A stretch of DNA of 64,000 nt. Origin: an uncultured Trueperaceae bacterium. GTDB lineage: Bacteria > Deinococcota > Deinococci > Deinococcales > Trueperaceae. The stretch spans positions 421,832-485,831 of the forward strand of contig CAWCXJ010000013.1 of assembly GCA_963799485.1 (NCBI GenBank). The letters are read 5' to 3'. The translations under genes and the position numbers were made by a program. The notes under the pieces are model-generated. The model was not told where the DNA came from. It saw only the letters and a program-made list of their open reading frames with translations, and did no database searches. Shown here piece after piece: positions 1 to 64,000 of this stretch (position 1 is its first letter; each line of letters starts with the position of its first letter).

Positions 1-47
1 TCATCAGCGTCGCCGTCGCCTTGTTGGGCCTTACTTTGCTGGTGTAG
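1..47 (+). CDS. Possible C-terminal end of a membrane protein running in from the left edge
   Basis: The frame starting at base 3 reads ISVAVALLGLTLLV-stop (TAG 45-47), which is hydrophobic; it converges on pepF. Confidence 0.3.
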   Translation, partial: ISVAVALLGLTLLV

Positions 48-72
48 CAGTTGTGTTTGCCCCAAGTGCTGC

Positions 73-1903
73 TCACTTCAGGATAAACCGCTCGACCAAC
101 GCCTCGTATTCCGCTACGCGCCCTTCAGCAATATCCAGGCTTTTACGCCAGAAGTCCACACTCTCGAGGTCGATACCGAATCCGGCGGCGAGCGGCGCGG
201 CGTCGTTCATCCCGGTTTTAGATAACAGTTCGTCGTAGCGTGTGTGCCAGCCCTCGGGGTTTTCCTGATACTGCGCGTAAAGCCCCAGGCCGAACAGGTA
301 GCCGAAGGTATAGGGGAAGTTGTAAAAACTGCGTCCGGTGCTGTAGTAGTGGCTTTTTTGCGCCCACATGAGCGGGTGGCGGGCGTCTTCAGTGAGGGCG
401 TCGCCGTAAGTCTCGCGCTTGCGCGTCCAGCATCAGCGCGCTGAGTTCATCTACGGATAATTCGCGCTCACGGCGCTTTTCAAAAACAGCCGACTCGAAC
501 CGGAAACGTGAGTCGATATCCACGACCAATTGCGTACTCCCGAGCAAATCTTGCTCCAAAATCGCCAGCTTTTCGGCTTCGTCCGCGCGGTTTAGCAGTG
601 CGTTGGTCACGACCGTTTCACAGAAGATGCTGGCGGTTTCAGCGAGGGTCATCGGGGTGTCGTTTTGTAGCGGCGTGCGGCCCGCCCCAAAAATGCAGAG
701 GTTGTGGTACGCGTGTCCGAGTTCGTGGGCAGCGGTAAACACGTCGTCCAGACCGCCGCCGAAGTTGTGCATGATGCGCGACTCCTGTACACCCCAAACA
801 CTCATGCAAAATGCGCCGCTGCGTTTGCCTTTACGGGGCGGTACGTCGTGCCAGCCTTCAGCAAAAGTCTTTTGGGCGAACGCGGCGAGTTTGGGTGAGT
901 AGCTGCCGAACACCTCGGTCACGAAGTCGGTCGTGTCGGCCCACGAAAAGTGGCGCGGCGTTCCAACCGTGACCGGAGCCAGCAAGTCGTACCAGGCCAG
1001 CCTAGGTTTGCCCAAAAACCTGGCTTTGGCTTTTAGGTAACGCCGGAAAACCGGAAACCGTTCGCGGCACGCGCTCTGCACCGCTTCCAGACTCTTCCGG
1101 GTGATGTGGCTGCTAAAGAGCGCTTCGTCCAGCGCCGTGTCCCAGCCGCGCCGCCGGGTCGTCTCGTTGACCTGGGCCTTGATGCTGTTCATGGCGGCGG
1201 CGTAGGCGACGACGTTTTGGTTAAGGAGCTTGAGTTCCGCCTCAAACGCCGCCTTGCGAACGTCGGGGTCGGCGTCGCTCTGCAGGTTTCTGAGTTCGGT
1301 CAGCGGGTATTCGGCCTCGTCACGTCCCGGCAGGGTCTTTTTGATCGTCGTGCGACTGCTCAGGTCGCCGTGAAGTTTCGCCCACGCCTGCCCGCTGCTT
1401 GGGGCGAGCGCCGAGAGGAGTTCCTCGGCTGCTTCGCCCATGAGGTGCTCTGCTTCTTCACGGCTGCGGCGCACCAGGTAGCTGTGCGCCTTGGCTACTT
1501 CGGACGCGTTAATCAGCGCCTCGGCGTCGAGCGCCCCGAGCCACGCAGTCAGCCGGACACTCAAAAAGCTCATCTGGCTACCCAGCGGCGCGAGCGCCGA
1601 GGCTTCGGCTTGTGCCCGGTCGTTAAAGGCGTCTGTTGAGATAAAGCCCGAAAGGTACGGGTAGATAGTGCCGACTCGCGTACCGAGGTCGTTAAACCGG
1701 TCTATAAGGTCTTCAAACAGCGTTACGGTCTCGGCGGTCACAGGAACGGCTTCTGGTACGCCGACCTTGTTTTCGTCCATCAGTTGCGTAAGGGACTCGA
1801 GCCTTACCTTCAACTCGTTTTTAGCTTCATTAAACTCAGCCGAGTCCAGACCCGGGAAAATCGAGGTGAGTTGCCAGTGGGGAAGCGGGGAAGTTCGACT
1901 CAT
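73..1903 (-). pseudogene. pepF: Oligoendopeptidase F (M3 family), split by a single-base frameshift near 418
   Basis: ORF 389-1903 has HELGHAYH, GKRSGAFC and LAETASIFCE. ORF 73-369 has HYY..FYNFPYTFG. Removing one base near 418 restores ..LDAQRETYGDALTEDARHPLMWAQKSHYY. Confidence 0.85.
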
Positions 1904-1926
1904 GCCCTACCTTAAATCGTTAACTA

Positions 1927-3104
1927 GTACAGGTTCAAGCGAACAGAATTGGGTAAAGGCGTTCGAGCTTAATTCGGGCGTCGGTGGTGGAGAAGTGCCA
2001 GTCGATTTTGACAGCCCGCTTGCGGCGCTCGTGAAGCCAGGGTGTTGCCAAGCGTTCGAGTTTGGCACGGTTGCCTACGCGCTGGGCGAAGGCTTGTCGT
2101 GCCAAAACCGACCACCCCAGTTCTTGCACGTTGAGCCAGGAACCGTGTTTAGGCGTGAAATGGAACTCTGGCTTGTTGGCGATCCGGTGTGCTTGCTCGG
2201 CTGGGAAGGTCTCGTATAGCGCAGCCTTGGTCTGGGTACCGAGGTTATCCTGCACCACCACGACGACTTCTGCCTCCGGGTACGCAGCCACCAAACGCCT
2301 CATGGCGTGCGCGCACTCGACTTTGGTACGTTGCTCGGTAGCCCAGACGTCACGTTTTCCAGTCAAGGGCTCCACGTACCCGAACAGGTTCGCTGTGCCT
2401 TTGCGCTCATATTCGTAGTCCACTTTTTTGACCCGTCCGGGCTTGGGCTTTACGGGCACGAGCACGTCGGCGCTCGGCTGAGTGGGTCGTTCGTCAAAAC
2501 CCACCACCGGACGCCTTTTGTCGTACGCTCGGGTGTACACGTCCAGCACGTCTTCCAGCGCACAGACGAAGGAGGCGCTCTGTTCAGGGGGAATGCACCA
2601 CTGTGCTTTTAGATGTGGCTTGAGCGCGTTTTTTTCAGCACCTGTCGCACGCTCTCCAGTGAGAGACGGTCCAGCACCGCGAGCCTCACGACTTCGTCCG
2701 CCAGCATTGATAGTGTCCAACGGGGCGCTTCGTTCGGTACGTCACTGCACGCCGGCGCGATCAGCCGCGCCGCCACAGCAGCGTCGAGCTTGCGGGGTAT
2801 GCCTTTGTTCGGACGGGGTTTGCGCTGGACAGCGTTCAGGCCCTCGGCGTTGTAGCGCTTGCGGATGCGTTCGACTGTCTCTACCGTGATGCCTAGCGCT
2901 GTAGCTACAGCCTTATCCTTGAGTGCAGGGCCGTTCTCGTCAGCATTCAGCAGAATGCGGGCGCGCGTGAGTTCCTGTGCTTTTGCACTGCCCGGGCGTG
3001 TCAATCCCGCAACTGCTCCCGTTCGGCAGCGTTCAGCTTTACTAGTCGTCTCATGCCCTTACGCTACCAGCCCTTGACCCAATAGTAAGCGATTGAAGCT
3101 CTAC
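1927..3104 (-). mobile_element. IS630-family element (two-ORF transposase, probably degenerate)
   Basis: The HTH ORF (start about 3054, with an extra frameshift near 3005) and the DDE ORF (WCIPPEQSA, DYEYERKGTAN, TPKHGSWLN) join at an A7 slippery run near 2629-2635. CTAG lies at 1924-1927 and 3104-3107, with imperfect IR TACAGGTTCAA/TAGAGCTTCAA. Confidence 0.9.
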
Positions 3105-3202
3105 TAGGCTGCAGCCTTTAGGAGCGACCGTCGTTTGTTCTTTATCATGCTTGGGAGCGCTCAGCAGCACAGCACGGCTTACCCGCCCACCGAAGCGTAG
3201 CG

Positions 3203-3856
3203 TTACAGCGTAACCTTGCGGGCGTAGAAGGCCTCCGCAAAGCGGCTCTTAGCATTTGCTTCAACCCCGCGCAGCCGCATAAGCGCCGAAAAGGTCTCGC
3301 GGTCGAACCAGGGTTTAGCGTGCTGCGTTTTGAAATGCTCGAGCAGCAGGTCGATTTTTTTTTGAACGTGCGCGTCAGGAACTTGGACAAACAGATTAGG
3401 GACGCCGAGGTCACCGTCGTACTTGGGGATTTCGTATTCTAAAACGAGGTGATTACGAAACGTGTTCCAGGTCAGGTCGGAGACGACCCGGTGGTCTTGA
3501 TGCCGATCGTGCCGATAATGGGTAAAAATGACGTCGGGAGAAACGCTCTGCTTAAGCGTTTCAAAATAATCTTTGATGTCTGCACCGTCGTAACCGAAGT
3601 AGCTCTCCCGAAAATGTTTGATCACGACGTTTTGCCGCGCCGCTTTGGTCAAAAAATGGGCTGCGCTCGCCCTAGCCTCGCGGGTACGCGCCTCGTTTGC
3701 GCTCAGCACAACCCAGGTCACCGAGACGCCGGGGTAGGTCTCGAGCCATGACAACAACGTTCCGCCACACCCGATCTCGATGTCGTCGCTATGCGCGCCC
3801 AAGCACAAGATATGCAGTCCGGCAGAGCCTGCGGGGAGAAAAGTCAACCGCCTCAC
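3203..3856 (-). CDS. PIG-L/LmbE-family deacetylase
   Basis: GAHSDDIEIGCGG and DRHQDH motifs; GTG start overlaps the rfbF stop (GTGA). Confidence 0.9.
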   Translation of the reverse strand: MRRLTFLPAGSAGLHILCLGAHSDDIEIGCGGTLLSWLETYPGVSVTWVVLSANEARTREARASAAHFLTKAARQNVVIKHFRESYFGYDGADIKDYFETLKQSVSPDVIFTHYRHDRHQDHRVVSDLTWNTFRNHLVLEYEIPKYDGDLGVPNLFVQVPDAHVQKKIDLLLEHFKTQHAKPWFDRETFSALMRLRGVEANAKSRFAEAFYARKVTL

Positions 3857-4632
3857 GCGTCTTTTTCCCACACTTTCCAGGGAGCCTTGTCGTCCGCCCA
3901 CAAGCCTTCCAGATGTTGCTTGTCCTTAAATGTATCCATCGTCGCCCAAAAGCCGCCGTAGCGCTGCCCTACCAGTAACCGACTCGTAATAAGCCGCTGA
4001 AACGGTTCCTCGACCAACTCTTCACCAGACCCGATATACTCAAAGATGTCCCGACGAAACGTAAAGTAGCCCCCGTTGATAAGAATGTCCGAGGCGATGC
4101 TGCGAATGTCCATAACGGCGTTATCCTCGCCCAAGTAAACGGTGTGCAAACTCAGATGCGGCCTGACGCACATAAAGCTGCCTACCTTACCGCTCTCTTT
4201 CAGGCACGCGATCTGGCTGCCCAGGGGCGCGTCGGTCAAGGTGTCGCTGTAGTTGGCGAGAAAGTAGTCGTCACCCGCCAGGTAAGGCTGAACCTTTTTA
4301 AGGCGCTGACCGATGTTGGCGCTGAGACCGGTATCGACGAAGGTAATACGCCAATCGTGCATATCCCGGCTAAAAAGTTCAGGGGTTTGTCCGGCGCCGG
4401 CGAGCGTAAAATCGTTTGTCAGGTATTCGTCAAAGTCGACGAAGTAACGTTTGATGCTCTCGGCCTTGTAGCCCAGGCAGAGGATAAACTCGGTGTGACC
4501 ATGATGCGCGTAGTAACGCATGATATGCCAGAGGATAGGATAGGGCCCGACAGGAACCATCGGTTTCGGGATCGTTTCAGAATAATCGCGGAGACGAAGA
4601 CCAAGACCTCCGCAAAAAATGACGACTTTCAC
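3853..4632 (-). CDS. rfbF: Glucose-1-phosphate cytidylyltransferase
   Basis: VVIFCGGLGLRL..PKPMV, LCLGYK, VDTG, INGGYF, FWATMDT. Confidence 0.85.
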   Translation of the reverse strand: MKVVIFCGGLGLRLRDYSETIPKPMVPVGPYPILWHIMRYYAHHGHTEFILCLGYKAESIKRYFVDFDEYLTNDFTLAGAGQTPELFSRDMHDWRITFVDTGLSANIGQRLKKVQPYLAGDDYFLANYSDTLTDAPLGSQIACLKESGKVGSFMCVRPHLSLHTVYLGEDNAVMDIRSIASDILINGGYFTFRRDIFEYIGSGEELVEEPFQRLITSRLLVGQRYGGFWATMDTFKDKQHLEGLWADDKAPWKVWEKDA

Positions 4633-5960
4633 AGCTTTCCTCCTGGCAGCTCGCTACGCCCTGGCCGGGGCCGAAAGAAGGTTGCGCTCTGCTCAGCGTG
4701 CAGCCGGTCGCTCAGCCGCGCCCTCGGCAGCGCAACGTCGGTGTAGCGAAGTACGCTGTTTTTGGGTATAGCCCGGTTCAGACGGCAGCCTCCGGAAATT
4801 CCGATAGGCAGCATGTCTTCCGTGACGGCGACCTCGGCACGCTCGCACACGCCGTAGGCCAGGTAGCCGCCGATACCGTCTAAGGTTTCCCCTGCTTTGA
4901 GGTCGCGTTTTGCCTGCGCCACCACCTCGACCCTAGGTGCACCCAAGGGAGCCATCACCGCGTCGCCAAAAAGCACGGCCCTGGCCACCGACGTGGGAAC
5001 TTCCATATGGCAGAGGTGGTGCGGGGTCTTAAAACAGTAGAGCGGCCCGTCGCCGAGCTTGAGGTACGCCAGGTAAGGACGTTGCGACTCAAGCGTAGCG
5101 CCCGCATAGACGAACACCCCGGAGCTGGGTCGCGCGCCGACGAGGTAATCGACGACCCCGCCCAGAGGCTCGAGCTGCGTTACCTCGAAAAAGTGCGTGG
5201 CGTCTTCGGCGTCACCTGAAAAGCTCGGGCCGAGCATCCCGCGCTGCAAAACGGTCATCCCGGTCGCGTTGGCGACGCTCGCTTGCTCTAAAGACATCTT
5301 GGTGCCGTCGGCGTAGCTGGTTATCATATGCGGTTGCTGTCCCCACGCCTCGGCAAAACTCCGCTGCGTCGCGGGTGTGCGAAAGGGATCGTAAAGACCT
5401 TTGACGGTGCCGCAGAGGAGCGGCGTAAGTCCAAGACCCTTGACGAAACGGTAGAGGTTGACCTGTACCCCCGGATGATCTCCCTCGGTGCCGCTCAAGA
5501 CGACCCCGGCACGGTCGGCGTAGACCTTGAGAATCGGCCCCAGGGTCGCGTCAAGCTCGGCGTTTAGCAGCAGCACGTGCTTACCGTGGGCGACGGCTTC
5601 TAAAACGACTCGAGCGGCGAACTCGACCGTGCCGGTCGCCTCGATAAGGGCGTCGATACCCTCTACTTGGCACAGCAACTCGGCGTCGTCGGTTACTGAG
5701 ACGTGGCCCGGTTTCTGGAGGTTGGCCTCGAGGTCGGTAAGGCTCGTTACCTGGCGAATATCTGTTACACCTGCAGCGTGGCAAGCCCGAACCGCCCGCT
5801 CGGCGTCCCGGTTGGCGACCGCGACCAACGCCATACCGGGAACACAGTTGACGATCTGCTGAACGATCCCGCTGCCCATAAAACCGGCCCCGATCAGCCC
5901 TACCCGGACAGGTTTGTTCTCTTCGGCCCGCCGCGCGAGCGCCCGGTCGACGATGATCAC
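4629..5960 (-). CDS. NAD(P)-dependent oxidoreductase (homoserine dehydrogenase-like) with C-terminal SAF domain
   Basis: GLIGAGFMG Rossmann motif, NAELDATLGP, and C-terminal AKRDLKAGETLDGIGGY. Confidence 0.85.
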   Translation of the reverse strand: MIIVDRALARRAEENKPVRVGLIGAGFMGSGIVQQIVNCVPGMALVAVANRDAERAVRACHAAGVTDIRQVTSLTDLEANLQKPGHVSVTDDAELLCQVEGIDALIEATGTVEFAARVVLEAVAHGKHVLLLNAELDATLGPILKVYADRAGVVLSGTEGDHPGVQVNLYRFVKGLGLTPLLCGTVKGLYDPFRTPATQRSFAEAWGQQPHMITSYADGTKMSLEQASVANATGMTVLQRGMLGPSFSGDAEDATHFFEVTQLEPLGGVVDYLVGARPSSGVFVYAGATLESQRPYLAYLKLGDGPLYCFKTPHHLCHMEVPTSVARAVLFGDAVMAPLGAPRVEVVAQAKRDLKAGETLDGIGGYLAYGVCERAEVAVTEDMLPIGISGGCRLNRAIPKNSVLRYTDVALPRARLSDRLHAEQSATFFRPRPGRSELPGGKL

Positions 5961-6490
5961 TGCAATTCTCCGATAAGCGACCACTGCCGGTCTTTCTCGG
6001 AGACGACCGTAACCGGCAGAGGCCAGTCGATCTGCAAAGCCGGATCGTCATAACGCACCCCGCGTTCATGCACCGGGCTGTAGCGGGCGCTTACCTGATA
6101 GATAATTTCTGCGTTCCGGGACAGCGTCTGATAGCCGTGCGCGAACATCTCCGGGACGTAAACTGCGCGCCGGTTTTCGGCGCTGAGTTCTACGCTTGTA
6201 GGTTGCAGATAAGCGGGCGAGTCCGGACGCATATCGACGATCACATCGAAAACCGCACCACTGACACAGCGAACGAGTTTGCTTTCCAGCGCAGGTGAAA
6301 CCTGATAGTGGAGCCCCCGCACGGTACCTTGTTCGTAACTTTGCGCCAGATTACTCTGTACGACGGTCTGGGAAAGTCCGTGGACGCCAAACTCGTCTTG
6401 ACAAAAGATGCGGGTAAAACTTCCCCGCGCGTCTTCGTGGGGTTCGGGATCTATGACGAACGCTCCCCCCGGCAACTCCGTAAAAATCAC
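5957..6490 (-). CDS. rfbC: dTDP-4-dehydrorhamnose 3,5-epimerase family
   Basis: DARGSF, GTVRGLHYQ, KLVRC, DMRPDSP, FAHGYQTL, YDDPALQIDWP. Confidence 0.9.
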   Translation of the reverse strand: MIFTELPGGAFVIDPEPHEDARGSFTRIFCQDEFGVHGLSQTVVQSNLAQSYEQGTVRGLHYQVSPALESKLVRCVSGAVFDVIVDMRPDSPAYLQPTSVELSAENRRAVYVPEMFAHGYQTLSRNAEIIYQVSARYSPVHERGVRYDDPALQIDWPLPVTVVSEKDRQWSLIGELQ

Positions 6491-7626
6491 GGTGCCACTT
6501 CACGAAACCGGTCGGGTACCGGCGTAGCGGACGGTACTTCAGCTGCCAGCATCATGTAGGCCGCGATTTGCCTCTCGCAGACGCTACGCATGTCTTCGCC
6601 CGCCGCAAAAGCCCTTGTCCAATCGACGATCCAGGAGAGGGTGGTCTCGACCGGGAGCAGCGTTTGCCAACCGAGCCCGGCAGCAGCTTTAGAGACGTCG
6701 AGCTTTAAGAGCGTGTCCTCGTGGGGGTGTTTTGCGGCGACTTTTTGCGGTGGGTAGGGGCTCCCCCAGAGCTTGTGAAGTGCCTCGGCAACCCAACCGA
6801 CCGTGCGGACACCGGCGTCATGAGGCCCGAAATTCCAGGCTTCAGCGTACTCCAACTCCCCTTCGTAAAGCCGTTCTGCGAGCATGAGGTAACCCCGGAG
6901 AGGCTCGAGCACAAACTGCCACGGACGCGTTGCCTGAGGGTTTCGCAGCTCCGTTCGTTCACCTTTTAGAAGCGCCCTGACGGTATCGGGAACCAGCGCG
7001 TCGCGTTTCCAGTCGCCGCCCCCGATGACGTTGCCCGCCCGGGCAGTCGCGAGCGCTACGCCGTGCTGCGCGTAGGTAGCCGGACTGAAGTAGGCCTGGC
7101 GGTAACTCGCGGCGACCAGTTCGGCACAGGCCTTACTGCTGCTGTAAGGATCGTGTCCACCCAGCACGTCCGACTCGCGGTAGCCCCAGACCCATTCGCG
7201 GTTTTCGTAGCATTTATCCGAGGTAACCATAACCACAGCCTTGACGCCGTCCACCTTACGAACCGCTTCCATAAGCTTGACCGAGCCGAGCACGTTGGTG
7301 GCGAAGGTCGTAACCGGGTCTTCATACGAGGTACGTACAACCGACTGCGCTGCCAGATGGATCACAATTTCCGGCTTGAAATCACCAAGTACCCGGCGTA
7401 AGTGGGCCAAGTCGCCTACATCGCCAGCGACCGAGGCCATACCTTCGGCGACGCGTCCGGCGGTAAACAAGTTAGGCTCGCTGGGCGGGGCCAGCGCGTA
7501 GCCGGCTACGTCTGCGCCGAGCTGCTGTAACCAGAGCGATAACCAGCTTCCCTTAAAACCCGTATGACCGGTAAGCAAGACCCGTTTGCGGTACCAAAAA
7601 TCCGACGTTACGGTAGACATGTTCAC
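6487..7626 (-). CDS. rfbG: CDP-glucose 4,6-dehydratase
   Basis: VLLTGHTGFKGSWL, TSDKCY, DPYSSSK, ARAGNVIGGGDW, RPWQFVLEPL. Confidence 0.95.
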   Translation of the reverse strand: MNMSTVTSDFWYRKRVLLTGHTGFKGSWLSLWLQQLGADVAGYALAPPSEPNLFTAGRVAEGMASVAGDVGDLAHLRRVLGDFKPEIVIHLAAQSVVRTSYEDPVTTFATNVLGSVKLMEAVRKVDGVKAVVMVTSDKCYENREWVWGYRESDVLGGHDPYSSSKACAELVAASYRQAYFSPATYAQHGVALATARAGNVIGGGDWKRDALVPDTVRALLKGERTELRNPQATRPWQFVLEPLRGYLMLAERLYEGELEYAEAWNFGPHDAGVRTVGWVAEALHKLWGSPYPPQKVAAKHPHEDTLLKLDVSKAAAGLGWQTLLPVETTLSWIVDWTRAFAAGEDMRSVCERQIAAYMMLAAEVPSATPVPDRFREVAP

Positions 7627-8576
7627 GTTTCAACCCTCTCACTGCGTCTAGTCGCCCCGTTCTGTACGGGAGCGTTTGTCTCGGCAACCGCGAACTGCTT
7701 TTTCCAGTGCGAATAGCTCGGCAGCTGCTTTTTGGTCAGCGAGTTGAGATAGCGCCAGTCACGCCGCAAGTAGGCGTGACCACGAAACCAGGCCGCCAAA
7801 AAGTGTTTGAGCGTGACACGATTTTTAGCGAAGCGCTTGAGGTTGGCAGCAAACCCTAGAAACTCATACAGCGCAGCTCGCGCGAGGTTGCGCTTGGCGA
7901 TAAGCGTATCGAACAGATTGGTATATATCTGACCGTCGATGGTTTCTACGCCGTACTCGGGAGGAGCGCGGTTGTGAAGTGCTCTGGCGTCAGGTTCGTA
8001 GATAAGGGAGACGCCGTGGCTTCGCCAAAGCGCACCCATAAAGATATCCTCTGAAGTGCTGACACGGTCGTTCCACGGCAGCGTCTCGGCCAATACCTTG
8101 GGGTAAAGAAAAAAGGCTCCCAGCAAGAAGCTGGGTTCTTCGTCTTTCAGCGCGGGGCGCCCATAGCCTATTGGGCGAAGGACGAAAGGGCCATCCCAGC
8201 TCGGCCCCCAGAATACCGAACCACATACCACAGCCCATGTTTGCGTTGACATATAACGGTCGTAAAGCGTTTTGACGGCGCGCGGCTCTACGTTGACGTC
8301 GTCGTCTATATTGAGCAGCAAGGGTTCGGTCGCAACGCTCGTACAAAAATTTTTTGAAGCGGAAATGTTTTTGCCCTGATGCCGGTAGAGCCTGACAAAA
8401 GAAAACGTCTTACAAACGGCAGCGGTGGCGTCTCTGGCGTCTACGGCCGGACTCGAGTCGCACACATAGACAGAAAACCCGATAAACCTTCGGGCTTCTG
8501 CAAGCGCCTTTAGGCATTCGTATAGTTTGTCCGGGCGGTTCCTGGTAGGAATGACGATAGCAAGCCTTGGTTTCAC
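7623..8576 (-). CDS. Glycosyltransferase family 2
   Basis: IVIPTRNRP, DDD and SED motifs. Start placed at GTG 8576 behind GAGGA; the longer ORF to 8834 looks non-coding. Confidence 0.8.
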   Translation of the reverse strand: MKPRLAIVIPTRNRPDKLYECLKALAEARRFIGFSVYVCDSSPAVDARDATAAVCKTFSFVRLYRHQGKNISASKNFCTSVATEPLLLNIDDDVNVEPRAVKTLYDRYMSTQTWAVVCGSVFWGPSWDGPFVLRPIGYGRPALKDEEPSFLLGAFFLYPKVLAETLPWNDRVSTSEDIFMGALWRSHGVSLIYEPDARALHNRAPPEYGVETIDGQIYTNLFDTLIAKRNLARAALYEFLGFAANLKRFAKNRVTLKHFLAAWFRGHAYLRRDWRYLNSLTKKQLPSYSHWKKQFAVAETNAPVQNGATRRSERVET

Positions 8577-9217
8577 TAGGTCGTCCTCACTAACTTGCGC
8601 TCGAGTCGATAACCGGCACTCTTGTGTGAGCCACGGTTCCAGCCCGACATGGATGAGACCGGAGGCGAAATCAGACCGGAGCGGGCGGCACTTGCGCTTG
8701 TAATACGTTTTTTTGGGAACCCGCCGAACTTTGAGTGAGCCCGGCGGGTAGAATAAAACGTTTTCAGGCCGAGAAACCACTTTTGAGCTGAGCCGGGGCG
8801 CTGGTGCATGATGATTATTATCACCCAGGTTCACAGCTCGCGGTGACGAATTTTCACTTTCAGCCTTTCATCCTGGGCTCATAACTGCTTACCAACCTCT
8901 ATTAGAGACTCAGGCACGCTACCAGTAACGCTTGACCCAAGATGCACGACCAAACTTTGATTCACGGCCTAATCGCTCAGGGCATAGTGAGGGTGACAAC
9001 AAGCACGACTTGCAGCTAGACCCGGCCCGATCCAATTTGCCGCTTCCCTGACAAAAAATGGTGGAGTTCGTACTTAAAAGCCGCTAACGCGCCCGTTTGT
9101 CGAATCTCATCTGCGTCAACGCACACTTGCTACCGCGAAACATCTGAACTTACGGGGGTCTCGCAACAACTTGCTTGCGCAGTCTTACCTTTACGGCCTC
9201 AAATAGCCGTAGGCGCG

Positions 9218-10711
9218 CTACTCGGTGACCGTGCGAATGTAGCGGCGGTATTCGCGGTTGTCGAGGCGCTGCTTGGCGCGGGTAGCGACGACTCCGAGGA
9301 GCGGAATACCCATCGCCTTGAGGCGCTCTGCGGCGGTACTCAAGCTGCGCCTGTCGGAACGCTTAAAGTTGGTGACCAACACGGTGTGAGTGCACAGCGG
9401 CGCGATAGAAAAGGTGTCGGCAACCGGCAAGAGCGGCGCGGAGTCGATGACGATCACGTCGTAATCGCGCTTCCACAGCTCGAGACAAACCGGCAAATTA
9501 CGGCCCAAAAGCGGCGTCGCGGCGGGTCTGAAACCCGGTACGACGTCGAGGTCGCTGCCCGAGACGATCAGCTTGGTAGGCTGGTGTTTATCCGGGGCCG
9601 CGAGGTAGTCGAGCAGCGAGTCGTCGTTTTGGGGAAGGTTGTAGCGTTTGGCAATTGTGGGTTGCCGCAAGTCCGCGTCGACGAGCAGGGTGCGGTAGCC
9701 GTGCCGGGTCAGGCTTTCGGCGAGGTGCAGAGCGACGGTCGTTTTACCCTCGTCACTCTTGGGACTGGTTATCAAAATCACGCGTTTGCCCGGCGTCGAC
9801 GACGCGAGCAAGAGTCGTGCCTGAAAGTAGTCGGCAGCTTCCCTTAAGAGGTGCGCGTTGCGCGTATCGGGAAACTCGGCGAGTACGGGCAGGTCGGTGG
9901 CCTGCCTGACTGCTTCGACGTCGCGCAGACGGGTGTCGAGCGCGCTGCGAAGCAGCGCCACGCCGTAGACGACGAAGACCGTAAATACGGCTGCGAGCGC
10001 CGCGTAAAAGAGCGGGCGTGGCGTCACCGGTACAGGCGGCGGGGTGGCAGGTTCGACGATACTCAGCAGTCCGGCTGCCGAGTCGAGCAGGGCGCGCGCG
10101 TAAGAAAGCTCTTCTTGCTGCTGCGCCCGCAAGCTCACACGGTTGTCGATCTCGCTTTGGCTGGCGACCTCACCCATCAGCCTGAGCGACTCAACCGAGC
10201 TGTCGAGCGAGGTGATCTGCGCTTCCAGGGTGTCGATACGCTGCCCGATATTTTGGCTGGCCCGGCGGTAATCCCAGTCGACGAGCGCCTGGGCAACGGC
10301 GTTGGCGCGGCGCGCCGCAATCCGCGCGGTGCCCGCCTGCACCTGCACCTCGATGAGGTTTGAAAGCGCGTCACGCTCCCCTTGTACCGTCACCGAAACC
10401 GTGTCGCGCAGCTCGGCGACGCTCAAACCGCGCGCGCCGAGCCGGGCAATCGCGTCTTCTAAAACAGGTCTGGTCAGCGCGAGGTCGCTGTAGGCCGCCG
10501 CTTCTATCGGCGGCGCACTGAGCGAGGTCGAGGTCGACGAAAAGGTATTCGTCGATTTGGTCGCCAAAATAACGGCGGAGGCTTCGAAAGTGGGCTCGAG
10601 CCGTTCGCTAAGAACGTAAACCCCGGCGGCAACGAGCGCGGCAAGCGGCAACGCGATCAGCAGCCCCCGCAAAAGAAATCTGATCAGTTGTCCTAAATCT
10701 GCTTCTTTCAA
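9218..10711 (-). CDS. Polysaccharide chain-length regulator / BY-kinase (Wzc/CapAB-like fusion)
   Basis: Two TM segments flank a coiled-coil loop; Walker A SPKSDEGKT, LLVDADLR, VIVIDSAP; only two C-terminal Tyr. Confidence 0.9.
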   Translation of the reverse strand: MKEADLGQLIRFLLRGLLIALPLAALVAAGVYVLSERLEPTFEASAVILATKSTNTFSSTSTSLSAPPIEAAAYSDLALTRPVLEDAIARLGARGLSVAELRDTVSVTVQGERDALSNLIEVQVQAGTARIAARRANAVAQALVDWDYRRASQNIGQRIDTLEAQITSLDSSVESLRLMGEVASQSEIDNRVSLRAQQQEELSYARALLDSAAGLLSIVEPATPPPVPVTPRPLFYAALAAVFTVFVVYGVALLRSALDTRLRDVEAVRQATDLPVLAEFPDTRNAHLLREAADYFQARLLLASSTPGKRVILITSPKSDEGKTTVALHLAESLTRHGYRTLLVDADLRQPTIAKRYNLPQNDDSLLDYLAAPDKHQPTKLIVSGSDLDVVPGFRPAATPLLGRNLPVCLELWKRDYDVIVIDSAPLLPVADTFSIAPLCTHTVLVTNFKRSDRRSLSTAAERLKAMGIPLLGVVATRAKQRLDNREYRRYIRTVTE

Positions 10712-11031
10712 CCCAAGCTCCTCGCTGCCCGCACCGCCTGCAGCAACCTAACAGACGCAGTTATCGGTGCCCGGCTCCAGCTAAAACCGCAGAGCCCCGG
10801 ACTGCAATACTATTTTACGCATTCCGCCGCAAGCAGCACGGGCAAATCGTACCCAGCTGGTGTATAAGGGACGCTCGAGTCCGCCGGAAACCGACCAAGG
10901 AGAGCACGCAGAAGCAGGGTTCCAGGCGGTAACGTCCAACATGCTTGAACCGGGTTTTGTAAAAAAGGTCAAGGCGTAGCTGAAACGTGCCGGAATTTTT
11001 AAGAGGAATAGCCCGTGAACAGAAGGGGCGG

Positions 11032-12264
11032 TTACGCGACCTGAGGTTCGTACTCTTCTGACGTACCGGGTTCTTTGCTCGTTGCGGTAGCCGTGCTTGC
11101 GCTGCCTACGCCCAGCTCGGCAAAGCAGCGCGCGAGGCCGTCGGCCAACGCTGCCAGTGAAAACCGCGCCAGCGCCGCACGCCGCGCCGCCGTTCCCAGG
11201 GCCGCTGCCCGCTCGGGGTTCTCCAGCACCACCTTGATGGCGGCGGAGAGCGCCGCAACGTCGCCGGGCTCGACCATAAACCCGGTCTCCCCGTCATCGA
11301 TAATTTCCGGGATCGCGCCCGCGCGCGTGGCGACAACCGGTTTTTCTGAAAGCATTCCTTCGACGACAACCCGCCCGAACGGTTCGGCAGCGACCGAGGT
11401 GTGCGCGACGATATCGACGCACTGCATCAACTCGGGGACGTCACGCCTGAAACCCAAAAAGTGCACCCGGTTTTCCAGACCCAAACGCTGCACCTGTTCT
11501 CGCAGACACGCGGCGTAGGCGTCTTCACCGAAAAGCGCGTCACCAACGAGCAGCGCGTGAACGTCCGGCAGCTCGGTCAGGGCGTCAAGCAAAACGTGCT
11601 GGCCTTTCCATTCGGACAAGCGGCTGAAGACGCCGACGACCGGTGCGTCGCCGATACCAAGATCACGGCGCAGGTCACGGCGGAGGTCGGCAGCAGCGGT
11701 CGAGGCCTCGAGCTCGTAAGCAGCTACGTCGATACCGTTGTGAACGACCCGGACCTTACCGGCGCGCCCGCCACTCTCGACGAACGCGTCGGCTGTCGCC
11801 TGCGAGTTGGCGACGACGAGCGCCCCGGTAAGGTTGGCAAGCGCGATGACGAGCTTGCGGTTTGCGGCACTAAAATGTTCGGCGGTCAAAATATCGTGCA
11901 AGCACCAGACGATTGGTTTGCGCGACGTCAGCGCGGCAAGTGCGCCGACCGTAAAAGCCTTTTGCGAGTTGGCGAAGATAACCTCGAAGTCTGCCGCCGT
12001 GCGCGCGACTTTGCGGGCGAGCGCCAAGAGTTCGGACGCTACGCCGAGGCTTTTATAGCCTTTTGCCTCCCGCGTAACGCCCAAAAGCTTTTGGGGTGCC
12101 GCCATCACCTCGACGTCGGCCCCGGCGTTACGTAGACTTTCGGCAAAGGCACCTTCGGAAAAGAGCAGGGTTTTACTTCCGCGACCGTAGTGCTTTAGGT
12201 AATCCAGCAGGTACAGCTCAGCTCCCCCCAGAGCGGCGGCGTGGCTTAGGTACAGGGTTTTCAT
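11032..12264 (-). CDS. Glycosyltransferase family 4
   Basis: LGGAE, VHNGID, SRLSEWKGQH, EPFGRVVVEGM. Confidence 0.92.
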   Translation of the reverse strand: MKTLYLSHAAALGGAELYLLDYLKHYGRGSKTLLFSEGAFAESLRNAGADVEVMAAPQKLLGVTREAKGYKSLGVASELLALARKVARTAADFEVIFANSQKAFTVGALAALTSRKPIVWCLHDILTAEHFSAANRKLVIALANLTGALVVANSQATADAFVESGGRAGKVRVVHNGIDVAAYELEASTAAADLRRDLRRDLGIGDAPVVGVFSRLSEWKGQHVLLDALTELPDVHALLVGDALFGEDAYAACLREQVQRLGLENRVHFLGFRRDVPELMQCVDIVAHTSVAAEPFGRVVVEGMLSEKPVVATRAGAIPEIIDDGETGFMVEPGDVAALSAAIKVVLENPERAAALGTAARRAALARFSLAALADGLARCFAELGVGSASTATATSKEPGTSEEYEPQVA

Positions 12265-12786
12265 AAGTGCATCCTTTCAAGGGGGAAAGTCGGTCGGTAG
12301 CGTTCATAAACCGGGACGGTGTAAAACTTCTTGAAGCGTCAGCGTAAATACTTATGTGCATCATCGAACCGGCTGATTGATTACAACGAAACCGGTTCAA
12401 GCGGTAGCTTTTTTGCTTGAAAGCGTGGGTAGCTTTGCAGAATCAGCGGTAGAACTCACAGCAGAACAAGCGCGAGCAGGTGAGGCTCGAGCTTATAAAC
12501 CCTGTGCCCACGGCTGCATGTCAAGCGCCGTAGCTGTCGCGGTCTTGCTCGTCTTCGGTTGAAACCGGGAAGCTGCCCCCCCCACAAAACAAGAAGATGT
12601 TAAATATCACCAGCGCGGTTAGAAGTAAGAGAAGTCCAAGTGACATACCTCACACTAGGCGTTTGTGGAGGGCAGTGTCAATGCTCTAAAGGACAATACT
12701 CTTGGAGTACAAAACCCGTCCAGGACGGCACTTTTTGGACAGTGGCCTTGTTCGCAAAAAGGCTTAATTCTTTTCCAGAAAAAGGA

Positions 12787-15051
12787 CTACGCCTTTAGGG
12801 TTGGCGTAGGCTCGGTGAGTGTGGTAAGGAGTGCTTGGCTCAGCGACCGGGCGGCAGCCTTGTCTAAAAGCTGGTTGCCGTTGCCGCATTTGGGCGAGAG
12901 CACGCACCGCGGACACCCGCTCCGACACGGGCAACGCGTAAGCAGTTCATATGCCGCCTTCAGCCACCCGACAAACCTTGTCGCACCTTCTTTGGCGTAG
13001 CCTACACCACCGGGATAGCCGTCGTAAATAAAGATCGTCGGCAGACCGGTCGCAGGATACGCCGGATACGAGACGCCGCCCACGTCGGCACGTTCGCAGA
13101 GGACGAACGCGGGCAAGAGACCGATGAGGGTGTGCTCGAGCGCGTGAATAGCGCTCGGCAACAGGTTTGGCGGCACCGCCCCGGCGACGCCTGCAACCTC
13201 GAACCAGAGCGCCTGCGTCGGATACGAGGCGTCAGGCAGGTCTAGGGGACGTTCGTCTAGAATCGTCTCGTGGTAGAGGCGTTTACGCACATACGAGGTA
13301 AACGCGGTCGTCACCTGAACCCGGCCCGTGTGGACAGGGCCGAAGCGCTCGGCCTCGCTTAAGACCGTAACGTCGGTTTCGGAACGCACCTGCGTGTAGG
13401 TGTCCTCGAGGTGTGGCAGCAAAAATGCTTCGCCCTTTTCCAGATCCAGGTTACGCACAAGGTAGTTTTCGCCTTGATGCAAGTAGACCGCGCCCGGATG
13501 AAGCTCACGGAGCGCACTCACCCGGTCGGCCTCGCCCAAATTGCGCCCCGGGTTGTCACGCAGCTTGATACGCCCGCCACCCGTACCGCGCACGCTTAAG
13601 TTACGGTGCGGATAACTGCCCCGGTAGACCCAGCGTCCCCGGTAGGCCGTAAAACCCGCCAGCGACGCCAACGCCACCCCGCCGACGAGCGGCTCATGGG
13701 GCCCCAGCGGCCTTTCGACCGCCGCACACGCCAGATGCTTGGGGTGCAGTTCGGTATTAAAGGCGTCGGCGACCGCGTGTTCGGCGCGGCCTTCGGTGAT
13801 CATTTCAGGATGCGTAAGGTAATACTCGTCTAGCGGGTCACTGCCCGGAATGAGCAGTGTCAGGGCGCGCGTACCGCCCCGACCCGCACGTCCGGCGCGT
13901 TGCCAAAACGCCGTCAAAGACCCCGGATAACCGACCAACACAACCGCATCGACCCCGCCGATATCGACGCCCAACTCGAGCGCACTCGTCGCGGTCAAGA
14001 CAGTGATTCGCCCCGCCTTGAACGCCGCTTCGATATCCCGGCGGTCGCTGGCCTTGTAGCCGGCCCGGTAACTCGACAAACGCGCCTTCTCGTCGTCGGT
14101 CAAGCTTTCAGCCGCGTAACGGCGGAGCAGTTCGGCGGATTTGCGCGAGTTGCAAAAAAAGATACTCTTAAGCCCCGTTTTGACAAACAGCGCGGCAAGG
14201 TCGGCAGCTTCGGCGTGGGTGCTGCGGCGGCGCCCGTCTAACCCGGCCTGACCGGGCAGGTCGGGGGGACGCCAGAAGAGCAGTTCGCGTTCGGCGCGGG
14301 GGCCTTCGTCTTGGGTCACGGCCTCGAATGGGAGCCCGGTGAGGTTGTGGGCGTGCTCCGCCGGATTACCGATGGTCGCGCTTGCTGCCACGATCTGCGG
14401 CGACGCGCCGTAAAACCGGGCCAGCCGCAAAAGCCGCCGCACGATGTTGGCGACGTGCGTCCCCATCACGCCCCGGTAAGCGTGCAGCTCATCTAAAACG
14501 ATAAGCTCGAGGCTACCCAAGAACCGGGCCCAGCGCGCGTGGTGCGGCAAGATACCGTAGTGGAGCATGTCCGGGTTGGTCAAGATGCAGCGCGCGTGTT
14601 CGCGCACAGCCCGGCGCTGCTGAACAGGCGTATCCCCGTCGAACGTCGAGATAAAACCGCCCAGCCCCAACCCCTCGGCGAGACCCGTGAGTTTCTCCAA
14701 CTGGTCGAACGCCAGAGCCTTGGTCGGAAACAAGTAGAGCGCGTGTTTTTCGTGAGCGAGCGCGTCTAGGGTCGGGATTTGATAGCTGAGCGATTTTCCC
14801 GAAGCCGTCGGCGTCGCCACGACGACGTTACGCCCCGCTGCAGTGTGGCTGAGCGCCTCGGTCTGGTGCCGATAGGGAGAGATGCCAAGGTGCGCTAAAA
14901 GCGCCCTGTAACGCGCCGGTGCTGCGACCCGCTCGCCGGTAACGCGCCCCGGCAGAAAACCGAAAAACGCGATCTGGCCACGGTAGCCCGTTTGCGCGCC
15001 GAGCCAGCCGTGATACGAACGCCTTTGGGCAAGTGCGCCGGGAAGTTTCAT
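12787..15051 (-). CDS. DEAD/DEAH-box helicase with DUF1998 Zn-binding C-terminus (Hrq1/SftH/MrfA-like)
   Basis: TPTASGKS, DELH, SATIGNP, TSALELGVD, QRAGRAGR, and C-terminal CPCRSGCPRCVLSPKCGNGN. Confidence 0.92.
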   Translation of the reverse strand: MKLPGALAQRRSYHGWLGAQTGYRGQIAFFGFLPGRVTGERVAAPARYRALLAHLGISPYRHQTEALSHTAAGRNVVVATPTASGKSLSYQIPTLDALAHEKHALYLFPTKALAFDQLEKLTGLAEGLGLGGFISTFDGDTPVQQRRAVREHARCILTNPDMLHYGILPHHARWARFLGSLELIVLDELHAYRGVMGTHVANIVRRLLRLARFYGASPQIVAASATIGNPAEHAHNLTGLPFEAVTQDEGPRAERELLFWRPPDLPGQAGLDGRRRSTHAEAADLAALFVKTGLKSIFFCNSRKSAELLRRYAAESLTDDEKARLSSYRAGYKASDRRDIEAAFKAGRITVLTATSALELGVDIGGVDAVVLVGYPGSLTAFWQRAGRAGRGGTRALTLLIPGSDPLDEYYLTHPEMITEGRAEHAVADAFNTELHPKHLACAAVERPLGPHEPLVGGVALASLAGFTAYRGRWVYRGSYPHRNLSVRGTGGGRIKLRDNPGRNLGEADRVSALRELHPGAVYLHQGENYLVRNLDLEKGEAFLLPHLEDTYTQVRSETDVTVLSEAERFGPVHTGRVQVTTAFTSYVRKRLYHETILDERPLDLPDASYPTQALWFEVAGVAGAVPPNLLPSAIHALEHTLIGLLPAFVLCERADVGGVSYPAYPATGLPTIFIYDGYPGGVGYAKEGATRFVGWLKAAYELLTRCPCRSGCPRCVLSPKCGNGNQLLDKAAARSLSQALLTTLTEPTPTLKA

Positions 15052-15302
15052 CGCGCCCACAACTTCATCACGTTTACAAGCGTACCTCCCAGGAACACCC
15101 GGTACGGTTTTGCGGTGCAGGAAGAGGTGCACAGGTAAAACGACCGACCTCGAGCGGCGTTCCAGGGCCGCAAAGCAAATTGCAAATCGTGACCAAAGCT
15201 CAGCTTCGCTTTACCCTTATTAGGCAGACTTCGCTGGAACGGCCCGTAAAAAGGTGGCTCTCACAGCAGATTCTCACAGTGCTTTCCGGTCACGGAGGAC
15301 TG

Positions 15303-15311
15303 TGCTAGACT
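15303..15311 (+). promoter_or_regulatory. Extended -10 (TGcTAGACT) upstream of the GT2 gene; identical copy at 16624-16632 upstream of sqdB
   Basis: TGn-TAnnnT pattern placed 35-50 nt before both start codons. Confidence 0.5.
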
Positions 15312-15346
15312 CTGGTGTGCCATTTCCTCTAGGTCTCAACTAACTT

Positions 15347-16558
15347 ATGACGCTGTTTCTTACCTTGCTCTACGCGCTCGTGTTGCCCTATATCGGTTTG
15401 ATGCTGCTGGTGGTCGTGGGCCTTTTACGGCAGAGCGCCCGCCCGCAAAACACTGAGGCACTCTCTGTCAGCGTGATTATTCCGGCGCATAACGAAGAGT
15501 CTAAGCTCGCGGCGACGCTCGCCTCGCTCAGCAAGCAGAGATATGAGGGAGCGCTCGAGTTCGTCATCGTCAACGACCGCTCAACCGACGCGACCGAAGC
15601 GATTATCGAAGGTTTTGTCCAGCAAGACGCGCGTTTTCGTCTCGTCAACGTCTATCTGCCGAGCCGCCGCTTGTCGCCTAAAGTCAACGCCGTCAACACC
15701 GGCATTCAGGCGTCTTGCGGCGAGATTATCCTGACTTCGGACGCCGACTGCCAGTACCCCGAAACGTGGGTCGCGGGCATGGTCTCGCACTTCGCCCCGG
15801 ATGTGGCGATGGTCGTGGGGTACGTCGAGAGTACCAGAGCGAATGACGGCTCGAGCGCGGTGCAGCGTTTTGAATCGACCGACTGGTTGTCCCTCATGAT
15901 GACCTCGATGGCGCTGACGCACTTCGGCTGGAAGTTCGCCTCGAGTGCCAATAATCAGGGCTACCGCCGCAGCGCTTTTGTCGAGATCGGCGGTTTCGGC
16001 GCGTCGGGCCGCGCCCCTTCCGGCGACGAAGACCTCCTCACGCAGCGGATGGGCAGGCTCCAAAAAGACCGGATCGTCTTTGCCAACACCCCCGACATCC
16101 GCGTCTACACCCAACCGATGCAGGGCGTTTACGCGCTGCTGAATCAGCGCCGCCGCTGGGTCAGCCGCTACTTTCACATCATGCACTACCACCCGGCCTT
16201 TTTTGCGGCGATTTCGGTGTTGGGCGCGCAGAGCATCGTGCTGAGTCTGGGCGTCGTGCTGGCCTTTTTCAACCCGGCCCTGATGCCTTGGGTGTTCGGG
16301 CTCTGGGGCGCGAAACTGACCGTCGAAGTTCTAGGCATGCATTTGGGCGAACGGCTGATGGGGCGGCGCGACCTGGGCGGTCTCAACACCGTTACTTGGG
16401 CAGTGCTGCACCCGTTTTTTATCGCTACGGTGGCGCTCTGGGCGTTTATCAAATCCGGCGAGTGGAAAGCGGGCGCGCAGAGCTACCGCCGCCGCTTCGT
16501 CAAGCGGCAGTGGCGCGAATGGCTCCGCAAAGTACGTGGGGGCGGCAGTATTCTTTAG
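15347..16558 (+). CDS. Membrane glycosyltransferase family 2
   Basis: SVIIPAHNEE, DRSTD, DADC, GDED, QRRRW; N- and C-terminal TM helices. Confidence 0.9.
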   Translation: MTLFLTLLYALVLPYIGLMLLVVVGLLRQSARPQNTEALSVSVIIPAHNEESKLAATLASLSKQRYEGALEFVIVNDRSTDATEAIIEGFVQQDARFRLVNVYLPSRRLSPKVNAVNTGIQASCGEIILTSDADCQYPETWVAGMVSHFAPDVAMVVGYVESTRANDGSSAVQRFESTDWLSLMMTSMALTHFGWKFASSANNQGYRRSAFVEIGGFGASGRAPSGDEDLLTQRMGRLQKDRIVFANTPDIRVYTQPMQGVYALLNQRRRWVSRYFHIMHYHPAFFAAISVLGAQSIVLSLGVVLAFFNPALMPWVFGLWGAKLTVEVLGMHLGERLMGRRDLGGLNTVTWAVLHPFFIATVALWAFIKSGEWKAGAQSYRRRFVKRQWREWLRKVRGGGSIL

Positions 16559-16572
16559 CTTTTAACTGTACT

Positions 16573-16595
16573 CGAGCCGGACGGCTCGCTTTTTT
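16573..16595 (+). terminator. Rho-independent terminator
   Basis: CGAGCCG-GA-CGGCTCG followed by CTTTTTT. Confidence 0.7.
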
Positions 16596-16680
16596 GCCTG
16601 AGCGTTTTACGGCGAGCCTGAAGTGCTAGACTGTTCGGTACTTCACAGGGGCTTATGCACCTAACGTTTACGGAGGCATC

Positions 16681-17916
16681 ATGAAAGTTTTTATTTTAGG
16701 CGGTGACGGTTTTTGCGGCTGGCCGACCTCACTGCACCTGTCGAACCTCGGTCACGAGGTCGTCATTATCGACAATCTGTCGCGGCGCAACATCGACAAC
16801 GAACTCGGCGCGACCTCACTCACCCCTATCTTGCCTATCGACAAACGCATCGCGGCGTGGAAAGAAGTCTCAGGTTACGAGTTGGGCTATTACAATCTCA
16901 ACCTGGCGACCGAGTACGAACGCTTTTTGGGAGTTTTAGAAGCTGAACAGCCCGACGCCATCGTGCATTTTGCCGAACAACGGGCCGCACCCTATTCGAT
17001 GAAGTCGCCAAGGCACAAACGCTACACCGTCGATAACAACGTCAGCGCGACGCACAACGTCCTCTGCGCGGTCGTCGAGTCGGGGCTGGACGTTCACATC
17101 GCGCACTTGGGCACGATGGGCGTGTACGGTTACGGCACCGCCGGGATGAAAATTCCGGAGGGCTACTTAGACGTCGAGGTCGTGACAGAAACCGGCGAGC
17201 GGGTCCAGCAGCAGATTCTCTACCCGACGAATCCGGGCAGCGTCTACCACATGACCAAAACACAAGACCAGCTCTTGTTTGCCTTTTACAACAAAAACGA
17301 CGGCGTGCGCGTCACCGATTTGCATCAGGGTATCGTTTGGGGAACAAATACAAAAGAGACGGCCCGCGACGAACGCCTCGTCAACCGCTTCGATTACGAC
17401 GGCGATTACGGCACCGTCCTAAACCGCTTTTTGATGCAGGCCGCCGTCGGTTATCCGCTGACGGTTCACGGGACGGGCGGACAGACGCGGGCCTTCATTC
17501 ATATTCAGGACACCGTGCGCTGCGTCGAGCTGGCGCTGACGCACCCACCCGCTGCGGGTGAGCGCGTCCGCATCCTCAACCAGATGACCGAAACCCACAA
17601 GGTACGCGACCTGGCGCAGCTCGTCGCCAAACTCACGGGCGGTGAGGTGGCAATGGTGCCGAACCCGCGCAAAGAGTCACCGGAAAACGAGCTGCACGTC
17701 AAAAACGACCTGTTTTTGGATATGGGCCTCAACCCGACGACGCTTTCCGAGGGACTTTTACTGGAAGTCACCGAGATTGCCAAAAAGTATGCGGACAGGG
17801 CCGACCTGAAGAAGATTCCGGCGACGTCTTTGTGGACAAAAGCACAACAAGCGGGCATCCCCGCGGCGGGGGTACCGGAAGGTGTTGCCGAGGAGAAGCT
17901 CGAGCCCGCCTCCTGA
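16681..17916 (+). CDS. sqdB: UDP-sulfoquinovose synthase
   Basis: GGDGFCGWP, HFAEQRAAPYSMKS, HLGTMGVYG, PGSVYHMTK, TDLHQGIVWG, RFDYDGDYGTVLNRF; GGAGG SD. Confidence 0.96.
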   Translation: MKVFILGGDGFCGWPTSLHLSNLGHEVVIIDNLSRRNIDNELGATSLTPILPIDKRIAAWKEVSGYELGYYNLNLATEYERFLGVLEAEQPDAIVHFAEQRAAPYSMKSPRHKRYTVDNNVSATHNVLCAVVESGLDVHIAHLGTMGVYGYGTAGMKIPEGYLDVEVVTETGERVQQQILYPTNPGSVYHMTKTQDQLLFAFYNKNDGVRVTDLHQGIVWGTNTKETARDERLVNRFDYDGDYGTVLNRFLMQAAVGYPLTVHGTGGQTRAFIHIQDTVRCVELALTHPPAAGERVRILNQMTETHKVRDLAQLVAKLTGGEVAMVPNPRKESPENELHVKNDLFLDMGLNPTTLSEGLLLEVTEIAKKYADRADLKKIPATSLWTKAQQAGIPAAGVPEGVAEEKLEPAS

Positions 17917-18090
17917 GAGTTACAAAACACAGCTAAAAAGCTTTGAGCAAGGCGGTCAGAAATTGAGGTCGCCTTTTTCAGAACGTAACCACGAACAAGC
18001 TTCCTAGACGCTGGGGTCTCCTCCACTAAATGGAGCGTATCAGCGGATTCGGCGGCGGAAACAAGGCAAAAGTTTGCCAGCTTTTATAAG

Positions 18091-18120
18091 TTGACAATGA
18101 GAAGCCTGAGATGCTAGAAT
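18091..18120 (+). promoter_or_regulatory. Sigma70-type promoter
   Basis: TTGACA-18 nt-TAGAAT with TG extension, upstream of the lipoprotein gene. Confidence 0.7.
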
Positions 18121-18168
18121 CAGCGCGGTTAACCAGAAAATTCAGCTTGCTGGTCTTATGGAGAAGAG

Positions 18169-18690
18169 ATGAGTAAGCGTTACTTGACAATTCTGGCTTT
18201 TGTGGTTGTGACAGGTTTTGGCTTGACAGCATGTAGTAACGAAAGCTCTGACGGTGTAAGCAACAACACCCGTGCATACGTTCACTCTGCAGACACCCAT
18301 CCCTGTCTCAGCGTGGCAGTAGTGACACCCGATGTACTTATTGGGATTGAAACGACAGTTCGTGTAGACGTCAACAACCGTTGTAACGAAGCAACCACCT
18401 ACGAAAGCTCCGGCCCTCCTTACTCCCTAGCACTTGTTCGTGACGACAATAAGGTGGTCTGGTATACGCCATCAGAGCCTGTCACCGCAATTCTTCTTGA
18501 GTACACCGTAGAGGGAAACGGAACCACATCCTATGATGTACCTGCGCTGCTCTCAGCCGATACTGTATCTCCTGGAAACTACAAGATGATCGCCAACCTT
18601 TTTGTTCATCAGATAGACCCGGACGCAACGCAGTATGAAAAGCCTTTAAGGCTCGAGTCAGAACCGCAAAACGTCGATGTAAGCCTGTAA
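18169..18690 (+). CDS. Lipoprotein of unknown function (beta-sandwich; BsuPI-like resemblance uncertain)
   Basis: Signal peptide with lipobox LTAC; GGAG SD; own promoter and terminator. Confidence 0.75.
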   Translation: MSKRYLTILAFVVVTGFGLTACSNESSDGVSNNTRAYVHSADTHPCLSVAVVTPDVLIGIETTVRVDVNNRCNEATTYESSGPPYSLALVRDDNKVVWYTPSEPVTAILLEYTVEGNGTTSYDVPALLSADTVSPGNYKMIANLFVHQIDPDATQYEKPLRLESEPQNVDVSL

Positions 18691-18698
18691 ACCAACGT

Positions 18699-18732
18699 AA
18701 CCCTCGAGCCACAAACTTAAGGCTCGAGGGTT
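18699..18732 (+). terminator. Hairpin / probable terminator
   Basis: AACCCTCGAGCC..GGCTCGAGGGTT, a 12-bp stem. Confidence 0.65.
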
Positions 18733-18798
18733 TGTATTAGCTTTAAGCCACATCTAAGCAAACCGCCAGTAATAAGGCATCTCTGGTACGCTAACCCT

Positions 18799-19944
18799 GT
18801 GCGCGTCGCCTACTTTACCGAAACCTTCTTGCCCAAAATCGACGGCATCGTCACCCGGTTGATGCGGACGTTGGAACAGCTCCGGGCTTTAGGTCACGAA
18901 GCCATCATCTTCGCACCGCAAAACCCACCGGATACGTTTTCAGGCTTTCCTGTCATCAAGGTGCCGGCGGTGCCCTTCTATCCGTGGTACCCCGAACTCT
19001 TTTTGGGTCTCCCCCGCCCCCGCCTGGGCCGCGAATTAGACCGTTTCAAACCCGATATCGTGCATGTGGTCAATCCAGTCATTTTGGGCATGTGGGGCAC
19101 GGCAATTGCCAAACAGCGCAACCTGCCGCTCCTGGCGAGTTTTCACACCGACCTGCCGCACTACGTCGAACACCTCAACCTGGGATTTCTCAAACCGCTG
19201 TCGCACACCTGGATTCGGGACGTTCACAACCAGGCGCACGTCAACCTCTGCACCAGTCAGCCGATGGTCAATTCGGCGCAGGGCCTCGGCATCGAAAGGG
19301 TACGGCTCTGGCCCAAAGCGGTCGATACGGTGCGCTACACCCCGAATAACAGGTCTTCGGCGATGCGTTTGCGGTTGTCGGAGGGGCAGCCGGAGCTGCC
19401 GCTAATGGTCTACGTCGGACGGTTATCGTTTGAAAAACGGCTCGACTGGCTTTACGCGCCCATCACCAAGCTTCCGGGGGTGCGGTTGGCGTTTGTCGGG
19501 TCAGGCCCGGCAGAGCGTGCACTGCGTGAACAGTTTGCCGGAACGCCGACCGTTTTTACGGGCTACATGAGCGGCGACGAGCTGGCTCAGGCTTACGCCT
19601 CGGCGGACGTGTTCGCTTTTCCGTCCGACACTGAAACACTCGGCTTTGTGGCGATGGAGGCGATGGCTTCGGGTGTGCCGGTCGTCGGGGCGCGGGCCGG
19701 CGGCATCCCGGATGTCATCGACGAGGGTCAGAACGGTTTGATGTTCACGCCCGGCGACCTCGGCGATCTGACTGAAAAGCTCCGCACGCTGCTCTTCGAC
19801 ACAGAACGCCGTAAAACGTTCGGGGAACGCTCACGCACTGAGATGGAACGCTGGAGCTGGCGCGCGTCAACTAAAAGACTGCTCGCGTACTACGCGCTGG
19901 CGCAAACGATTCACCGCCGCTACGACCCGCCGAGCAAGTACTGA
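18799..19944 (+). CDS. sqdX: GT4 glycosyltransferase, probable sulfoquinovosyltransferase (SqdX/SQD2-like)
   Basis: FTETFLPKIDGIVTRL, SFHTDLP, HNQAHVNLCTS, YASADVFAFPSDTETLG; close to sqdB; leaderless layout TACGCT-6 nt-GTG. Confidence 0.85.
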   Translation: MRVAYFTETFLPKIDGIVTRLMRTLEQLRALGHEAIIFAPQNPPDTFSGFPVIKVPAVPFYPWYPELFLGLPRPRLGRELDRFKPDIVHVVNPVILGMWGTAIAKQRNLPLLASFHTDLPHYVEHLNLGFLKPLSHTWIRDVHNQAHVNLCTSQPMVNSAQGLGIERVRLWPKAVDTVRYTPNNRSSAMRLRLSEGQPELPLMVYVGRLSFEKRLDWLYAPITKLPGVRLAFVGSGPAERALREQFAGTPTVFTGYMSGDELAQAYASADVFAFPSDTETLGFVAMEAMASGVPVVGARAGGIPDVIDEGQNGLMFTPGDLGDLTEKLRTLLFDTERRKTFGERSRTEMERWSWRASTKRLLAYYALAQTIHRRYDPPSKY

Positions 19945-20081
19945 GCGGCAAGCGACGTTGCTTTAGCTGTAACCACGCCGAGACGTCAGCTGCGCCGCGC
20001 GCCTGTAGTTAGCTGCTAAGCATAGCCAAACGGTTTCGACACCTGATTCGCGCCACTGCAGGAATGCAGTAGCATGGGGCC

Positions 20082-20975
20082 ATGACTGTCCGACCGTTTG
20101 AAAACCGAGACTTGCCGGGACTTCTAGAGTTACTTAAAACCCAAGATGAAAGGTCGTCGCAGCGCAGCATGACGCCCGAAAGCCGGAGTATCGAAGAATT
20201 GGCGCTCGAGCTAGGTGAACTCAGCCCCTACACCGAGATGGTGCCTTTGGTCTTGGAACATGAGGGCCGGGTCGCCGCCTACGTCGCGTTATGCAACTAC
20301 GAAGGCGAAGTCTTTTTAGAGGGGCCGCTGCTGCATCCTGAACTCGAGGTCGATGCGGATTCGCTGCTCGCGCAAATCATCAGCGAGGCCGGGGAGCGCG
20401 GCTACAGCTACCTCGAGGCGTTTATCGACGAGGCGAACCGGCGCGTCCAGGACGCGCTCGTCAAAAGCGGTTTCGAACCGTTCCACACGACCTATATCTA
20501 CGAATTTCGGCGCGACACGCCGCTCAAACCACTAAGCCCAAGTCAGTTTCGTTTCGAGGTCAGTAAAGAGATCGACGTGGGGCTTTACCGTGACCTCTAC
20601 CGGGATACGAGCGACAATTGGGCGACGCGGCTGGCATGGTTCGACGAAGACCTGCAAGAACGCTTTAACGACCCTCAGGTCAGCCTGACGGTCGTTTACG
20701 AAGCAGATGCACCCGTGGGACACCTCGAGCTTGAACGTCTACCCGAAGAAGGCTACGCCGAAATCGCCTATTTTGGGGTGCTGCCTGCTGCGCGCGGCAA
20801 AAAGCTGGGCCGCGAACTCTTATTGCACGCGCTGCACGACGCGCTGCAAAATGAGAGCGTCGAAATCGTTTTGGCACGCGCCCACGACGATGAACGCTCG
20901 GCGTCGTTTGCGCTCGAGGCCGTCGGTTTTAGGCTCTCACACGGGGTGGTGTCGTATACGCGCGAGCTGGCTTAG
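20082..20975 (+). CDS. Tandem GNAT-family acetyltransferase
   Basis: Two GNAT-like halves; C-terminal YFGVLPAARGKKLGRELL. Confidence 0.85.
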   Translation: MTVRPFENRDLPGLLELLKTQDERSSQRSMTPESRSIEELALELGELSPYTEMVPLVLEHEGRVAAYVALCNYEGEVFLEGPLLHPELEVDADSLLAQIISEAGERGYSYLEAFIDEANRRVQDALVKSGFEPFHTTYIYEFRRDTPLKPLSPSQFRFEVSKEIDVGLYRDLYRDTSDNWATRLAWFDEDLQERFNDPQVSLTVVYEADAPVGHLELERLPEEGYAEIAYFGVLPAARGKKLGRELLLHALHDALQNESVEIVLARAHDDERSASFALEAVGFRLSHGVVSYTRELA

Positions 20976-20977
20976 TC

Positions 20978-21175
20978 CTACAGTTGCAGATGGCGCTTTT
21001 GCCGCCTGAAACGAGCGTGTCTCGCCTGGACCCGATGCCGCCGCCACCACGACCGAGCCAGAACAAACTGCGAGTCCAGCCTGCCATGCCAGAACAGCAG
21101 ACACGGCAAATGCCACACCTCCGGCACACTCAGCGCGATCAAGCCATCGTTTGGGATGCTCCTTTTTAGCCTCAC
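20978..21175 (-). mobile_element. IS701-family 3' remnant
   Basis: LIALSVPEV..VLARSWWRR..HLQL resembles the IS701 tail at 36497-36630; the end TACAGTTGCAG resembles the IS701 IR at 35351. Confidence 0.65.
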
Positions 21176-21822
21176 GACTACAGGTGCAGCAAGATGAAGT
21201 GTTGACCAAACAGATTCAAACCATCTACCAGCAGAACCGACGAGTCTACGGAGTGCCCCGTGTCCACGCTGAATTACACGCTCAAGAGATACGGTGTAGC
21301 CGCAAACGCGTCGCCCGGCTCATGCGCTCGGCAGAGCTTAAAGGCAAAGTCAAAGGAGACAAAAAACCCAAACGGTCTCCGCCATCTACGTCTGCTACCA
21401 ATCTTCTGAGAACTCACGAAGTCGTGACGAAACCCGACCAGGTTTGGGTTTCTGACATCACCTATTTGCGTACGGGTGAGGGCTGGGAACTAGGCTCACC
21501 AGGTGCGCGGAGGCACTCCCTGTCACGAGTGACGAGTGCTGCGCAGCAACGGTCGCCGGCCGCAGGGTGCCCGTTCGAGCTTTATCTGGCAGTCGTTATC
21601 GACGCTTACTCTCGCAAGGTTATTGGCTGGGCCATACGGGAGCATCTTACCGCTACGTTGACGCTGGCTGCTTTCGAGGTGGCCTATCGACACAGACGTC
21701 CCCGACCGGGCTTGATCTGTCACTCGGACCGTGGGTCTCAGTACACCTGTGCAGTTTTCCAGCACTGCCTGAAAACATCTCGGGCACGGTTCAGCACGGC
21801 CCGTAGCTGTTACGAAAACGCT
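21176..21822 (+). mobile_element. IS3-family orfB (integrase-like) remnant carrying a 93-bp insertion
   Basis: YGVPRVHAEL, RKRVARLMR, WVSDITYL..LYLAVVIDAYSRKVIGW, HSDRGSQY; truncated by the following mini-IS. Confidence 0.85.
21487..21579. repeat. 93-bp nested hairpin element; core repeated at about 26559-26627
   Basis: Interrupts the conserved GEGW|LYLA motif in frame; the core GCGGAGGCACTCCCTGTCACGAGTGACGAGTGCTGCGCAGCAACGGTCGCCGGCC is shared with the second copy. Confidence 0.9.
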
Positions 21823-21824
21823 CT

Positions 21825-22090
21825 AGGGTCTGTCTGACTAAACTTCATAGCCATAGCATGATGGAAGCGACAAGCACACCAGCGCGGTAGTTTCTACCCC
21901 GCTTGTCATGGCGGGTAGCCACAGCACGAAAGTCTTTAAGCCGGTTGATGCAGCGTTCAACAACGTTGCGACCCCGTTGGGGGTTGGTGGCTAAATGTGG
22001 CTTTAGCGTTTGCCACTGCTGCTCTTTCAGGTCTGTCCGTGCCATACCTTTACCCTAAACCGTCTTCATCCCTTCTGTCAGACAGACCCT
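21825..22090 (-). mobile_element. Internally deleted IS5-family (IS427-group-like) mini element
   Basis: Perfect IR AGGGTCTGTCTGAC/GTCAGACAGACCCT with CTAG at both ends. The 66-aa ORF fuses a transposase N-terminus (MARTDL..QW..L) to a C-terminus (RNVVERCINRLKDFRAVATR). Confidence 0.85.
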
Positions 22091-22100
22091 AGATGAGATG

Positions 22101-23640
22101 TGGTCTTGTGCAAGACAGGCGTCAGTTTATGCACGTTCTCGCACGCTTCGGAGCGCGCTAGGTTAAAGTGTGCGCCCAGCACGTCGAACGTCGGATAGTT
22201 CTTGAAGGAGTAGTAGGTTGTCAACAAAGGTTTACAGGATAAAGCCGAGCCAACTTGATGCGGGCATCAGCGGTGGTGAACTGCCAGTTCACTTTGGTGC
22301 CCAGCAAGTTGCGTTCGAATGTCCAAGCACCTACTTCTTGCGTAAGCCGGGTTAAGTCGGCGCTGCGCCTGTCTAGACACTGCTTGCTGAGCGCCGCAAA
22401 TTCGATTTCAACGGCGTTTAGCCAACTGCCATGCTCAGGCGTGTGGTGCAACTCGAGCTTGGCGGCAAGCCGATGTGCCTCCTTGGGTTCAAAGGCTTCA
22501 TAGAGTGACGCCTTTGAATGGGTGTTGAGCTGATCGAGGACGACGATAATCCGCTCTGCTTCAGGAAAGAACTCGTCTACAAGCCGCTTCATGCAGGCGG
22601 CGAACGCCAGCTTCGTTCGCCTTTGCGTCACCATCATCTCGCGCCAGCCCAATAGCGGTGCAAACAGCCCAAATACGTTGGCCGTGCCGTTTCTGACATA
22701 CTCGAAATCGAAACGGGCAAGCTGTCCAGGTTTAGCGGGGACAACCTCACGTTTGTCCCCAATGAGGTAACACGGACGTTCGTCAACGCAGACCACCGGA
22801 AACTTCGGGTCAAGCGGTCGCTCGTATACATCCAAGACATCTTCCATGTGAGCGACAAAACGGGCACTCGCCTCCGGAGGGATGCACCACTGTTCCTTTA
22901 AGTGAGGGGACAACTCGTTTTTTTGAGCGTCTGACGCACCGCTTCATGTGAGATAGTGCTGACCACCTCGAGTTCCACAAGCTTATCTGCGAGCATTCGC
23001 AACGTCCATCCTGCGTGTCCGGCGGGCGCTTCACTACAGGCGAGCGCAATCAGTCTAGCCTCGCCACGTCCGTCAAGTTTACGGGGCTTGAACCTCACCG
23101 CTTGAGCGTAGCCAAGGGCTGCTTGTAGTCCCTGTTCGGCAAACAGCCGTTTCGTGCGCCACACGGTTGTGCTGGCTATGCCCAGCACCTTGGCAATCTC
23201 TGTATCGCTAAGGTGTTCACCGTTGGTGTCGGCAAGTAGCAAGATACGCGCCCGGTCAATCTTCCGAACACGGGCGCTGCCTTTACGTGTCAACGTTTGA
23301 AGCTGTTCTCGTTCTTCTTCGCTCAGGCTGATCTCTCGTCTTCGCATTCTCTAGCTTACTCTGTAAACCTTTGTTGACAGCCTAATAGTAGTAAAGCAAA
23401 AATAGTAGCTTCGCCTCAGCACTCGGCAGCTTCCCTTTCCGTCCTGCGCCTGGTCTTCGCTGTTTGCCTCCCGGCTCGTGCACTTGCGCCTTCTCGGTTT
23501 CGTACGTCTCAGCAAACCCCTCCGTTAGCGCAGTGAACTTCTCCTGTGTAAGTCCTGTCAGCGCGCTGAGCCGTTCATCTCGTATCTTCGCCAGCATCTT
23601 CTCAGTCTGGCAGCTTCGCAGACTATTGGGGAACGACTCT
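22101..23640 (-). mobile_element. IS5-family (HTH_Tnp_4/ISL2-like) transposase remnant interrupted by IS630
   Basis: LSALTGLT..GRKGKLPSAEAKLLFLLY (23382-23597) continues beyond the IS630 as FKNYPTFDVLGAHFNLARSEACENVHKL (about 22205-22110). Confidence 0.75.
22213..23385 (-). mobile_element. IS630-family element, apparently complete (orfs 22898-23347 and 22221-22913, -1 frameshift)
   Basis: 24-bp IR TAGG(T/C)TGTCAACAAAGGTTTACAG; TA duplicated at 22211 and 23386; A7 run at 22918-22924; DDE motifs VDERP, LDQLNTH, WLNAVE. Confidence 0.95.
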
Positions 23641-23679
23641 AGTCACTTATTCGACGCTATTTCGCAGATGATTTAGGTA

Positions 23680-24225
23680 GGTTCGACGCTGGTTGAAGCC
23701 AAGCGCCTTGAAGCGGTGGTGGCAGACCGTGAGTTCACCGGCAAGCGCTGAGGGACTTAAGGCGCGTCAGCTCGTTACGCTGCCGGGTTTTTGGGTTACG
23801 CTTAGGTGTCGCCGTGACCCAGAGTAAAAAAGGCGAACTCGTGGTACTCGTGTGTAACGCCGATCCCGACCAAGCGCTTCGACGTTACCCGGCTCGCCGG
23901 CAAATCGAATTCAGCGAAGCGCCGAGGCGAAGCCGTCCGCTTTTGTCCGCCTTGAAGTCACGGGGCTTTAACCTCGAAGACACCCACATGACCACGTCCC
24001 AACAGCCGGATAAACTTTTGGCTCTGTTGGCGATCGTGTTTGCCTGGGCACATCTTGTCGGTGAGCGGTGCTACCACGACCGGTCGTTAAAGCTTAAAGA
24101 TGGTTACCTGCCCCAAAGCTGTTTCAAACGCGGCCTCGACGCGCTTCGCTCAGCCATCCTCGCAGGTCATGCGCCCGCCCCCATCAGCCTTGACCAGTGT
24201 CTCAAACTTTTGTCCCCGTAGTGAG
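23680..24225 (+). mobile_element. IS4-family transposase 3' remnant
   Basis: ADREF fragment, QIE..LSALKSRGFNLEDTH, AWAHLVGE; ends TTTTGTCCCCGTAGTGAG. Confidence 0.75.
23910..23936 (+). repeat. 27-bp double mini-hairpin element
   Basis: TTCAGCGAAGCGCCGAGGCGAAGCCGT is the exact reverse complement of 35782-35808. Confidence 0.92.
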
Positions 24226-24311
24226 GACGTACTTAGCCACCTAAGTTAAACTTTTGTGTCCGTTTACCCCTCTCCAAGACCATTTGTGTCTTTGGCATTT
24301 TTGCCGTTACC

Positions 24312-24674
24312 CTAACGCGCTTCTAAAATCACTACTGCTGTCGCGTGGGTGCGGGCGTGGCTCATGCTTAGGTGTGCGTTCCAGCCGTTTCGTTCCATCT
24401 CGGCGGCAATATGCTCGGAGAACTTCAAAACGGGTTTGTCACCGTCGCGCACAACCCACACGTCACGCCAACCGTGCGCCACGGGCCACGTCTTTTGAAA
24501 CGCTTCTTTTGCCGCAAAACGAACGGCCAAGGACGGCAGCGGATGTGGTTTTTTCAGGCAGTACGACAGCTCATCGGGGTGAAAATGCCGCTCCAAAAAC
24601 CTGTCGCGGTGCCGGTTCCACACACCCTGAATGCGGCCTAGTTCAACAATGTCGAGTCCTACGGCGATAACCAT
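24312..24674 (-). CDS. acpS: Holo-[acyl-carrier-protein] synthase
   Basis: AVGLDIVE, RFAAKEAFQK, HLSMSH; leaderless TATACT-6 nt-ATG. Confidence 0.92.
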   Translation of the reverse strand: MVIAVGLDIVELGRIQGVWNRHRDRFLERHFHPDELSYCLKKPHPLPSLAVRFAAKEAFQKTWPVAHGWRDVWVVRDGDKPVLKFSEHIAAEMERNGWNAHLSMSHARTHATAVVILEAR

Positions 24675-24702
24675 AACGTCAGTATAAAACGGCGTTTGAA
24701 GG

Positions 24703-25386
24703 CTAGGGGTGCCCCAACCGTAAAACGCGCTCACCGTCGGCGATGTAGGCGAGGTTTGCCATCCCCAGAAACAAGCCGTGCTCGAGCACACCGGGAACCC
24801 GGCTCATGGCGGCGGCAATTTCGTTCGGGTCGAAAGGTGCACCAAAGTAGCAGTCGAGCAGCAAGTTGCCGTTGTCGCTCCGGACAGGCTTCCCGTCCCG
24901 CTCACGCAGTACCGGGCGGCAACCGAGCGCCTGCAAATCTTTTTGCGCCGCGCCGAAACCGAACTCGAGAACTTCCGTCGGGACGGGTGCCTTTTCACCC
25001 AAGTAACCCACACGTTTACTCACGTCACCGATAAGGATAAAAGTGCGTGCCCGCGCCTCGACGATTTTTTCGCGCAAAAGTGCGCCCCCGAGACCTTTGA
25101 TCACGTCGAGGTTGTCGGTCACTTCGTCCATCCCGTCAATGGCAAGGTCGACGCCTTCAGCTCCCAGTTCAACGACCGGAATGCCTCTTTCACGCGCGAG
25201 CCGCTCGGTTTCTACAGATGTTACGGCGGCACGGATATCCTTTATGTCCCCGTGTTTAAGCATCTCGCCAATCCCAAACGTCGCGTAACGGGCGGTGCTG
25301 CCAGTGCCAAGGCCCAAAGTCATCCCGGATTTAACGTGTTTAATCGCCTCTTTCGCCGCTTGTTCTTTAAGCGCCTCAGCGGACAT
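24703..25386 (-). CDS. rpiA: Ribose-5-phosphate isomerase A
   Basis: LGLGTGST, IDGMDEV, IKGLGGALLREK, SDNGN, PGVLEHGLF. Confidence 0.95.
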   Translation of the reverse strand: MSAEALKEQAAKEAIKHVKSGMTLGLGTGSTARYATFGIGEMLKHGDIKDIRAAVTSVETERLARERGIPVVELGAEGVDLAIDGMDEVTDNLDVIKGLGGALLREKIVEARARTFILIGDVSKRVGYLGEKAPVPTEVLEFGFGAAQKDLQALGCRPVLRERDGKPVRSDNGNLLLDCYFGAPFDPNEIAAAMSRVPGVLEHGLFLGMANLAYIADGERVLRLGHP

Positions 25387-25486
25387 GGGTTCCACCGATA
25401 GAGCTTGTACGCCAAGCTGATTTCATCTTTTTTGTCATGCTGTAGATTAGCAAATGTGTAATAAGCTTTTTTAGGAGGAATTCTTA

Positions 25487-25954
25487 ATGACCCTTAAAGC
25501 AGGTGATAAAGCGCCGGATTTTACGCTCGAGTCCAACCAGGGTAGCAAAAGTTTGCGTGAGCTTCATGGCGAGTGGACGGTTCTTTACTTTTACCCCAAA
25601 GACAACACACCGGGTTGCACTCAAGAAGCGTGCGATTTTCGGGACGCCATGCCGGGGATGGGCGCGCAGGTTTTAGGCGTTTCGGCGGACGACCTAGCGT
25701 CCCACGCCGACTTTGCCGAGGGTCACAACCTGTCGTTTCCGCTCCTTTCCGATCCCACGGGCGAAGTCGCCAAGCATTACGGCGCGTTCGGCAGAAAAAT
25801 GATTCCGCACACCGATAAAACCTACGAAGGTGTGCTGCGCTCGACCTTTATCATCGATCCCGACGGAAACGTCGCCGAGGCGATGTACGGCGTAGACCAT
25901 AACGGGCACGCGCAAGCGGTGAGTGAGAAGCTTGAGGAGTTGAAAAGGGCGTAG
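25487..25954 (+). CDS. bcp: Peroxiredoxin, BCP/PrxQ subfamily
   Basis: LYFYPKDNTPGCTQEACDFRD; AGGAGG SD. Confidence 0.93.
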   Translation: MTLKAGDKAPDFTLESNQGSKSLRELHGEWTVLYFYPKDNTPGCTQEACDFRDAMPGMGAQVLGVSADDLASHADFAEGHNLSFPLLSDPTGEVAKHYGAFGRKMIPHTDKTYEGVLRSTFIIDPDGNVAEAMYGVDHNGHAQAVSEKLEELKRA

Positions 25955-25960
25955 CCCTCG

Positions 25961-26123
25961 TTGGAATTAGGTAAGGTGCAGCGGACAACAAACGAAGGAG
26001 CAGAATGCTCCGAGAGGGAGTTGTCATGAACAAGAGGTCGTACGAGATGAGTTTCAAGCTCGACGCGGCAAAACCGGTTGCTGAACAAGGCTGTAGTGTG
26101 CCTGAAGCGAGTCAACGTCTTGG
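25961..26123 (+). mobile_element. IS3-family left-end/orfA remnant
   Basis: Decayed MNKRSY..EFKLDAAK.V.EQGCSVPEASQRLG, cut by the next element. Confidence 0.6.
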
Positions 26124-26481
26124 TGGTCTTGGTCCGTAACTTTGGACAGTCGAAGTATGGTCTTGGTTCATTTCCTTCAAGTCTAGTAGGGTCTGGAATC
26201 CTGCCGAGGAGAAGCTTACGTCCGAAGGTAAACGAGTTGTCAAATACCCCCTTGAGTTCAAAACGACGCAGTCAAGCTTTTAGAAGACAAGGGTTACACC
26301 GTCTCGGAGGCAGCCAATAGCCTTGGCATTCCCCAGGCTAACCTCACGCATTGGTGTAGACACTTCCTGCGGTCGCCGTGAAGGTCGTTTGCTGCCGGGA
26401 TACAAGGGCGCAACCGACGGCGGCAGAGGCTGAGATAAGGCGTTTGCAGAGCGAGGTGAAGCGACCCGAGGTGGCGATTGT

Positions 26482-26507
26482 ACGGCAAGCCTCGGCGCTA
26501 CGCTGAC
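26482..26507 (-). repeat. 26-bp variant of the double mini-hairpin element
   Basis: ACGGCAAGCCTCGGCGCTACGCTGAC inside the IS3 orfA, inverted relative to the copy at 26737. Confidence 0.8.
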
Positions 26508-26736
26508 AAAAAAGACCGCCAGCTATTTTGCGAGACACTCGACCTGAAATGCGGCTTCGCGGAGGCACTCCCTGTCACGAGTGACGAGTGCTGCGCAGCA
26601 ACGGTCGCCGGCCACAGGTTGCCGTTCTAGGCCACGCTCAAGAGAGTCGGTCTACCCAGGAAAACGCTTTGCTACTCGGGAGGCGGCTCGCACTGCCATC
26701 CTCGCACTGTCATCTTTGAGTCCACCGAGATTTACT

Positions 26737-26762
26737 TTCAGCGAAGCGCCGAGGCTTGCCGT
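26737..26762 (+). repeat. 26-bp variant of the double mini-hairpin element
   Basis: TTCAGCGAAGCGCCGAGGCTTGCCGT; its removal restores GAG ATT TAC TAC AAC CGA (EIYYNR). Confidence 0.88.
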
Positions 26763-27137
26763 ACAACCGAGAGCTACACAGCGCGCTGGGCTATCAGACC
26801 CCGGAAGTTTACGAAAGCTTGCCGCAACCACCTGGAGCTTTCGTTCCCCGGGCGGCTTAGGTTATACTTCGACTGTCCAAAGTTATAGACCAAGACCAGT
26901 CTGCTGCATGATAAAAGCCTGCTCTTCGTTCCCCCAAGTTTTTAGCGTTCTGCGCGTGAGTTGCGCCGAGGTTTCAGCTCGAGCGCAACTGCCTGTGGGC
27001 GCTAAAGGTTGGCTGCTATGGCTTTTTTTGTCCCCTGCCGCTATGATTGCGAAAGCTGCTACTATGAGAACCGTTAAGAAACGGCTGTGAACTACCGGGC
27101 AGTAGAGGAACTTACAAAAGATAGAGAGGGGTGCCTT

Positions 27138-27416
27138 ATCGAAACGCTACGTGTCTCGGGAAATTCCCGGCCCAACTCCGTTGCCGGCGCGATTGCTGCA
27201 CTTTTACGCAGCGAGCGTGAAGTCGAGGTTCAGGCCATCGGGCCGCAGGCAGTCAATCAGGCGGTCAAGGCGATTGCCATCGCCCGGAGCTATATCGAAC
27301 TAGACGGTCTGGACTTAACGGCGCAACCCTCTTTTGTGAAGCTCGAGCTGCAGTCCGAAGAGCGCACCGCTGTGCGGTTTCACGTCCGGTCGCTCGCGCT
27401 CGTTACTCAGGACTAG
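27138..27416 (+). CDS. spoVS: SpoVS-family (Alba-like) protein, probable ATC start
   Basis: ETLRVSGNSRPNSVAGAIA..QAIGPQAVNQAVKAIAIAR; GAGAGGGG lies 6 nt before the ATC. Confidence 0.9.
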   Translation: METLRVSGNSRPNSVAGAIAALLRSEREVEVQAIGPQAVNQAVKAIAIARSYIELDGLDLTAQPSFVKLELQSEERTAVRFHVRSLALVTQD

Positions 27417-27538
27417 GTACCGGAGCGAGTTTTAGAGCAAAGTTTGAGACTGATGTTTAGTATGGTCACCGTAAAACGTCTAAAAGGCCCACGGGCTCGG
27501 ATAGTGGACCCCCGTTTAGATAAATAAATCTTCATAAA

Positions 27539-27559
27539 CTTGAGCACACCACACTCAGA
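27539..27559. promoter_or_regulatory. Putative HspR operator (HAIR-like)
   Basis: CTTGAGC-N7-ACTCAGA versus consensus CTTGAGT-N7-ACTCAAG. Confidence 0.55.
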
Positions 27560-27624
27560 TTTATTGTGGTAAACTTTCCCTATTAGGTAGTGAGTTTTAA
27601 GCGACTACCTCGAGGAGGAGAATT

Positions 27625-28314
27625 ATGTTTATAGGTGGAGGTTCAGGCGTTTTAGGCTATTATCTTATCGGTATCGTTGCGTTTGCCGCGTCGATGGCTG
27701 TGAGTGGTTGGCTCCGCTCGACTTACAACCGTTGGTCGAAAGTCGCCAACTCGTCCGGCCTGACCGGAAAACAGGTCGCCGAAGCCATTTTACAAGCGAA
27801 CAACGTCACAGGTGTTCGCGTCGAAGCGGTCAAGGGACAGCTCAGCGACCACTACGACCCTCGCACTAAAGCTGTGCGTTTGTCCGAAGGCATCTACGAC
27901 AAGGCCAGCGTCGCAGGCATGGCGGTTGCGGCGCACGAAGTCGGGCACGCGATTCAGCACGCGCGGGCCTATGCGCCTTTAGCGTGGCGCAGCGCGATTG
28001 CACCTGTTGCCGGAATCGGCTCACAGTTCGGTATCATGTTGGCCGCGCTCGGTCTCTTTATTCAGGCAGGTGGGCTTTTACAAATCGGCATTATTCTCTT
28101 CTCCGCCGCCGTCCTCTTTCAGGTCGTCACGCTCCCCGTCGAGTTCGACGCGAGCCGCCGCGCGCTCGCGCAGCTCAATAAACTCGGCTTGGTGACAAAC
28201 CGCGACAGCGCCGGGGCAAGGAGCGTGTTGACCGCCGCTGCGATGACCTACGTTGCCGCTGCCGCAACCGCGATCGCCTACCTGCTCTACTTCATCTCGG
28301 CCAGCCGCAGATAA
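27625..28314 (+). CDS. Membrane zinc metallopeptidase (YugP/Zn_peptidase_2-like)
   Basis: LSDHYDP, AAHEVGHAIQH, VTLPVEFDASRRA, AAAMTYVA. Confidence 0.92.
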   Translation: MFIGGGSGVLGYYLIGIVAFAASMAVSGWLRSTYNRWSKVANSSGLTGKQVAEAILQANNVTGVRVEAVKGQLSDHYDPRTKAVRLSEGIYDKASVAGMAVAAHEVGHAIQHARAYAPLAWRSAIAPVAGIGSQFGIMLAALGLFIQAGGLLQIGIILFSAAVLFQVVTLPVEFDASRRALAQLNKLGLVTNRDSAGARSVLTAAAMTYVAAAATAIAYLLYFISASRR

Positions 28315-29546
28315 ACACTCGCGGAACCGCTTTAGAGATTTTGCGCCGTGTCCACCACGGCGCATTTTCTGCGCCGTCGCTCGCTTCAGCCTTGGCAAAA
28401 AGCAGCTTGAGCGAACAGGACAGGGGTTTTGTTGCGGCGCTCGTTTACGGCGCGTTGCGGCTCGAGCTGGCCCTTGACGCACAGCTAAAACCGTTCTTAA
28501 AACGCCCCGACAAACTTCCGGCTGAAGTCTTGGACGCGCTGCGGCTCGGCGCCTTTGAAATTCTGTACCGAGGCACGCCCAGACACGCCGCCGTAAACAC
28601 CTGGGTAGACGCCGTAAAAGTGCAGCAGCCGCGACTTGCCGGACTGGCCAACGCCGTTTTACGGCGGGTGGCGCGGCTCGAGCTTCCCGCCGCAACCGCC
28701 GCCGGACTCCCCGAATGGCTTTACGGCGAATGGGTGACGCGGTTCGGCCCGGAACGCGCCGGGGACGTCGCAGCAGGGATGAACGCGAGCGACCCGCTCT
28801 GGCTGACGGCGTATCACCCGGAGGCGATGCACGCGCTTTTGGCGGACGGCTGCGAGGTTCAGTTCGGGCCGGTCGAGAGTACGTTGCGGGTCAAGTTGGG
28901 GCGACCCTTGAGCGAGCTTACAGCTTACAAAAACGGGTGGGTGCAACCGCAAAACCCCGCGTCAACCCTGCCGGTGAGGTTACTGGGGCCCACCCCCGGA
29001 GAACGTATTTACGACCTGGCCAGCGGCGGCGGCGTCAAAGCGGCGCAACTTGCCGCCGCCGGGGCCGAGGTGACGAGCCTCGAGCTGCACCCAGGCAAGC
29101 TAGAGCGCGCCGAAACGAATCTGAAACGTTTGGGACTCTACAGCAAAAGTGTCGCCCACGACCTCCGCACCGTCCCCGGCCTGCGCCCTGCGCCCAAAGT
29201 CCTGCTCGACGCCCCGTGTAGCGGCACCGGTACCCTGCGCGGCAACCCGGAGCTGCGCGGACGTGTTACCCAAGGGGAGGTCGCCTCACTGGGGGCGCTG
29301 CAGCGCGAGTTGCTGAACACTGCCGCCGCGCTGACCGCGCCGGGCGGCGTGCTGGTCTACGCGGTGTGTGCACTGACCGAAGCCGAAGGCCCGGAACAGA
29401 CCCGCTGGTTTTTGGACACCTACTCCGACTTTGAAGCCGAGCCGTTTTTGTTCGACCTGCCCGCCGACAACGGGCCGGAAGGTTCGACAATTTTGCCGCT
29501 AGACGGACTCGACGGGTTTTACCTCGTAAGGTTTCGCCGGAGCTGA
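28311..29546 (+). CDS. rsmB: RsmB/NOP-family RNA m5C methyltransferase with NusB-like N-terminal domain
   Basis: LVYGALR, LANAVLR, LLDAPCSGTG, LVYAVC, DGFY. The frame is open back to ATA at 28311; the first canonical start is TTG 28341. Confidence 0.85.
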   Translation: MNTRGTALEILRRVHHGAFSAPSLASALAKSSLSEQDRGFVAALVYGALRLELALDAQLKPFLKRPDKLPAEVLDALRLGAFEILYRGTPRHAAVNTWVDAVKVQQPRLAGLANAVLRRVARLELPAATAAGLPEWLYGEWVTRFGPERAGDVAAGMNASDPLWLTAYHPEAMHALLADGCEVQFGPVESTLRVKLGRPLSELTAYKNGWVQPQNPASTLPVRLLGPTPGERIYDLASGGGVKAAQLAAAGAEVTSLELHPGKLERAETNLKRLGLYSKSVAHDLRTVPGLRPAPKVLLDAPCSGTGTLRGNPELRGRVTQGEVASLGALQRELLNTAAALTAPGGVLVYAVCALTEAEGPEQTRWFLDTYSDFEAEPFLFDLPADNGPEGSTILPLDGLDGFYLVRFRRS

Positions 29547-29584
29547 CACGTAATTTCGTTTTATCCAGGCGTTAAACTCGCCTT

Positions 29585-30478
29585 ATGGCACAAGACATCC
29601 TAGAGCTTGGCGAAGGCGTCTACTACTTGCCAGGAACCGTCAACATGGCGCTTGCGACAGGAACCGATAAAGAGGCCGTCATCATAGATACAGGCGGTGA
29701 CAAGGACGCCGGGAGGCGCGTAAAAAAAGCGTGCGAAGCGCTCTCGGTGACGCCGGTCGCCATCCTCAATACCCACGCCCACGCCGACCACTACGGCGGC
29801 AACGACTTTTTGGTACGCAACTTCGGCTTGCCGGTTTACGCGCCGCCCTTTGAGGCGAGCATCATCGAAAACCCGTATCTGGAACCCGTCTACCTCTTTA
29901 ACGGAGCCAAACCGCCCAAAGAGCTGCTGTCCAAATGGCTGATGGCGAAACCCGTCAAGGTCACGCATGTGCTGGGGCCGGGGAAGCTCGAGCTTTCCGG
30001 TCTCACCCTGGAGATTTACGACACCTCCGGACACGCCCACACCCACTACGCCGTAAAAATCGGCGACGTTTTGGTCGCTGCCGACACAGTGTTTGGTATG
30101 AGCGTGCTGGACAAATACCCGCTCCCGTTCGGTCAGGATATCGGGGCGCAGAGAGAGAGCGCGGCGCGGGTCGCTGCGCTGGGCTCGAGAATCGTTCTAC
30201 CCGGTCACGGCAATCCGACCGAAGCGGTTGACGTTCTGGTTGAGGAAAACCTCGAGGCGTTCGCGCGGGCTGCTAACGCTGTAGCAGCGGCGTGTACGGG
30301 TGTTGGAACTGAAGGGGTGCTTAAAACTGCGGCGGACGCGTTGGGGCTTGAAATGCAAGATTTGCCGCGTTACTACCTCAATTTGTGCGTTGTGAGCGCA
30401 TATCTGAGTTATTTGCGGGAAGCGGGACGCGTCGAACTTACGGTGCGAAACAACCAAATTGTATGGACGAGAGGTTAG
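29585..30478 (+). CDS. MBL-fold metallo-hydrolase
   Basis: IIDTG, THAHADHYGG, GH, PGHG; leaderless TAAACT-6 nt-ATG. Confidence 0.9.
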   Translation: MAQDILELGEGVYYLPGTVNMALATGTDKEAVIIDTGGDKDAGRRVKKACEALSVTPVAILNTHAHADHYGGNDFLVRNFGLPVYAPPFEASIIENPYLEPVYLFNGAKPPKELLSKWLMAKPVKVTHVLGPGKLELSGLTLEIYDTSGHAHTHYAVKIGDVLVAADTVFGMSVLDKYPLPFGQDIGAQRESAARVAALGSRIVLPGHGNPTEAVDVLVEENLEAFARAANAVAAACTGVGTEGVLKTAADALGLEMQDLPRYYLNLCVVSAYLSYLREAGRVELTVRNNQIVWTRG

Positions 30479-30744
30479 GTTTTTGTGCCCGGAGCGGTAG
30501 TAGTCGGCAAAATCACTGAGACAGGTTTTGAAACGACCACACCTGAACAGCGATAAAACTGCGGTTTTCCAAAAGCGACTGATTTCCCGAAATCCGGAAT
30601 AAAAAATGCTCTACAAATCCCCACCTAGCACAGCAGCAAAGATAGTGCGGCGCAACCGACCAAGGTGAAACCGCTAGGGGCAGTGTAGGTGTACTTACTT
30701 TGGTGGCGATGTAAAAAACGCAACTCGAGCCCACCCGGCTTCGG

Positions 30745-30981
30745 CTACAACTTCGCTAAAAGCCTGCTCTGGGCGTCACGCTCGTCGTCGCCGTAAACGA
30801 GGTGAAGGTAGTAGCCGCCCCTCGGGTCGGCGGCGCGGCGGAGTTCGCGGAGCCTGGTCTCGGCGCGGCGGTACATCGCAGCTTCGTTCAGCGGGGCACA
30901 GGGAAAGGTGTGGAGCAGCTCGAGCCCGCCCGTTTCCTCCGGAACTTTGTTACGCCAGACTTTGAAAATATAAAATGCCAT
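30745..30981 (-). CDS. Small hypothetical protein
   Basis: 78-aa ORF with host-like codon usage, divergent from polA. Confidence 0.6.
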   Translation of the reverse strand: MAFYIFKVWRNKVPEETGGLELLHTFPCAPLNEAAMYRRAETRLRELRRAADPRGGYYLHLVYGDDERDAQSRLLAKL

Positions 30982-31144
30982 CCGAAGGTCTAGTGTAGCG
31001 TACTCGGGCAGCCTCTGTGAACCTCTTACCCGGCTCGCCGCGCGACCTCATACCCAGCTGCCGACCTCGCCGTAAAAAGGCGCGTTGTACACTGGTAGGT
31101 AATGCGTTTGCCCTGCCCTACTTTTTTTTGCACCCTGAGCGTCC

Positions 31145-33706
31145 ATGGCTGAGCGAACTCAAAGCCCGGCGGGCCGCAACGGTCATAAAATCGTCATCAT
31201 CGACGGTCACGCGCTCGCGTTTCGTTCGTACTACGCCATCCGCGACCTCAGCAATTCCAGAGGTGAGACGACCAACGCGGTCTTCGGCTTTTTGCGTTCG
31301 CTGCTGCGTATTTTGCAGGAAGAGGGCGAGTTCGACGCGACGGTCGTGACCTTCGACGCGCCCGCTAAAACCTTCCGGCACGAACAGTTTGACGGTTACA
31401 AGGCGGGGCGGCGCGACACGCCCGAAGATTTGCCCCGGCAGATTCGGCAGATCAAGCGGGCGGTCGAGTTGCTGGGGCTTTACCAGATTGAGGTGCCGGG
31501 GCTCGAGGCCGACGACCTCATCGGCACTATCGCCACACGCTGCGCCGAACGCGGTTACAAAGTCGAGATCGTCACTTCTGATCGCGACGCGTACCAGCTC
31601 GTCGGTGACCACATTACGGTGCGCGGGCTCAGCAAAAACGATTCGTTCGGCCCCGCCGAGGTGTTCCAAAAGTTCGGCGTCACCGTCGCGCAGTGGGTCG
31701 ATTACCGCTCGCTTACCGGCGACGCCTCGGACAACATCCCCGGCGCGAAGGGCATCGGCCCGAAAACGGCGGCGAAACTGCTGCAAGATTACGGGACGCT
31801 CGACGCCATTTTAGAACAGGTTGAAACGCTCAAACCCGAGAGCGCCGCTAAAAAGGTTGCCGCCAGCATAGAAAACGTCAAGTTTTCGCGTGAGCTCTCA
31901 CGCATCATTACCGACGCCGACTTAGAGATCAACCCCGAAGGCTGGTCGAAACGCGAGCTGCAACGTGAGGCGTTGACCGAGCTGTTGCAAACCCTCGAGT
32001 TCGGTTCGATGCTCCGTGAGCTGGGCCTAACCGACGAGGCGACAAGCAGCACCTCGGCAACCGGGAGCAGCTACCGTAAAATCGCCTCAGCCGATATCTT
32101 TTTCGGGGGGGCGTTCGGATTCGTGCTCTCGAGCGCCTCCCCGATGAGCGCCGAGCTGACCGAACTCGCCGTCGCTTCGGCGGGAACCGTCGCTGACGTT
32201 GAGTCCGAATGGGCGCAGGCGATTCTTGGTAGTGAAGGGACACTCAACGCCTGCGACGCCAAAGCGTTAGCCGTTTACGCCTCACGCGGCGAGGGGGGCG
32301 AACGGGTCTCCCCCGGCGACGACCCGCTCTTGATGGCGTATGTGCTGGACCCCAACACCGCCGACCCGGAAACGGTCGCACGGCGTTACGGCGCACCCGA
32401 CTGGGGCGTCACCGCCGCGTCACGGGCCGTGACGACCGCCGAACTCCTCAAAATCCTGCCGCCCAAGCTCGCCGCCGAACCGCGCCTCAAAGACCTTTAC
32501 GAAAAGATTGAGCGTCCCTTGGCCCATGTTCTCGCCCAGATGGAGCGCACCGGCGTCAAAATCGACACGGCGTTCTTGGGCCGACAGTCCGAAGCAATGA
32601 GTGAAACGCTGCTGGGCCTCGAGCAAAAAGTTCGCGAAATCGCCGGCAACGACGCCTTGAACCTCAACTCACGCGACCAGTTGGCTGAACTTTTGTTTGA
32701 AAAACTCAAGCTGCAAGCAGGCCGTAAAACGACCACGGGCAAACGTTCGACCGCCGTAAGTGCCCTGGAGCCGCTCCGTGACGTGCACCCGGTCGTGCCC
32801 TTGATCCTCGAATACCGCGAGTTGGCCAAACTCAAAAGCACCTACCTAGACCCGCTGCCCCGCCTCATCAATCCCGAAACCGGACGCCTCCACACGACCT
32901 TTAACCAAGCAGCCACCGCGACCGGGCGGCTCTCGTCAACGAACCCGAATCTGCAAAATATCCCGGTGCGGACCGAAATCGGGCGTGAAATCCGGCGCGG
33001 CTTTGTCGCCGACGAAGGTACGACGCTCTTGGTTGCCGACTATTCGCAGATCGAGCTGCGGATTTTGGCGCACATTACCGGTGAAGAAGCACTCTTGGAG
33101 ACCTTCCGGTCGGGCGACGACATCCACCGCCGCACCGCCGCACAGATTTACGGTGTGGACACCTCCAAAGTCAAACCCGACATGCGCCGGGTAGCGAAAA
33201 TCATCAACTTCGGTGTGCTTTACGGGATGTCGGCGCACCGCCTGACCCGTGAGCTGGACATCAGCTATGAAGAGGCTGCTGCGTTTATCAAAACGTACTT
33301 CGAGCGCTACCCCAAGGTGCGGGATTATATCGAGGCGACTTTGGAGTTTGCCCGTAAAAACGGTTACGTCGAAACGCTCCTGGGCCGCCGCCGGCTGATT
33401 CCAGACATCAGCAGCACGAACCGCAACGCGCGCGAGTACGCCGAACGCACCGCCTACAACATGCCGATTCAGGGGACACAGGCCGATATCGTCAAGCTCG
33501 CCATGCTGCGACTCTCCCCCGAACTCGCCGCATCGGGTGCTAAACTCTTGCTGCAAGTTCACGACGAACTCGTGATCGAAGCGCCGCAAGCTGCCGCCGC
33601 CGAGGTCGCAGAAACCGTCAAGACGGCGATGGAGGGTGCTTACACGCTCGAGGTACCGCTCACTGCCGAGGTCGGGGCAGGGCAAAACTGGCTCGAGGCA
33701 AAGTAA
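31145..33706 (+). CDS. polA: DNA polymerase I (Taq-type, degenerate 3'-5' exonuclease region)
   Basis: IDGHALAFR, EADD, GDASDNIPG, TGRLSSTNPNLQNIP, DYSQIELR, KIINFGVLYG, QVHDEL. Confidence 0.98.
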   Translation: MAERTQSPAGRNGHKIVIIDGHALAFRSYYAIRDLSNSRGETTNAVFGFLRSLLRILQEEGEFDATVVTFDAPAKTFRHEQFDGYKAGRRDTPEDLPRQIRQIKRAVELLGLYQIEVPGLEADDLIGTIATRCAERGYKVEIVTSDRDAYQLVGDHITVRGLSKNDSFGPAEVFQKFGVTVAQWVDYRSLTGDASDNIPGAKGIGPKTAAKLLQDYGTLDAILEQVETLKPESAAKKVAASIENVKFSRELSRIITDADLEINPEGWSKRELQREALTELLQTLEFGSMLRELGLTDEATSSTSATGSSYRKIASADIFFGGAFGFVLSSASPMSAELTELAVASAGTVADVESEWAQAILGSEGTLNACDAKALAVYASRGEGGERVSPGDDPLLMAYVLDPNTADPETVARRYGAPDWGVTAASRAVTTAELLKILPPKLAAEPRLKDLYEKIERPLAHVLAQMERTGVKIDTAFLGRQSEAMSETLLGLEQKVREIAGNDALNLNSRDQLAELLFEKLKLQAGRKTTTGKRSTAVSALEPLRDVHPVVPLILEYRELAKLKSTYLDPLPRLINPETGRLHTTFNQAATATGRLSSTNPNLQNIPVRTEIGREIRRGFVADEGTTLLVADYSQIELRILAHITGEEALLETFRSGDDIHRRTAAQIYGVDTSKVKPDMRRVAKIINFGVLYGMSAHRLTRELDISYEEAAAFIKTYFERYPKVRDYIEATLEFARKNGYVETLLGRRRLIPDISSTNRNAREYAERTAYNMPIQGTQADIVKLAMLRLSPELAASGAKLLLQVHDELVIEAPQAAAAEVAETVKTAMEGAYTLEVPLTAEVGAGQNWLEAK

Positions 33707-33821
33707 ACTATGACAACTCAACAAAAGCCGAAAACCTCACACACGCCGTAAACCGGGCCGAAGGCGTGCATTTTAAGATTAGCTTAAGGTTGAAGTCGTT
33801 AAAATGAGTACAATGAGCATT

Positions 33822-35156
33822 ATGTCCCGACACTACTTTGGCACCGACGGCATCCGGGGGGTCGCCGGCACCTCCCCGATGACCGCAGAATTCGCCTTCT
33901 TGGTCGGCGTCGCCGCTGCCGAAGCCCTGAAAGGCGCGGGCCGCGACACCCCTACTGTCCTGATCGGACGCGACACCCGCCGCTCCGGGCCGATGCTGCT
34001 TTTTGCACTCGTCGCCGGGTTGACCTCGCGCGGCGCGCACGCCGTCGAACTCGGCGTGATGCCGACGCCCGGTGTGTCGCACCTGTGCCGCTCGCTCGGG
34101 GCCGCTGCGGGCGTCGTCATCAGCGCCTCGCACAACCCTTTTGCCGATAACGGCATCAAGTTTTTTAGCGCCGACGGCGAAAAGCTTTCGGACGCGCTCG
34201 AGGCTGAAATCGAAACTCACATCGACCAGGCTCAGGCACTACCGCCTGTGACCGGCGCGGACATCGGTAGCTTCGAGCGCTACGACCGCGCGAGCGGACA
34301 CGAATACCGCGACTTTTTAGTCGCCAGCGGCCCCGACTTAAACGGGCTCAAAATCGGTCTCGACTGCGCCAACGGAGCCGCCTACAAACTCGCGCCGGAA
34401 ATCTTCACCTTGTTGGGCGCGGACGTGCGCGTCATCAACGCCGAACCCGACGGCCTCAACATCAATACCGCTTGCGGCTCCACGCACCCGGAAGCGATTG
34501 CCAATTTTGTCCAGTCCGAAGGTCTCGACCTCGGTGTGACCTTCGACGGCGACGCCGACCGCGCGCTCCTCGTCGACCGTTCGGGCCGGCTGATTTCGGG
34601 CGATCACATGCTCGCTATCTGTGCGCTCTACCGCCATGAGCAGGCGGTCGTCTCGACCATTATGGGCAATTTGGGGTTGGAGCATTACCTCGAGCGCCAC
34701 GGCGTCACCTTCCACCGCGCCGCCGTCGGCGACCGCTACGTCCACGAGATGCTCCGCACCAAGGGCTTGTCGTTAGGCGGCGAACAGTCCGGGCACGTGC
34801 TCTTTTTAGACAAAGCGCCGACGGGCGACGGGATTTTAAGTGCGCTGCAAACGCTCGCAGCGGTGCAGGGCTCGAGCAAGAGTCTCGAGGTGTGGTTCGA
34901 CGAAATCACCATGTACCCGCAAACCTTACTCAACGTCCGGGTCGACCCACTCGTCAAAGCCCGGCTCGCCGAACACCAGCAGGTGATGGCGGCCCTTCAG
35001 GCAGCCTCGCTCCGCCTTAACGGGGAGGGCCGCGTTAACGTCCGGCCTTCAGGGACTGAGCCGCTCGTCCGGGTTATGGTCGAAGGGCGCGACCAGGTGA
35101 TGATTGAGCAGGTCGCGCGTGACATCGCTGCAGTCGTCGAACGAGCGACACTTTAA
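33822..35156 (+). CDS. glmM: Phosphoglucosamine mutase
   Basis: FGTDGIRG, VISASHNP, DGDADR, GGEQSGH, RPSGTEP; TACAAT lies 7 nt before ATG 33822. Confidence 0.96.
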   Translation: MSRHYFGTDGIRGVAGTSPMTAEFAFLVGVAAAEALKGAGRDTPTVLIGRDTRRSGPMLLFALVAGLTSRGAHAVELGVMPTPGVSHLCRSLGAAAGVVISASHNPFADNGIKFFSADGEKLSDALEAEIETHIDQAQALPPVTGADIGSFERYDRASGHEYRDFLVASGPDLNGLKIGLDCANGAAYKLAPEIFTLLGADVRVINAEPDGLNINTACGSTHPEAIANFVQSEGLDLGVTFDGDADRALLVDRSGRLISGDHMLAICALYRHEQAVVSTIMGNLGLEHYLERHGVTFHRAAVGDRYVHEMLRTKGLSLGGEQSGHVLFLDKAPTGDGILSALQTLAAVQGSSKSLEVWFDEITMYPQTLLNVRVDPLVKARLAEHQQVMAALQAASLRLNGEGRVNVRPSGTEPLVRVMVEGRDQVMIEQVARDIAAVVERATL

Positions 35157-35182
35157 TTCAGTCCGAAACCCAGCAAAGACCG

Positions 35183-35218
35183 GCTCACCTCTCGCATAAC
35201 TGCGGGTGGGCTTTTTTT
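35183..35218 (+). terminator. Probable terminator after glmM
   Basis: GCTCACC..GGTGGGC stem followed by a T7 run. Confidence 0.55.
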
Positions 35219-35781
35219 GTACGCTGCGATTAGAAGCGAGACGACATTGTTCTACAAGCGGCTGTGCTTAGAGCCAGGCTTTTATCACTAGCACTTCCAA
35301 CATTCACAGCAACAAGGTAAACTAAGGCGTGGGCAGCTGTTCACTAGCATTACAGCTGCAGTTAGCAGGCGTAAGTTGAGCCATGACTTTCTCCAACGGC
35401 ACACTGCCCAACTTCAAGACTTGGACAGCCGGACTCGATAAGCTCCATCGCCGCATCTCAGAATACTTCGGACGTTCCGAACAGCAGCAGCGCGTTAAAG
35501 CGTACCTACAAGCCCTGTTGAACCCGGTCGAGCGCAAAAATAGCTGGCAGTTTGCCGAATGCTCAGGTGAAGCCACGCCCGATGGGATGCAGCGGCTACT
35601 TTCAACGGCTGTGTGGGACGCCGATGTGGTTAGAGATGAACTGTGCAGATATGTTTTAGGTAGTTTAGGCGATGAGCAAGCGGTATTGGCAGTCGATGAA
35701 ACCGGCTTTCTGAAACAAGGGGACAAATCAGTCGGTGTGAAGCGTCAATACAGTAGCACCGCTGAGCGCGTTGAGAACTGT

Positions 35782-35808
35782 ACGGCTTCGCCTCGGCGCT
35801 TCGCTGAA
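35782..35808 (-). repeat. 27-bp double mini-hairpin element
   Basis: Adds TASPRRFAE into the conserved VENC|QVGVF motif. Confidence 0.92.
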
Positions 35809-36638
35809 CAGGTAGGTGTGTTCTTGGCCTACACAACAGCTCAAGGAACAGCATTCATCGACCGAGAACTATTTCTACCGAAAGAATGAGTCGGTAATCT
35901 TCCTCGTCGCCGTGAAGCTCACATCCCTGACGAAGTAACCGGGTCAACCAAGCCCGAGTTGGCTAAGACGATGCTGCAACGTGTTTTTGATGGGGATGTA
36001 AAAGCCGCTTGGGTCACCGGGGACGCGGCCTATTCCGGTTACGGCGTGCGCTCGTGGCTTGAAGAGAAGAAACAGCCACATATATTCGCCATAGCCTCGA
36101 ACTTCCATGTCTGGACTTGGGATAAGCAAGGGCCTCGGCAGAAGCCGGTCAAAGACATCGTAGATGGGTTCGACGAACTTCGCTGGCAGCGGTTGAGCGC
36201 CGGGTACTAGCGAGGCGCAATTTGGACGATCCAACCGACCTCGCCTGCTTTACGGTCTTCGCACCGCAGACCACACCGCTAGAGCGTGTGGTTCAGGTAG
36301 TCGGGTCGCGTTGAGCTATCGAAATCGGCTTCAAAACCGCAAAAGGCGAAGTGGGTCTCGACCGGTACGAAGTGCGTTCGTGGACGGGTTGGTATCGGCA
36401 TATCATCCTTGCTCTGCTAGCCCATGCGTTTCTGGTGACGATACAGGCGCGTGAGAAAAAGGGGGCTCGGCAGCCGCGGCTGCTCAGCTCATCGCCTTGA
36501 CGGTTCCCGAAGTTCGTCGTTTATTTGCTTTGGCACTACGGCAGGTGGTTCGGCGAGCGTTTGTATTGGCCTGGTCGGTGTGGCGACGCCAGCATCAGTT
36601 TAGAGCCCAGCAATGTCATCATCGCCTCGGCAACGGCG

Positions 36639-37821
36639 CAGGGCAACCGCAAAGTCAAGCAGTGAGGAGCTTAAGCAAATAAGCGCGATCCCAGCCTGCA
36701 CGTAGGCGCTTAGCCTCGACGCCTGCTTTGATGGACTTGTCGCGTTTAAGCAAGTTGACAGCAAGATGCCTAAGTGCGACCCAGGTAGCTTGGGCGTTTT
36801 TGAGACGTGCCCGTGAGCGGTCTTCGTCAAACGCTACATCGAGAACCCAGTGCAAGCCGTTTTCGACGCCCCAGTGCAAGCGGGCTGCACGTAGGGCACG
36901 CTCAGCATCGAGCGGCAAACTGGTAATGAAGTAACGGCTGTGCGTGGTTGTATAGGTGCCGACGGTACGAGTTGCGTGAACGCGCACGATGCCGGTCAAG
37001 TCGCGCCAAGTCTCACGCTCGTGCAACCACTCGGGAACGGGTAAAACCCAGCATTCACGGGTCTCTTCACGCCCATGCCTCTGTTCGGTAGTCTTGGTAC
37101 GGCTGTGTTCAATGTCCCAGTTAACCTTGTCGGCATAAGCAAAGAAATCCTTGGCATCTGCGTAGAGCGTTGGATGGTTGTCTTTGAGCGCTAGCAGGTA
37201 GTGTGCGTGATGCTCTCTAGCTGTCCAGGCTATCTGTTTCTGACAACCCAGGGCGTCTGTAGTGACAACCGCCCCGGCGGGGTTTACAACTTCTAAAAGC
37301 TCAGGAATGACCGTGATCTCGTTTGTTTTCTCAGGTACTTGCTGCTGGGTCGGCACAACTTCGAACTGGCTCGACCAAACACTGACAGTATGCAAAGCCC
37401 CTCCACCCTCGCTTAAAGAGCCTCTTACCGTCTTGCCGTCCACCGCAAGCACTTCATCCTCCCTTTCGGCGGGCGCGGGTAGCCCTAGAGTCTGTGTCCA
37501 AGACAAAAAGCGGGTCTGCCAAGCAGTAGGATGCAATATCGCAAACAACCGCTCGAAGGTATCTTGACTTGGAATACCCGACGAAAGCCTGAGAAACTCT
37601 CGCAACCACACTTCTCGCGCTAGGGCGTACTGATGTATCTGACTGTAAGTATTAGCTCCGCAAATGACCGCCAAAATGCTGATACATACGATGTCTACCA
37701 GCTCATGCCGAATCCCACGGCGGTTACGTGGATCAGGTAAGTCCGTAAAGTGCTTGATCAGTCCGGGTATGTCTCGTTCGGTCATTCACCAAGTTACATC
37801 TCTGACTTTGCGGTAGCCCTG
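36639..37821 (-). mobile_element. ISAs1-family element, intact transposase 36655-37785
   Basis: 19-bp IR CAGGGC(A/T)ACCGCAAAGTCA; 10-bp TSD GGCAACGGCG (36629-36638, 37822-37831); VDGKTVRGS, NEIT, DALGCQ, HWGVENGLHW. Confidence 0.97.
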
Positions 37822-38112
37822 GGCAACGGCGCTATGCTATAGCTAACTGCGACTGTAGCTAGGTATCCTAATAGCATTTACACCGCAGGTTGACCCCCTG
37901 TAGAACAGGCGTGCTGCACAATCTTCGCACGCATAGCTCATAGCTGACCGGATGTTACTGCTGAAAAGCTTGCCAACGGTGTCCGAAGTGCAGCGGTGCC
38001 GATGATACGGCTACCGTTCACAAGCTCACCGCAAACTGCGCGCAACTGCGCCCTTGTAAACTTGCCGCTAGGCTACCCGAACTATCTAGCTGGGGCTACC
38101 GGAGCGTAAACC

Positions 38113-38955
38113 ATGGAGGCGACCCTGAGCTTTTTGAGATTCTCACAACGGCTAACCGAAGGCGTCGAACAGCATTTTGCGTGGAAGGTTCGGCGACGCA
38201 AACGTCGAGACCGAAGTCCGCTGCTCGCCACGCTTCAAGACAAGTATGCAGCCAAACTTTATGCGGCGGCTTGTGGCGTCAAAAGTGCCGAGTTGCTCTA
38301 CGTTACCACCGAACCCGCTACGCTGCCCTTCGAGCAGCTTCCGCCGAACTATTTTGTCAAAGCGACGCATGGACAAAACTGGAACATCCGCGCCGCAGCA
38401 TCGAAGCTTTATCTTTACCGTAACGGCGCAGCGGGAACAGCTGAGATTACCTTGACCAAAGAAGCGTGCGTTGCCCGGTGCCAAACGTGGCTGAGCCGGA
38501 CATATTCGGAATCGGAATGGGCGTACACCAAAATCAAACCGCGCATTCTTGTCGAGGCGGCGCTCGAGCCCTGCGGCGACGAACTCTTCGACTACCGGTT
38601 TTACACCTTCGGCGGCAAGGTCAGCGCTATCAGTCTGGGTTCACCACGCTACCGAAAAAACAAGCTCAACGTCTTTTTTACCCCTGACTGGCAACCTTTT
38701 AACCTAACCTGTTACGCCGAGGCGCTCCCTCACCCGTTGCCGGAAAAACCGGCTGTGCTGGCGGAAATGATCGCGGCAGCCGAAACGCTCGGCGCCGCCA
38801 CCGACTTTGTACGTGTCGATCTCTACAACACCGTGCAGGGCGTTATGCTCGGTGAACTCACCGTCTATCCGCACGCCGGACGCGTCGGCACACCTACAGG
38901 CTGCCGCGTCTTCAACCGTTGGCTGGGAACACAGTGGGCGTCCGCGCCACGCTAG
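38113..38955 (+). CDS. TupA-like ATP-grasp amidoligase
   Basis: DKY, VKATHG, EWAYTKIKPRILVE, DYRFY, FVRVDLY, GELTVYP. Confidence 0.85.
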   Translation: MEATLSFLRFSQRLTEGVEQHFAWKVRRRKRRDRSPLLATLQDKYAAKLYAAACGVKSAELLYVTTEPATLPFEQLPPNYFVKATHGQNWNIRAAASKLYLYRNGAAGTAEITLTKEACVARCQTWLSRTYSESEWAYTKIKPRILVEAALEPCGDELFDYRFYTFGGKVSAISLGSPRYRKNKLNVFFTPDWQPFNLTCYAEALPHPLPEKPAVLAEMIAAAETLGAATDFVRVDLYNTVQGVMLGELTVYPHAGRVGTPTGCRVFNRWLGTQWASAPR

Positions 38956-39118
38956 CGACGTCCGGAAGAGAACCTTGGCGAGGCCTTGCGCGAGCGCTTA
39001 TTTAGAAACGTTTTGCGCTACTGCCAACACCGCGAAAAGATAAACTACTACCACGCAGTAAACAAGCCGATTTTCATAGCAGAAGTCTAGGGTAGCCTGA
39101 AGGGAAAACATAAAGAAA

Positions 39119-39145
39119 CGAGCCGTAAAATGACCTTACGGCTCG
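39119..39145 (-). terminator. Terminator after cpdB
   Basis: CGAGCCGTAA..TTACGGCTCG, a 10-bp stem followed by TTTCTTT on the minus strand. Confidence 0.7.
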
Positions 39146-39165
39146 CCACTTGAACTTACCCGCTT

Positions 39166-41058
39166 CTAGAACGTTATCTCATACGTCCCGAACCCTTGCG
39201 CGCTCGGCCCTTCGAAGGTCACGTTCGCGTCTTGCGGAATCGCGTCTTGCGCGGCGGCGGCACTTTCAAAGGTCGCTTTCACCTCACCGGGCAGGTCAAC
39301 AAAGCTCCAGTTGTCGTCGGCGCTCGGGTTCACAGACTTTTCGGCAGTAAGATAGTCGATCAAAATCTGCCGGTTTTCGTCGGGTGAGTCGATGACGATG
39401 TTCGAGCCGTCGAGACCGGGAAACGCCCCGCCCCCTGAGGCGCGGTAGTTGTTCGTAGCGACTAAAAACTCCTGGTCGTCCGTGACAGGTTCGCCGTTAT
39501 ATTGCAAAGCGACGATACGCGCGGCGTTTTCATCGACTAAATTGCCGTTGGCGTCGTATTTGGAGGGTTGCGAGAGGTCGATCTGATAGGTTACACCGTC
39601 GATCACGTCAAAGTTGTACGAGCGGAAATCTTCGTTGAGGAGCGGCTGGTCGGGGTTGCCGGGTCTAAGCTGGTTGAACTGACCAGCGGAGCGCTCGAGC
39701 CACGCCTTCACCTCTGCGCCCGTAAGCTTGACCACCTTGAGCGTATTCGGATAGATGTACAAGTCGGCGACGTTTTTAATCGCCAGCGCTCCGGCGGGGA
39801 TGTTCGTGTAATACTCCGCGCCGCCACGCCCTCCCGCCTTAAAGGGAGCCGCCGCTGAAAGAATCGGCAGCCCTTCGTATTCGGTTCCTTGCACCGCTTT
39901 TTCGGTGTACCAGGTCTGCGCCTGATTGACGAGCTGCACCGAAGGGTCGTCCAAGACCTGCGCGAAGTACGAGGTGATGGGCGCTTCGGTCTCGGCAACC
40001 TCGCTGCGGATGTAGTCGAGCGTCCCCTGATGGGCTTCGGCAACCGCGTCGACGATTTCGGGGTCGGCGTCTACCAGCGCTTTTTCGTTTTCAGCATCAA
40101 AAATGGGGCGAGCTTCGCTTTGAGAGTCCGTCACCGTCCAAGAACCGTTTTTTTGCGTCAGCGTCAAGTCGATAACGCCCAAGTGATCGCCCCAGAAGCC
40201 CGGCATCACCGAGGGAACGCCGTTGATAGTGCCTTTGTCCAAATCCGCACCCGGATAACCTTCAAACTGCTCGGACGGAAAGATACCGTGCGCGTGCCCG
40301 AATAAAATCGCGTCGATACCCTCGACTTCGCTCAGGTAAGAGACGGCGTTTTCGTCCATGCCCTGCCGCGCACCCGCTTCAAACCCCGAGTGCGGCACTG
40401 CGACGATAATATCCGCGCCTGCCCGACGCATCTCCGGGACGAACTTCTGCGCCGTTTCCACGATGTCTTTGGCGACGACTTCGCCTTCCAAGTTCGACTT
40501 GTCCCACGTCATAACTTGCGGTGGTACAAACCCGATAACGCCGACCTTAAGCGTTTGGGTTGCGCCTGCCGTGTCGGTCACTGCGCGGCTCAAGATGACA
40601 TACGGGTCGAAGTAATTCGTTTCACCGTCCGCTTCGTAGACGTTCGCGTTGACGTAAGGAAAGTCCGCACCGGTCAAGGTCAAGTTCAGGAAGTCCAGGC
40701 CGTAGTTGAATTCGTGGTTGCCGATATTCGCCGCGTCGTAACCGAGCAGATTCATCGCCTGATAGACGGGGTGAACCTCACCGGGTTCCAGCACGTCGAC
40801 TTTGGCTTTGTAGTCGCCTAAAGGCGTTCCTTGAATGAGGTCGCCGTTGTCGAACAGCAGGCTGTTGGTCGCTTCGTTTCTCGCAGCTTTGATCAGCGTC
40901 GCGGTTTTGGCGAGGCCGAACGCGTCCGTTTCGGCGTCCTGATAATAGTCATACGGAACGATGTTCGTGTGAATATCGGTGGTTTCCAGCAGGCGTAGTT
41001 CGACCGTTTGCGCCGAGGCCAGGGGCAACAGGGCCAGACCCAGCAGTAAACTTTTCAT
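39166..41058 (-). CDS. cpdB: 2',3'-cyclic-nucleotide 2'-phosphodiesterase / 3'-nucleotidase, secreted
   Basis: Signal peptide; ETTDIH, DNGDLIQG, GNHEFNYG, GHAH, SAAAPFKAGGR, YNFDVIDG, TNNYRA. Confidence 0.95.
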   Translation of the reverse strand: MKSLLLGLALLPLASAQTVELRLLETTDIHTNIVPYDYYQDAETDAFGLAKTATLIKAARNEATNSLLFDNGDLIQGTPLGDYKAKVDVLEPGEVHPVYQAMNLLGYDAANIGNHEFNYGLDFLNLTLTGADFPYVNANVYEADGETNYFDPYVILSRAVTDTAGATQTLKVGVIGFVPPQVMTWDKSNLEGEVVAKDIVETAQKFVPEMRRAGADIIVAVPHSGFEAGARQGMDENAVSYLSEVEGIDAILFGHAHGIFPSEQFEGYPGADLDKGTINGVPSVMPGFWGDHLGVIDLTLTQKNGSWTVTDSQSEARPIFDAENEKALVDADPEIVDAVAEAHQGTLDYIRSEVAETEAPITSYFAQVLDDPSVQLVNQAQTWYTEKAVQGTEYEGLPILSAAAPFKAGGRGGAEYYTNIPAGALAIKNVADLYIYPNTLKVVKLTGAEVKAWLERSAGQFNQLRPGNPDQPLLNEDFRSYNFDVIDGVTYQIDLSQPSKYDANGNLVDENAARIVALQYNGEPVTDDQEFLVATNNYRASGGGAFPGLDGSNIVIDSPDENRQILIDYLTAEKSVNPSADDNWSFVDLPGEVKATFESAAAAQDAIPQDANVTFEGPSAQGFGTYEITF

Positions 41059-41305
41059 CGTAAAACCTCCACCCCTCAGCCTAGCTCATCTATGTCAGCA
41101 GGTGGTAAGACGAGCCGGCGTGACCTCGAGCCGGCAAAAATAACGCGCCGCGCACCCAAAACCCTCGCTATTTCAAACACACTGCACTTCAAACACACGA
41201 CGCGTTCCGGCAAGGTGGACGGTAGACTCGGCCCGTCACCCTCGAGCGCGTCGGCAAGCACGCCTGATCTACCTGATACGTCCGTTTGCGCCGGTTGTGA
41301 AGTCT

Positions 41306-41899
41306 TTAGAGTGCGAAGAAGTCGCGAATCCCGGTCATCATCATGTTGATGGCGATGGCGGTCAAAATCATCCCCATCAGCCGCTGAATCGCGGTCAAGC
41401 CGCGCCGCCCCAGCCAGCGTGAAAAGCGCACCGCCAGCAGCAACACGCCGCCGGTCAAAAGCCACGCCGTAAAAACCGCCCCGGCCCAGACGCCCGCCCG
41501 CGCGGGGTCGCTGCTCATGATAAACATCACCGACGCCAATGCCGACGGCCCTGCAATCAGCGGAATGGCGAGCGGCACCACCAGCGGTTCATCTTCGCTG
41601 CTGTGCTCCACCATGCCGCCGCCGCCCGCACGGGGAAAAATCATCCTGAGCGCGATCAAAAACAAGATCACGCCGCCCGCCGCCGTCAGGGAAGATTCCG
41701 AAATACCGAGCGCGTCCAGAATGTACTGTCCGGCAAACAAAAAGAGCAGCAGCACGGCGAGCGCAATCAGCAACTCACGCAAAATAATGCGGAGCCGCCG
41801 CGCCGCGCTGTAGGGCTCCAAGATGGACAAAAAGATAGGAATGTTGCCGAACGGATCCATCACCAGAAAGAGCAGGGTCGCCGCTGAAAGGATCGTCAT
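41306..41899 (-). CDS. MarC-family membrane protein
   Basis: LFLVMDPFGNIP, VPLAIPLIAGP, RLMGMIL. Confidence 0.92.
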   Translation of the reverse strand: MTILSAATLLFLVMDPFGNIPIFLSILEPYSAARRLRIILRELLIALAVLLLFLFAGQYILDALGISESSLTAAGGVILFLIALRMIFPRAGGGGMVEHSSEDEPLVVPLAIPLIAGPSALASVMFIMSSDPARAGVWAGAVFTAWLLTGGVLLLAVRFSRWLGRRGLTAIQRLMGMILTAIAINMMMTGIRDFFAL

Positions 41900-41906
41900 C
41901 AGACCG

Positions 41907-42173
41907 TTAGAGGCCGTTTGCCGTAAGCACCTCGAGGACATTCCTAGCAGCGCGGGTGACCCCCGGACGCGACGCTTCAAAGCGCTCGATGGCCGCCTCG
42001 AGGCGTGTCCGGTAGCCTGGGTTCTCAGCGAGCGCCGCGTGTGGGTCGGGGTGCTCTAACGTCTTTTGAGTGTCTTCTTGCAAGACGGTCAAGGTCTCGT
42101 GCGCCTCGTGAGAGTTAGCTTCGTAGAGTTCGGTGTGGAGGTGCTCGAGGGGGCCTTTCAGAGGTTTGCTCAT
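41907..42173 (-). CDS. DUF4404-like small protein
   Basis: LHTEL..AIERFEASRP..LTANGL pattern; AAGGAG SD. Confidence 0.75.
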   Translation of the reverse strand: MSKPLKGPLEHLHTELYEANSHEAHETLTVLQEDTQKTLEHPDPHAALAENPGYRTRLEAAIERFEASRPGVTRAARNVLEVLTANGL

Positions 42174-42266
42174 CGTAAAACTCCTTTTCTACTCCGGTAG
42201 AAACGAACTAGCGGGAACATCACAAATTTCTCACAAAACTTAGTCAAAAACCGCAAAAGAGAAAAG

Positions 42267-42989
42267 CTAAAAGTTAGGCTGAAACCTTCTCTTCTCTGGA
42301 GCTGTCCAACAATAGCGTAAAAGCCTTTTGCTGCCGTAAAAGGTCGGCTCTAGCATTTTACTTTTGACATATTCAGATAACTCGATTTTGTGCGAAGCGG
42401 TCGCGGTTGATGTGAGGGCACCAAGAAGAACATCGACAAGTTGGATGAGATTATTGCTTGAATCCACTGTTTGAAACGAAGTCACCTTTTTTTGTCTTCC
42501 GTTCCTGACTGCTGGCAAGTTCAAGCAATAGTGTAGCGAGTTGAATTTGTACCGCTTGCTAGAGGAGTCGTCGAGAAAAATAGCATATCTGGTGTAAGGT
42601 TTCATCACCTGTTCGATGAAGTGGAAATAAGCTTGCAAGAACTGACTGTCGGGTGATGATGCTAATTTACGCCAATGATACCCTTTAGATATTTCAGATA
42701 AGAGAAATGTTGCTGCTTTGTCACTCAAAAAAATATCTACGAAATCTTTGTACTGAGCGAGCAATTTTCGAGAAACCTTAGTCCATTTCAGCTCTTGATT
42801 CATCCCCGTTTCCATCCTATAGCGTTCAATCTGGCTGTCCAAAATGTTGGCTCGAGCCCGTGAGCAATGTATGGCACCGAAGAAGAAGTTACTCTTTTCA
42901 GTGCCAGATTCGTCACAGTAAAGGTCATAGTAAGAGTCTGCCACAAATAGATGTTGACCGATGGTTTGGGCAAAGTGACTTAACTGCAA
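42267..42989 (-). CDS. DUF3800-family protein (predicted RNase H-like fold)
   Basis: YCDESG, ELKWTKVS, IFLD, DS..LIQLVDVLLGA; visibly more AT-rich than its flanks. Confidence 0.8.
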   Translation of the reverse strand: MQLSHFAQTIGQHLFVADSYYDLYCDESGTEKSNFFFGAIHCSRARANILDSQIERYRMETGMNQELKWTKVSRKLLAQYKDFVDIFLSDKAATFLLSEISKGYHWRKLASSPDSQFLQAYFHFIEQVMKPYTRYAIFLDDSSSKRYKFNSLHYCLNLPAVRNGRQKKVTSFQTVDSSNNLIQLVDVLLGALTSTATASHKIELSEYVKSKMLEPTFYGSKRLLRYCWTAPEKRRFQPNF

Positions 42990-43009
42990 TCAATCAAGTA
43001 TTTCGACCC

Positions 43010-44206
43010 CTAGCCTCCAATTTGCTCGAGTACCCCGGCAAGCCGCCGCACCACCTCGTCCACCTCGTCTTCGGTAATAATCAAGGGTGGCACAAAACGA
43101 ATTACGGTTGCCCCGGCGTTGATGGTCAAAACACCGGCGTCCCGAAGTGCCGCGACAATCGGCGCAACTTTGCCCTTGAACTCGACGCCGATCATCAGGC
43201 CCAAACCGCGCACCGTGCGAATTTGCGGCGCGTTTAGAGCGCGGAGCTGCTCCTGAAAATACGTTCCGACTTCTGCCGCGTTTTGGATGAGGTCTCGAGC
43301 CTCGAACTCTTCTAGCACGGCGATTCCAGCCGCCGACGCCAGCGCGTTCCCGCCAAAGGTCGTGCCGTGACCACCGGGAGGCATTTTTACGGCGACTTCG
43401 TCGGTCATGAGGAGCGCGCCGATAGGGACGCCGCCGCCCAAACCTTTGGCGAGCGTGACCATATCGGGTTTGACGTTGTAATGTTCAGAGGCCAGAAACT
43501 TGCCGGTACGTCCGACACCCGACTGCACCTCGTCCATAATCAGCAGTGCGCCGCGCTCATGGGTCAGCGCTCTCGCAGCTTCTAAAAATTCCGGGTCAGC
43601 TTTGTACATCCCGCCTTCACCCTGAACGGGCTCGAGAAACACCGCCGCCGTCTTCTCAGAAATGGCTGCGTCCAACTCGTCTATCTTGTTGAACCCGACA
43701 AAACTCGTGTCATACGGTAGCGGCTCGAACGGTTCGCGGTACTTGGCCTCCCAGGTCAGCCCCAAAACGCCCAACGTCCGGCCCGAAAACCCGCGTTTGG
43801 CAGCGACGAAGCCGCCTCTGCCGGTTGCGACCCTTGCCCATTTCAAAGCCGCCTCGTTGACCTCCGAACCTGAGTTAGCCATAAAGACCCGGTTTAGACC
43901 GAGCGACTCCGGAATGACTGAAAAGAGCTTTTCGTAAAACCTGACGCGCGTGTCGTTGCCCTGCGCCTGCGAGCAAATGATGAGCTTTTCGGCCTGTTCC
44001 GCTATCGCCTTGGCAAGCCGTTTGTTGCCGTGCCCGATGCTCGCGACGGCGATACCTGCCATACAGTCCAGATATTCCTTACCTTCAGCGTCGTAGATTT
44101 TTACGCCGTCACCGTGGGTTAGGACGATGTCCGGGTGCCATAAACCGCTATTGTGCTCGGCGTCTTGCTCGAGCAGTTCGCGGGTTCTCGTTTGAGTTTG
44201 TGACAT
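43010..44206 (-). CDS. lysJ: [LysW]-aminoadipate semialdehyde transaminase
   Basis: Class III aminotransferase (NSGSE, GFSGRT, EPVQGEGG, DEVQSG, AKGLGGG, HGTTFGGN) within the lys operon. Confidence 0.9.
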   Translation of the reverse strand: MSQTQTRTRELLEQDAEHNSGLWHPDIVLTHGDGVKIYDAEGKEYLDCMAGIAVASIGHGNKRLAKAIAEQAEKLIICSQAQGNDTRVRFYEKLFSVIPESLGLNRVFMANSGSEVNEAALKWARVATGRGGFVAAKRGFSGRTLGVLGLTWEAKYREPFEPLPYDTSFVGFNKIDELDAAISEKTAAVFLEPVQGEGGMYKADPEFLEAARALTHERGALLIMDEVQSGVGRTGKFLASEHYNVKPDMVTLAKGLGGGVPIGALLMTDEVAVKMPPGGHGTTFGGNALASAAGIAVLEEFEARDLIQNAAEVGTYFQEQLRALNAPQIRTVRGLGLMIGVEFKGKVAPIVAALRDAGVLTINAGATVIRFVPPLIITEDEVDEVVRRLAGVLEQIGG

Positions 44207-44216
44207 AGTTTCTCCT

Positions 44217-44687
44217 TTAGTTTTCGTAAAGCACGACGTGCTCGAGCGTCTGCGGGAGAGTCTCGAGTCGGTCGCGCAAAAAGTCGGGTTTCAGGTTGGC
44301 TGCTCCTATCTCTGCTGCGTTTACCCATAAAAACTCATCTTCACCATCATTAACCGGTATGAGGCTTGGCTCAGACAAAGCGACTTCGGGCAAAGTGACT
44401 TCATAGTACAGGCAAAGTTCATGCACCTGCCTACCGTACAAGCTGTAAAAGTTCTCAACGAAAAACACGGCACGTTCGACGTTCGCCGCTGTTTGCAACT
44501 CCTCTCGTAGCTCCCGTAAAATAGCGTCCAGAGCAGCTTCCCCGTTTTGTACTCTGCCGCCCGGCAGAAAACAGAAGTCGTCAGGGTTGGAGCGGCACAC
44601 CAGCAGAGCATCTCCCCGCCGGATAATTGCCGCTACGCGGTAGTTAAAGAGGTGTTTACCAATTTTTACGGTAATGTCTTGCGCCAT
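44217..44687 (-). CDS. NUDIX hydrolase
   Basis: LPGGRVQNGE..AILRELREEL Nudix box. Confidence 0.9.
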   Translation of the reverse strand: MAQDITVKIGKHLFNYRVAAIIRRGDALLVCRSNPDDFCFLPGGRVQNGEAALDAILRELREELQTAANVERAVFFVENFYSLYGRQVHELCLYYEVTLPEVALSEPSLIPVNDGEDEFLWVNAAEIGAANLKPDFLRDRLETLPQTLEHVVLYEN

Positions 44688-45490
44688 CAGCGAACGACCG
44701 TACCGCGACCGGCAAGCGCCGCTGAAACGGGTTCTGAAATGCGTGCATCGCCAAAGACAACCCGCGCGACGCCGCCCTGCACCGCCTCGGCTGCACCCAG
44801 AACTTTTTTCTTCATCCGGTCTTGGGCAAACGCCATAAAGCTCTCCACGGCAGCCGCCGGAATCTCTGAAATGAGCGACGCCTCATCGGGAAAGTCGCGC
44901 AGCAGACCGGGAACGTTCGATAAGAGTAAAAGCGCTTCGGCCTGAAAAGCAACCGCTAAAGCTGCCGCTGCCCGGTCGCCGTCTACGTTGATAGCGGTGC
45001 CGTCATAGCTCGAGCCCGGTGGTGTCAAAACGGGCAGATAACCGTTGTCCAAGAGCAGCGTCAGCAGCCCGATGTTGACCCGTTCGACCGTCCCGGTATG
45101 GTCGCCCCGTAAAATCTTGACCTTGCCGTCTTGGGCGCTCCGCACCTTGTCTTTATGTTTGCCCTCAAAGATGCGCCCGTCCAAGCCTGAGAGCCCCACC
45201 GCGTTCACGCCCAGACGCTGAAAGCGCTCGACCAGCCCTTTATTCTGCTTGCCGCAGTAGACCATCTCGAAGATTTCCAGGGTTTTACGGTCGGTAAAGC
45301 GGCTCGAGTACCCCGACGGACTCGTCACGAACTTGGGCGGATGCCCCAGCTGCTCGGCAATCCGGTTGGTTTCGGCGCTGCCCCCGTGAACGACGACGAG
45401 CTTCTCCCCTGTCTTGTGAAGCGCCGCCACATCTTCACAGAGCGCGTCGTAATCGATGCCTAACGAGCCGCCGACTTTGACGACGATCAC
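44687..45490 (-). CDS. lysZ: [LysW]-aminoadipate kinase
   Basis: IVVKVGGS, VHGGS, FVTSPSGYSSRFTD, NVDGDRAA, RMKKKV. Confidence 0.95.
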   Translation of the reverse strand: MIVVKVGGSLGIDYDALCEDVAALHKTGEKLVVVHGGSAETNRIAEQLGHPPKFVTSPSGYSSRFTDRKTLEIFEMVYCGKQNKGLVERFQRLGVNAVGLSGLDGRIFEGKHKDKVRSAQDGKVKILRGDHTGTVERVNIGLLTLLLDNGYLPVLTPPGSSYDGTAINVDGDRAAAALAVAFQAEALLLLSNVPGLLRDFPDEASLISEIPAAAVESFMAFAQDRMKKKVLGAAEAVQGGVARVVFGDARISEPVSAALAGRGTVVR

Positions 45491-45888
45491 GGCAGGAGTT
45501 CCAGATAGCCCAGACCTTTAGGGCGCAACATGTCGAAATGCCGTTTATCCAGGGTCAATACGCGGCGGATACTGTGCTTTTCGGCTAGAGCGACGAGGCT
45601 TGCATCAACGAAGCCTATCTCGGCGTCGGCGTACTGTTCCATAATTTCATACGTGCGCTTGATGTCCTCAGAGTTCAGAGGCAAGAGGGTGAAATCTCCT
45701 TTAGCGACGCTTGCGAAAAAACGCCTCGAGGCGTGAGCGCCGTAGTATTTGGTTGCCAGATAGTCCACCTCGCAGAGAATACTCTGCGCGATCACGAGGT
45801 CGGACACGTAGCGCGTCGCCTGCTGATATTGGGGATCACTGGCGTCAAGCAGAGTGATGATACCGCTGGTATCGGCTAAGATGCTCAA
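45487..45888 (-). CDS. vapC: PIN-domain toxin (VapC)
   Basis: LADTS, EVDY, FVDASLVALAE, LTLDKRHF. Confidence 0.92.
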   Translation of the reverse strand: MSILADTSGIITLLDASDPQYQQATRYVSDLVIAQSILCEVDYLATKYYGAHASRRFFASVAKGDFTLLPLNSEDIKRTYEIMEQYADAEIGFVDASLVALAEKHSIRRVLTLDKRHFDMLRPKGLGYLELLP

Positions 45889-46148
45889 GCAGGCACTTCT
45901 CGCAGGCGCTCGTGCTCTTCAGCAAGACCTTGTTGCAAGAGTTCTTCAGCACGTTCGGCGATGCGTGCGCCGCCACTGTCTCCCATTCCTACCCAATCGG
46001 GAACAGGCCGCGCCTCTTTGAGCGTATTGCCGACATATGTGTCTAGGGCGACGCGAATAAGTTCGGCTTTAGAGCGTCCCTGTTGCCGCGCCAACCGCGA
46101 GAGGTTGAGGTCAGTCTGCTCCTCGAGGTATACCGTCGTTCGTTTCAT
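45885..46148 (-). CDS. Ribbon-helix-helix (CopG) antitoxin
   Basis: MKRTTVYL..LARQQGRSKAELIR; overlaps the PIN gene; palindrome ACATATATGT immediately upstream. Confidence 0.88.
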   Translation of the reverse strand: MKRTTVYLEEQTDLNLSRLARQQGRSKAELIRVALDTYVGNTLKEARPVPDWVGMGDSGGARIAERAEELLQQGLAEEHERLREVPA

Positions 46149-46187
46149 GACATATATGTTAGCATACGCACTTTTCAGCACAGCCCT

Positions 46188-46607
46188 TTACTTTATGGGC
46201 ACCACAGCTACAGCTTTACGGCGCATCAACTTCTCCGGTTCGGCGGGACGAGCAAAACCAAGTTGGGCGTAAAGCTCGTGCGCGTCCTGAGTAAAGAGCG
46301 CCCAGCCACATGTTCGCAACTCCGGTCGGGTCAAAACCGTTTTGATCAACGCTTTACCGAGTGCGTGGCCCCGGTGCGCTTCTAAAATAAATACATCGGC
46401 TAAATAGGCAAACGTCGCGTAATCGGTAATCACCCGCGCGAAGCCGACCTGGGCGTCACCGTCATACATCCCGAAGCAGAGCGAGCCTCTAATGGACGCC
46501 GTGACAGTCGCGAGTGTCCGCCCTTCAGCCCAGTATGAAGTCGTTAAAAAACCGTGGATAAGTGGGATGTCCAGCTTGGACTTGTCCGTGCTGACGGTGT
46601 AGGTCAT
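46188..46607 (-). CDS. GNAT-family N-acetyltransferase
   Basis: SYWA, GFARVITD, AYLADVFI..HRGHALG. Confidence 0.9.
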   Translation of the reverse strand: MTYTVSTDKSKLDIPLIHGFLTTSYWAEGRTLATVTASIRGSLCFGMYDGDAQVGFARVITDYATFAYLADVFILEAHRGHALGKALIKTVLTRPELRTCGWALFTQDAHELYAQLGFARPAEPEKLMRRKAVAVVPIK

Positions 46608-47794
46608 TTAGCTCCTGCTTGCAGAGCGGCCCTGGTTTGACGCGAAAGTCCGGTGGGTAAGACGAGCTTTTCTGCGCCCAAATAGGCCGTAAACCCCTTT
46701 ACGGCGTCGGTGAGCGCACTCAGCAGGTCGGCGTCCGGCGTCACGTCCGGCTCCCAGAACCAGGCGTAAAACTCCCAGACGCCATCCTTTACACGTGAGT
46801 CGAACCGCGCGACAAAACGGTCGCCGTAAAAAACCGGCAGCACGTAGTAGCCCCATTTTCTTGCGGCTGGCGGTTTATAGACTTCCCACACGTAATCGAA
46901 ACCGAAGATGTGCGCCACGGCTTTACGGTCCCACAGCAGTTGGTCGAGCGGGGCGACGAAAACCAGCTGTTGGGGTGATGAGGGGTGCTCGAGCCCCCCC
47001 AGCACTTCCGGCAGGGCGTAAAAGCGCACCCCTTCAACGTCAACCGGAATCAGCTCACCGGTCTGGACAAGCTCTGCAATCACCGCCCGCCGCGCCGCCG
47101 CCGAAACGCCCAAGCTCCAGACTTCGGTGCTGGCGTTCGGCCTCAGCAAACCCACCGCTCGGTGCCGTAAAAGGATGAGCCACTGCAGCATCTCCGGCTC
47201 CGGCATGGGCGCAGCCCCGTAAAACTCCGGCGGGACGATACGCTCAGACAGGTCGTAGATATGATGCCCGTTTTTGCGCCCGGAGGTCATGACTTTGCCG
47301 GTATGCCACAGCGCCCGCAACACATTTTTGGTGAGTTTGGGGCCGTACCACGAGCCTTCCCACTCGGGTTTATGCAGTTGAACACTAAACGCCGTGCTTG
47401 TTAGCGGCCCGCGTTCACGGAGTTCAGCTAAAACGGCGTCGATGGCTTCGGGAAAGGCCCGTAAAATACGCTCATTCCACCAGCTTTGGTGCCAGTCGTG
47501 ATAGATGCGGCGCTGGGGCCAATGTTGCATCAAAACAAGCGAGGCTTGTTTGTCCCAGGCGTCGTAGATAAACCGCTCTGCGTAGGCGAGCCGCTGCCAA
47601 TCGCCGACGCGGTAGCCCGGCACCCGTGCTTGCAAGACCAAATCGTGATTGCGTCCGACCGGGTTGAGCGGGTCGTACTGGACGCTGCCGAGGCGGGTAA
47701 AAACCTCTCTCAAGCTGCCGGGGGTGAAGTGGTAACGGGCCAGCAAGCGGCGTGCGTCCGTTTTACCGAGTTTGATTTTACCGGGACTGAGCAT
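46604..47794 (-). CDS. YcaQ/AlkZ-family (HTH_42) crosslink-repair DNA glycosylase
   Basis: LGSVQYDP (QxD), LQAR, APLDQLLWDR, FDYVWEVYKP..RKWGYYVLP. Confidence 0.85.
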   Translation of the reverse strand: MLSPGKIKLGKTDARRLLARYHFTPGSLREVFTRLGSVQYDPLNPVGRNHDLVLQARVPGYRVGDWQRLAYAERFIYDAWDKQASLVLMQHWPQRRIYHDWHQSWWNERILRAFPEAIDAVLAELRERGPLTSTAFSVQLHKPEWEGSWYGPKLTKNVLRALWHTGKVMTSGRKNGHHIYDLSERIVPPEFYGAAPMPEPEMLQWLILLRHRAVGLLRPNASTEVWSLGVSAAARRAVIAELVQTGELIPVDVEGVRFYALPEVLGGLEHPSSPQQLVFVAPLDQLLWDRKAVAHIFGFDYVWEVYKPPAARKWGYYVLPVFYGDRFVARFDSRVKDGVWEFYAWFWEPDVTPDADLLSALTDAVKGFTAYLGAEKLVLPTGLSRQTRAALQAGAK

Positions 47795-48251
47795 CTTCAG
47801 GGGGTGGGCTCCAGCAGCCTAAAAGCTGCCGTAAAAGGACGATTTTGCCCAGGTGGTAGGCGTTATGGACGGCGAGGGACTCGAGCGCATTCCTCCAGGT
47901 AAAGCCGGGATTGTCGTCGGTTTCTTCGGTCTCGAGCCAAGCCTCATCCCGGGCAAGGTTTACGGCGCGCTCCGAGCAGGCAAGAAACGAAGTAACCAGC
48001 GCTTGCCAAGCCGCTTCATCTTCGGGCGCGGGGCTAGCCGGAAACTGCTCGCCACCCTCAAACCGTTTAGCGGCTGCTTCGTCTTGCTCCAATACAATCC
48101 GCTGCCACTCAGCTGCGTGCCACAGCTCCTCATAGAGGCTGTGCGGCGCTCCGGCGGGGCGTATGCCGGCTTGACCTAAAGTAAGGCCGCCCAAAATATG
48201 CGGGCGCGGCGCAAACTCGCCGGTCAGAAAAAGGTGGTTCCAAACATCCAT
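47778..48251 (-). CDS. DinB-family protein
   Basis: PHSLYEELWH..W, HNAYHLGKI. Confidence 0.85.
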   Translation of the reverse strand: MDVWNHLFLTGEFAPRPHILGGLTLGQAGIRPAGAPHSLYEELWHAAEWQRIVLEQDEAAAKRFEGGEQFPASPAPEDEAAWQALVTSFLACSERAVNLARDEAWLETEETDDNPGFTWRNALESLAVHNAYHLGKIVLLRQLLGCWSPPPEDAQSR

Positions 48252-48300
48252 AGTTTTACCTCTCGAGATGGAGTGTTCAGCTCGAGCGTCGTCCCGGCCG

Positions 48301-49620
<1,320 letters not shown>

Positions 49621-49624
<4 letters not shown>

Positions 49625-50052
49625 TTCTGCCTGACGTCAACGTCCTTGTTTACGCGCATGACCGCTCATTTCCACAACACGCCGCGTACCGGGCGTGGCT
49701 CCAAAACATTTTAGAGAGTAACGCTGCATACGGCCTTAGTGACCTTGTTTTGAGCGGCTTTTTAAGAATTGTTACGCACTCCCGCATCCTCAAAACACCC
49801 CTGTCCAGCACCGAAGCCTTAACTATCGCCCACGACTTACGGCGTCAGCCCAACTGTTTTGTCATCAAACCAAGAGAGCGACACTGGGACATCTTTGTCC
49901 AACTGTGCGACCATGTTAAAGCCACCTCAAACACCGTACCTGATGCTTATTTCGCTGCTCTCGCCATCGAATCCGGCTGCGAATGGCTGACCGCCGACAA
50001 AGGCTTCTCACGCTTTCCCGGCCTGAAATGGCGCGACCCACTTGACAGCTGA
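49621..50052 (+). CDS. vapC: PIN-domain toxin (VapC)
   Basis: ILPDVNVLVYA, GFLRIVT, VPDAYFAALAIE, TADKGFSRFPGL. Confidence 0.93.
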
Positions 50053-50078
50053 GACGATAAACCCTAGTGTGCCCCATC

Positions 50079-50201
50079 ATGCTAGAAGTTTCAATAGACC
50101 TCGGCGGCGTACTTGACTCACTTTCGCTCAGAATTACGCGCTGGGTCGTCGGCCTTCTCACCCTGAGCGTGCTTTTATGGTGGGGCACACAGGCATTGTG
50201 A
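50079..50201 (+). CDS. Possible 40-aa membrane peptide
   Basis: [40 protein letters not shown]; below the ORF-track cutoff. Confidence 0.35.
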   Translation: MLEVSIDLGGVLDSLSLRITRWVVGLLTLSVLLWWGTQAL

Positions 50202-50329
50202 TAGGCGAAGCCGTTTTCTCCATCGTTCAGCTGCTTATAGCAGCCGTACCGCCAAAAAACGCCTACGGCCTCGTCGGTCTGCTTGTCGGGCTTGTTCTAG
50301 GTCTTAGTGCAGGTTCGGTTCTCGGTTAA
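50198..50329 (+). CDS. Possible 43-aa membrane peptide
   Basis: [47 protein letters not shown] overlap with the previous ORF; stop overlaps the lysX stop. Confidence 0.35.
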
Positions 50330-51213
50330 ACTGTTACCGGCACCTGCGACAGCGCGTACTCCACCACCTTCGCCGGAATATCTACCCCCGTCGTAGCGAC
50401 CGAATTGCGAAATTCCATCGTGTGGTTGACTTCAACGACGAGTAAACCGCGTTCACTCTCGAGCACATCCACCGCCACCACGCCGCCCCCGACCGCCTGC
50501 GCCGCTCTCTGTGCGGTCTCGGCGAGTTCGCCGTAAAGCGGGCAGTTGGTCGCCACTGCGCCCCGCGCCGTATTCGTGACCCAATGCTCCGAGGTGCGGT
50601 AGATCGCGGCGACAACCTCTCCCCCGACGACGAACGCGCGGATATCACGACCGGGTTTGCGGACGAACTCTTGCAGGTAAAAGACCTTATGCTGTGGGCC
50701 GCCCAACGTTTCTTTGTGTTCAAGGACGGCCTCGAGCGCGTCCTGGTCGCTGAGCTTCGACACCATCCGGCCCCACGACCCGACGGTAGGTTTAAGCACG
50801 ACCGGATAGCCGAAGCGTTCGGCGAGGTTTACGGCGGACTCGGTATCAAAAGCAACGCCGGTACGCGGCGTTGGCACGCCTGCGCGGGCAAGGGCCGCGT
50901 TCGTCGCCAGTTTGTCGCCGCAAACCTCGATGACTCCGGGCGTGTTGAGAACCCTCGTCCCAAGTGCCGTAAAAATACGTGAGACAGCTAAACCGCGTGT
51001 TTGGGAGACGCAGCGCTCGAGGATCACGTCGTACTGCGGCAGGTCGGACAGGGCGCTAAAGTCGCACACAAGCTGCGGCGCGTAAAGTTTGTCGAAGGCA
51101 ACCCCTTGCCGCTCGAAGGCGTCAAAGAGCATCTTTTCTTCCGGGCGCAGGCGGTCGTAAACGACGGCGATACGAGGTGCAGCGGCGGCTGGGCGTTCTA
51201 AAGTCTGAGTCAT
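50326..51213 (-). CDS. lysX: Alpha-aminoadipate--LysW ligase
   Basis: [49 protein letters not shown]. Confidence 0.96.
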
Positions 51214-51225
51214 AATATCTCTAGG

Positions 51226-51290
51226 AATGAGTAGCGAGCAATGAGCAACGAGTTAAACCCCTCATTGCTCATTGCTTTTAACTCATTGCT
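51226..51290. repeat. Heptamer tandem repeats in inverted arrangement (STRR-like)
   Basis: AATGAGT AGCGAGC AATGAGC AACGAGT, then CTCATTG CTCATTG .. CTCATTG. Confidence 0.75.
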
Positions 51291-51293
51291 GCC

Positions 51294-51461
51294 CTATTCC
51301 CCCCAGTCCTCGTCTTCTTCGGGGGCGGGCTCGAGCCTCAGCGGGTCGAGGCCGACGACTTCTAGTTCGGTGCCGTCGTCCGAGACGAGGAGTTCGCCGA
51401 GTTCGACGGTTGCGGTGTCAACTTCAACGGTGCCGTAGGGGGTTTCGATAGTCTCTAGCAT
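51294..51461 (-). CDS. lysW: Amino-group carrier protein LysW (55 aa, no cysteines)
   Basis: [55 protein letters not shown] with the diagnostic EDWGE C-terminus; GAGG SD; absent from the ORF track. Confidence 0.96.
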
Positions 51462-51520
51462 GGTTTCCTCTCAAAAAGAAATAAAGGGTAGAAGGTTTTA
51501 CGGTGTCTCGGCGCTTCCGG

Positions 51521-52017
51521 TCAGGCTTGCTCACCGGGAAAGCGCCCGTGTTTTCGGTAGTAGGCCAGAACCGAGCCTTCTCTAAGCGCTTCTTGGAGAA
51601 AGGCGGGAGGGGGCTCGAGCCTAAACACCTCAGCACCTCTTTTTACGGTTCCGGCAGCGAGGTCGAACGAAACTTCGTCGCCATCTTGCAAAGCGTCCGG
51701 CACCGTGTCCGACGTAAACGCCGGAATCCCCAGATTGAGCAGGTTGCGGTAGTGGATACGGGCAAACGACCGGGCAATCACTGCGCCGATACCTAGAGTT
51801 TTCAACGCTTGCGGCGCATATTCACGTGATGAACCGAGGCCCCAGTTGCGCCCGCCGACGAGCAGGTCGCCGGGGCGGACATGTTCAGCAAACTCAGGCC
51901 GTAAATGGGCGAAAGCGTAGTGGTGAAACACGTCCTCACCGACCATAAAGGGCGCGTACTTACCGGGCAAGATGTCGTCGGTGTTGAGGCTGTCGCCGAA
52001 CGTCCACACGCGGGCCA

Positions 52018-52018
<1 letters not shown>
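51521..52018 (-). CDS. lysU: Homoaconitase small subunit
   Basis: NTDDILPGKY, NWGLGSSREYAP, SFARIHYRNLLNLG. Confidence 0.92.
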
Positions 52019-54509
<2,491 letters not shown>

Positions 54510-54511
54510 CT

Positions 54512-54541
54512 ATCGTAGGCCCTGGGGAAACCCTTTGTCAA
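54512..54541 (-). promoter_or_regulatory. Probable lys operon promoter
   Basis: Minus-strand TTGACA-18 nt-TACGAT. Confidence 0.65.
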
Positions 54542-54660
54542 ATCGATTTATGCCGTTCTGGACGTGTTTTTCTTGGTTTTATTAGGCTTTAGTCCCGAGC
54601 TGCAAAGCACTCAAAAGTAGCAAAAACCGTGACGTTGTTTTAGTAGTTACCAAGTGACTT

Positions 54661-54688
54661 TCACCAACGAAACGTAAGTCGTTGGTGA
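54661..54688. other. Perfect 10-bp inverted repeat (terminator or operator)
   Basis: TCACCAACGA-8 nt-TCGTTGGTGA, between the regulator gene and the lys promoter. Confidence 0.5.
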
Positions 54689-54956
54689 GTCGCTGTTTCC
54701 TTGTGAGATTGGGGTCGGTCAACACACTGTCTCAGCAGCAAGCTTGAACGCGTCATCAGCCTAGGGCGTATAAGAGATGTATCTGGGTTCTGCAACCTTC
54801 ATGCGCCGGTCTCGACTACGCCGTTTAGCACACTTAAATCGCTGCGGGGTAACGACCACGAAAACCTCGAGCGTTCAGGAAAGCGACAAAACCCATTCGC
54901 GCCCCGCATCACACGCTCGAAGCCGGAAACTCAGCCAAGCCTTTTGAGCGCCGGAC

Positions 54957-57900
54957 TTAGTAGTCGGAAAACTGGGCGAAGCGGCTCCCAATACCCCAAC
55001 CTAGCTGGGCGGCAAAATCGCTCAGCACTTCCAGCAGATGCGGGCTCGGCTCGAGGCCCAAATCTTTCATCGCCTGCTGATAGTTGCCGTACTGCCGCCG
55101 CGCCTGCTCGGGGTTGCGGTTGTCCAGATGATAGCGAATAAGCTCCAGATACCCCGGTTCGTGGCACGGGTCGAGCTTGAAGGCGAGCTTGGCGTAGGTC
55201 GGCACCAAATGCCGCTGCGTGTCGCGCAAACGGGGCAAAAGGTCAGAAAGAAGCACCAGCGCGTGTTCTTGCAGATGCCGACGGCGCACCTCGACCCAGT
55301 TGGCGTAGTAGCCGGGCAAGTAGTCGCCCTGATAAGTGTCGAGCGCCGCCATCAGCGCCGCTACCGGGTCGCCGGGGCGCAGGCGCTCCAAAGTGCCCGC
55401 GTCTTCGTGAACGAGCAGGTCGGGCGAAAAGGTGTAGAGGTTGCCGTCCCGGACGATAGCTTCACGCCAGCCCAGGGTACGCCGCGCACGTGAAAGGGCG
55501 ACGCTGAACTGCTGTTCGGGGTCACGGCCCCCCTCTTCCCAAAGTGCGTCTAAAAAGTCGTCACGCGACGCGCCGACGCCGGTCGAAGCCAAAAATAGTA
55601 CGATGTCGCGCGGTTTGCGCCCGTTCCAGTCGTTGATGGCCACCGGCGCACCGTTTAAGACGATTTCGACGTGACCACAGGTAAAGAGCTCGAGCACCGC
55701 CTTAGGCGCTTGGGGCAGGGCGACCGGGACGGGCGTCTCGCTAGCTTCTGCCGTGCGGACGACCAGCGGCGGACGGGCGCGGTAGCCGAGCGCTTGTTCA
55801 GCCGCCTGCGCGCGCTTCGCGTAACGAGCCGACTCTTGGACTGACCCCGTGCCGGGGCGTTCGCTGCGGAGCCAAAAGACCTGCGTGAGTTCACGTTTTG
55901 CGCCGATTTCCGTGAATATCTGCTCGGCTGCCGCGAGCGGTTCGTCCGCGCCGGTAAGCTGTGCCGTAAAAAGTTGCGCGAGCCCTTCGCAAAACCGGAA
56001 ACCGTGGGCGAGCGACAGCTCGAGCGCGTGCTGCACGTAACGTTCGGCCTTGGCGCGCTGCGCACCCAAGCTGTAGACCCGCGCCAGCCCAAGCAGCGCG
56101 TAGGGATGACTAAACGCGTCCGACGGGCTCTGGTTCACCGCCAGGCGGTAGTGCTTTTCGGCGTCCTCGTCGTGAGCCAGCCCGAGGTGCAGGTCGCCCA
56201 GGGTGCAGTGCAGCAGTACCGGCGACGCCTCGAGCGACAGCTCGTTCCAGAGCGACAACGCGCGGAGTCCAGCGGCAAGGCCTTCGTGCAGGTCGCCCAG
56301 GTAGTAGTGACAACTCGCTACGTTGTTTAAGGTCGAGGCAATCTGGTACGAGTTGGCGCGCGCTTCCCAATACGAAAGCGTCTTTTGGTTGAGCAGTAGC
56401 GAGCGCTGCACGTCGCCGCTGTAATCCGCGTAGGACGCCAGCCCCCGCGTCGCTAAAGCCTCGAAATAGCCGTCGGACAACTCCTGACCGATTGTGCGAA
56501 CGAACCCGAACGCCGTCTGCGCTGCGCCGTACTCGCCCAGACTCATATGGGCGCGCGCAACCGAGTTGTAGGAAAACGCCAGCTCGCGGAGTTGCCGCGT
56601 CTCGCGGAGCTCTTCTAAGACCTGCGGCGCACGCCCCAGCAGCTCCTTGTAGCGGCGCAAGTTGTGTTCGGCGCGCAGAAGGCCGCTGAGGGCGGTCGCG
56701 TGGAGGCGGCGGTCGCTGACGCCGAGCGTCAAGGCGCGTTCGTAAAGCTCTTTGGCGGCTTCTGCGTCGCGTTGTACGAGCGCTTCGCCCATTAAAATCA
56801 GCAGTTCCGGATGATGCTTGAGGGCCTCTTCGGGCAAACGGCGGAGCCAGAGCGCGAAATGGCTGTAGTCGCCGGACTCGCGCAGGGTACGCTGCAACGT
56901 ACCCAACCGCTCGATGATGGCTGCGACCGCGCCCGCGTTTACGAGGTTCTCGAGCGCGCCGTGCTGCCCTTCGTCAAAACGTCCCACGCCGATGCGGAGG
57001 TTGAGTTCACGCCACAACTCGGGGTGGTTGCGGGCCAGCGATTCTTTTAAGAAATCCTTGACGAGCGGCTGAAGGTCGTATATCGGTTTGCCGCGCTGTT
57101 GTCCCCCGGTGTTACCTGCGTTACTACCTGCGGTATTACCTGTAGTAAACAGCAGCGCGTGGCGTTTGCTGAGGCGTTCCAAAAGTCCAAGTTCGTCCGG
57201 GGTGCAGTAGCTCGTCAGTTCGGTTTCGGCAAACGGGGCCAGGAGCGCCGTCAGGTAAGCGAAACGCTGTTCGCGCTCCGACAGTTCGCCCAAAACTTCC
57301 GAACCCAGATAGGCGTAAACGAGGTCTTCGGCGACCAACTCTTCGGCAGCAAGGGCGTCTGTATTCCCCCCAAGCTGCGCCGCGCCGTGCCCGAGCAAAA
57401 GGGTAAAACCCGCAGGCCACCCGCCTAGCCGTTCATGTCCGGCAAGGGCGGCCTCAGCGTCGGCGCAACCGAGCGCCCGGGCCGCCTCGAGCGCTTCCCC
57501 TTCGGTAAACGCCAACTGGGTCTGCGTCAACAAGTTGACCTCTTGGTTGGCAACGAGGCGCGCCAAGTTGAGCTGCGTCTGGTTGCGCGACAAGATCATC
57601 AGGTGGCACGTCGGCGGCAGGTAGGAGATAAGCGTATCGATAAAGCTCGTGATTTCAGGGGCGTCCGAGACCTTGTGAAAATTATTGAGGATAAGCAGGA
57701 TCGGTTCGTCCAGTTCAAAAAGCGTAACCGTCAAAAGCCCGGCAAGTTCCCAGGGGGTCGCGTCTTTGGGCGCTTCAGGCAGGCGTTCGGAAAAGTCCGG
57801 GACGCGCTGGGAGACGGCTTCGCAGAGGTAGGCGTAAAAGACCTCCAAGTGCGCGTCGTGTTCGTCTAGCTCGTACCAGAGGTCGTGATGTTGGGCAGCG

Positions 57901-58070
57901 CCGGCAAGCTCGAGCGCCAGCACGGTTTTGCCGTAGCCCGCCGGGGCGACCATCAGTGTGAGCTTCCGGTCCAGGTTCGGCAAAATGCGCGACTGTAGCC
58001 GCAGACGTGCGACAACGCTCGTAGGCGCATAGGGACGAATTACCTTTTGCGGCAAAAACCATTTCATCAA
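54957..58070 (-). CDS. Large transcriptional regulator: MalT-like P-loop ATPase, TPR array and C-terminal SARP-type wHTH/BTAD
   Basis: APAGYGKT, WYELD, LILNNFH, GGWPAG; TPR-like LNNVASCHYYLGD; C-terminal FLA..SRDDFLDALW..LSRARRTLG..YQGDYLPG..W..DPCHE. Confidence 0.88.
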   Translation of the reverse strand: MMKWFLPQKVIRPYAPTSVVARLRLQSRILPNLDRKLTLMVAPAGYGKTVLALELAGAAQHHDLWYELDEHDAHLEVFYAYLCEAVSQRVPDFSERLPEAPKDATPWELAGLLTVTLFELDEPILLILNNFHKVSDAPEITSFIDTLISYLPPTCHLMILSRNQTQLNLARLVANQEVNLLTQTQLAFTEGEALEAARALGCADAEAALAGHERLGGWPAGFTLLLGHGAAQLGGNTDALAAEELVAEDLVYAYLGSEVLGELSEREQRFAYLTALLAPFAETELTSYCTPDELGLLERLSKRHALLFTTGNTAGSNAGNTGGQQRGKPIYDLQPLVKDFLKESLARNHPELWRELNLRIGVGRFDEGQHGALENLVNAGAVAAIIERLGTLQRTLRESGDYSHFALWLRRLPEEALKHHPELLILMGEALVQRDAEAAKELYERALTLGVSDRRLHATALSGLLRAEHNLRRYKELLGRAPQVLEELRETRQLRELAFSYNSVARAHMSLGEYGAAQTAFGFVRTIGQELSDGYFEALATRGLASYADYSGDVQRSLLLNQKTLSYWEARANSYQIASTLNNVASCHYYLGDLHEGLAAGLRALSLWNELSLEASPVLLHCTLGDLHLGLAHDEDAEKHYRLAVNQSPSDAFSHPYALLGLARVYSLGAQRAKAERYVQHALELSLAHGFRFCEGLAQLFTAQLTGADEPLAAAEQIFTEIGAKRELTQVFWLRSERPGTGSVQESARYAKRAQAAEQALGYRARPPLVVRTAEASETPVPVALPQAPKAVLELFTCGHVEIVLNGAPVAINDWNGRKPRDIVLFLASTGVGASRDDFLDALWEEGGRDPEQQFSVALSRARRTLGWREAIVRDGNLYTFSPDLLVHEDAGTLERLRPGDPVAALMAALDTYQGDYLPGYYANWVEVRRRHLQEHALVLLSDLLPRLRDTQRHLVPTYAKLAFKLDPCHEPGYLELIRYHLDNRNPEQARRQYGNYQQAMKDLGLEPSPHLLEVLSDFAAQLGWGIGSRFAQFSDY

Positions 58071-58306
58071 AGCGAGCCCACCTAAAACGAAATTTCCCCG
58101 GTCTGCGGCCCAAAGATGAGGCCCTCATGAAGCATACCCCAGTTCAGCGGGGGGGTGTGGCTTTTTATACAAGTTTGGACAGTTAAAAAATTCACATCGG
58201 GGTTGCGCGAGGCTCGCAGATTTTTGTTGCCGGCCTGAAAAAAGGCTTCGCCACCGCCTAAAAGGTAAAAAACAAACTTCCCTCGCCAGCTCCTTGAGAA
58301 CCCCTT

Positions 58307-58373
58307 GCAGGACTTCTGCAAGGTTTGCCCGCAAGCTTCCTGCAAGGGAACCGCAAGGGCTGCAGACCAAACT
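58307..58373 (+). promoter_or_regulatory. Direct-repeat array (GCA(A/G)G) with about 11-bp period plus a weak -10; candidate SARP-type activator site
   Basis: Repeats start at 58307, 58318, 58331, 58342 and 58353; CAAACT at 58368-58373; ATG at 58381. Confidence 0.65.
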
Positions 58374-58380
58374 ACCTCTC

Positions 58381-58566
58381 ATGAAACTACATCCTCATAG
58401 ACCGCCGCCGTACCCCACAGAGACGTCGTTCGATTCTTTTCAGAGTTTGAGGCGTCGTGGCCTGCTGCAAGCGCCCTCGCGTCCGGGGTCGCTGTTGCGG
58501 CAACGCGGCACCCGCCTCGTCCATCCGTGCTACCGCCGGGGCCGCCCCAGTGATACAGGCGGCTGA
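58381..58566 (+). CDS. Possible leaderless 61-aa Pro/Arg-rich ORF (or a long 5' leader)
   Basis: ATG sits 7 nt after the -10-like hexamer; stop is 2 nt before the next GTG. Confidence 0.35.
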   Translation: MKLHPHRPPPYPTETSFDSFQSLRRRGLLQAPSRPGSLLRQRGTRLVHPCYRRGRPSDTGG

Positions 58567-58568
58567 AG

Positions 58569-58775
58569 GTGCGGAGCAAAGCGCTAAACCGTGCGTTTAA
58601 CCGGGCGCTTATCGACCTCGAGTACCGCCAATCCCTGCTTCAAAATGTTCGCAGCGTCCTGGGCCCCGAAGGGGTACCCGAGGGTGAAATCCGCCTGCTC
58701 GAGACGACGGCTCCTCACGACATTCGTGAACTTGCCGAGGCGCTCGAGACCATGCACACCTTGTCGTTTCACTAG
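58569..58775 (+). CDS. Small NHLP-leader-like (Os1348-like) protein
   Basis: ALNRAFNRALIDLEYRQSLLQN..VL..EGV...EIRLL matches the RA..D..(F/Y)R..LL pattern of nitrile-hydratase-like leaders. Confidence 0.6.
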   Translation: MRSKALNRAFNRALIDLEYRQSLLQNVRSVLGPEGVPEGEIRLLETTAPHDIRELAEALETMHTLSFH

Positions 58776-58785
58776 GGAGTCTGAT

Positions 58786-60510
58786 ATGACACACGACCGT
58801 TTACCGCCAACAAGTAAAAAAACCACAAGCACCAAAACTACAGCTACGCTTTGGACGTGGGTAGTGCTTACGCTGCTCACGCTAAGCCTCGCCGCGTGTA
58901 CGCAGGCGGGTGTACAAACCGCCTTCGTTGGTCTCGAGGTCACGGCGGCAGGCCGGCAGGAACTGATTTTCTCGGCCACCACCGGCAGTACCAGCGCAGC
59001 GCAGCCCGTCAGTTTCAAAAATACCGGCGACGCGCCGCTCGTGTTGCGTGCGCTGGCGTTGGGTGGCCCCGATGCGGGCGCGTTCAAGCTCGTTACGCCG
59101 AGTTTGCCGATCACGCTGGAGCCGGGGAGCAGCGCCGAGGCGACCGTCTCGTTTACGCCGTCCGCGTCCGGGACGAAGCGCGCAACCTTGCAGCTCGAGA
59201 GTAACGACAACGCGCGCAGCTTCGTCGAGATTGGTCTTTACGGTCTCGGCAGCCGCCGCGCGGGGGGAAAAGACGAGCCCTCGTTGCAGCAGGTCGTCGA
59301 CACCCTGGGCTACCGCGTCGATGTAGGGGAAGCCCTCTCGGCAGCGGGGGACGGACTTGTCGGCGACGAGGTCGACGCGCCCCTTTTCGAACGCGCAGGC
59401 GACGGGCCTGTGACCCTAAACGTCGTCGCCCGGTACGGCCCCGACGAACCCCTCCCTTACGGATTTTTTACGCTCGGCAGGGGCGCACCCGTAACGCAAG
59501 CAGTAGGGCGCAGCGGGGCGAAAGACGCCCAGAAACTGTTACCGCCGCTCGAGACCGGCAGCGCGTCGTTTAACCCCGGTACGACACCCTTCGGCCTCTA
59601 CGTGCAGGTCGGGAGCGAGACCCGCTACAGCCTGAGCCGTCTTAATCCAGGCAGCGCCCACGTGCTGCGCGTCTATCCGCTGCGCGACCGGGGCGGAAAC
59701 CCGGTTACCGACAGCTACCTGCTCAGCCTCGAGGCGGGCGACGCCGACCGCGACTTTCAAGATGCACTTTTCGTTCTCGGAAACGTCCAGTTGAGCGGCG
59801 CAAACCCCGAAGCCCCCCCGGAAGCCCCGGGGGCCTGGGAACCGCTCTTTAACGGCAACGACCTCAGCGGCTGGTACAGCTACCTGCCCTCGAAAGGCAA
59901 AAACAACGACCCTGAAGGTGTCTTTCACGTTGAAAACGGCGTTATCCATATTCTCGGCGTCGAAAATAACGGCCCCAGAGAGTTCGGTTACCTGGCAACG
60001 GAAAAAAGCTACAGCAACTATCAGCTGCGGCTCGAGTACCGTTGGGGGGAGAAACGCTTCGCCCCCCGCAACCGCAGCAAGCGCGACAGCGGCGTGATCT
60101 ACCACGCTACGGGCCGCGACAAGGTGTGGCCTAGTGGCGTCGAATACCAGATTCAGGAGGGCGATACCGGCGACTTCTGGCTTCTCGGCGGCCCTACCCT
60201 TACGACGACGGTCGCGTCTACTCGCCCGAAAGAGCCGCAATACGCACAAAACGGTACCCCGTATACCAGCCGGAGCGGTCGCTTCGTCCGCATCGTCAAA
60301 GACAACACCAATGAGCGCTCAGGTTGGAACACGGTCGACATCATCGTGCAGGGGAACACGGCGACGCACATGATTAACGGGCAGGTCAACAACCGTGCCT
60401 ACAGCCTCTATACACCCGGCGGCGACGCCCTCGACTCGGGAAAAATCCTGCTTCAGGCCGAAGGTGCCGAGGTCTTCTACCGCAACGTCCGGATTCGGCA
60501 GCTTAAGTAG
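58786..60510 (+). CDS. Lipoprotein: Ig-like (ASH/choice-of-anchor D-like), middle beta domain, DUF1080 (3-keto-glycoside hydrolase-like)
   Basis: AGGGAG SD; lipobox LAAC; NTGDAPL..LEPG..FTP..G; E..D.DFQD; LFNGNDLSGW, DSG, EYQI, WN, G.I.LQAEG..VFYRNVRI. Confidence 0.85.
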   Translation: MTHDRLPPTSKKTTSTKTTATLWTWVVLTLLTLSLAACTQAGVQTAFVGLEVTAAGRQELIFSATTGSTSAAQPVSFKNTGDAPLVLRALALGGPDAGAFKLVTPSLPITLEPGSSAEATVSFTPSASGTKRATLQLESNDNARSFVEIGLYGLGSRRAGGKDEPSLQQVVDTLGYRVDVGEALSAAGDGLVGDEVDAPLFERAGDGPVTLNVVARYGPDEPLPYGFFTLGRGAPVTQAVGRSGAKDAQKLLPPLETGSASFNPGTTPFGLYVQVGSETRYSLSRLNPGSAHVLRVYPLRDRGGNPVTDSYLLSLEAGDADRDFQDALFVLGNVQLSGANPEAPPEAPGAWEPLFNGNDLSGWYSYLPSKGKNNDPEGVFHVENGVIHILGVENNGPREFGYLATEKSYSNYQLRLEYRWGEKRFAPRNRSKRDSGVIYHATGRDKVWPSGVEYQIQEGDTGDFWLLGGPTLTTTVASTRPKEPQYAQNGTPYTSRSGRFVRIVKDNTNERSGWNTVDIIVQGNTATHMINGQVNNRAYSLYTPGGDALDSGKILLQAEGAEVFYRNVRIRQLK

Positions 60511-60527
60511 CAGTGGCGGAGCGGCGC

Positions 60528-60830
60528 ATGACGAAACCCGATCAACCTAAAGCGCAACCTCAGCGTACGCGGCTGCCGCCACCCCGCACGCCGCGCGCCC
60601 AGGGGCGTATCGGTTCCGCGCCGCGCTCCAAGCCCGGGCCGGTTGGCGTATTTGAAACGCAGCTTCAGGGGGAGCAGCGCCGCTGGTTCGACCGCGAAGT
60701 TCGGCTGCTTGCGCGGCTCGCCCACACCGAACGCCTGCTAGGTGACTTTGTGGCGGCGCAACGCCTCGAGCGCGAGTTAGATTCTTTTATCGCGGCAGCT
60801 GCCGCCCTTACGGAACAAGAAAGGGGCTAA
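60528..60830 (+). CDS. Hypothetical protein (Pro/Arg-rich N-terminus, TPR-like helical C-terminus)
   Basis: Fills the gap between the two lipoprotein genes; GGAG before ATG 60528 (alternative GTG 60513); LARLAHTERLLGDFVAAQRL. Confidence 0.65.
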   Translation: MTKPDQPKAQPQRTRLPPPRTPRAQGRIGSAPRSKPGPVGVFETQLQGEQRRWFDREVRLLARLAHTERLLGDFVAAQRLERELDSFIAAAAALTEQERG

Positions 60831-60836
60831 CAGACC

Positions 60837-62060
60837 ATGAACATCTACACGCAAGCTCCCACGAACACCTGTTTGTCTAGACCGACTGCGCGGTTCTCAA
60901 GGTCCCTACCCGGGCTGTTCATAGTGCTGCTTTTGGGGCTTGCAGCGTGTCAGAAGAACGTTTCACCCCCGACTGCCAGCTTCGGCGTAGCCCCCGCTGC
61001 GGTGAGCGTCGGCGACCCGGTAACGTTGTCGTGGCGAGGTATGGGCGCAGCGTCTTGCACCCTGACGACAGGGCAGGAACAGCTGACGCCGGAAAACTGC
61101 GACCGGGGTAGTCTAATCGCACGTTACGACCAGGCGGGAACTTTTTTGGCGGAGCTTGCCTATACTTTCCCAGACGGTTCGACTCTCAGCCGCGCAGCCC
61201 CCGTTACCGTCCGCGCCGATAGCAGCTTTTCCGCTGAGCAAGACGGGCTCAGCGTCACCTTTGAAGTACCGGCGGCTGAACCAAACCGCACAACTTTCGC
61301 CTGGGATTTCGGTGATGGCGAGACCGGCAGCGGGGCGCGCGTTACCCACCGCTACGCCCGCACCGGAGACTACCTTGTGACACTGACGACAACCGGGGCA
61401 GGACAGCCGGTACGGCGTAGCCGAACAATTACGGTCGAAGCAAGCGCCGAGCGGATGACGCTCTTTTCCGGCAACGGCTTGGCAGCCTGGGAACGCGTCC
61501 GGGGCGGCGCGGCGAACTGGCGTTTGGCGGGCGACTATGTTGAGGTCAAACCGGGTAAGCGCGTCGGTGAGAACAGCTTGAGGACGAAAGAAACGTTCGG
61601 CGACTTTCGTCTGCACCTCGAGTTCTGGGTACCGAAAACTTCCCCCGGGACCCCCGAGCAGGCGCGGGGCAATTCCGGCGTCTACTTACAGGGGCGCTAC
61701 GAAGTGCAGATTCTGGACTCTTACGGGCGCACGCTGAGCGGCCAAAACGACGCAGGCGCGATTTACGAAGTCCGGGACGCCACGCAAAATGCGAGCCTGC
61801 CGCCCGAAACGTGGCAAAGCTACGACCTCGAGTTTCGAGCCGCCCGTTTTAGGGGCGAAAAAAAGCTCGCGGACGCGCGCGTCCGCGTTTTCTGGAACGG
61901 TCAGCTCGTTCAGGACGACACCATAATTCCCGGCCCGACGCGGCTCGGAACTCCAGAGGCGGGCGCAGCAAACGCAGCGGGTGTTTTAGAAGGCCCAATC
62001 GTCTTGCAAGACCACGGCGACCGGGTACGTTTTCGTAACCTTTGGCTCGAGCCCCTCTGA
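60837..62060 (+). CDS. Lipoprotein: Ig-like, PKD and DUF1080 domains
   Basis: Lipobox LAAC; WDFGDG..HRY..G.Y.VTLT (PKD); FGDFRLHLEF, GNSGVYLQGRYEVQILDS, LQDHG..VRFRNLW. Confidence 0.9.
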   Translation: MNIYTQAPTNTCLSRPTARFSRSLPGLFIVLLLGLAACQKNVSPPTASFGVAPAAVSVGDPVTLSWRGMGAASCTLTTGQEQLTPENCDRGSLIARYDQAGTFLAELAYTFPDGSTLSRAAPVTVRADSSFSAEQDGLSVTFEVPAAEPNRTTFAWDFGDGETGSGARVTHRYARTGDYLVTLTTTGAGQPVRRSRTITVEASAERMTLFSGNGLAAWERVRGGAANWRLAGDYVEVKPGKRVGENSLRTKETFGDFRLHLEFWVPKTSPGTPEQARGNSGVYLQGRYEVQILDSYGRTLSGQNDAGAIYEVRDATQNASLPPETWQSYDLEFRAARFRGEKKLADARVRVFWNGQLVQDDTIIPGPTRLGTPEAGAANAAGVLEGPIVLQDHGDRVRFRNLWLEPL

Positions 62061-62189
62061 CCGGATTTGACCTGAGGAGGTTGACGAGGCCGAAAAAACT
62101 TCTCAATCGGTGTCGCCGAAACCCTGTACCACGTTCGTGAAGGCGCTCCAGTTATACGGAATCCGGCTAAAAACTGTACAAAGTAGAGC

Positions 62190-62580
62190 TAATACCAAAC
62201 TGGAATAGCAATGTCACAGATGTAGCTGAGAAACGCCGAAGTGCCATCAGGGGAAGTCAGTCAGAAGCTCCAAACGTTCTTTAGCTTGGGTGAACAGCTC
62301 GAGGACTCGGGACAGAGCATCATGCAAAGCAGCGATGGTGTCGAAGCAGCGATTGGCTAACGCGCGGCGGAATTCCTGGAACCAGCGTTCGACCGGGTCA
62401 AGTTCAGGGCTGTAAGGAGGTAAGGCGATGAAGAGGACATTCTCAGGAACATCAAGGTCTTCTTTGCTGAACTTGCTCAGAGCTATCCCGACGATCTGAT
62501 TCTCCTGATCAAGGACAACGCCCCCGCACACCGCAAAGAAGACCTCATACTCAAGTCTTGCACTTATCCATAGAGAAGTT
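62190..62580 (-). mobile_element. IS630-family transposase 3' remnant with an internal micro-inversion
   Basis: VPENVLFIALPPYSPELDPVERWFQEFRR on the minus strand; the preceding ELAQSYPDDLILLIKDNAPAH segment lies on the plus strand. Confidence 0.8.
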
Positions 62581-63386
62581 GGTAATGGCTCAATCATGAA
62601 TGCTAGCCCTACGTTCAAGGTTGTAACGGTGTAAAAAGAGGTGCAGACAAGTGAGATGCATCTCGTCGGACTTAGAGAAAGATAGAGTCTTGCGGACAAA
62701 CCGAGCAAGCCGCTGCCTAACAGTGTTGTTGAACCGCTCGATGTGAGCTGTTAGACCAGAATCTTTGCCAACTGCTTGGTGGTGCGTCTTGAACAAAACG
62801 GCACCTCCCGGGCCTGTTCGCTCATCAGGAATGACGGTTTGATAGGCTTCCCAGAAGTCAGTAAAGCAGATGCCTTGCTTGAAGACAGTAGGAACAGCTT
62901 GCCAAAGATAACGACAGGTGGCAACGCCTCTACCGCCGACCACGCAAGCTACGACTTGTCGCGTACGCTTGCACAGGGCTAGCCAAATCCAACGTTTATT
63001 GGCTTTGCAGCGTACAAACGACCACATTTCGTCTAGTTCCAAGCAGACCGTCTTCGGCTCATTGGGTTCGACCAGCGTATCTTTAAGCGGCGGAAGCGTC
63101 TTGGCTTTTTTTAAGCCATTTGGTCACCGTGTTACGTGACACACCGAAGGTACGCGACAAACCACGCAGACTCGAGCGCTCTTCGTAAGCTCTGAGTATC
63201 TCTTCCTTACGCGCCTCGCTATAGCCGAAGTCTGGGTTCTCTCTACTCGCCTTACCGCACGCTCGGCACTGATACTTCTGCTTGCCATTAGGCGCTTTGC
63301 CATTCTTGACGAGCTGTTCGCTCCCACAGTGATAACATTCGATGCTGACCATCCCTTAACTTATCAGTTTGGTTTGAACCATTACC
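62581..63386 (-). mobile_element. IS1-family element (insA 63083-63352, insB 62590-63042, -1 frameshift)
   Basis: IR GGTAATGG(C/T)TCAA; 8-bp TSD GAGAAGTT (62573-62580, 63387-63394); Zn ribbon CYHC..CRAC; A7G slippery site at 63106-63112; ELDEMWSFV, TDFW, HIERFNNT. Confidence 0.95.
62785..62820 (-). repeat. 36-bp in-frame insertion in insB
   Basis: Adds RTGPGGAVLFKT between VIPDE and HHQAVGK; internal IR GAACA..TGTTC. Confidence 0.7.
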
Positions 63387-63432
63387 GAGAAGTTTAAGGC
63401 GTCGTGGTTGGTTTTGAGAAAGCCTTTCACAC

Positions 63433-63985
63433 TAAACAACACACCGACTAAAGTCGGAGGGTTTGAGACGACGCCTGAAAGTCGGGATACGGGTCGTAGA
63501 CCCGTTAGTCCTCCGTCTTGAAGTTGTCGTCCCGAGTCGGTTCCAAGTGGTGTTCCAAGTAGCTCTTGATCATCTCCTCCGTTACCTGCCCGACGGTCGC
63601 ATAAAAGTATCCCCTCGCCCGGAAGTGTCTGCCCCAATACCGCCCTTTCAGCTTTGGAAACTCCTCGAACAGCTTGCTCGCACTTCGTCCCTCGATTCGC
63701 CGCATGATCTCGCTTGGGGCCAGCGTCGGCGGAGCGCTTACCAAGATGTGTACATGCTCGCTACTGACTACCCCACTCAGTATCCGTATCTCGAACGCCT
63801 CGCAGGTTTGCCGTACCAGTTCTCGCACTCGCTCGGCAGCGTCACCCTTGAGTACCTTGTAGCGGTACTTCGTCACCCAGACAAAATGGTACTCGATGTT
63901 GAAAACCGTGTGACTCCCACAGCGATACTCCACCCCCTAAGGCTGGCAGATGAAATCTGACCGCCTAAAGGCGGTGGCTTGAACC
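63433..63985 (-). mobile_element. tnpA: IS200-type element, stand-alone Y1 transposase (63505-63933)
   Basis: YHFVWVTKYR, HVH, RGYF, IKSYLEH; matching subterminal hairpins CCGACTAAAGTCGG (63444-63457) and CCGCCTAAAGGCGG (63961-63974); outer ends approximate. Confidence 0.93.
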
Positions 63986-64000
63986 TTACGCTTGGAATAG

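Follow-up and report, generated by a model that had tools for sequence, protein, structure and literature searches.

A 26- to 27-nucleotide, mobile-looking DNA module found mainly in transposase genes of Trueperaceae

To our knowledge, mobile DNA shorter than ~50 nt is nearly undocumented, the sole description known to us being that from Nostoc (2008), where the mechanism is still open. The small dispersed repeats (SDRs) of Elhai et al. (2008, Genome Res 18:1484) are reportedly gene-less units of 21–27 nt that are nested in other repeats, in heptamer-rich sequences, in mini-transposons and even in further copies of the same units; their filled and empty sites are said to lack target duplications, a hairpin is said to be predicted and the mobilizer to be undiscovered. 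REP/REPIN elements with RAYT transposases were, reportedly, the subject of Bertels and Rainey in 2011. IS200/IS605 elements and their gene-less derivatives (PATEs) insert beside a short, retained target without duplicating it and have hairpins near both ends, and all the gene-less derivatives that we know of are at least four times longer than the module described here. SDR1–8 are assigned to Nostoc punctiforme and other Nostocaceae in PMC5861425, and PMC6006769 treats REP/REPIN, with RAYT (Y1 HUH), as short hairpin-forming dispersed repeats. Ssn GIY-YIG nucleases (Chenal et al. 2025) recognize a ~30-nt NTS/SRM hairpin repeat as single-stranded DNA and, in PMC11893778, are shown to cut, not to transpose. 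In the literature that we searched, elements of this sort were not described for Deinococcota.

The module studied here was noticed in a genome of an uncultured Trueperaceae bacterium; the window is the whole stretch of 64,000 nt that was analyzed (GCA_963799485.1 CAWCXJ010000013.1:421832-485831). A preliminary description had reported a 27-mer, TTCAGCGAAGCGCCGAGGCGAAGCCGT, in an IS4 and an IS701 gene and 26-nt variants in IS3. The two exact matches of the 27-mer, at 23910–23936 (+) and 35782–35808 (-), and the variants at 26737–26762 (+) and 26482–26507 (-) were all recovered, and the host assignment was borne out by profile matches for IS4 and IS701 and by motifs and identity for IS3. None of 100 dinucleotide shuffles matched the 27-mer at ≤3 mismatches. 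The features are as follows:

23736..24221, + strand: IS4-family transposase remnant, host of module 1 (NCBIfam NF033591, E 8.3e-15)
23910..23936, + strand: module 1, 27 nt, T + 26-nt core TCAGCGAAGCGCCGAGGCGAAGCCGT, then CCG; in the IS4 remnant
26050..26910, + strand: IS3-family remnant, internally deleted, hosting two modules in opposite orientation, 230 bp apart
26482..26507, - strand: module, 26 nt, G + TCAGCGTAGCGCCGAGGCTTGCCGT; at the IS3 orfA end, beside an A-rich frameshift site
26737..26762, + strand: module, 26 nt, T + TCAGCGAAGCGCCGAGGCTTGCCGT; in the IS3 remnant, within its C-terminal motif IE.Y|YN.R.HS.LGY
35383..35889, + strand: IS701-family transposase fragment (Pfam DDE_5, E 1.5e-25; NCBIfam NF033540, 158.4 bits, cut-off 150)
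35782..35808, - strand: module, 27 nt, exact reverse complement of 23910–23936; in the IS701 fragment, between VENC and QVGVF
62710..62739, - strand: empty site in an IS1 paralogue, reading ERFNN|TVRQR

The IS4 remnant spans positions 185–318 of 340 in the NF033591 profile and, being a fragment, stays under its cut-off. Module 1 reads in frame as FSEAPRRSR; without it, the remnant reads Y-x2-R-x3-E-x6-K, which we take to be the catalytic-E motif, the module lying directly after the E codon. On contigs C12 and C8 of this genome, further IS4 copies carry the same insert. The IS701 module is also in frame and reads TASPRRFAE. The IS3 remnant shows orfA and orfB motifs in three-frame translation, and its 3' part has 80–97% DNA identity to the other IS3 copies of the genome. 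The copy at 26482–26507 (first loop GTA, second loop TT), which the genome-wide pattern search also recovered, disrupts the orfA frame, and its omission gives back EVAIV|KKTASYFARHST. The copy at 26737–26762 has TT as its second loop, and at the matching codon of a metagenomic IS3 (L036) lies a copy of 27 nt. The reading frames that excision had been proposed to restore, QIE|PLLSALK, VENC|QVGVF and EIY|YNR, are seen in translations without the insert.

The module resembles the SDRs in being 26–27 nt long, dispersed and gene-less, in lying inside a heptamer-rich repeat (genome G023), IS elements and tandem arrays of itself, and in showing no target duplication when filled sites are compared with empty ones. 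It differs in its low copy number and GCGNAGC mini-hairpin, in its insertion 5' of A-C-purine with the A sometimes changed to C, in its strong bias to transposase genes in this genome, and in that no compensatory changes back its structure. It belongs to Trueperaceae (Deinococcota) instead of Nostocaceae and is set apart from SDR1–8 by phylum and description. A cyanobacterial parallel had been drawn at the outset; the lineage here is not cyanobacterial. With REP/REPIN the module shares the form of a short dispersed hairpin repeat, presumably mobilized in trans by way of single-stranded DNA, and the absence of target duplication, but it has no long imperfect palindrome or GTAG-type head, its canonical form being two direct heptamers, and it occurs in 15 mostly intragenic copies as opposed to hundreds of extragenic ones. 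As in IS200/IS605, a short fixed target, here A-C-purine, adjoins the module and is kept without duplication, making re-insertion possible. Unlike MITEs, it has ends, TCAGCG and GCCGT, that are not inverted repeats, and no target-site duplication.

The module consists of a single variable base, which is A, G or T, and the core TCA-GCGNAGC-GCCGAG-GC(2–3 nt)GC-CGT. It had been described as two GCGAAGC mini-hairpins. This stands for the first heptamer, which is regularly of the GCGNAGC type, but not for the second, whose loop varies freely, with 12 of the 24 independent copies showing GNA there; the two-mini-hairpin picture suits only about half of the variants. All four GCGNAGC variants are given as mini-hairpins with Tm of 70–76 °C in PMC13037366. 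The window shows no enrichment of GCGAAGC (26 observed, 25.75 expected), and the nearest-neighbor DNA fold of the module was no better than those of shuffles (z from -0.17 to +1.01). As the stems never vary and the loops alone do, the module shows no compensatory changes; this invariance of the core is partly by construction, since the search patterns held most core positions fixed, two degenerate copies aside. The unit amounts to nine codons and is free of stops in five of six frames, and it can therefore persist within genes.

Across the genome we found 15 copies on 8 contigs, derived from seven independent insertions. All seven, with inserts that are identical or nearly so, are in transposase genes (IS4, IS701, IS3 at three sites, IS1 and IS21), and yet repeats make up only 6.7% of the genome; we saw no insertion in it that was polymorphic or had newly arisen. 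Further copies, the absence of which would have counted against the original proposal, exist in metagenomes and in another three Trueperaceae genomes. In the public species collection the pattern is confined to Trueperaceae records, with full-length copies in 4 of 128 Trueperaceae genomes, and metagenomes of several projects yielded 42 copies on 39 contigs. We counted 24 independent contexts overall, 13 of them inside transposase reading frames. The other hosts, in G023 and metagenomes, include the loops of hairpin repeats, a heptamer-rich mini-repeat and the signal peptide of a solute-binding protein, along with positions upstream of lepA and at the end of an acetyltransferase gene. That the unit is an adapter, a chimera or an assembly error is scarcely credible. 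The sole ground for suspecting this is a short, GC-rich, hairpin-forming sequence, and we found no positive evidence for it, whereas the unit, with variants, recurs in four separately assembled genomes and the 39 metagenomic contigs and lies in frame at conserved codons. Moreover, the IS701 copy is bridged without a gap by contigs of two public runs (X1 and X2) from two studies, one of which may be the source sample.

Uninterrupted homologues do not already contain the nine residues, as they would if these were native to the proteins. The insert is missing from 108 of 120 IS3-type homologues (11 were not assessable and one was the genome's own), from 113 of 114 IS701 homologues, VENCQVGVF being read in 113/114, and from all 117 IS256 homologues, which have V, I or L at the insertion codon. 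In the relative G084, one empty IS256 copy (L152) stands against seven filled ones, and the two states differ by a 27-nt gap and 2 mismatches in 1364 nt, both ≤3 nt from the junction. The IS1 paralogue at 62710..62739 is without exactly the 27 nt of the IS1 copy G000:C10:22839-22865 (BLASTN, 75% identity, the gap being the insert). In G023, a hairpin repeat has empty loops reading ACG or ACA and one filled copy, and a heptamer-rich repeat has seven empty and two filled loci; the Truepera record L072 reads PWQ|NGY without interruption. The filled and empty pairs of the G084 IS256, the IS1 paralogue and the G023 repeats show insertion without target duplication, in keeping with the preliminary description.

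Aligning alleles, as had been suggested, revealed a target: the module lies directly 5' of an A-C-purine triplet. Over the 24 contexts, the first position is A or C in 23, the second C in 21 and the third A or G in 22. Some copies now read C where the target A was, as though 28 nt had replaced that A. A subfamily variant sits ahead of an intact ACG or ACA (G023 hairpin repeat). Because the target is retained, one site can be hit again, which would yield head-to-tail arrays with a 27-nt period, and tandem 27-nt arrays are found upstream of lepA.

The unrelated host genes, the filled and empty alleles, the defined target motif and longer relatives with the same ends lead us to regard the module as probably the shortest of a set of tiny, gene-less, non-autonomous mobile modules of Trueperaceae that are defined by their ends and are of an SDR-like kind. 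The original reading as an ultra-small non-autonomous element is thus still the best one, after every finding named as capable of overturning it had been looked for and none had turned up. Its movement would depend on a trans-acting enzyme whose gene lies at some other locus, and this enzyme would most probably act on single-stranded, hairpin-folded DNA.

The longer relatives are forms of 75–110 nt that occupy the same slot and have the same ends, TCAGCG... and ...CGAGGCnnnGCCGT, as the 26- to 27-nt module; judged by these shared termini, the latter appears to be the shortest member of a family. As the 27-mer is hardly more than two ends, and forms with both ends fill the same slot, it might instead be the scar that remains after excision of a larger transposon bounded by TCAGCG... 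and ...CCGAGGCnnnGCCGT, the small units themselves being immobile. We think this quite improbable. Half-site and end searches detected no longer element with these ends in this genome, the matches being known copies and others in ordinary coding contexts that we took for chance; the longest forms in G023, of ~110 nt, are without genes; and neither exact 26-nt cores recurring in 24 contexts nor head-to-tail arrays of whole units are expected of scars.

Several observations weigh against the mobile-module reading, including a predicted fold no better than shuffles, stems without compensatory changes, and the failure to find a mobilizing gene or a polymorphic or recent insertion in this genome. 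In addition, the copy number is low, with 15 in this genome; insertions of this genome are biased to transposases alone; and identical inserts occupy the same codon in IS copies whose flanks are 79–81% or ~50–76% identical. The IS4 copies C13 and C8 have 79% identical flanks and 27/27 identical inserts, and IS3-type copies C2:72615 and C2:86487 have 81% identical flanks. Among metagenomic IS3 elements, L032, L038 and L045 show 0/26 insert differences with right flanks 76–96% identical, and L046 shows 2/26 with flanks of ~50% identity. P0241, an IS701 homologue with 84% identity, likewise carries the insert at the corresponding site. Were the insert diverging like its flanks, the chance that all 27 bases stay unchanged would be ~0.002–0.003. 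Such same-codon inserts are poorly explained by a loose three-base target and could reflect homing, conversion between genes or selection acting on the insert. One may therefore envisage, in place of loose-target transposition, site-specific homing or conversion among transposase genes, from filled to empty related IS, or a host writing system that recognizes these genes. Having all 7/7 events of this genome within transposase genes, several of them no more than a few codons away from presumed catalytic motifs, fits such a scheme. We nevertheless hold it to be unlikely, as identity beside the insert runs for only 4–12 nt, too short for ordinary homologous conversion, and as the unit is also found outside IS elements, in the loops of hairpins, in a signal peptide, ahead of lepA and at the end of an acetyltransferase gene. 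Furthermore, the recurrent IS3 and IS21 sites have the common bases ACAAC (CCAAC, with first base C, in two filled copies), and a sequence target together with conserved codons can explain the recurrence. On a bolder and likewise unlikely reading, a so far undescribed trans-acting activity of Trueperaceae may write small hairpin cassettes in exchange for one adenine (28 nt per A), preferring transposase genes, in or next to conserved motifs, and re-hitting the same codon in diverged IS. If true, it would amount either to a new kind of transposition, in which a nucleotide is replaced, or to host machinery that disables or gates jumping genes. A second, unrelated module of ~53 nt in Truepera likewise lies within genes of IS3 and IS1, a hint that some general process is at work and not one isolated repeat.

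Translational bypass elements, such as the gap of T4 gene 60 and the mitochondrial 'byps', have matching take-off and landing codons and are skipped in translation. The module might likewise be a functional part of its host genes, a selected regulatory or recoding signal of transposase genes that is cut from RNA or skipped by the ribosome. In diverged IS3 copies the 26-nt unit shifts the frame, and yet the downstream frame has more synonymous than nonsynonymous change (25 codons same, 25 synonymous and 10 nonsynonymous in L032 versus L038); the IS bearing the insert are also multi-copy, with 7 IS3-type here and 7 IS256 in G084. Divergence preceding independent insertions accounts equally well for the synonymous pattern, and the spread could reflect the transposase of other copies or conversion between near-identical copies. 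The unit can face either way with respect to its host gene, is found in seven transposase families that are unrelated to one another, and also sits in the loops of intergenic hairpins; no Rfam family matched the region, and at the single site inspected by eye (IS3 L032) we saw no matching take-off and landing codons. A functional role of this kind seems very unlikely.

For the mobile module, we found no mobilizing gene. A Y1/HUH mobilizer, as initially suggested, gained no support. This genome has seven Y1 matches, the five full-length ones being IS200 copies with their own ends, whereas RAYT is a single-copy Y1 gene flanked by its repeats; none of these five, the Y1 genes whose ends were examined, is flanked by module copies. 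In the alignment of the five IS200 copies, the end hairpins CCGCCTTTAGGCGG and CCGACTTTAGTCGG are unrelated to the module, and 24 of the 124 Trueperaceae genomes without the element nevertheless have Y1 genes; the resident IS200 thus gained no support as mobilizer. Ssn provides a possible model for recognition of the module as a single-stranded hairpin repeat; SRM, however, flanks and co-occurs with ssn, and the module does neither with the small GIY-YIG gene of this genome. The latter (G000:C6:111194-111457) has no flanking module copies, and with homologues in 5/5 congeners without the element it gained no support either.

The module is among the smallest mobile-looking DNA elements known and offers clean material for work on mechanism, with its exact core, three-base target, longer relatives, tandem arrays, one empty and seven filled IS256 in one genome, and empty and filled hairpin loops. 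Insertions of nine codons can accumulate in transposases, at or beside presumed catalytic motifs, which is relevant to the decay or taming of IS elements, and they matter for annotation because transposase genes are split or lengthened by them.

Two exact matches to the 27-nt sequence TTCAGCGAAGCGCCGAGGCGAAGCCGT were found in the window, and none of 100 dinucleotide shuffles contained a match at three or fewer mismatches. All four positions proposed in the preliminary description, two for this 27-mer and two for 26-nt variants, were recovered, and the hosts proposed there agree with profile matches (IS4, IS701) and with an IS3 remnant:

23910-23936 (+), 27-nt module in an IS4 remnant (NCBIfam NF033591, E 8e-15)
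35782-35808 (-), 27-nt module in an IS701 fragment (NCBIfam NF033540, 158 bits, cut-off 150; Pfam DDE_5)
26737-26762 (+), 26-nt variant in an internally deleted IS3 remnant
26482-26507 (-), 26-nt variant in the same IS3 remnant
31145-33706, polA (DNA polymerase I, Taq-type exonuclease domain)

The heptamer GCGAAGC shows no enrichment in the window, where 26 were counted and 25.75 are expected, and the distinctive feature is the entire unit, not the heptamer. Between the IS remnants are polA and further housekeeping genes, which puts the four copies in chromosomal DNA and not in an IS-only island. The window (C13:421832-485831) belongs to a genome, G000, of 3.66 Mb in 15 contigs with 59% G+C. 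This genome contained 13 exact matches to the module pattern; a mismatch scan added a pair of copies, both with two mismatches, and had nothing below four mismatches for the pattern read backwards. Grouped by their flanks, the 15 copies derive from seven insertion events:

IS4, three copies (C13, C12, C8)
IS701, one event
IS3 remnant of the window, two events at separate sites
IS3-family element, seven copies (NF033516, 208 bits)
IS1 (C10)
IS21 (C11; NF033546, 270 bits)

The small contigs C14, C15, C2, and C3 have a lower G+C (0.57-0.58) and consist of repeated DNA to 33-91%, C14 and C15 each being largely a duplicate of the other. These contigs could be plasmids rich in IS elements or an assembly redundancy, and the seven IS3-type copies could represent fewer loci.

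Alignment of filled and empty alleles bore out insertion in IS1, IS3-type, and IS256 elements, with no target duplication in any of the pairs compared. The objection that uninterrupted homologues might already contain the extra residues does not hold, as the IS3-type, IS701, and IS256 homologues overwhelmingly lack the insert. For the IS3-type element, 108 of the 120 homologues listed read uninterrupted PWxN(G/A)x.E.F(N/H), one, G000's own protein, has nine extra residues, and in 11 the motif was not locatable by script; IS3 homologues truncated at the insertion codon represent contig ends or frameshifts. The IS701 motif was located in 114 of the 120 homologues listed and VENCQVGVF was uninterrupted in 113 of these; the homologue P0241, 84% identical, has the insert at the same place. 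For the IS256 element of another Trueperaceae genome, G084, the interrupted codon encodes V (112), I (3), or L (2) in all 117 homologues with a located motif, among them a protein 96% identical to that of G084 (P0121). An IS1 paralogue at 62710-62739 (-) of the window lacks exactly 27 nt in comparison with the filled IS1, the Truepera record L072 is empty at the IS3-type site and reads CTGGCAG/AACGGCTAC (the slash marking the insertion point), and G084 has one empty (L152) and seven filled copies of IS256. Apart from the 27-nt gap, the empty and filled IS256 differ at 2 of 1364 positions, both at most three bases from the junction. We dropped the reading of this pair as a 30-nt module replacing 3 nt (ACC vs. 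...CCG) because the hairpin repeats of a third carrier genome, G023, keep an intact ACG or ACA behind the insert. The difference at +3, counted behind the core, may reflect a synonymous change (GGG/GGC) that distinguishes the copies.

Four tandem-array junctions and two chance-like matches in GC-rich coding sequence (L028, L040) were removed from 42 distinct contexts, and merging the remainder by similar flanks left 24 independent contexts. The left flank carries little information in these, and the bases behind the core are as follows:

+1, A or C in 23 of 24 contexts
+2, C in 21 of 24
+3, A or G in 22 of 24
+4, A in 14 of 24

The triplet behind the module, A-C-purine, belongs to the target, since the empty G023 hairpin repeats hold ACG or ACA (...gggcgaac-ACG-aggttcgccc... 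or ...ACA...) and the filled ones have the unit directly before that triplet, and since the conserved Cys codon of IS701 and Asp codon of IS3 require those bases. Where a filled site has C at +1, the empty or homologous sequence demands A:

IS256 of G084, GTG Val codon in the empty copy
G023 hairpin, ACG empty and CCG filled
IS1, ACT in the paralogue and CCC in the filled copy

For two more such sites, IS21 (Asp expected) and the IS3 locus L036 (Tyr expected), the original base was taken from motifs that we assume for these families and not from an alignment. These sequences fit an event in which one A gives way to 28 nt (X-core-M). As the target triplet survives insertion, the same site is open to repeat hits, which would account for the head-to-tail module arrays with a 27-nt period found upstream of lepA.

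Identical inserts were found in diverged hosts. The IS4 copies of C13 and C8 share 79% identity over 334 nt, and the two IS3-type lineages 81% over 458 nt, with identical inserts in both cases; the probability of an unchanged insert, had it diverged with its flanks, is 0.002-0.003. Three metagenome IS3 copies (L032, L038, L045) have identical 26-nt inserts at NCY/DNA and right flanks of 76-96% identity, and in a fourth, about 50% identical (L046), the insert differs at 2 of 26 positions. Such inserts are either independent strikes at one base or have been retained under constraint. The bases ACAAC are common to the sites hit recurrently in IS3 and IS21 (CCAAC in two filled copies, the first base being C), and a sequence target on conserved codons can thus explain part of the recurrence. 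We keep as rivals the homing or conversion of the insert among the diverged hosts and a recoding role, the latter being compatible with the excess of synonymous over non-synonymous differences (25 vs. 10) between L032 and L038 3' of the frame-breaking insert.

The unit consists of a single variable base, which is A, G, or T in eight of the 24 contexts each and never C, and a 25-26-nt core. The preliminary description saw in it two GCGAAGC mini-hairpins. The first heptamer agrees with this as GCGNAGC, with all four bases seen at N (GCTTTGC in one degenerate copy), and the second is too variable for a conserved mini-hairpin, with a loop of GAA, GGA, GTA, or GCA in 12 contexts, AAA in 1, and TTT, TT, TCT, TTC, TCC, CT, or degenerate TTG in the other 11. 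As the search patterns fixed the stem positions, the invariance of the stems is partly by construction. The review PMC13037366 states that, among GCNNNGC sequences, only GNA loops give a very stable mini-hairpin, that all four N give a Tm of 70-76 °C, and that conventional thermodynamic models do not capture this stability. The predicted folding energies of the module, no better than those of shuffles (z -0.17 to +1.01), fit with that statement and give the module hairpins no thermodynamic support. The loops of the second heptamer form complementary pairs (GAA/TTC, GGA/TCC, AAA/TTT), and with a T-rich second loop the two heptamers are able to pair as a 7-bp stem (L009). The complementary pairs may point to loop inversion, which a 3-bp GGC/GCC stem would seem to allow. 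Five of the six frames of the canonical unit are free of stop codons.

The pattern TCAGCGNAGCGCCGAGGC(2-3 nt)GCCGT, run against prokaryote genomes at one per species, matched two records only, both titled Truepera/Trueperaceae, which places the module in the Trueperaceae (Deinococcota) and not in cyanobacteria. Full-length modules with variants were present in 4 of 128 Trueperaceae genomes, separately assembled (G000, 13; G023, 6; G084, 7; G113, 1), and single matches in 14 further genomes of the family were judged, from letters alone, to be chance. Metagenomes gave 42 copies on 39 contigs. A collection of viral contigs gave no match, which rules against phage carriage. The IS701 copy, the only one of the four window copies covered among the pieces listed, is bridged without a gap or other change by contigs from two public runs, each of a different study and one possibly being the source sample. 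Further copies, whose absence would have counted against the preliminary description, thus exist, 15 in G000 and more in three other Trueperaceae genomes and on metagenome contigs, and given the variants in four separate assemblies, the 39 metagenome contigs, and the bridged IS701 copy, the module is not an adapter or assembly artefact.

In G000, all seven insertion events are in transposase genes. Repeated DNA (80% identity or more) amounts to 6.7% of this genome, giving a chance of 0.067^7, or about 6e-9, for seven of seven events in repeated DNA, and of about 0.002 even if only IS DNA and an assumed 10% of other dispensable DNA can keep an insertion. Transposase reading frames host 13 of the 24 independent contexts (10 by Pfam/NCBIfam match, IS1 by its paralogue, and IS3 orfA and L034 by motifs only), and four or five are unclassified; the non-transposase contexts include hairpin-repeat loops, a mini-repeat, a site immediately upstream of lepA, and the end of an acetyltransferase gene. 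Several insertion sites are at, or a few codons from, transposase motifs that we take to be catalytic. An in-frame copy lies in the signal peptide of a solute-binding protein (Pfam SBP_bac_1; L017:1481-2782 in G023, and L039), which reads MIKRLF-LRLRLGAAL-ICITACFVLG and is encoded beside a LacI-type regulator. This is a host gene tolerating nine extra residues.

A heptamer-rich mini-repeat of G023 has one slot in three states:

Empty, GCCTG-A-CC/CT/TT/GT-AGCT, 7 loci
With the 27-nt unit, 2 loci and six metagenome variants
With 75-110-nt forms (L166/L196, L167/L197, L198, L199), starting with TCAGCG in 4 of 4 and ending with CGAGGCnnnGCCGT or a close variant in 3 of 4

The long form at L199 ends with GAAGCTGT, and the 75-110-nt forms are composed of repeated GGGCGAAGCC blocks. 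The 27-nt unit belongs to a family with shared ends, and two hairpin loops hold a subfamily with a slightly altered 3' half. Half-site and end searches found no larger coding element with the ends of the module; in G000 they gave the known copies and matches in ordinary coding context, taken for chance, and no larger parent element.

The mini-hairpin, the hairpin-loop targets, and the absence of duplication suggest that a mobiliser would act on single-stranded, hairpin-folded DNA. All four carriers have the Y1 (IS200-type) transposase, PF01797, but so do 24 of 124 non-carriers; the carrier G084 has Y1 fragments only, and the ends of the resident IS200 form hairpins unrelated to the module. The proposal of an ultra-small non-autonomous element in this lineage holds as the most probable reading; its Y1/HUH part gained no support from gene distribution or IS200 ends. 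The IS200-type element, with a Y1 transposase only, has five copies in G000 (window 63550-63909 (-), at the window's end, C1:228069, C1:274207, C13:319422, and C12:2970) with the end hairpins CCGCCTTTAGGCGG and CCGACTTTAGTCGG; C13:445341-445480, at the start of the IS4 query and about 400 nt 5' of the first module, matches sequence next to the C1:228069 copy at 99% identity. A small GIY-YIG nuclease gene, chosen because of the Ssn precedent in PMC11893778, is inherited across the whole genus, and was rejected as mobiliser since it is present in 5 of 5 congeners without the module and absent in G084. Both tallies, Y1 and GIY-YIG, include a genome flagged unpublished (G115), on which none of the conclusions depends. 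A search of Rfam up to E 1 yielded two weak, unrelated matches and nothing at the module copies, which argues against a known RNA family.

The closest described elements are the small dispersed repeats that Elhai et al. 2008 reportedly described in Nostoc. The module has in common with them its size, its nesting, a heptamer-repeat context, the absence of duplication, and an unexplained mechanism; it differs in phylum and, by that reported description, in sequence, and has a mini-hairpin, a defined target with a changed A, and a transposase bias. PMC5861425 reports that small dispersed repeats were not detected in HIP1-rich cyanobacteria other than Nostocaceae. The module lacks at least one tested defining feature of each of REP/RAYT, IS200/IS605 derivatives, MITEs, and Ssn motifs. 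A search of the main texts of open-access papers gave no description of such elements in Deinococcota. We rate the module as a member of an already known, barely studied kind, in a form differing from the Nostoc repeats.

A second module of about 53 nt, unrelated to the first, starts with CAGCGGACAGG, ends with TGTCCAAGAC, and has the stem GGACA/TGTCC. It is present at the HHSD/RG codon of the metagenome IS3 copies L038 and L046, which have flanks of only about 50% identity; it differs at 4 of 53 positions between the two and is absent in L032 and L045. The species collection has it at nine loci (L203-L211) in two Truepera records only, once within an IS1 gene at ERFNNTTR/QR.

Follow-up and report, generated by a model that had tools for sequence, protein, structure and literature searches.

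A genus-restricted Truepera unit that joins a reverse-order large SARP regulator to a candidate target operon of small proteins and lipoproteins

In the genus Truepera, a large regulator, here called REG, and a compact operon that is read in the opposite direction form a single conserved unit. The operon codes for three small proteins (orf61, p68, and p105) and two lipoproteins (lipo1 and lipo2). We favor, with moderate confidence, the view that the module is a Truepera-specific transcription unit in which REG activates the orf61-lipo2 operon through a box of YGCAAG repeats. The locus lies in a window of 64,000 nucleotides (the whole stretch of DNA that was analyzed) from an uncultured Trueperaceae bacterium, and its features are the following.

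54957..58070, minus strand: REG, regulator, 1037 aa from a TTG start (from the list of open reading frames)
55005..55700, minus strand: C-terminal SARP domain of REG (OmpR-type winged helix and BTAD), about aa 791-1022
57681..57686, minus strand: Walker B of REG, degenerate, with Asn-Asn at the Asp-Asp position of MalT
57924..57944, minus strand: Walker A of REG, PAGYGKT, intact, aligning with the MalT Walker A in 8bob_C
58125..58198, unstranded: conserved intergenic block of the six-genome alignment, CTCATGAAGCATA ... GTGTGG-N30-TCACAT
58317..58322, plus strand: fourth repeat copy, TGCAAG, 13 nt ahead of the triple
58330..58357, plus strand: putative SARP box, YGCAAG in three direct repeats, period 11 nt
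58368..58373, plus strand: weak -10-like hexamer CAAACT (consensus cAaRCT) in conserved ungapped columns
58381..58566, plus strand: orf61, 61 aa
58569..58775, plus strand: p68, 68 aa
58786..60510, plus strand: lipo1, lipobox LSLAAC
60528..60830, plus strand: p105, 100 aa (ATG start at 60528) or 105 aa (GTG start at 60513)
60837..62060, plus strand: lipo2, lipobox LGLAAC

Gene content and synteny were observed directly. The five genes of the operon are separated, in order, by gaps of 2, 10, 2-17, and 6 nt, and the order of REG and the operon genes is identical in all 10 loci examined, which are the window, five congeneric genomes (REG linked to the partner genes in 5/5), and four metagenome contigs (4/4). 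The divergent adjacency is held over REG identities of 64-87%. All six open reading frames named in an earlier note on this DNA are thus present in a fixed order, among them the 100-aa protein and the lipoproteins with DUF1080 and PKD-DUF1080 domains. That note had also suggested looking for the same linkage among REG homologues, and the linkage is invariable inside the genus and absent from the more distant homologues examined. Orthologues of REG occur in all five congeners and in none of the 55 further genomes sampled from the family and order. The five partner genes were found near none of 77 more distant homologues (mostly from Anaerolineae), and a comparable triple repeat was found upstream of none of 43, so nothing can be generalized beyond the genus. 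The whole module is genus-restricted.

The translation start of REG is more likely the ATG at 58067 (1036 aa), one codon inside the TTG. Domain identities were likewise read directly from the searches. The N-terminal half matches MalT (E 2e-37; 128.7 bits against an equivalog cut-off of 537 bits) and the MalT structure 8bob_C (E 7.3e-22), with a weak NACHT match (E 9e-4), and is followed by a TPR region (TPR_12, E 2.4e-9). Walker A is kept among homologues. At Walker B, the REG segment ILLILNNFH aligns with LYLVIDDYH of MalT (8bob_C), and of 120 homologues compared, SN or NN stands at this place in the 23 Truepera-clade proteins, DN in nine, and DD in 81. By this alignment both acidic Walker B residues are lost in REG, and switching off is therefore probably independent of ATP hydrolysis.

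The P-loop, TPR, and BTAD regions assigned to REG in the earlier note are all confirmed, the third by methods other than Pfam. Pfam misses BTAD in REG itself, with no match in the C-terminal 280 aa even at E <= 10. Profile-profile comparison (hhalign) aligned the same region with full-length homologues bearing PF03704 at their C terminus, at 100% probability (E 8.9e-40, 226 columns). An AF2 model of the C terminus (pLDDT 86.6) gave only six Foldseek matches in the PDB at E <= 0.001, all to the AfsR SARP (8hvr_I, 8k60) or EmbR (2ff4, 2fez), with target-normalized TM-scores (TMt) of 0.48-0.71. Judged by profile and predicted fold, the C terminus is a genuine but divergent SARP domain (wHTH and BTAD). 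REG can be described as a “reverse-order large SARP” that consists of a MalT-type STAND NTPase, a TPR sensor, and a C-terminal SARP.

The spacer between REG and orf61 contains the periodic repeats noted earlier, and they are real. Their geometry is directly visible as three YGCAAG copies starting at 58330, 58341, and 58352, with one more copy upstream. The last repeat heptamer is followed by 9 nt, CAAACT, 7 nt, and then the ATG of orf61. The distance of 29 nt from the last repeat to this ATG is ungapped in 6/6 genomes and recurs in 4/4 metagenome loci, and the triple box sits at the same place in all of them. In published SARP targets, the direct repeats are spaced at 11 or 22 bp and the 3' copy stands 8 bp away from the -10 element (PMC10936776). 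Given this published SARP-box geometry, the YGCAAG repeats are likely a direct target of REG. Two weak points of such a reading are the poor -10-like hexamer, which lacks T at position 1, and the main locus of one congener, G004, where the repeats are spaced by 12/12/11 nt instead of 11/11. A search of the spacer for a sigma-70 consensus promoter found none, in keeping with a promoter that depends on an activator. The operon promoter looks leaderless in its layout; such mRNAs are common in the phylum, accounting in Deinococcus deserti for 60% of the total (PMC4007540). The conserved block at 58125..58198 could serve as the promoter of REG or as an additional operator.

With at most one mismatch allowed, the triple YGCAAG pattern occurs at a single site in this 3.66-Mb genome, and the reversed-pattern control at none; at up to three mismatches its count is at chance level (30 versus 43). 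Four congeners also have one box each, always at the REG locus. Because the box is unique in this genome, the regulon looks dedicated, as had been proposed. G004 carries three boxes besides that of the REG locus, all at or beside lipo1-family loci. Two of these stand before leaderless-looking genes, one for a lipo1 paralogue and one for a lipoprotein with DUF1080; the third precedes a sulfotransferase gene that converges on a lipo1 paralogue. They share one layout, consisting of the box, 8-9 nt, a -10-like hexamer, 6 nt, and an ATG.

From these features we propose that REG protomers bind side by side on the three 11-bp-spaced repeats, which would stand in for a -35 element, with 9 bp between them and the weak -10, and that bound REG would recruit RNA polymerase in the manner of AfsR at afsS. 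Transcription would start at or next to the orf61 ATG, so the operon mRNA would be leaderless and orf61 is probably its leaderless first cistron. One transcript would cover orf61, p68, lipo1, p105, and lipo2, and p68 would be translationally coupled because its GTG start follows the orf61 stop by 2-5 nt. Both lipoproteins would be exported and lipid-anchored, and their DUF1080 and Ig/PKD domains and lectin-like beta-sandwich suggest that they bind or cleave glycans. The signal would be sensed by the NTPase-TPR part of REG. It is a weak guess that the cytoplasmic proteins orf61, p68, and p105 exert feedback on REG or on how the operon is translated; the guess is drawn from AfsS, which acts downstream of AfsR, and from the protein inhibitors that act on MalT.

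The products of the operon also permit other readings. Lipo1 combines a choice-of-anchor D (Ig-like) domain (E 3e-14) with PF06439 (DUF1080 / 3-keto-disaccharide hydrolase; E 5e-35), and its middle domain (aa ~150-350) is predicted to be a beta-sandwich (pLDDT 82.7) whose best structural matches, to LecB/PA-IIL lectins, are only middling (Z 6.7). Lipo2 carries PKD (E 8e-14) and PF06439 (E 2.3e-35). The two had been called surface glycan-processing lipoproteins; the only pointers to glycan processing are PF06439 membership and the weak lectin-like fold match. Between them lies p105, which has a variable, Pro/Arg-rich N terminus and a conserved helical C terminus of ~55 aa (RRWF..EV..L.RLAHT.RL.GD.VAAQ..ERE), and which had no PDB or Pfam match and was assigned to no family.

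Such outputs, together with the MalT-type N terminus of REG, would suit a sugar-sensing utilization locus in which an oligosaccharide or metabolite at the sensor turns on the lipoprotein genes. The small proteins would then have no part in signaling, with orf61 serving only for leaderless initiation and coupling, and p68 and p105 having unrelated cytoplasmic roles. A PKD-Kelch lipoprotein gene lies downstream of the operon in three of the five congeners, a paralogue of p68 is found outside the module, and the paralogue promoters of G004 appear to function without p68 or p105, one of them with an unrelated 26-aa upstream ORF that overlaps the lipoprotein start. We nevertheless consider this reading unlikely, if worth serious attention. 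All five congeners keep orf61, p68, and p105, and the operon contains no transporter or cytoplasmic sugar-catabolism gene. The last 38 codons of orf61 are under clear purifying selection, which would be superfluous in a mere coupling device.

The coding signal of orf61 is a direct observation. The frame is open in 10/10 loci, and the product is a basic protein of 60-62 aa in six genomes, with 51-89% aa identity across the five congeners. Over its final 39 codons, the first, second, and third codon positions have 14, 7, and 32 variable columns, and synonymous changes far exceed non-synonymous ones. It has no similarity to any known family, and no entry in the protein databases shares enough words with it; orf61 is a real gene that is missing from those databases. 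Its ~23 N-terminal residues are variable and contain indels, whereas the last ~38 residues are conserved up to the stop codon (RRRGLLQAP.RPG.LLRQRGTRLVHPCYRRGRPSDTGG). A variable N terminus with a conserved tail is the pattern expected of nascent-chain effectors. Orf61 might accordingly be a cis-acting arrest or leader peptide whose stalling at the stop gates reinitiation at the p68 GTG and translation farther downstream. The constant length would agree, as would the start of p68, which is GTG in 6/6 genomes, lies 2-5 nt after the orf61 stop in each (2 nt here), and lacks a good Shine-Dalgarno sequence. However, the same pattern fits a short linear motif for partner-protein binding, and part of the conservation may reflect an RNA-level signal for p68 initiation, since the last two Gly codons are nearly fixed at their third positions too. 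We regard an arrest function as doubtful.

Direct repeats of 11-bp period around the -35 are also typical of sites for OmpR/PhoB-family response regulators, so another winged-helix protein of this type could bind the YGCAAG repeats, with the adjacency of REG being historical rather than functional. Several observations make this improbable. Box and REG co-occur in 10/10 loci and are also missing together: a scan of five relatives that lack REG, including two with close homologues of the lipo1 middle domain, yielded one background site (at most one mismatch) in ~20 Mb, away from the lipo1 homologues. The divergent adjacency has survived the divergence of REG, and the distance from repeat to -10 matches the SARP rule (PMC10936776).

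The label “NHLP-leader-like” previously given to p68 is correct as to clan. Its matches to the NHLP models are sub-threshold (E 0.002; 18 bits, where the cut-offs are 40 and 50.9), and its profile pulls in proteins that match those models and also matches the nitrile hydratase alpha chain 1v29_A (E 7.5e-5). Within Deinococcota, the p68 family was found in 4/4 Truepera genomes and in none of 247 others sampled. A paralogue stands alone elsewhere in the genome, with no REG, orf61, or lipoprotein gene, so the family is independent of the module. By these comparisons p68 is a stand-alone member of the NHLP / nitrile-hydratase-alpha clan without a core peptide. That the operon is a RiPP cluster with p68 as its NHLP-type precursor would accord with this kinship but is most improbable, for p68 ends where the leader-like domain ends, with no Gly-Gly site and core and no Cys/Ser/Thr-rich tail, it scores under both family cut-offs, and no modifying enzyme (cyclodehydratase, lanthionine synthetase, or radical SAM), protease, or exporter was found in or next to the operon in six genomes.

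Activation of the operon by REG, the reading we prefer, invites comparison with several known systems. Like REG, AfsR of Streptomyces coelicolor joins a SARP to a STAND NTPase and TPRs, and the REG C-terminal model superposes on its SARP (8hvr_I, TMt 0.71, 249 alignment columns). At afsS, as at the candidate REG target, 11-bp direct repeats overlap the -35 about 8 bp from a poor -10 (PMC10936776), and the target adjoins the regulator gene and has a first product of ~60 aa. The SARP is C-terminal in REG and N-terminal in AfsR, as it is in every SARP class listed in one review, which also calls SARPs exclusive to actinobacteria (PMC10972967), whereas the host of REG belongs to Deinococcota. REG further differs in its MalT-type rather than NB-ARC NTPase, its degenerate Walker B, its three or four repeats in place of two, and an output of lipoproteins instead of a regulator of secondary metabolism.

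MalT of Escherichia coli (STAND, LAL family) is homologous over the N-terminal ~420 residues (NF003420, E 2e-37), continues with a helical-repeat sensor, and is likewise a single-component activator. It ends in a LuxR-type HTH instead of a SARP, has DD rather than S/N-N at Walker B, and acts at MalT boxes, whereas the putative REG operator consists of direct repeats; the score of REG lies far below the MalT equivalog cut-off. The SARP-LAL regulators PimR, FilR, and SanG also unite a SARP with an ATPase/TPR half of LAL type, and their binding sites are heptameric direct repeats (PMC5930380, PMC3367932, PMC10972967), but their SARP is N-terminal, they are actinobacterial, and they control antibiotic gene clusters.

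Among the products, proteins retrieved with the p68 profile match the models of NHLP leaders and the Os1348-family clan (TIGR03793, NF038399); these leaders are structured and protein-like (PMC12537861), and p68 departs from them in its lower scores, its lack of a core peptide, and the lack of modifying enzymes nearby. Lipo1 and lipo2 share PF06439 (E ~1e-35) with the BT2157-type DUF1080 3-keto-disaccharide hydrolase of Bacteroides thetaiotaomicron, which works with MviM-like dehydrogenases and an epimerase of its own operon (PMC8121099). In Truepera the domain is joined to Ig/PKD and lectin-like modules in an operon without such dehydrogenases, a point against the reading we prefer. The earlier note had not recognized this combination of genes from characterized systems. 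A precedent does exist in part, as AfsR and its adjacent small-protein target afsS are a close functional analogue.

The module consists of a minus-strand regulator, here called REG, and a divergent operon of five genes, which lie in the window as follows.

54957-58070, minus strand: REG, 1037 aa from a TTG start, with ATG as the next codon
58381-58566, plus strand: orf61, 61 aa
58569-58775, plus strand: p68, 68 aa, GTG start
58786-60510, plus strand: lipo1, 574 aa, signal peptide ending LSLAAC
60513 or 60528 to 60830, plus strand: p105, 105 or 100 aa
60837-62060, plus strand: lipo2, 407 aa, with LGLAAC

Spacing within the operon is tight, with intergenic gaps of 2 to 17 nt. ORF calling and searches of Pfam and NCBIfam bore out the genes and domains listed in the earlier note, with the exception of a BTAD domain in REG, which Pfam did not report.

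REG is a MalT-type STAND protein in which a TPR region is combined with a SARP domain at the C-terminus. Residues 5-428 correspond to the N-terminal half of MalT (NF003420, E 2e-37), with a score of 128.7 bits that falls below the 537-bit cut-off for MalT equivalogs, and Pfam finds TPR_12 and no LuxR-type HTH (PF00196) in the protein. The MalT-type NTPase retains an intact Walker A motif, which aligns with that of MalT structure 8bob_C (E 7.3e-22 for the N-terminus). The hhhhDD form of Walker B is absent, and the Asp-Asp pair of MalT is replaced by Asn-Asn (window 57681-57686, minus strand). Across 120 homologues this pair is DD in 81, DN in nine, and SN or NN in all 23 of the 23 Truepera-clade members. 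Ser-Asn predominates among REG orthologues, Asp-Asn marks an intermediate clade, and Asp-Asp is found in typical homologues. This gradation suggests that ATP hydrolysis was lost stepwise in the REG lineage, and the nucleotide site of REG itself is probably hydrolysis-impaired.

The SARP domain was harder to recognize. At E <= 10 the C-terminal 280 aa of REG match zero Pfam families (neither PF03704 nor PF00486), PF03704 is absent from the precomputed Pfam lists of REG relatives P0001-P0028, and a single-sequence phmmer search of the PDB found no SARP. These blanks are superseded by profile and fold tests, so that the BTAD claim, which fails by Pfam on REG itself, is upheld by profile-profile comparison and by predicted structure. 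A search of 5.8 billion proteins sorted the relatives of REG into a tight clade of 62-87% identity, a small intermediate clade of 30-41% identity, and many full-length proteins of 22-27% identity, whose precomputed domains include PF03704 (BTAD) and TPR_MalT and which JGI labels MalT/SARP hybrids. In four of these most distant relatives Pfam places BTAD at the extreme C-terminus, and in one of them Trans_reg_C stands immediately before it. When profiles of the last 300 residues were compared with hhalign, the REG clade (27 sequences) matched the BTAD-bearing clade (23 sequences) with a probability of 100% and an E-value of 8.9e-40 over 226 columns that span the winged helix and BTAD. For the final 290 residues of REG, AlphaFold2 produced, from an alignment of 40 sequences, a model with a mean pLDDT of 86.6. 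Its six PDB matches at E <= 0.001 are all to AfsR SARP domains (two transcription-complex structures) or EmbR. Model and profile thus agree on an OmpR-type winged helix followed by BTAD, with the AfsR/EmbR fold.

The position and host of this domain are both unusual. It occupies approximately residues 791-1022 of 1037, and extracts of a 2024 review (PMC10972967) describe small, medium, large, and SARP-LAL classes, in every one of which the SARP domain is N-terminal. The domain order of REG is therefore the reverse of every class described in those extracts, which also call SARPs exclusive to actinobacteria. The host of REG is Truepera, and its full-length homologues are mostly from Anaerolineae/Chloroflexota. 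A literature search found no C-terminal SARP domain on a MalT-type protein; the SARPs that it did find were actinobacterial and N-terminal.

Between REG and the operon the earlier note had remarked on periodic repeats, and these proved to be three YGCAAG direct repeats with an 11-nt period, conserved in six genomes (that of the window, G000, and five congeneric Truepera genomes) and in four metagenome loci. The repeats begin at window positions 58330, 58341, and 58352, exactly 11 nt apart, with a fourth copy at 58317. In the six-genome alignment no other part of the operon side of the spacer is as well conserved, and the 29 nt counted from the final repeat to the ATG of orf61 are ungapped. The four metagenome loci likewise carry the triple box with the orf61 ATG at +29. 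Between the repeat heptamer and the ATG lies a conserved hexamer, cAaRCT (58368-58373), 9 nt from the former and 7 nt from the latter. A published account (PMC10936776) gives SARP target promoters direct repeats at a spacing of 11 or 22 bp, of which the one at the 3' end lies about 8 bp from the -10 element. The sequence geometry upstream of orf61 agrees with this rule to within one base and would fit a SARP target promoter.

Other scans of the spacer were blank or uninformative. A consensus scan found no sigma-70-type promoter there. Tandem Repeats Finder, which does not pick up repeats this short, reported nothing in the spacer, and Rfam returned a single chance-level miRNA match in 54000-64000 (E 0.63), located over the repeats. 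By its promoter geometry, with an ATG 7 nt after a -10-like element and no Shine-Dalgarno sequence, the orf61 mRNA looks leaderless. In Deinococcus deserti 60% of transcripts are leaderless (PMC4007540). A second conserved block of the spacer, nearer REG (58125-58198), contains CTCATGAAGCATA followed by an inverted pair, GTGTGG ... TCACAT, whose halves are about 30 nt apart with an A/T-rich centre between them. Its CTCATGAA motif is found again at the start of orf61. The block may serve as the REG promoter or as a second operator.

With at most one mismatch the triple box occurs once in the 3.66-Mb genome of the window, and a reversed-pattern control gives 0 sites. Two-repeat patterns are at chance level (nine sites vs. 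seven in the control), as are three repeats with at most three mismatches (30 sites vs. 43), which add no site with an ATG at +27 to +29. Because the box is unique under the strict definition and looser patterns are at chance, the predicted regulon in this genome is, by that criterion, one operon. Four of the congeners (G001, G002, G003, and G005) likewise have one box each, every time at the REG locus.

The remaining congener, G004, has four repeats at its main locus, spaced 12, 12, and 11 nt apart, and holds three further boxes.

L119 (a locus on G004:C67), about 1060-1150: box heading an ORF of 26 codons, with an overlap between its stop and the start of a lipo1 paralogue that has a lipobox
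G004, second extra site: box heading a gene whose product is a DUF1080 lipoprotein of 275 aa
L118 (a locus on G004:C335), 2491-3345, minus strand: sulfotransferase gene (PF13469, E 1.6e-32) headed by a box at the contig end

All three share one layout, namely the box, 8-9 nt, a -10-like hexamer, 6 nt, and an ATG; at the sulfotransferase gene this takes the form of a triple YGCAAG-type box and a -10-like TACGCT with the ATG 6 nt on. The sulfotransferase gene is convergent to another lipo1 paralogue. The box at the sulfotransferase gene hints that the G004 regulon may take in glycan or small-molecule sulfation. The 26-codon ORF (MHPHCPLHH...) also looks leaderless, and its stop overlaps the ATG of the lipo1 paralogue as TGATG. 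It is a second case in which a short first cistron is coupled to a downstream gene behind the same type of box.

The box is assigned to REG rather than to another winged-helix protein mainly because box and regulator co-occur. Five relatives that have no REG, two of them with close homologues of the lipo1 middle domain, contain one 1-mismatch site in about 20 Mb, and that site is not near any such homologue. No box was found at the other lipo1 paralogues of G000 itself (on C9 and at C13:324071). On C9 (G000:C9:50112-51500, L115) a lipo1-like and a lipo2-like DUF1080 gene again stand in tandem, with 55-58% identity in the DUF1080 parts; with no box upstream, this pair arrangement has been duplicated outside the control of REG. 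Taken as comparative evidence, the link between regulator, operator, and operon is well supported, with the box as the putative REG operator and the mechanism inferred.

The earlier note had also named, as a refuting outcome, regulator homologues that are not linked to the small genes or lipoproteins elsewhere; the linkage holds inside the genus and does not extend to distant homologues. Full-length REG orthologues were found in all five congeneric species genomes and in 0 of 55 further genomes from the same family and order; in those, matches are confined to the N-terminus at 25-35% identity. The order REG / orf61-p68-lipo1-p105-lipo2 is retained in five of five congeners and, as far as the contigs extend, in four of four metagenome contigs. 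Of 79 loci with REG homologues in species-representative genomes, two belong to Truepera and 77 to different lineages, chiefly Anaerolineae/Chloroflexota and some Bacillota; more than 40 full-length homologues are from Anaerolineae. HMMs of the five partner genes matched at the two Truepera loci and at 0 of the 77 others. Similarly, a triple 6-mer at 11-nt spacing occurs within 450 nt upstream of 0 of 43 distant homologues, and the gene-body control gives 0 of 215. With neither partner genes nor triple repeats at these loci, extension of the module to distant REG homologues failed. As judged from these surveys, the module is conserved yet confined to one genus.

Insertion sequences lie directly 3' of lipo2 in the window, in a slot held by a gene for a third lipoprotein (PKD plus Kelch propeller) in three congeners (G002, G003, and G004).

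62247-63352, minus strand: IS1-family element with a DDE_3 fragment, comprising an InsA-like zinc ribbon/HTH ORF and then a DDE_Tnp_IS1 ORF in a different frame
63505-63933, minus strand: IS200-like Y1 transposase (PF01797, E 4.8e-40)

On the other side, adjoining REG (51521-54503, minus strand), are homocitrate-synthase-like and LeuC/LeuD-like (homoaconitase-type) genes, so named from a look at the sequence. Their synteny with REG is retained in G005 and G001.

The three small proteins are encoded by orf61, p68, and p105. Of these, orf61 is a genuine gene. Its final 39 codons align without gaps across the six genomes, and in the five closer genomes variable columns at codon positions 1, 2, and 3 number 14, 7, and 32. 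Pairwise synonymous differences far exceed non-synonymous ones (e.g., 20 vs. 5 and 21 vs. 7). The N-terminal third is variable with in-frame indels, and the tail RRRGLLQAP.RPG.LLRQRGTRLVHPCYRRGRPSDTGG is nearly fixed to the stop. Neither orf61 nor p105 matches Pfam or NCBIfam or has a paralogue in G000. In the 5.8-billion-protein index no candidate shares enough words with orf61, so no similar predicted protein is on record there, perhaps because orf61 is leaderless. The GTG of p68 follows the orf61 stop by 2-5 nt in six of six genomes. In four of the six the two frames are the same at this junction (window 58564-58571), with one stop and one codon between them. Fusion of the two by stop-codon read-through was rejected since in G000 and G005 their frames differ. 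A complex prediction for p68 with orf61 (score 0.00, mark 0.32, with an uncertain fold for the partner) weighs neither for nor against an interaction.

For p68, similarity to the NHLP clan is evident at the profile level. The protein alone scores 18.0 and 18.3 bits (E 0.002), below the cut-offs of 50.9 for TIGR03793 and 40 for NF038399. Its profile retrieves 21 proteins at E <= 0.001 from 1.84 billion representatives, among them small proteins of 62-73 aa near the Os1348 NHLP-clan model and bona fide multi-domain NHLP precursors, and some of these matches pass TIGR03793 or NF038399. Against the PDB the same profile finds nitrile hydratase alpha chains (best 1v29_A, E 7.5e-5), which establishes homology to the nitrile hydratase alpha/NHLP clan. 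The sequence stops at residue 68 (..HTLSFH) and has no Gly-Gly site leading into a core peptide, and no maturation enzymes were found in the operon or near p68. For both reasons a role as a RiPP precursor was rejected. On this profile evidence p68 is a stand-alone NHLP-fold protein.

Within Deinococcota the p68 family is present in four of four Truepera genomes sampled vs. 0 of 247 others, in exactly two copies per positive genome. In G000 the second copy, a 71-aa paralogue of 60% identity (G000:C13:153961-154161, equivalent to L008 7947-8162, minus strand), stands alone in an unrelated neighbourhood with its own Shine-Dalgarno sequence, behind a terminator-like hairpin. Paralogue and hairpin come after a branched-chain aminotransferase-like gene. 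The remaining small protein, p105, combines an N-terminus that varies and is rich in Pro and Arg with a conserved helical C-terminus of approximately 55 residues. Its best ESM Atlas score (0.81) is below the level worth following, and its profile has no PDB match (best E 0.85).

The other operon products are the two lipoproteins. By Pfam and NCBIfam, lipo1 combines a choice-of-anchor D / ASH Ig-like domain with PF06439 (DUF1080, now 3-keto-disaccharide hydrolase), and lipo2 combines PKD with PF06439. The PF06439 scores of 121.7 and 122.8 bits clear the 26.8-bit gathering cut-off, and the translations contain lipoboxes of the form L-[AS]-[GA]-C, LSLAAC in lipo1 and LGLAAC in lipo2. Between its named domains lipo1 has a Pfam-blank middle domain that belongs to a paralogous family of four to six copies per Truepera genome and is rare elsewhere, with matches in three of 55 other genomes sampled. 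Its structural model (pLDDT 82.7) has no Foldseek match at E <= 0.001 and no usable match in the ESM Atlas. LecB/PA-IIL-type calcium lectins recur among the weak Foldseek matches. An independent structure aligner gives its best score to PA-IIL (Z 6.7 over 110 of 114 residues, at an rmsd of 3.5 A) and the next best to thrombocorticin (Z 6.0), values that may indicate no more than a common beta-sandwich. Judged by family membership, it is plausible that the lipoproteins bind or cleave envelope or environmental glycans.

One way to unite these observations, which we consider rather unlikely as a whole, is a self-contained and not-yet-described circuit. REG would be a hydrolysis-dead, reverse-order SARP-STAND activator whose on and off states are set by small proteins of its target operon and not by nucleotide turnover. 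The product of orf61 would work either by sensing as a nascent peptide or by binding the TPRs with its tail, p68 would be an adaptor whose NHLP fold serves a purpose other than RiPP biosynthesis, and p105 would contribute a helical partner. The circuit would tie envelope lipoproteins that bind and cleave glycans to a cytoplasmic cue. If this reading were true, SARP-type 'sigma adaptation' would be old and common to Deinococcota and Chloroflexota, not an actinobacterial speciality.

Several features give the module a broader importance. Here, in Deinococcota, a MalT-type STAND protein carries its SARP domain at the C-terminus and has a textbook SARP-box promoter next to it, and if REG binds the box, then SARP-type activation extends further and is more modular than has been assumed. 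With one regulator, one unique operator, and one operon, the module is compact and readily tested. It contributes three conserved small proteins without assigned function, one of which, p68, has an NHLP fold used outside a RiPP setting. The operon may also point to regulated DUF1080 surface lipoproteins in a radiation-resistant lineage.

Known systems resemble the module in part. In the PF06439 family, BT2157 cleaves 3-keto-trehalose beside dehydrogenases of its own operon (excerpts of PMC8121099). The REG-linked operon differs in that such 3-keto partners (Gfo/Idh/MocA-type dehydrogenase, epimerase/isomerase; cf. BT2156-BT2159) were not found in the operon or its immediate flanks. Unlike MalT, REG is without a C-terminal LuxR-type HTH and has NN instead of DD in Walker B. 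The nearest characterised system is AfsR/afsS. There, as in the REG module, a SARP domain is joined to a STAND NTPase and TPRs, a box of repeats with 11-bp spacing covers a poor -35 element, and the first product is a small protein. Compared with AfsR, whose NTPase is of the NB-ARC type, REG has a MalT-type NTPase with a degenerate Walker B, the reverse domain order, and a non-actinobacterial host. In contrast to afsS, the target of the REG module is leaderless-looking and polycistronic, with lipoproteins at its end.
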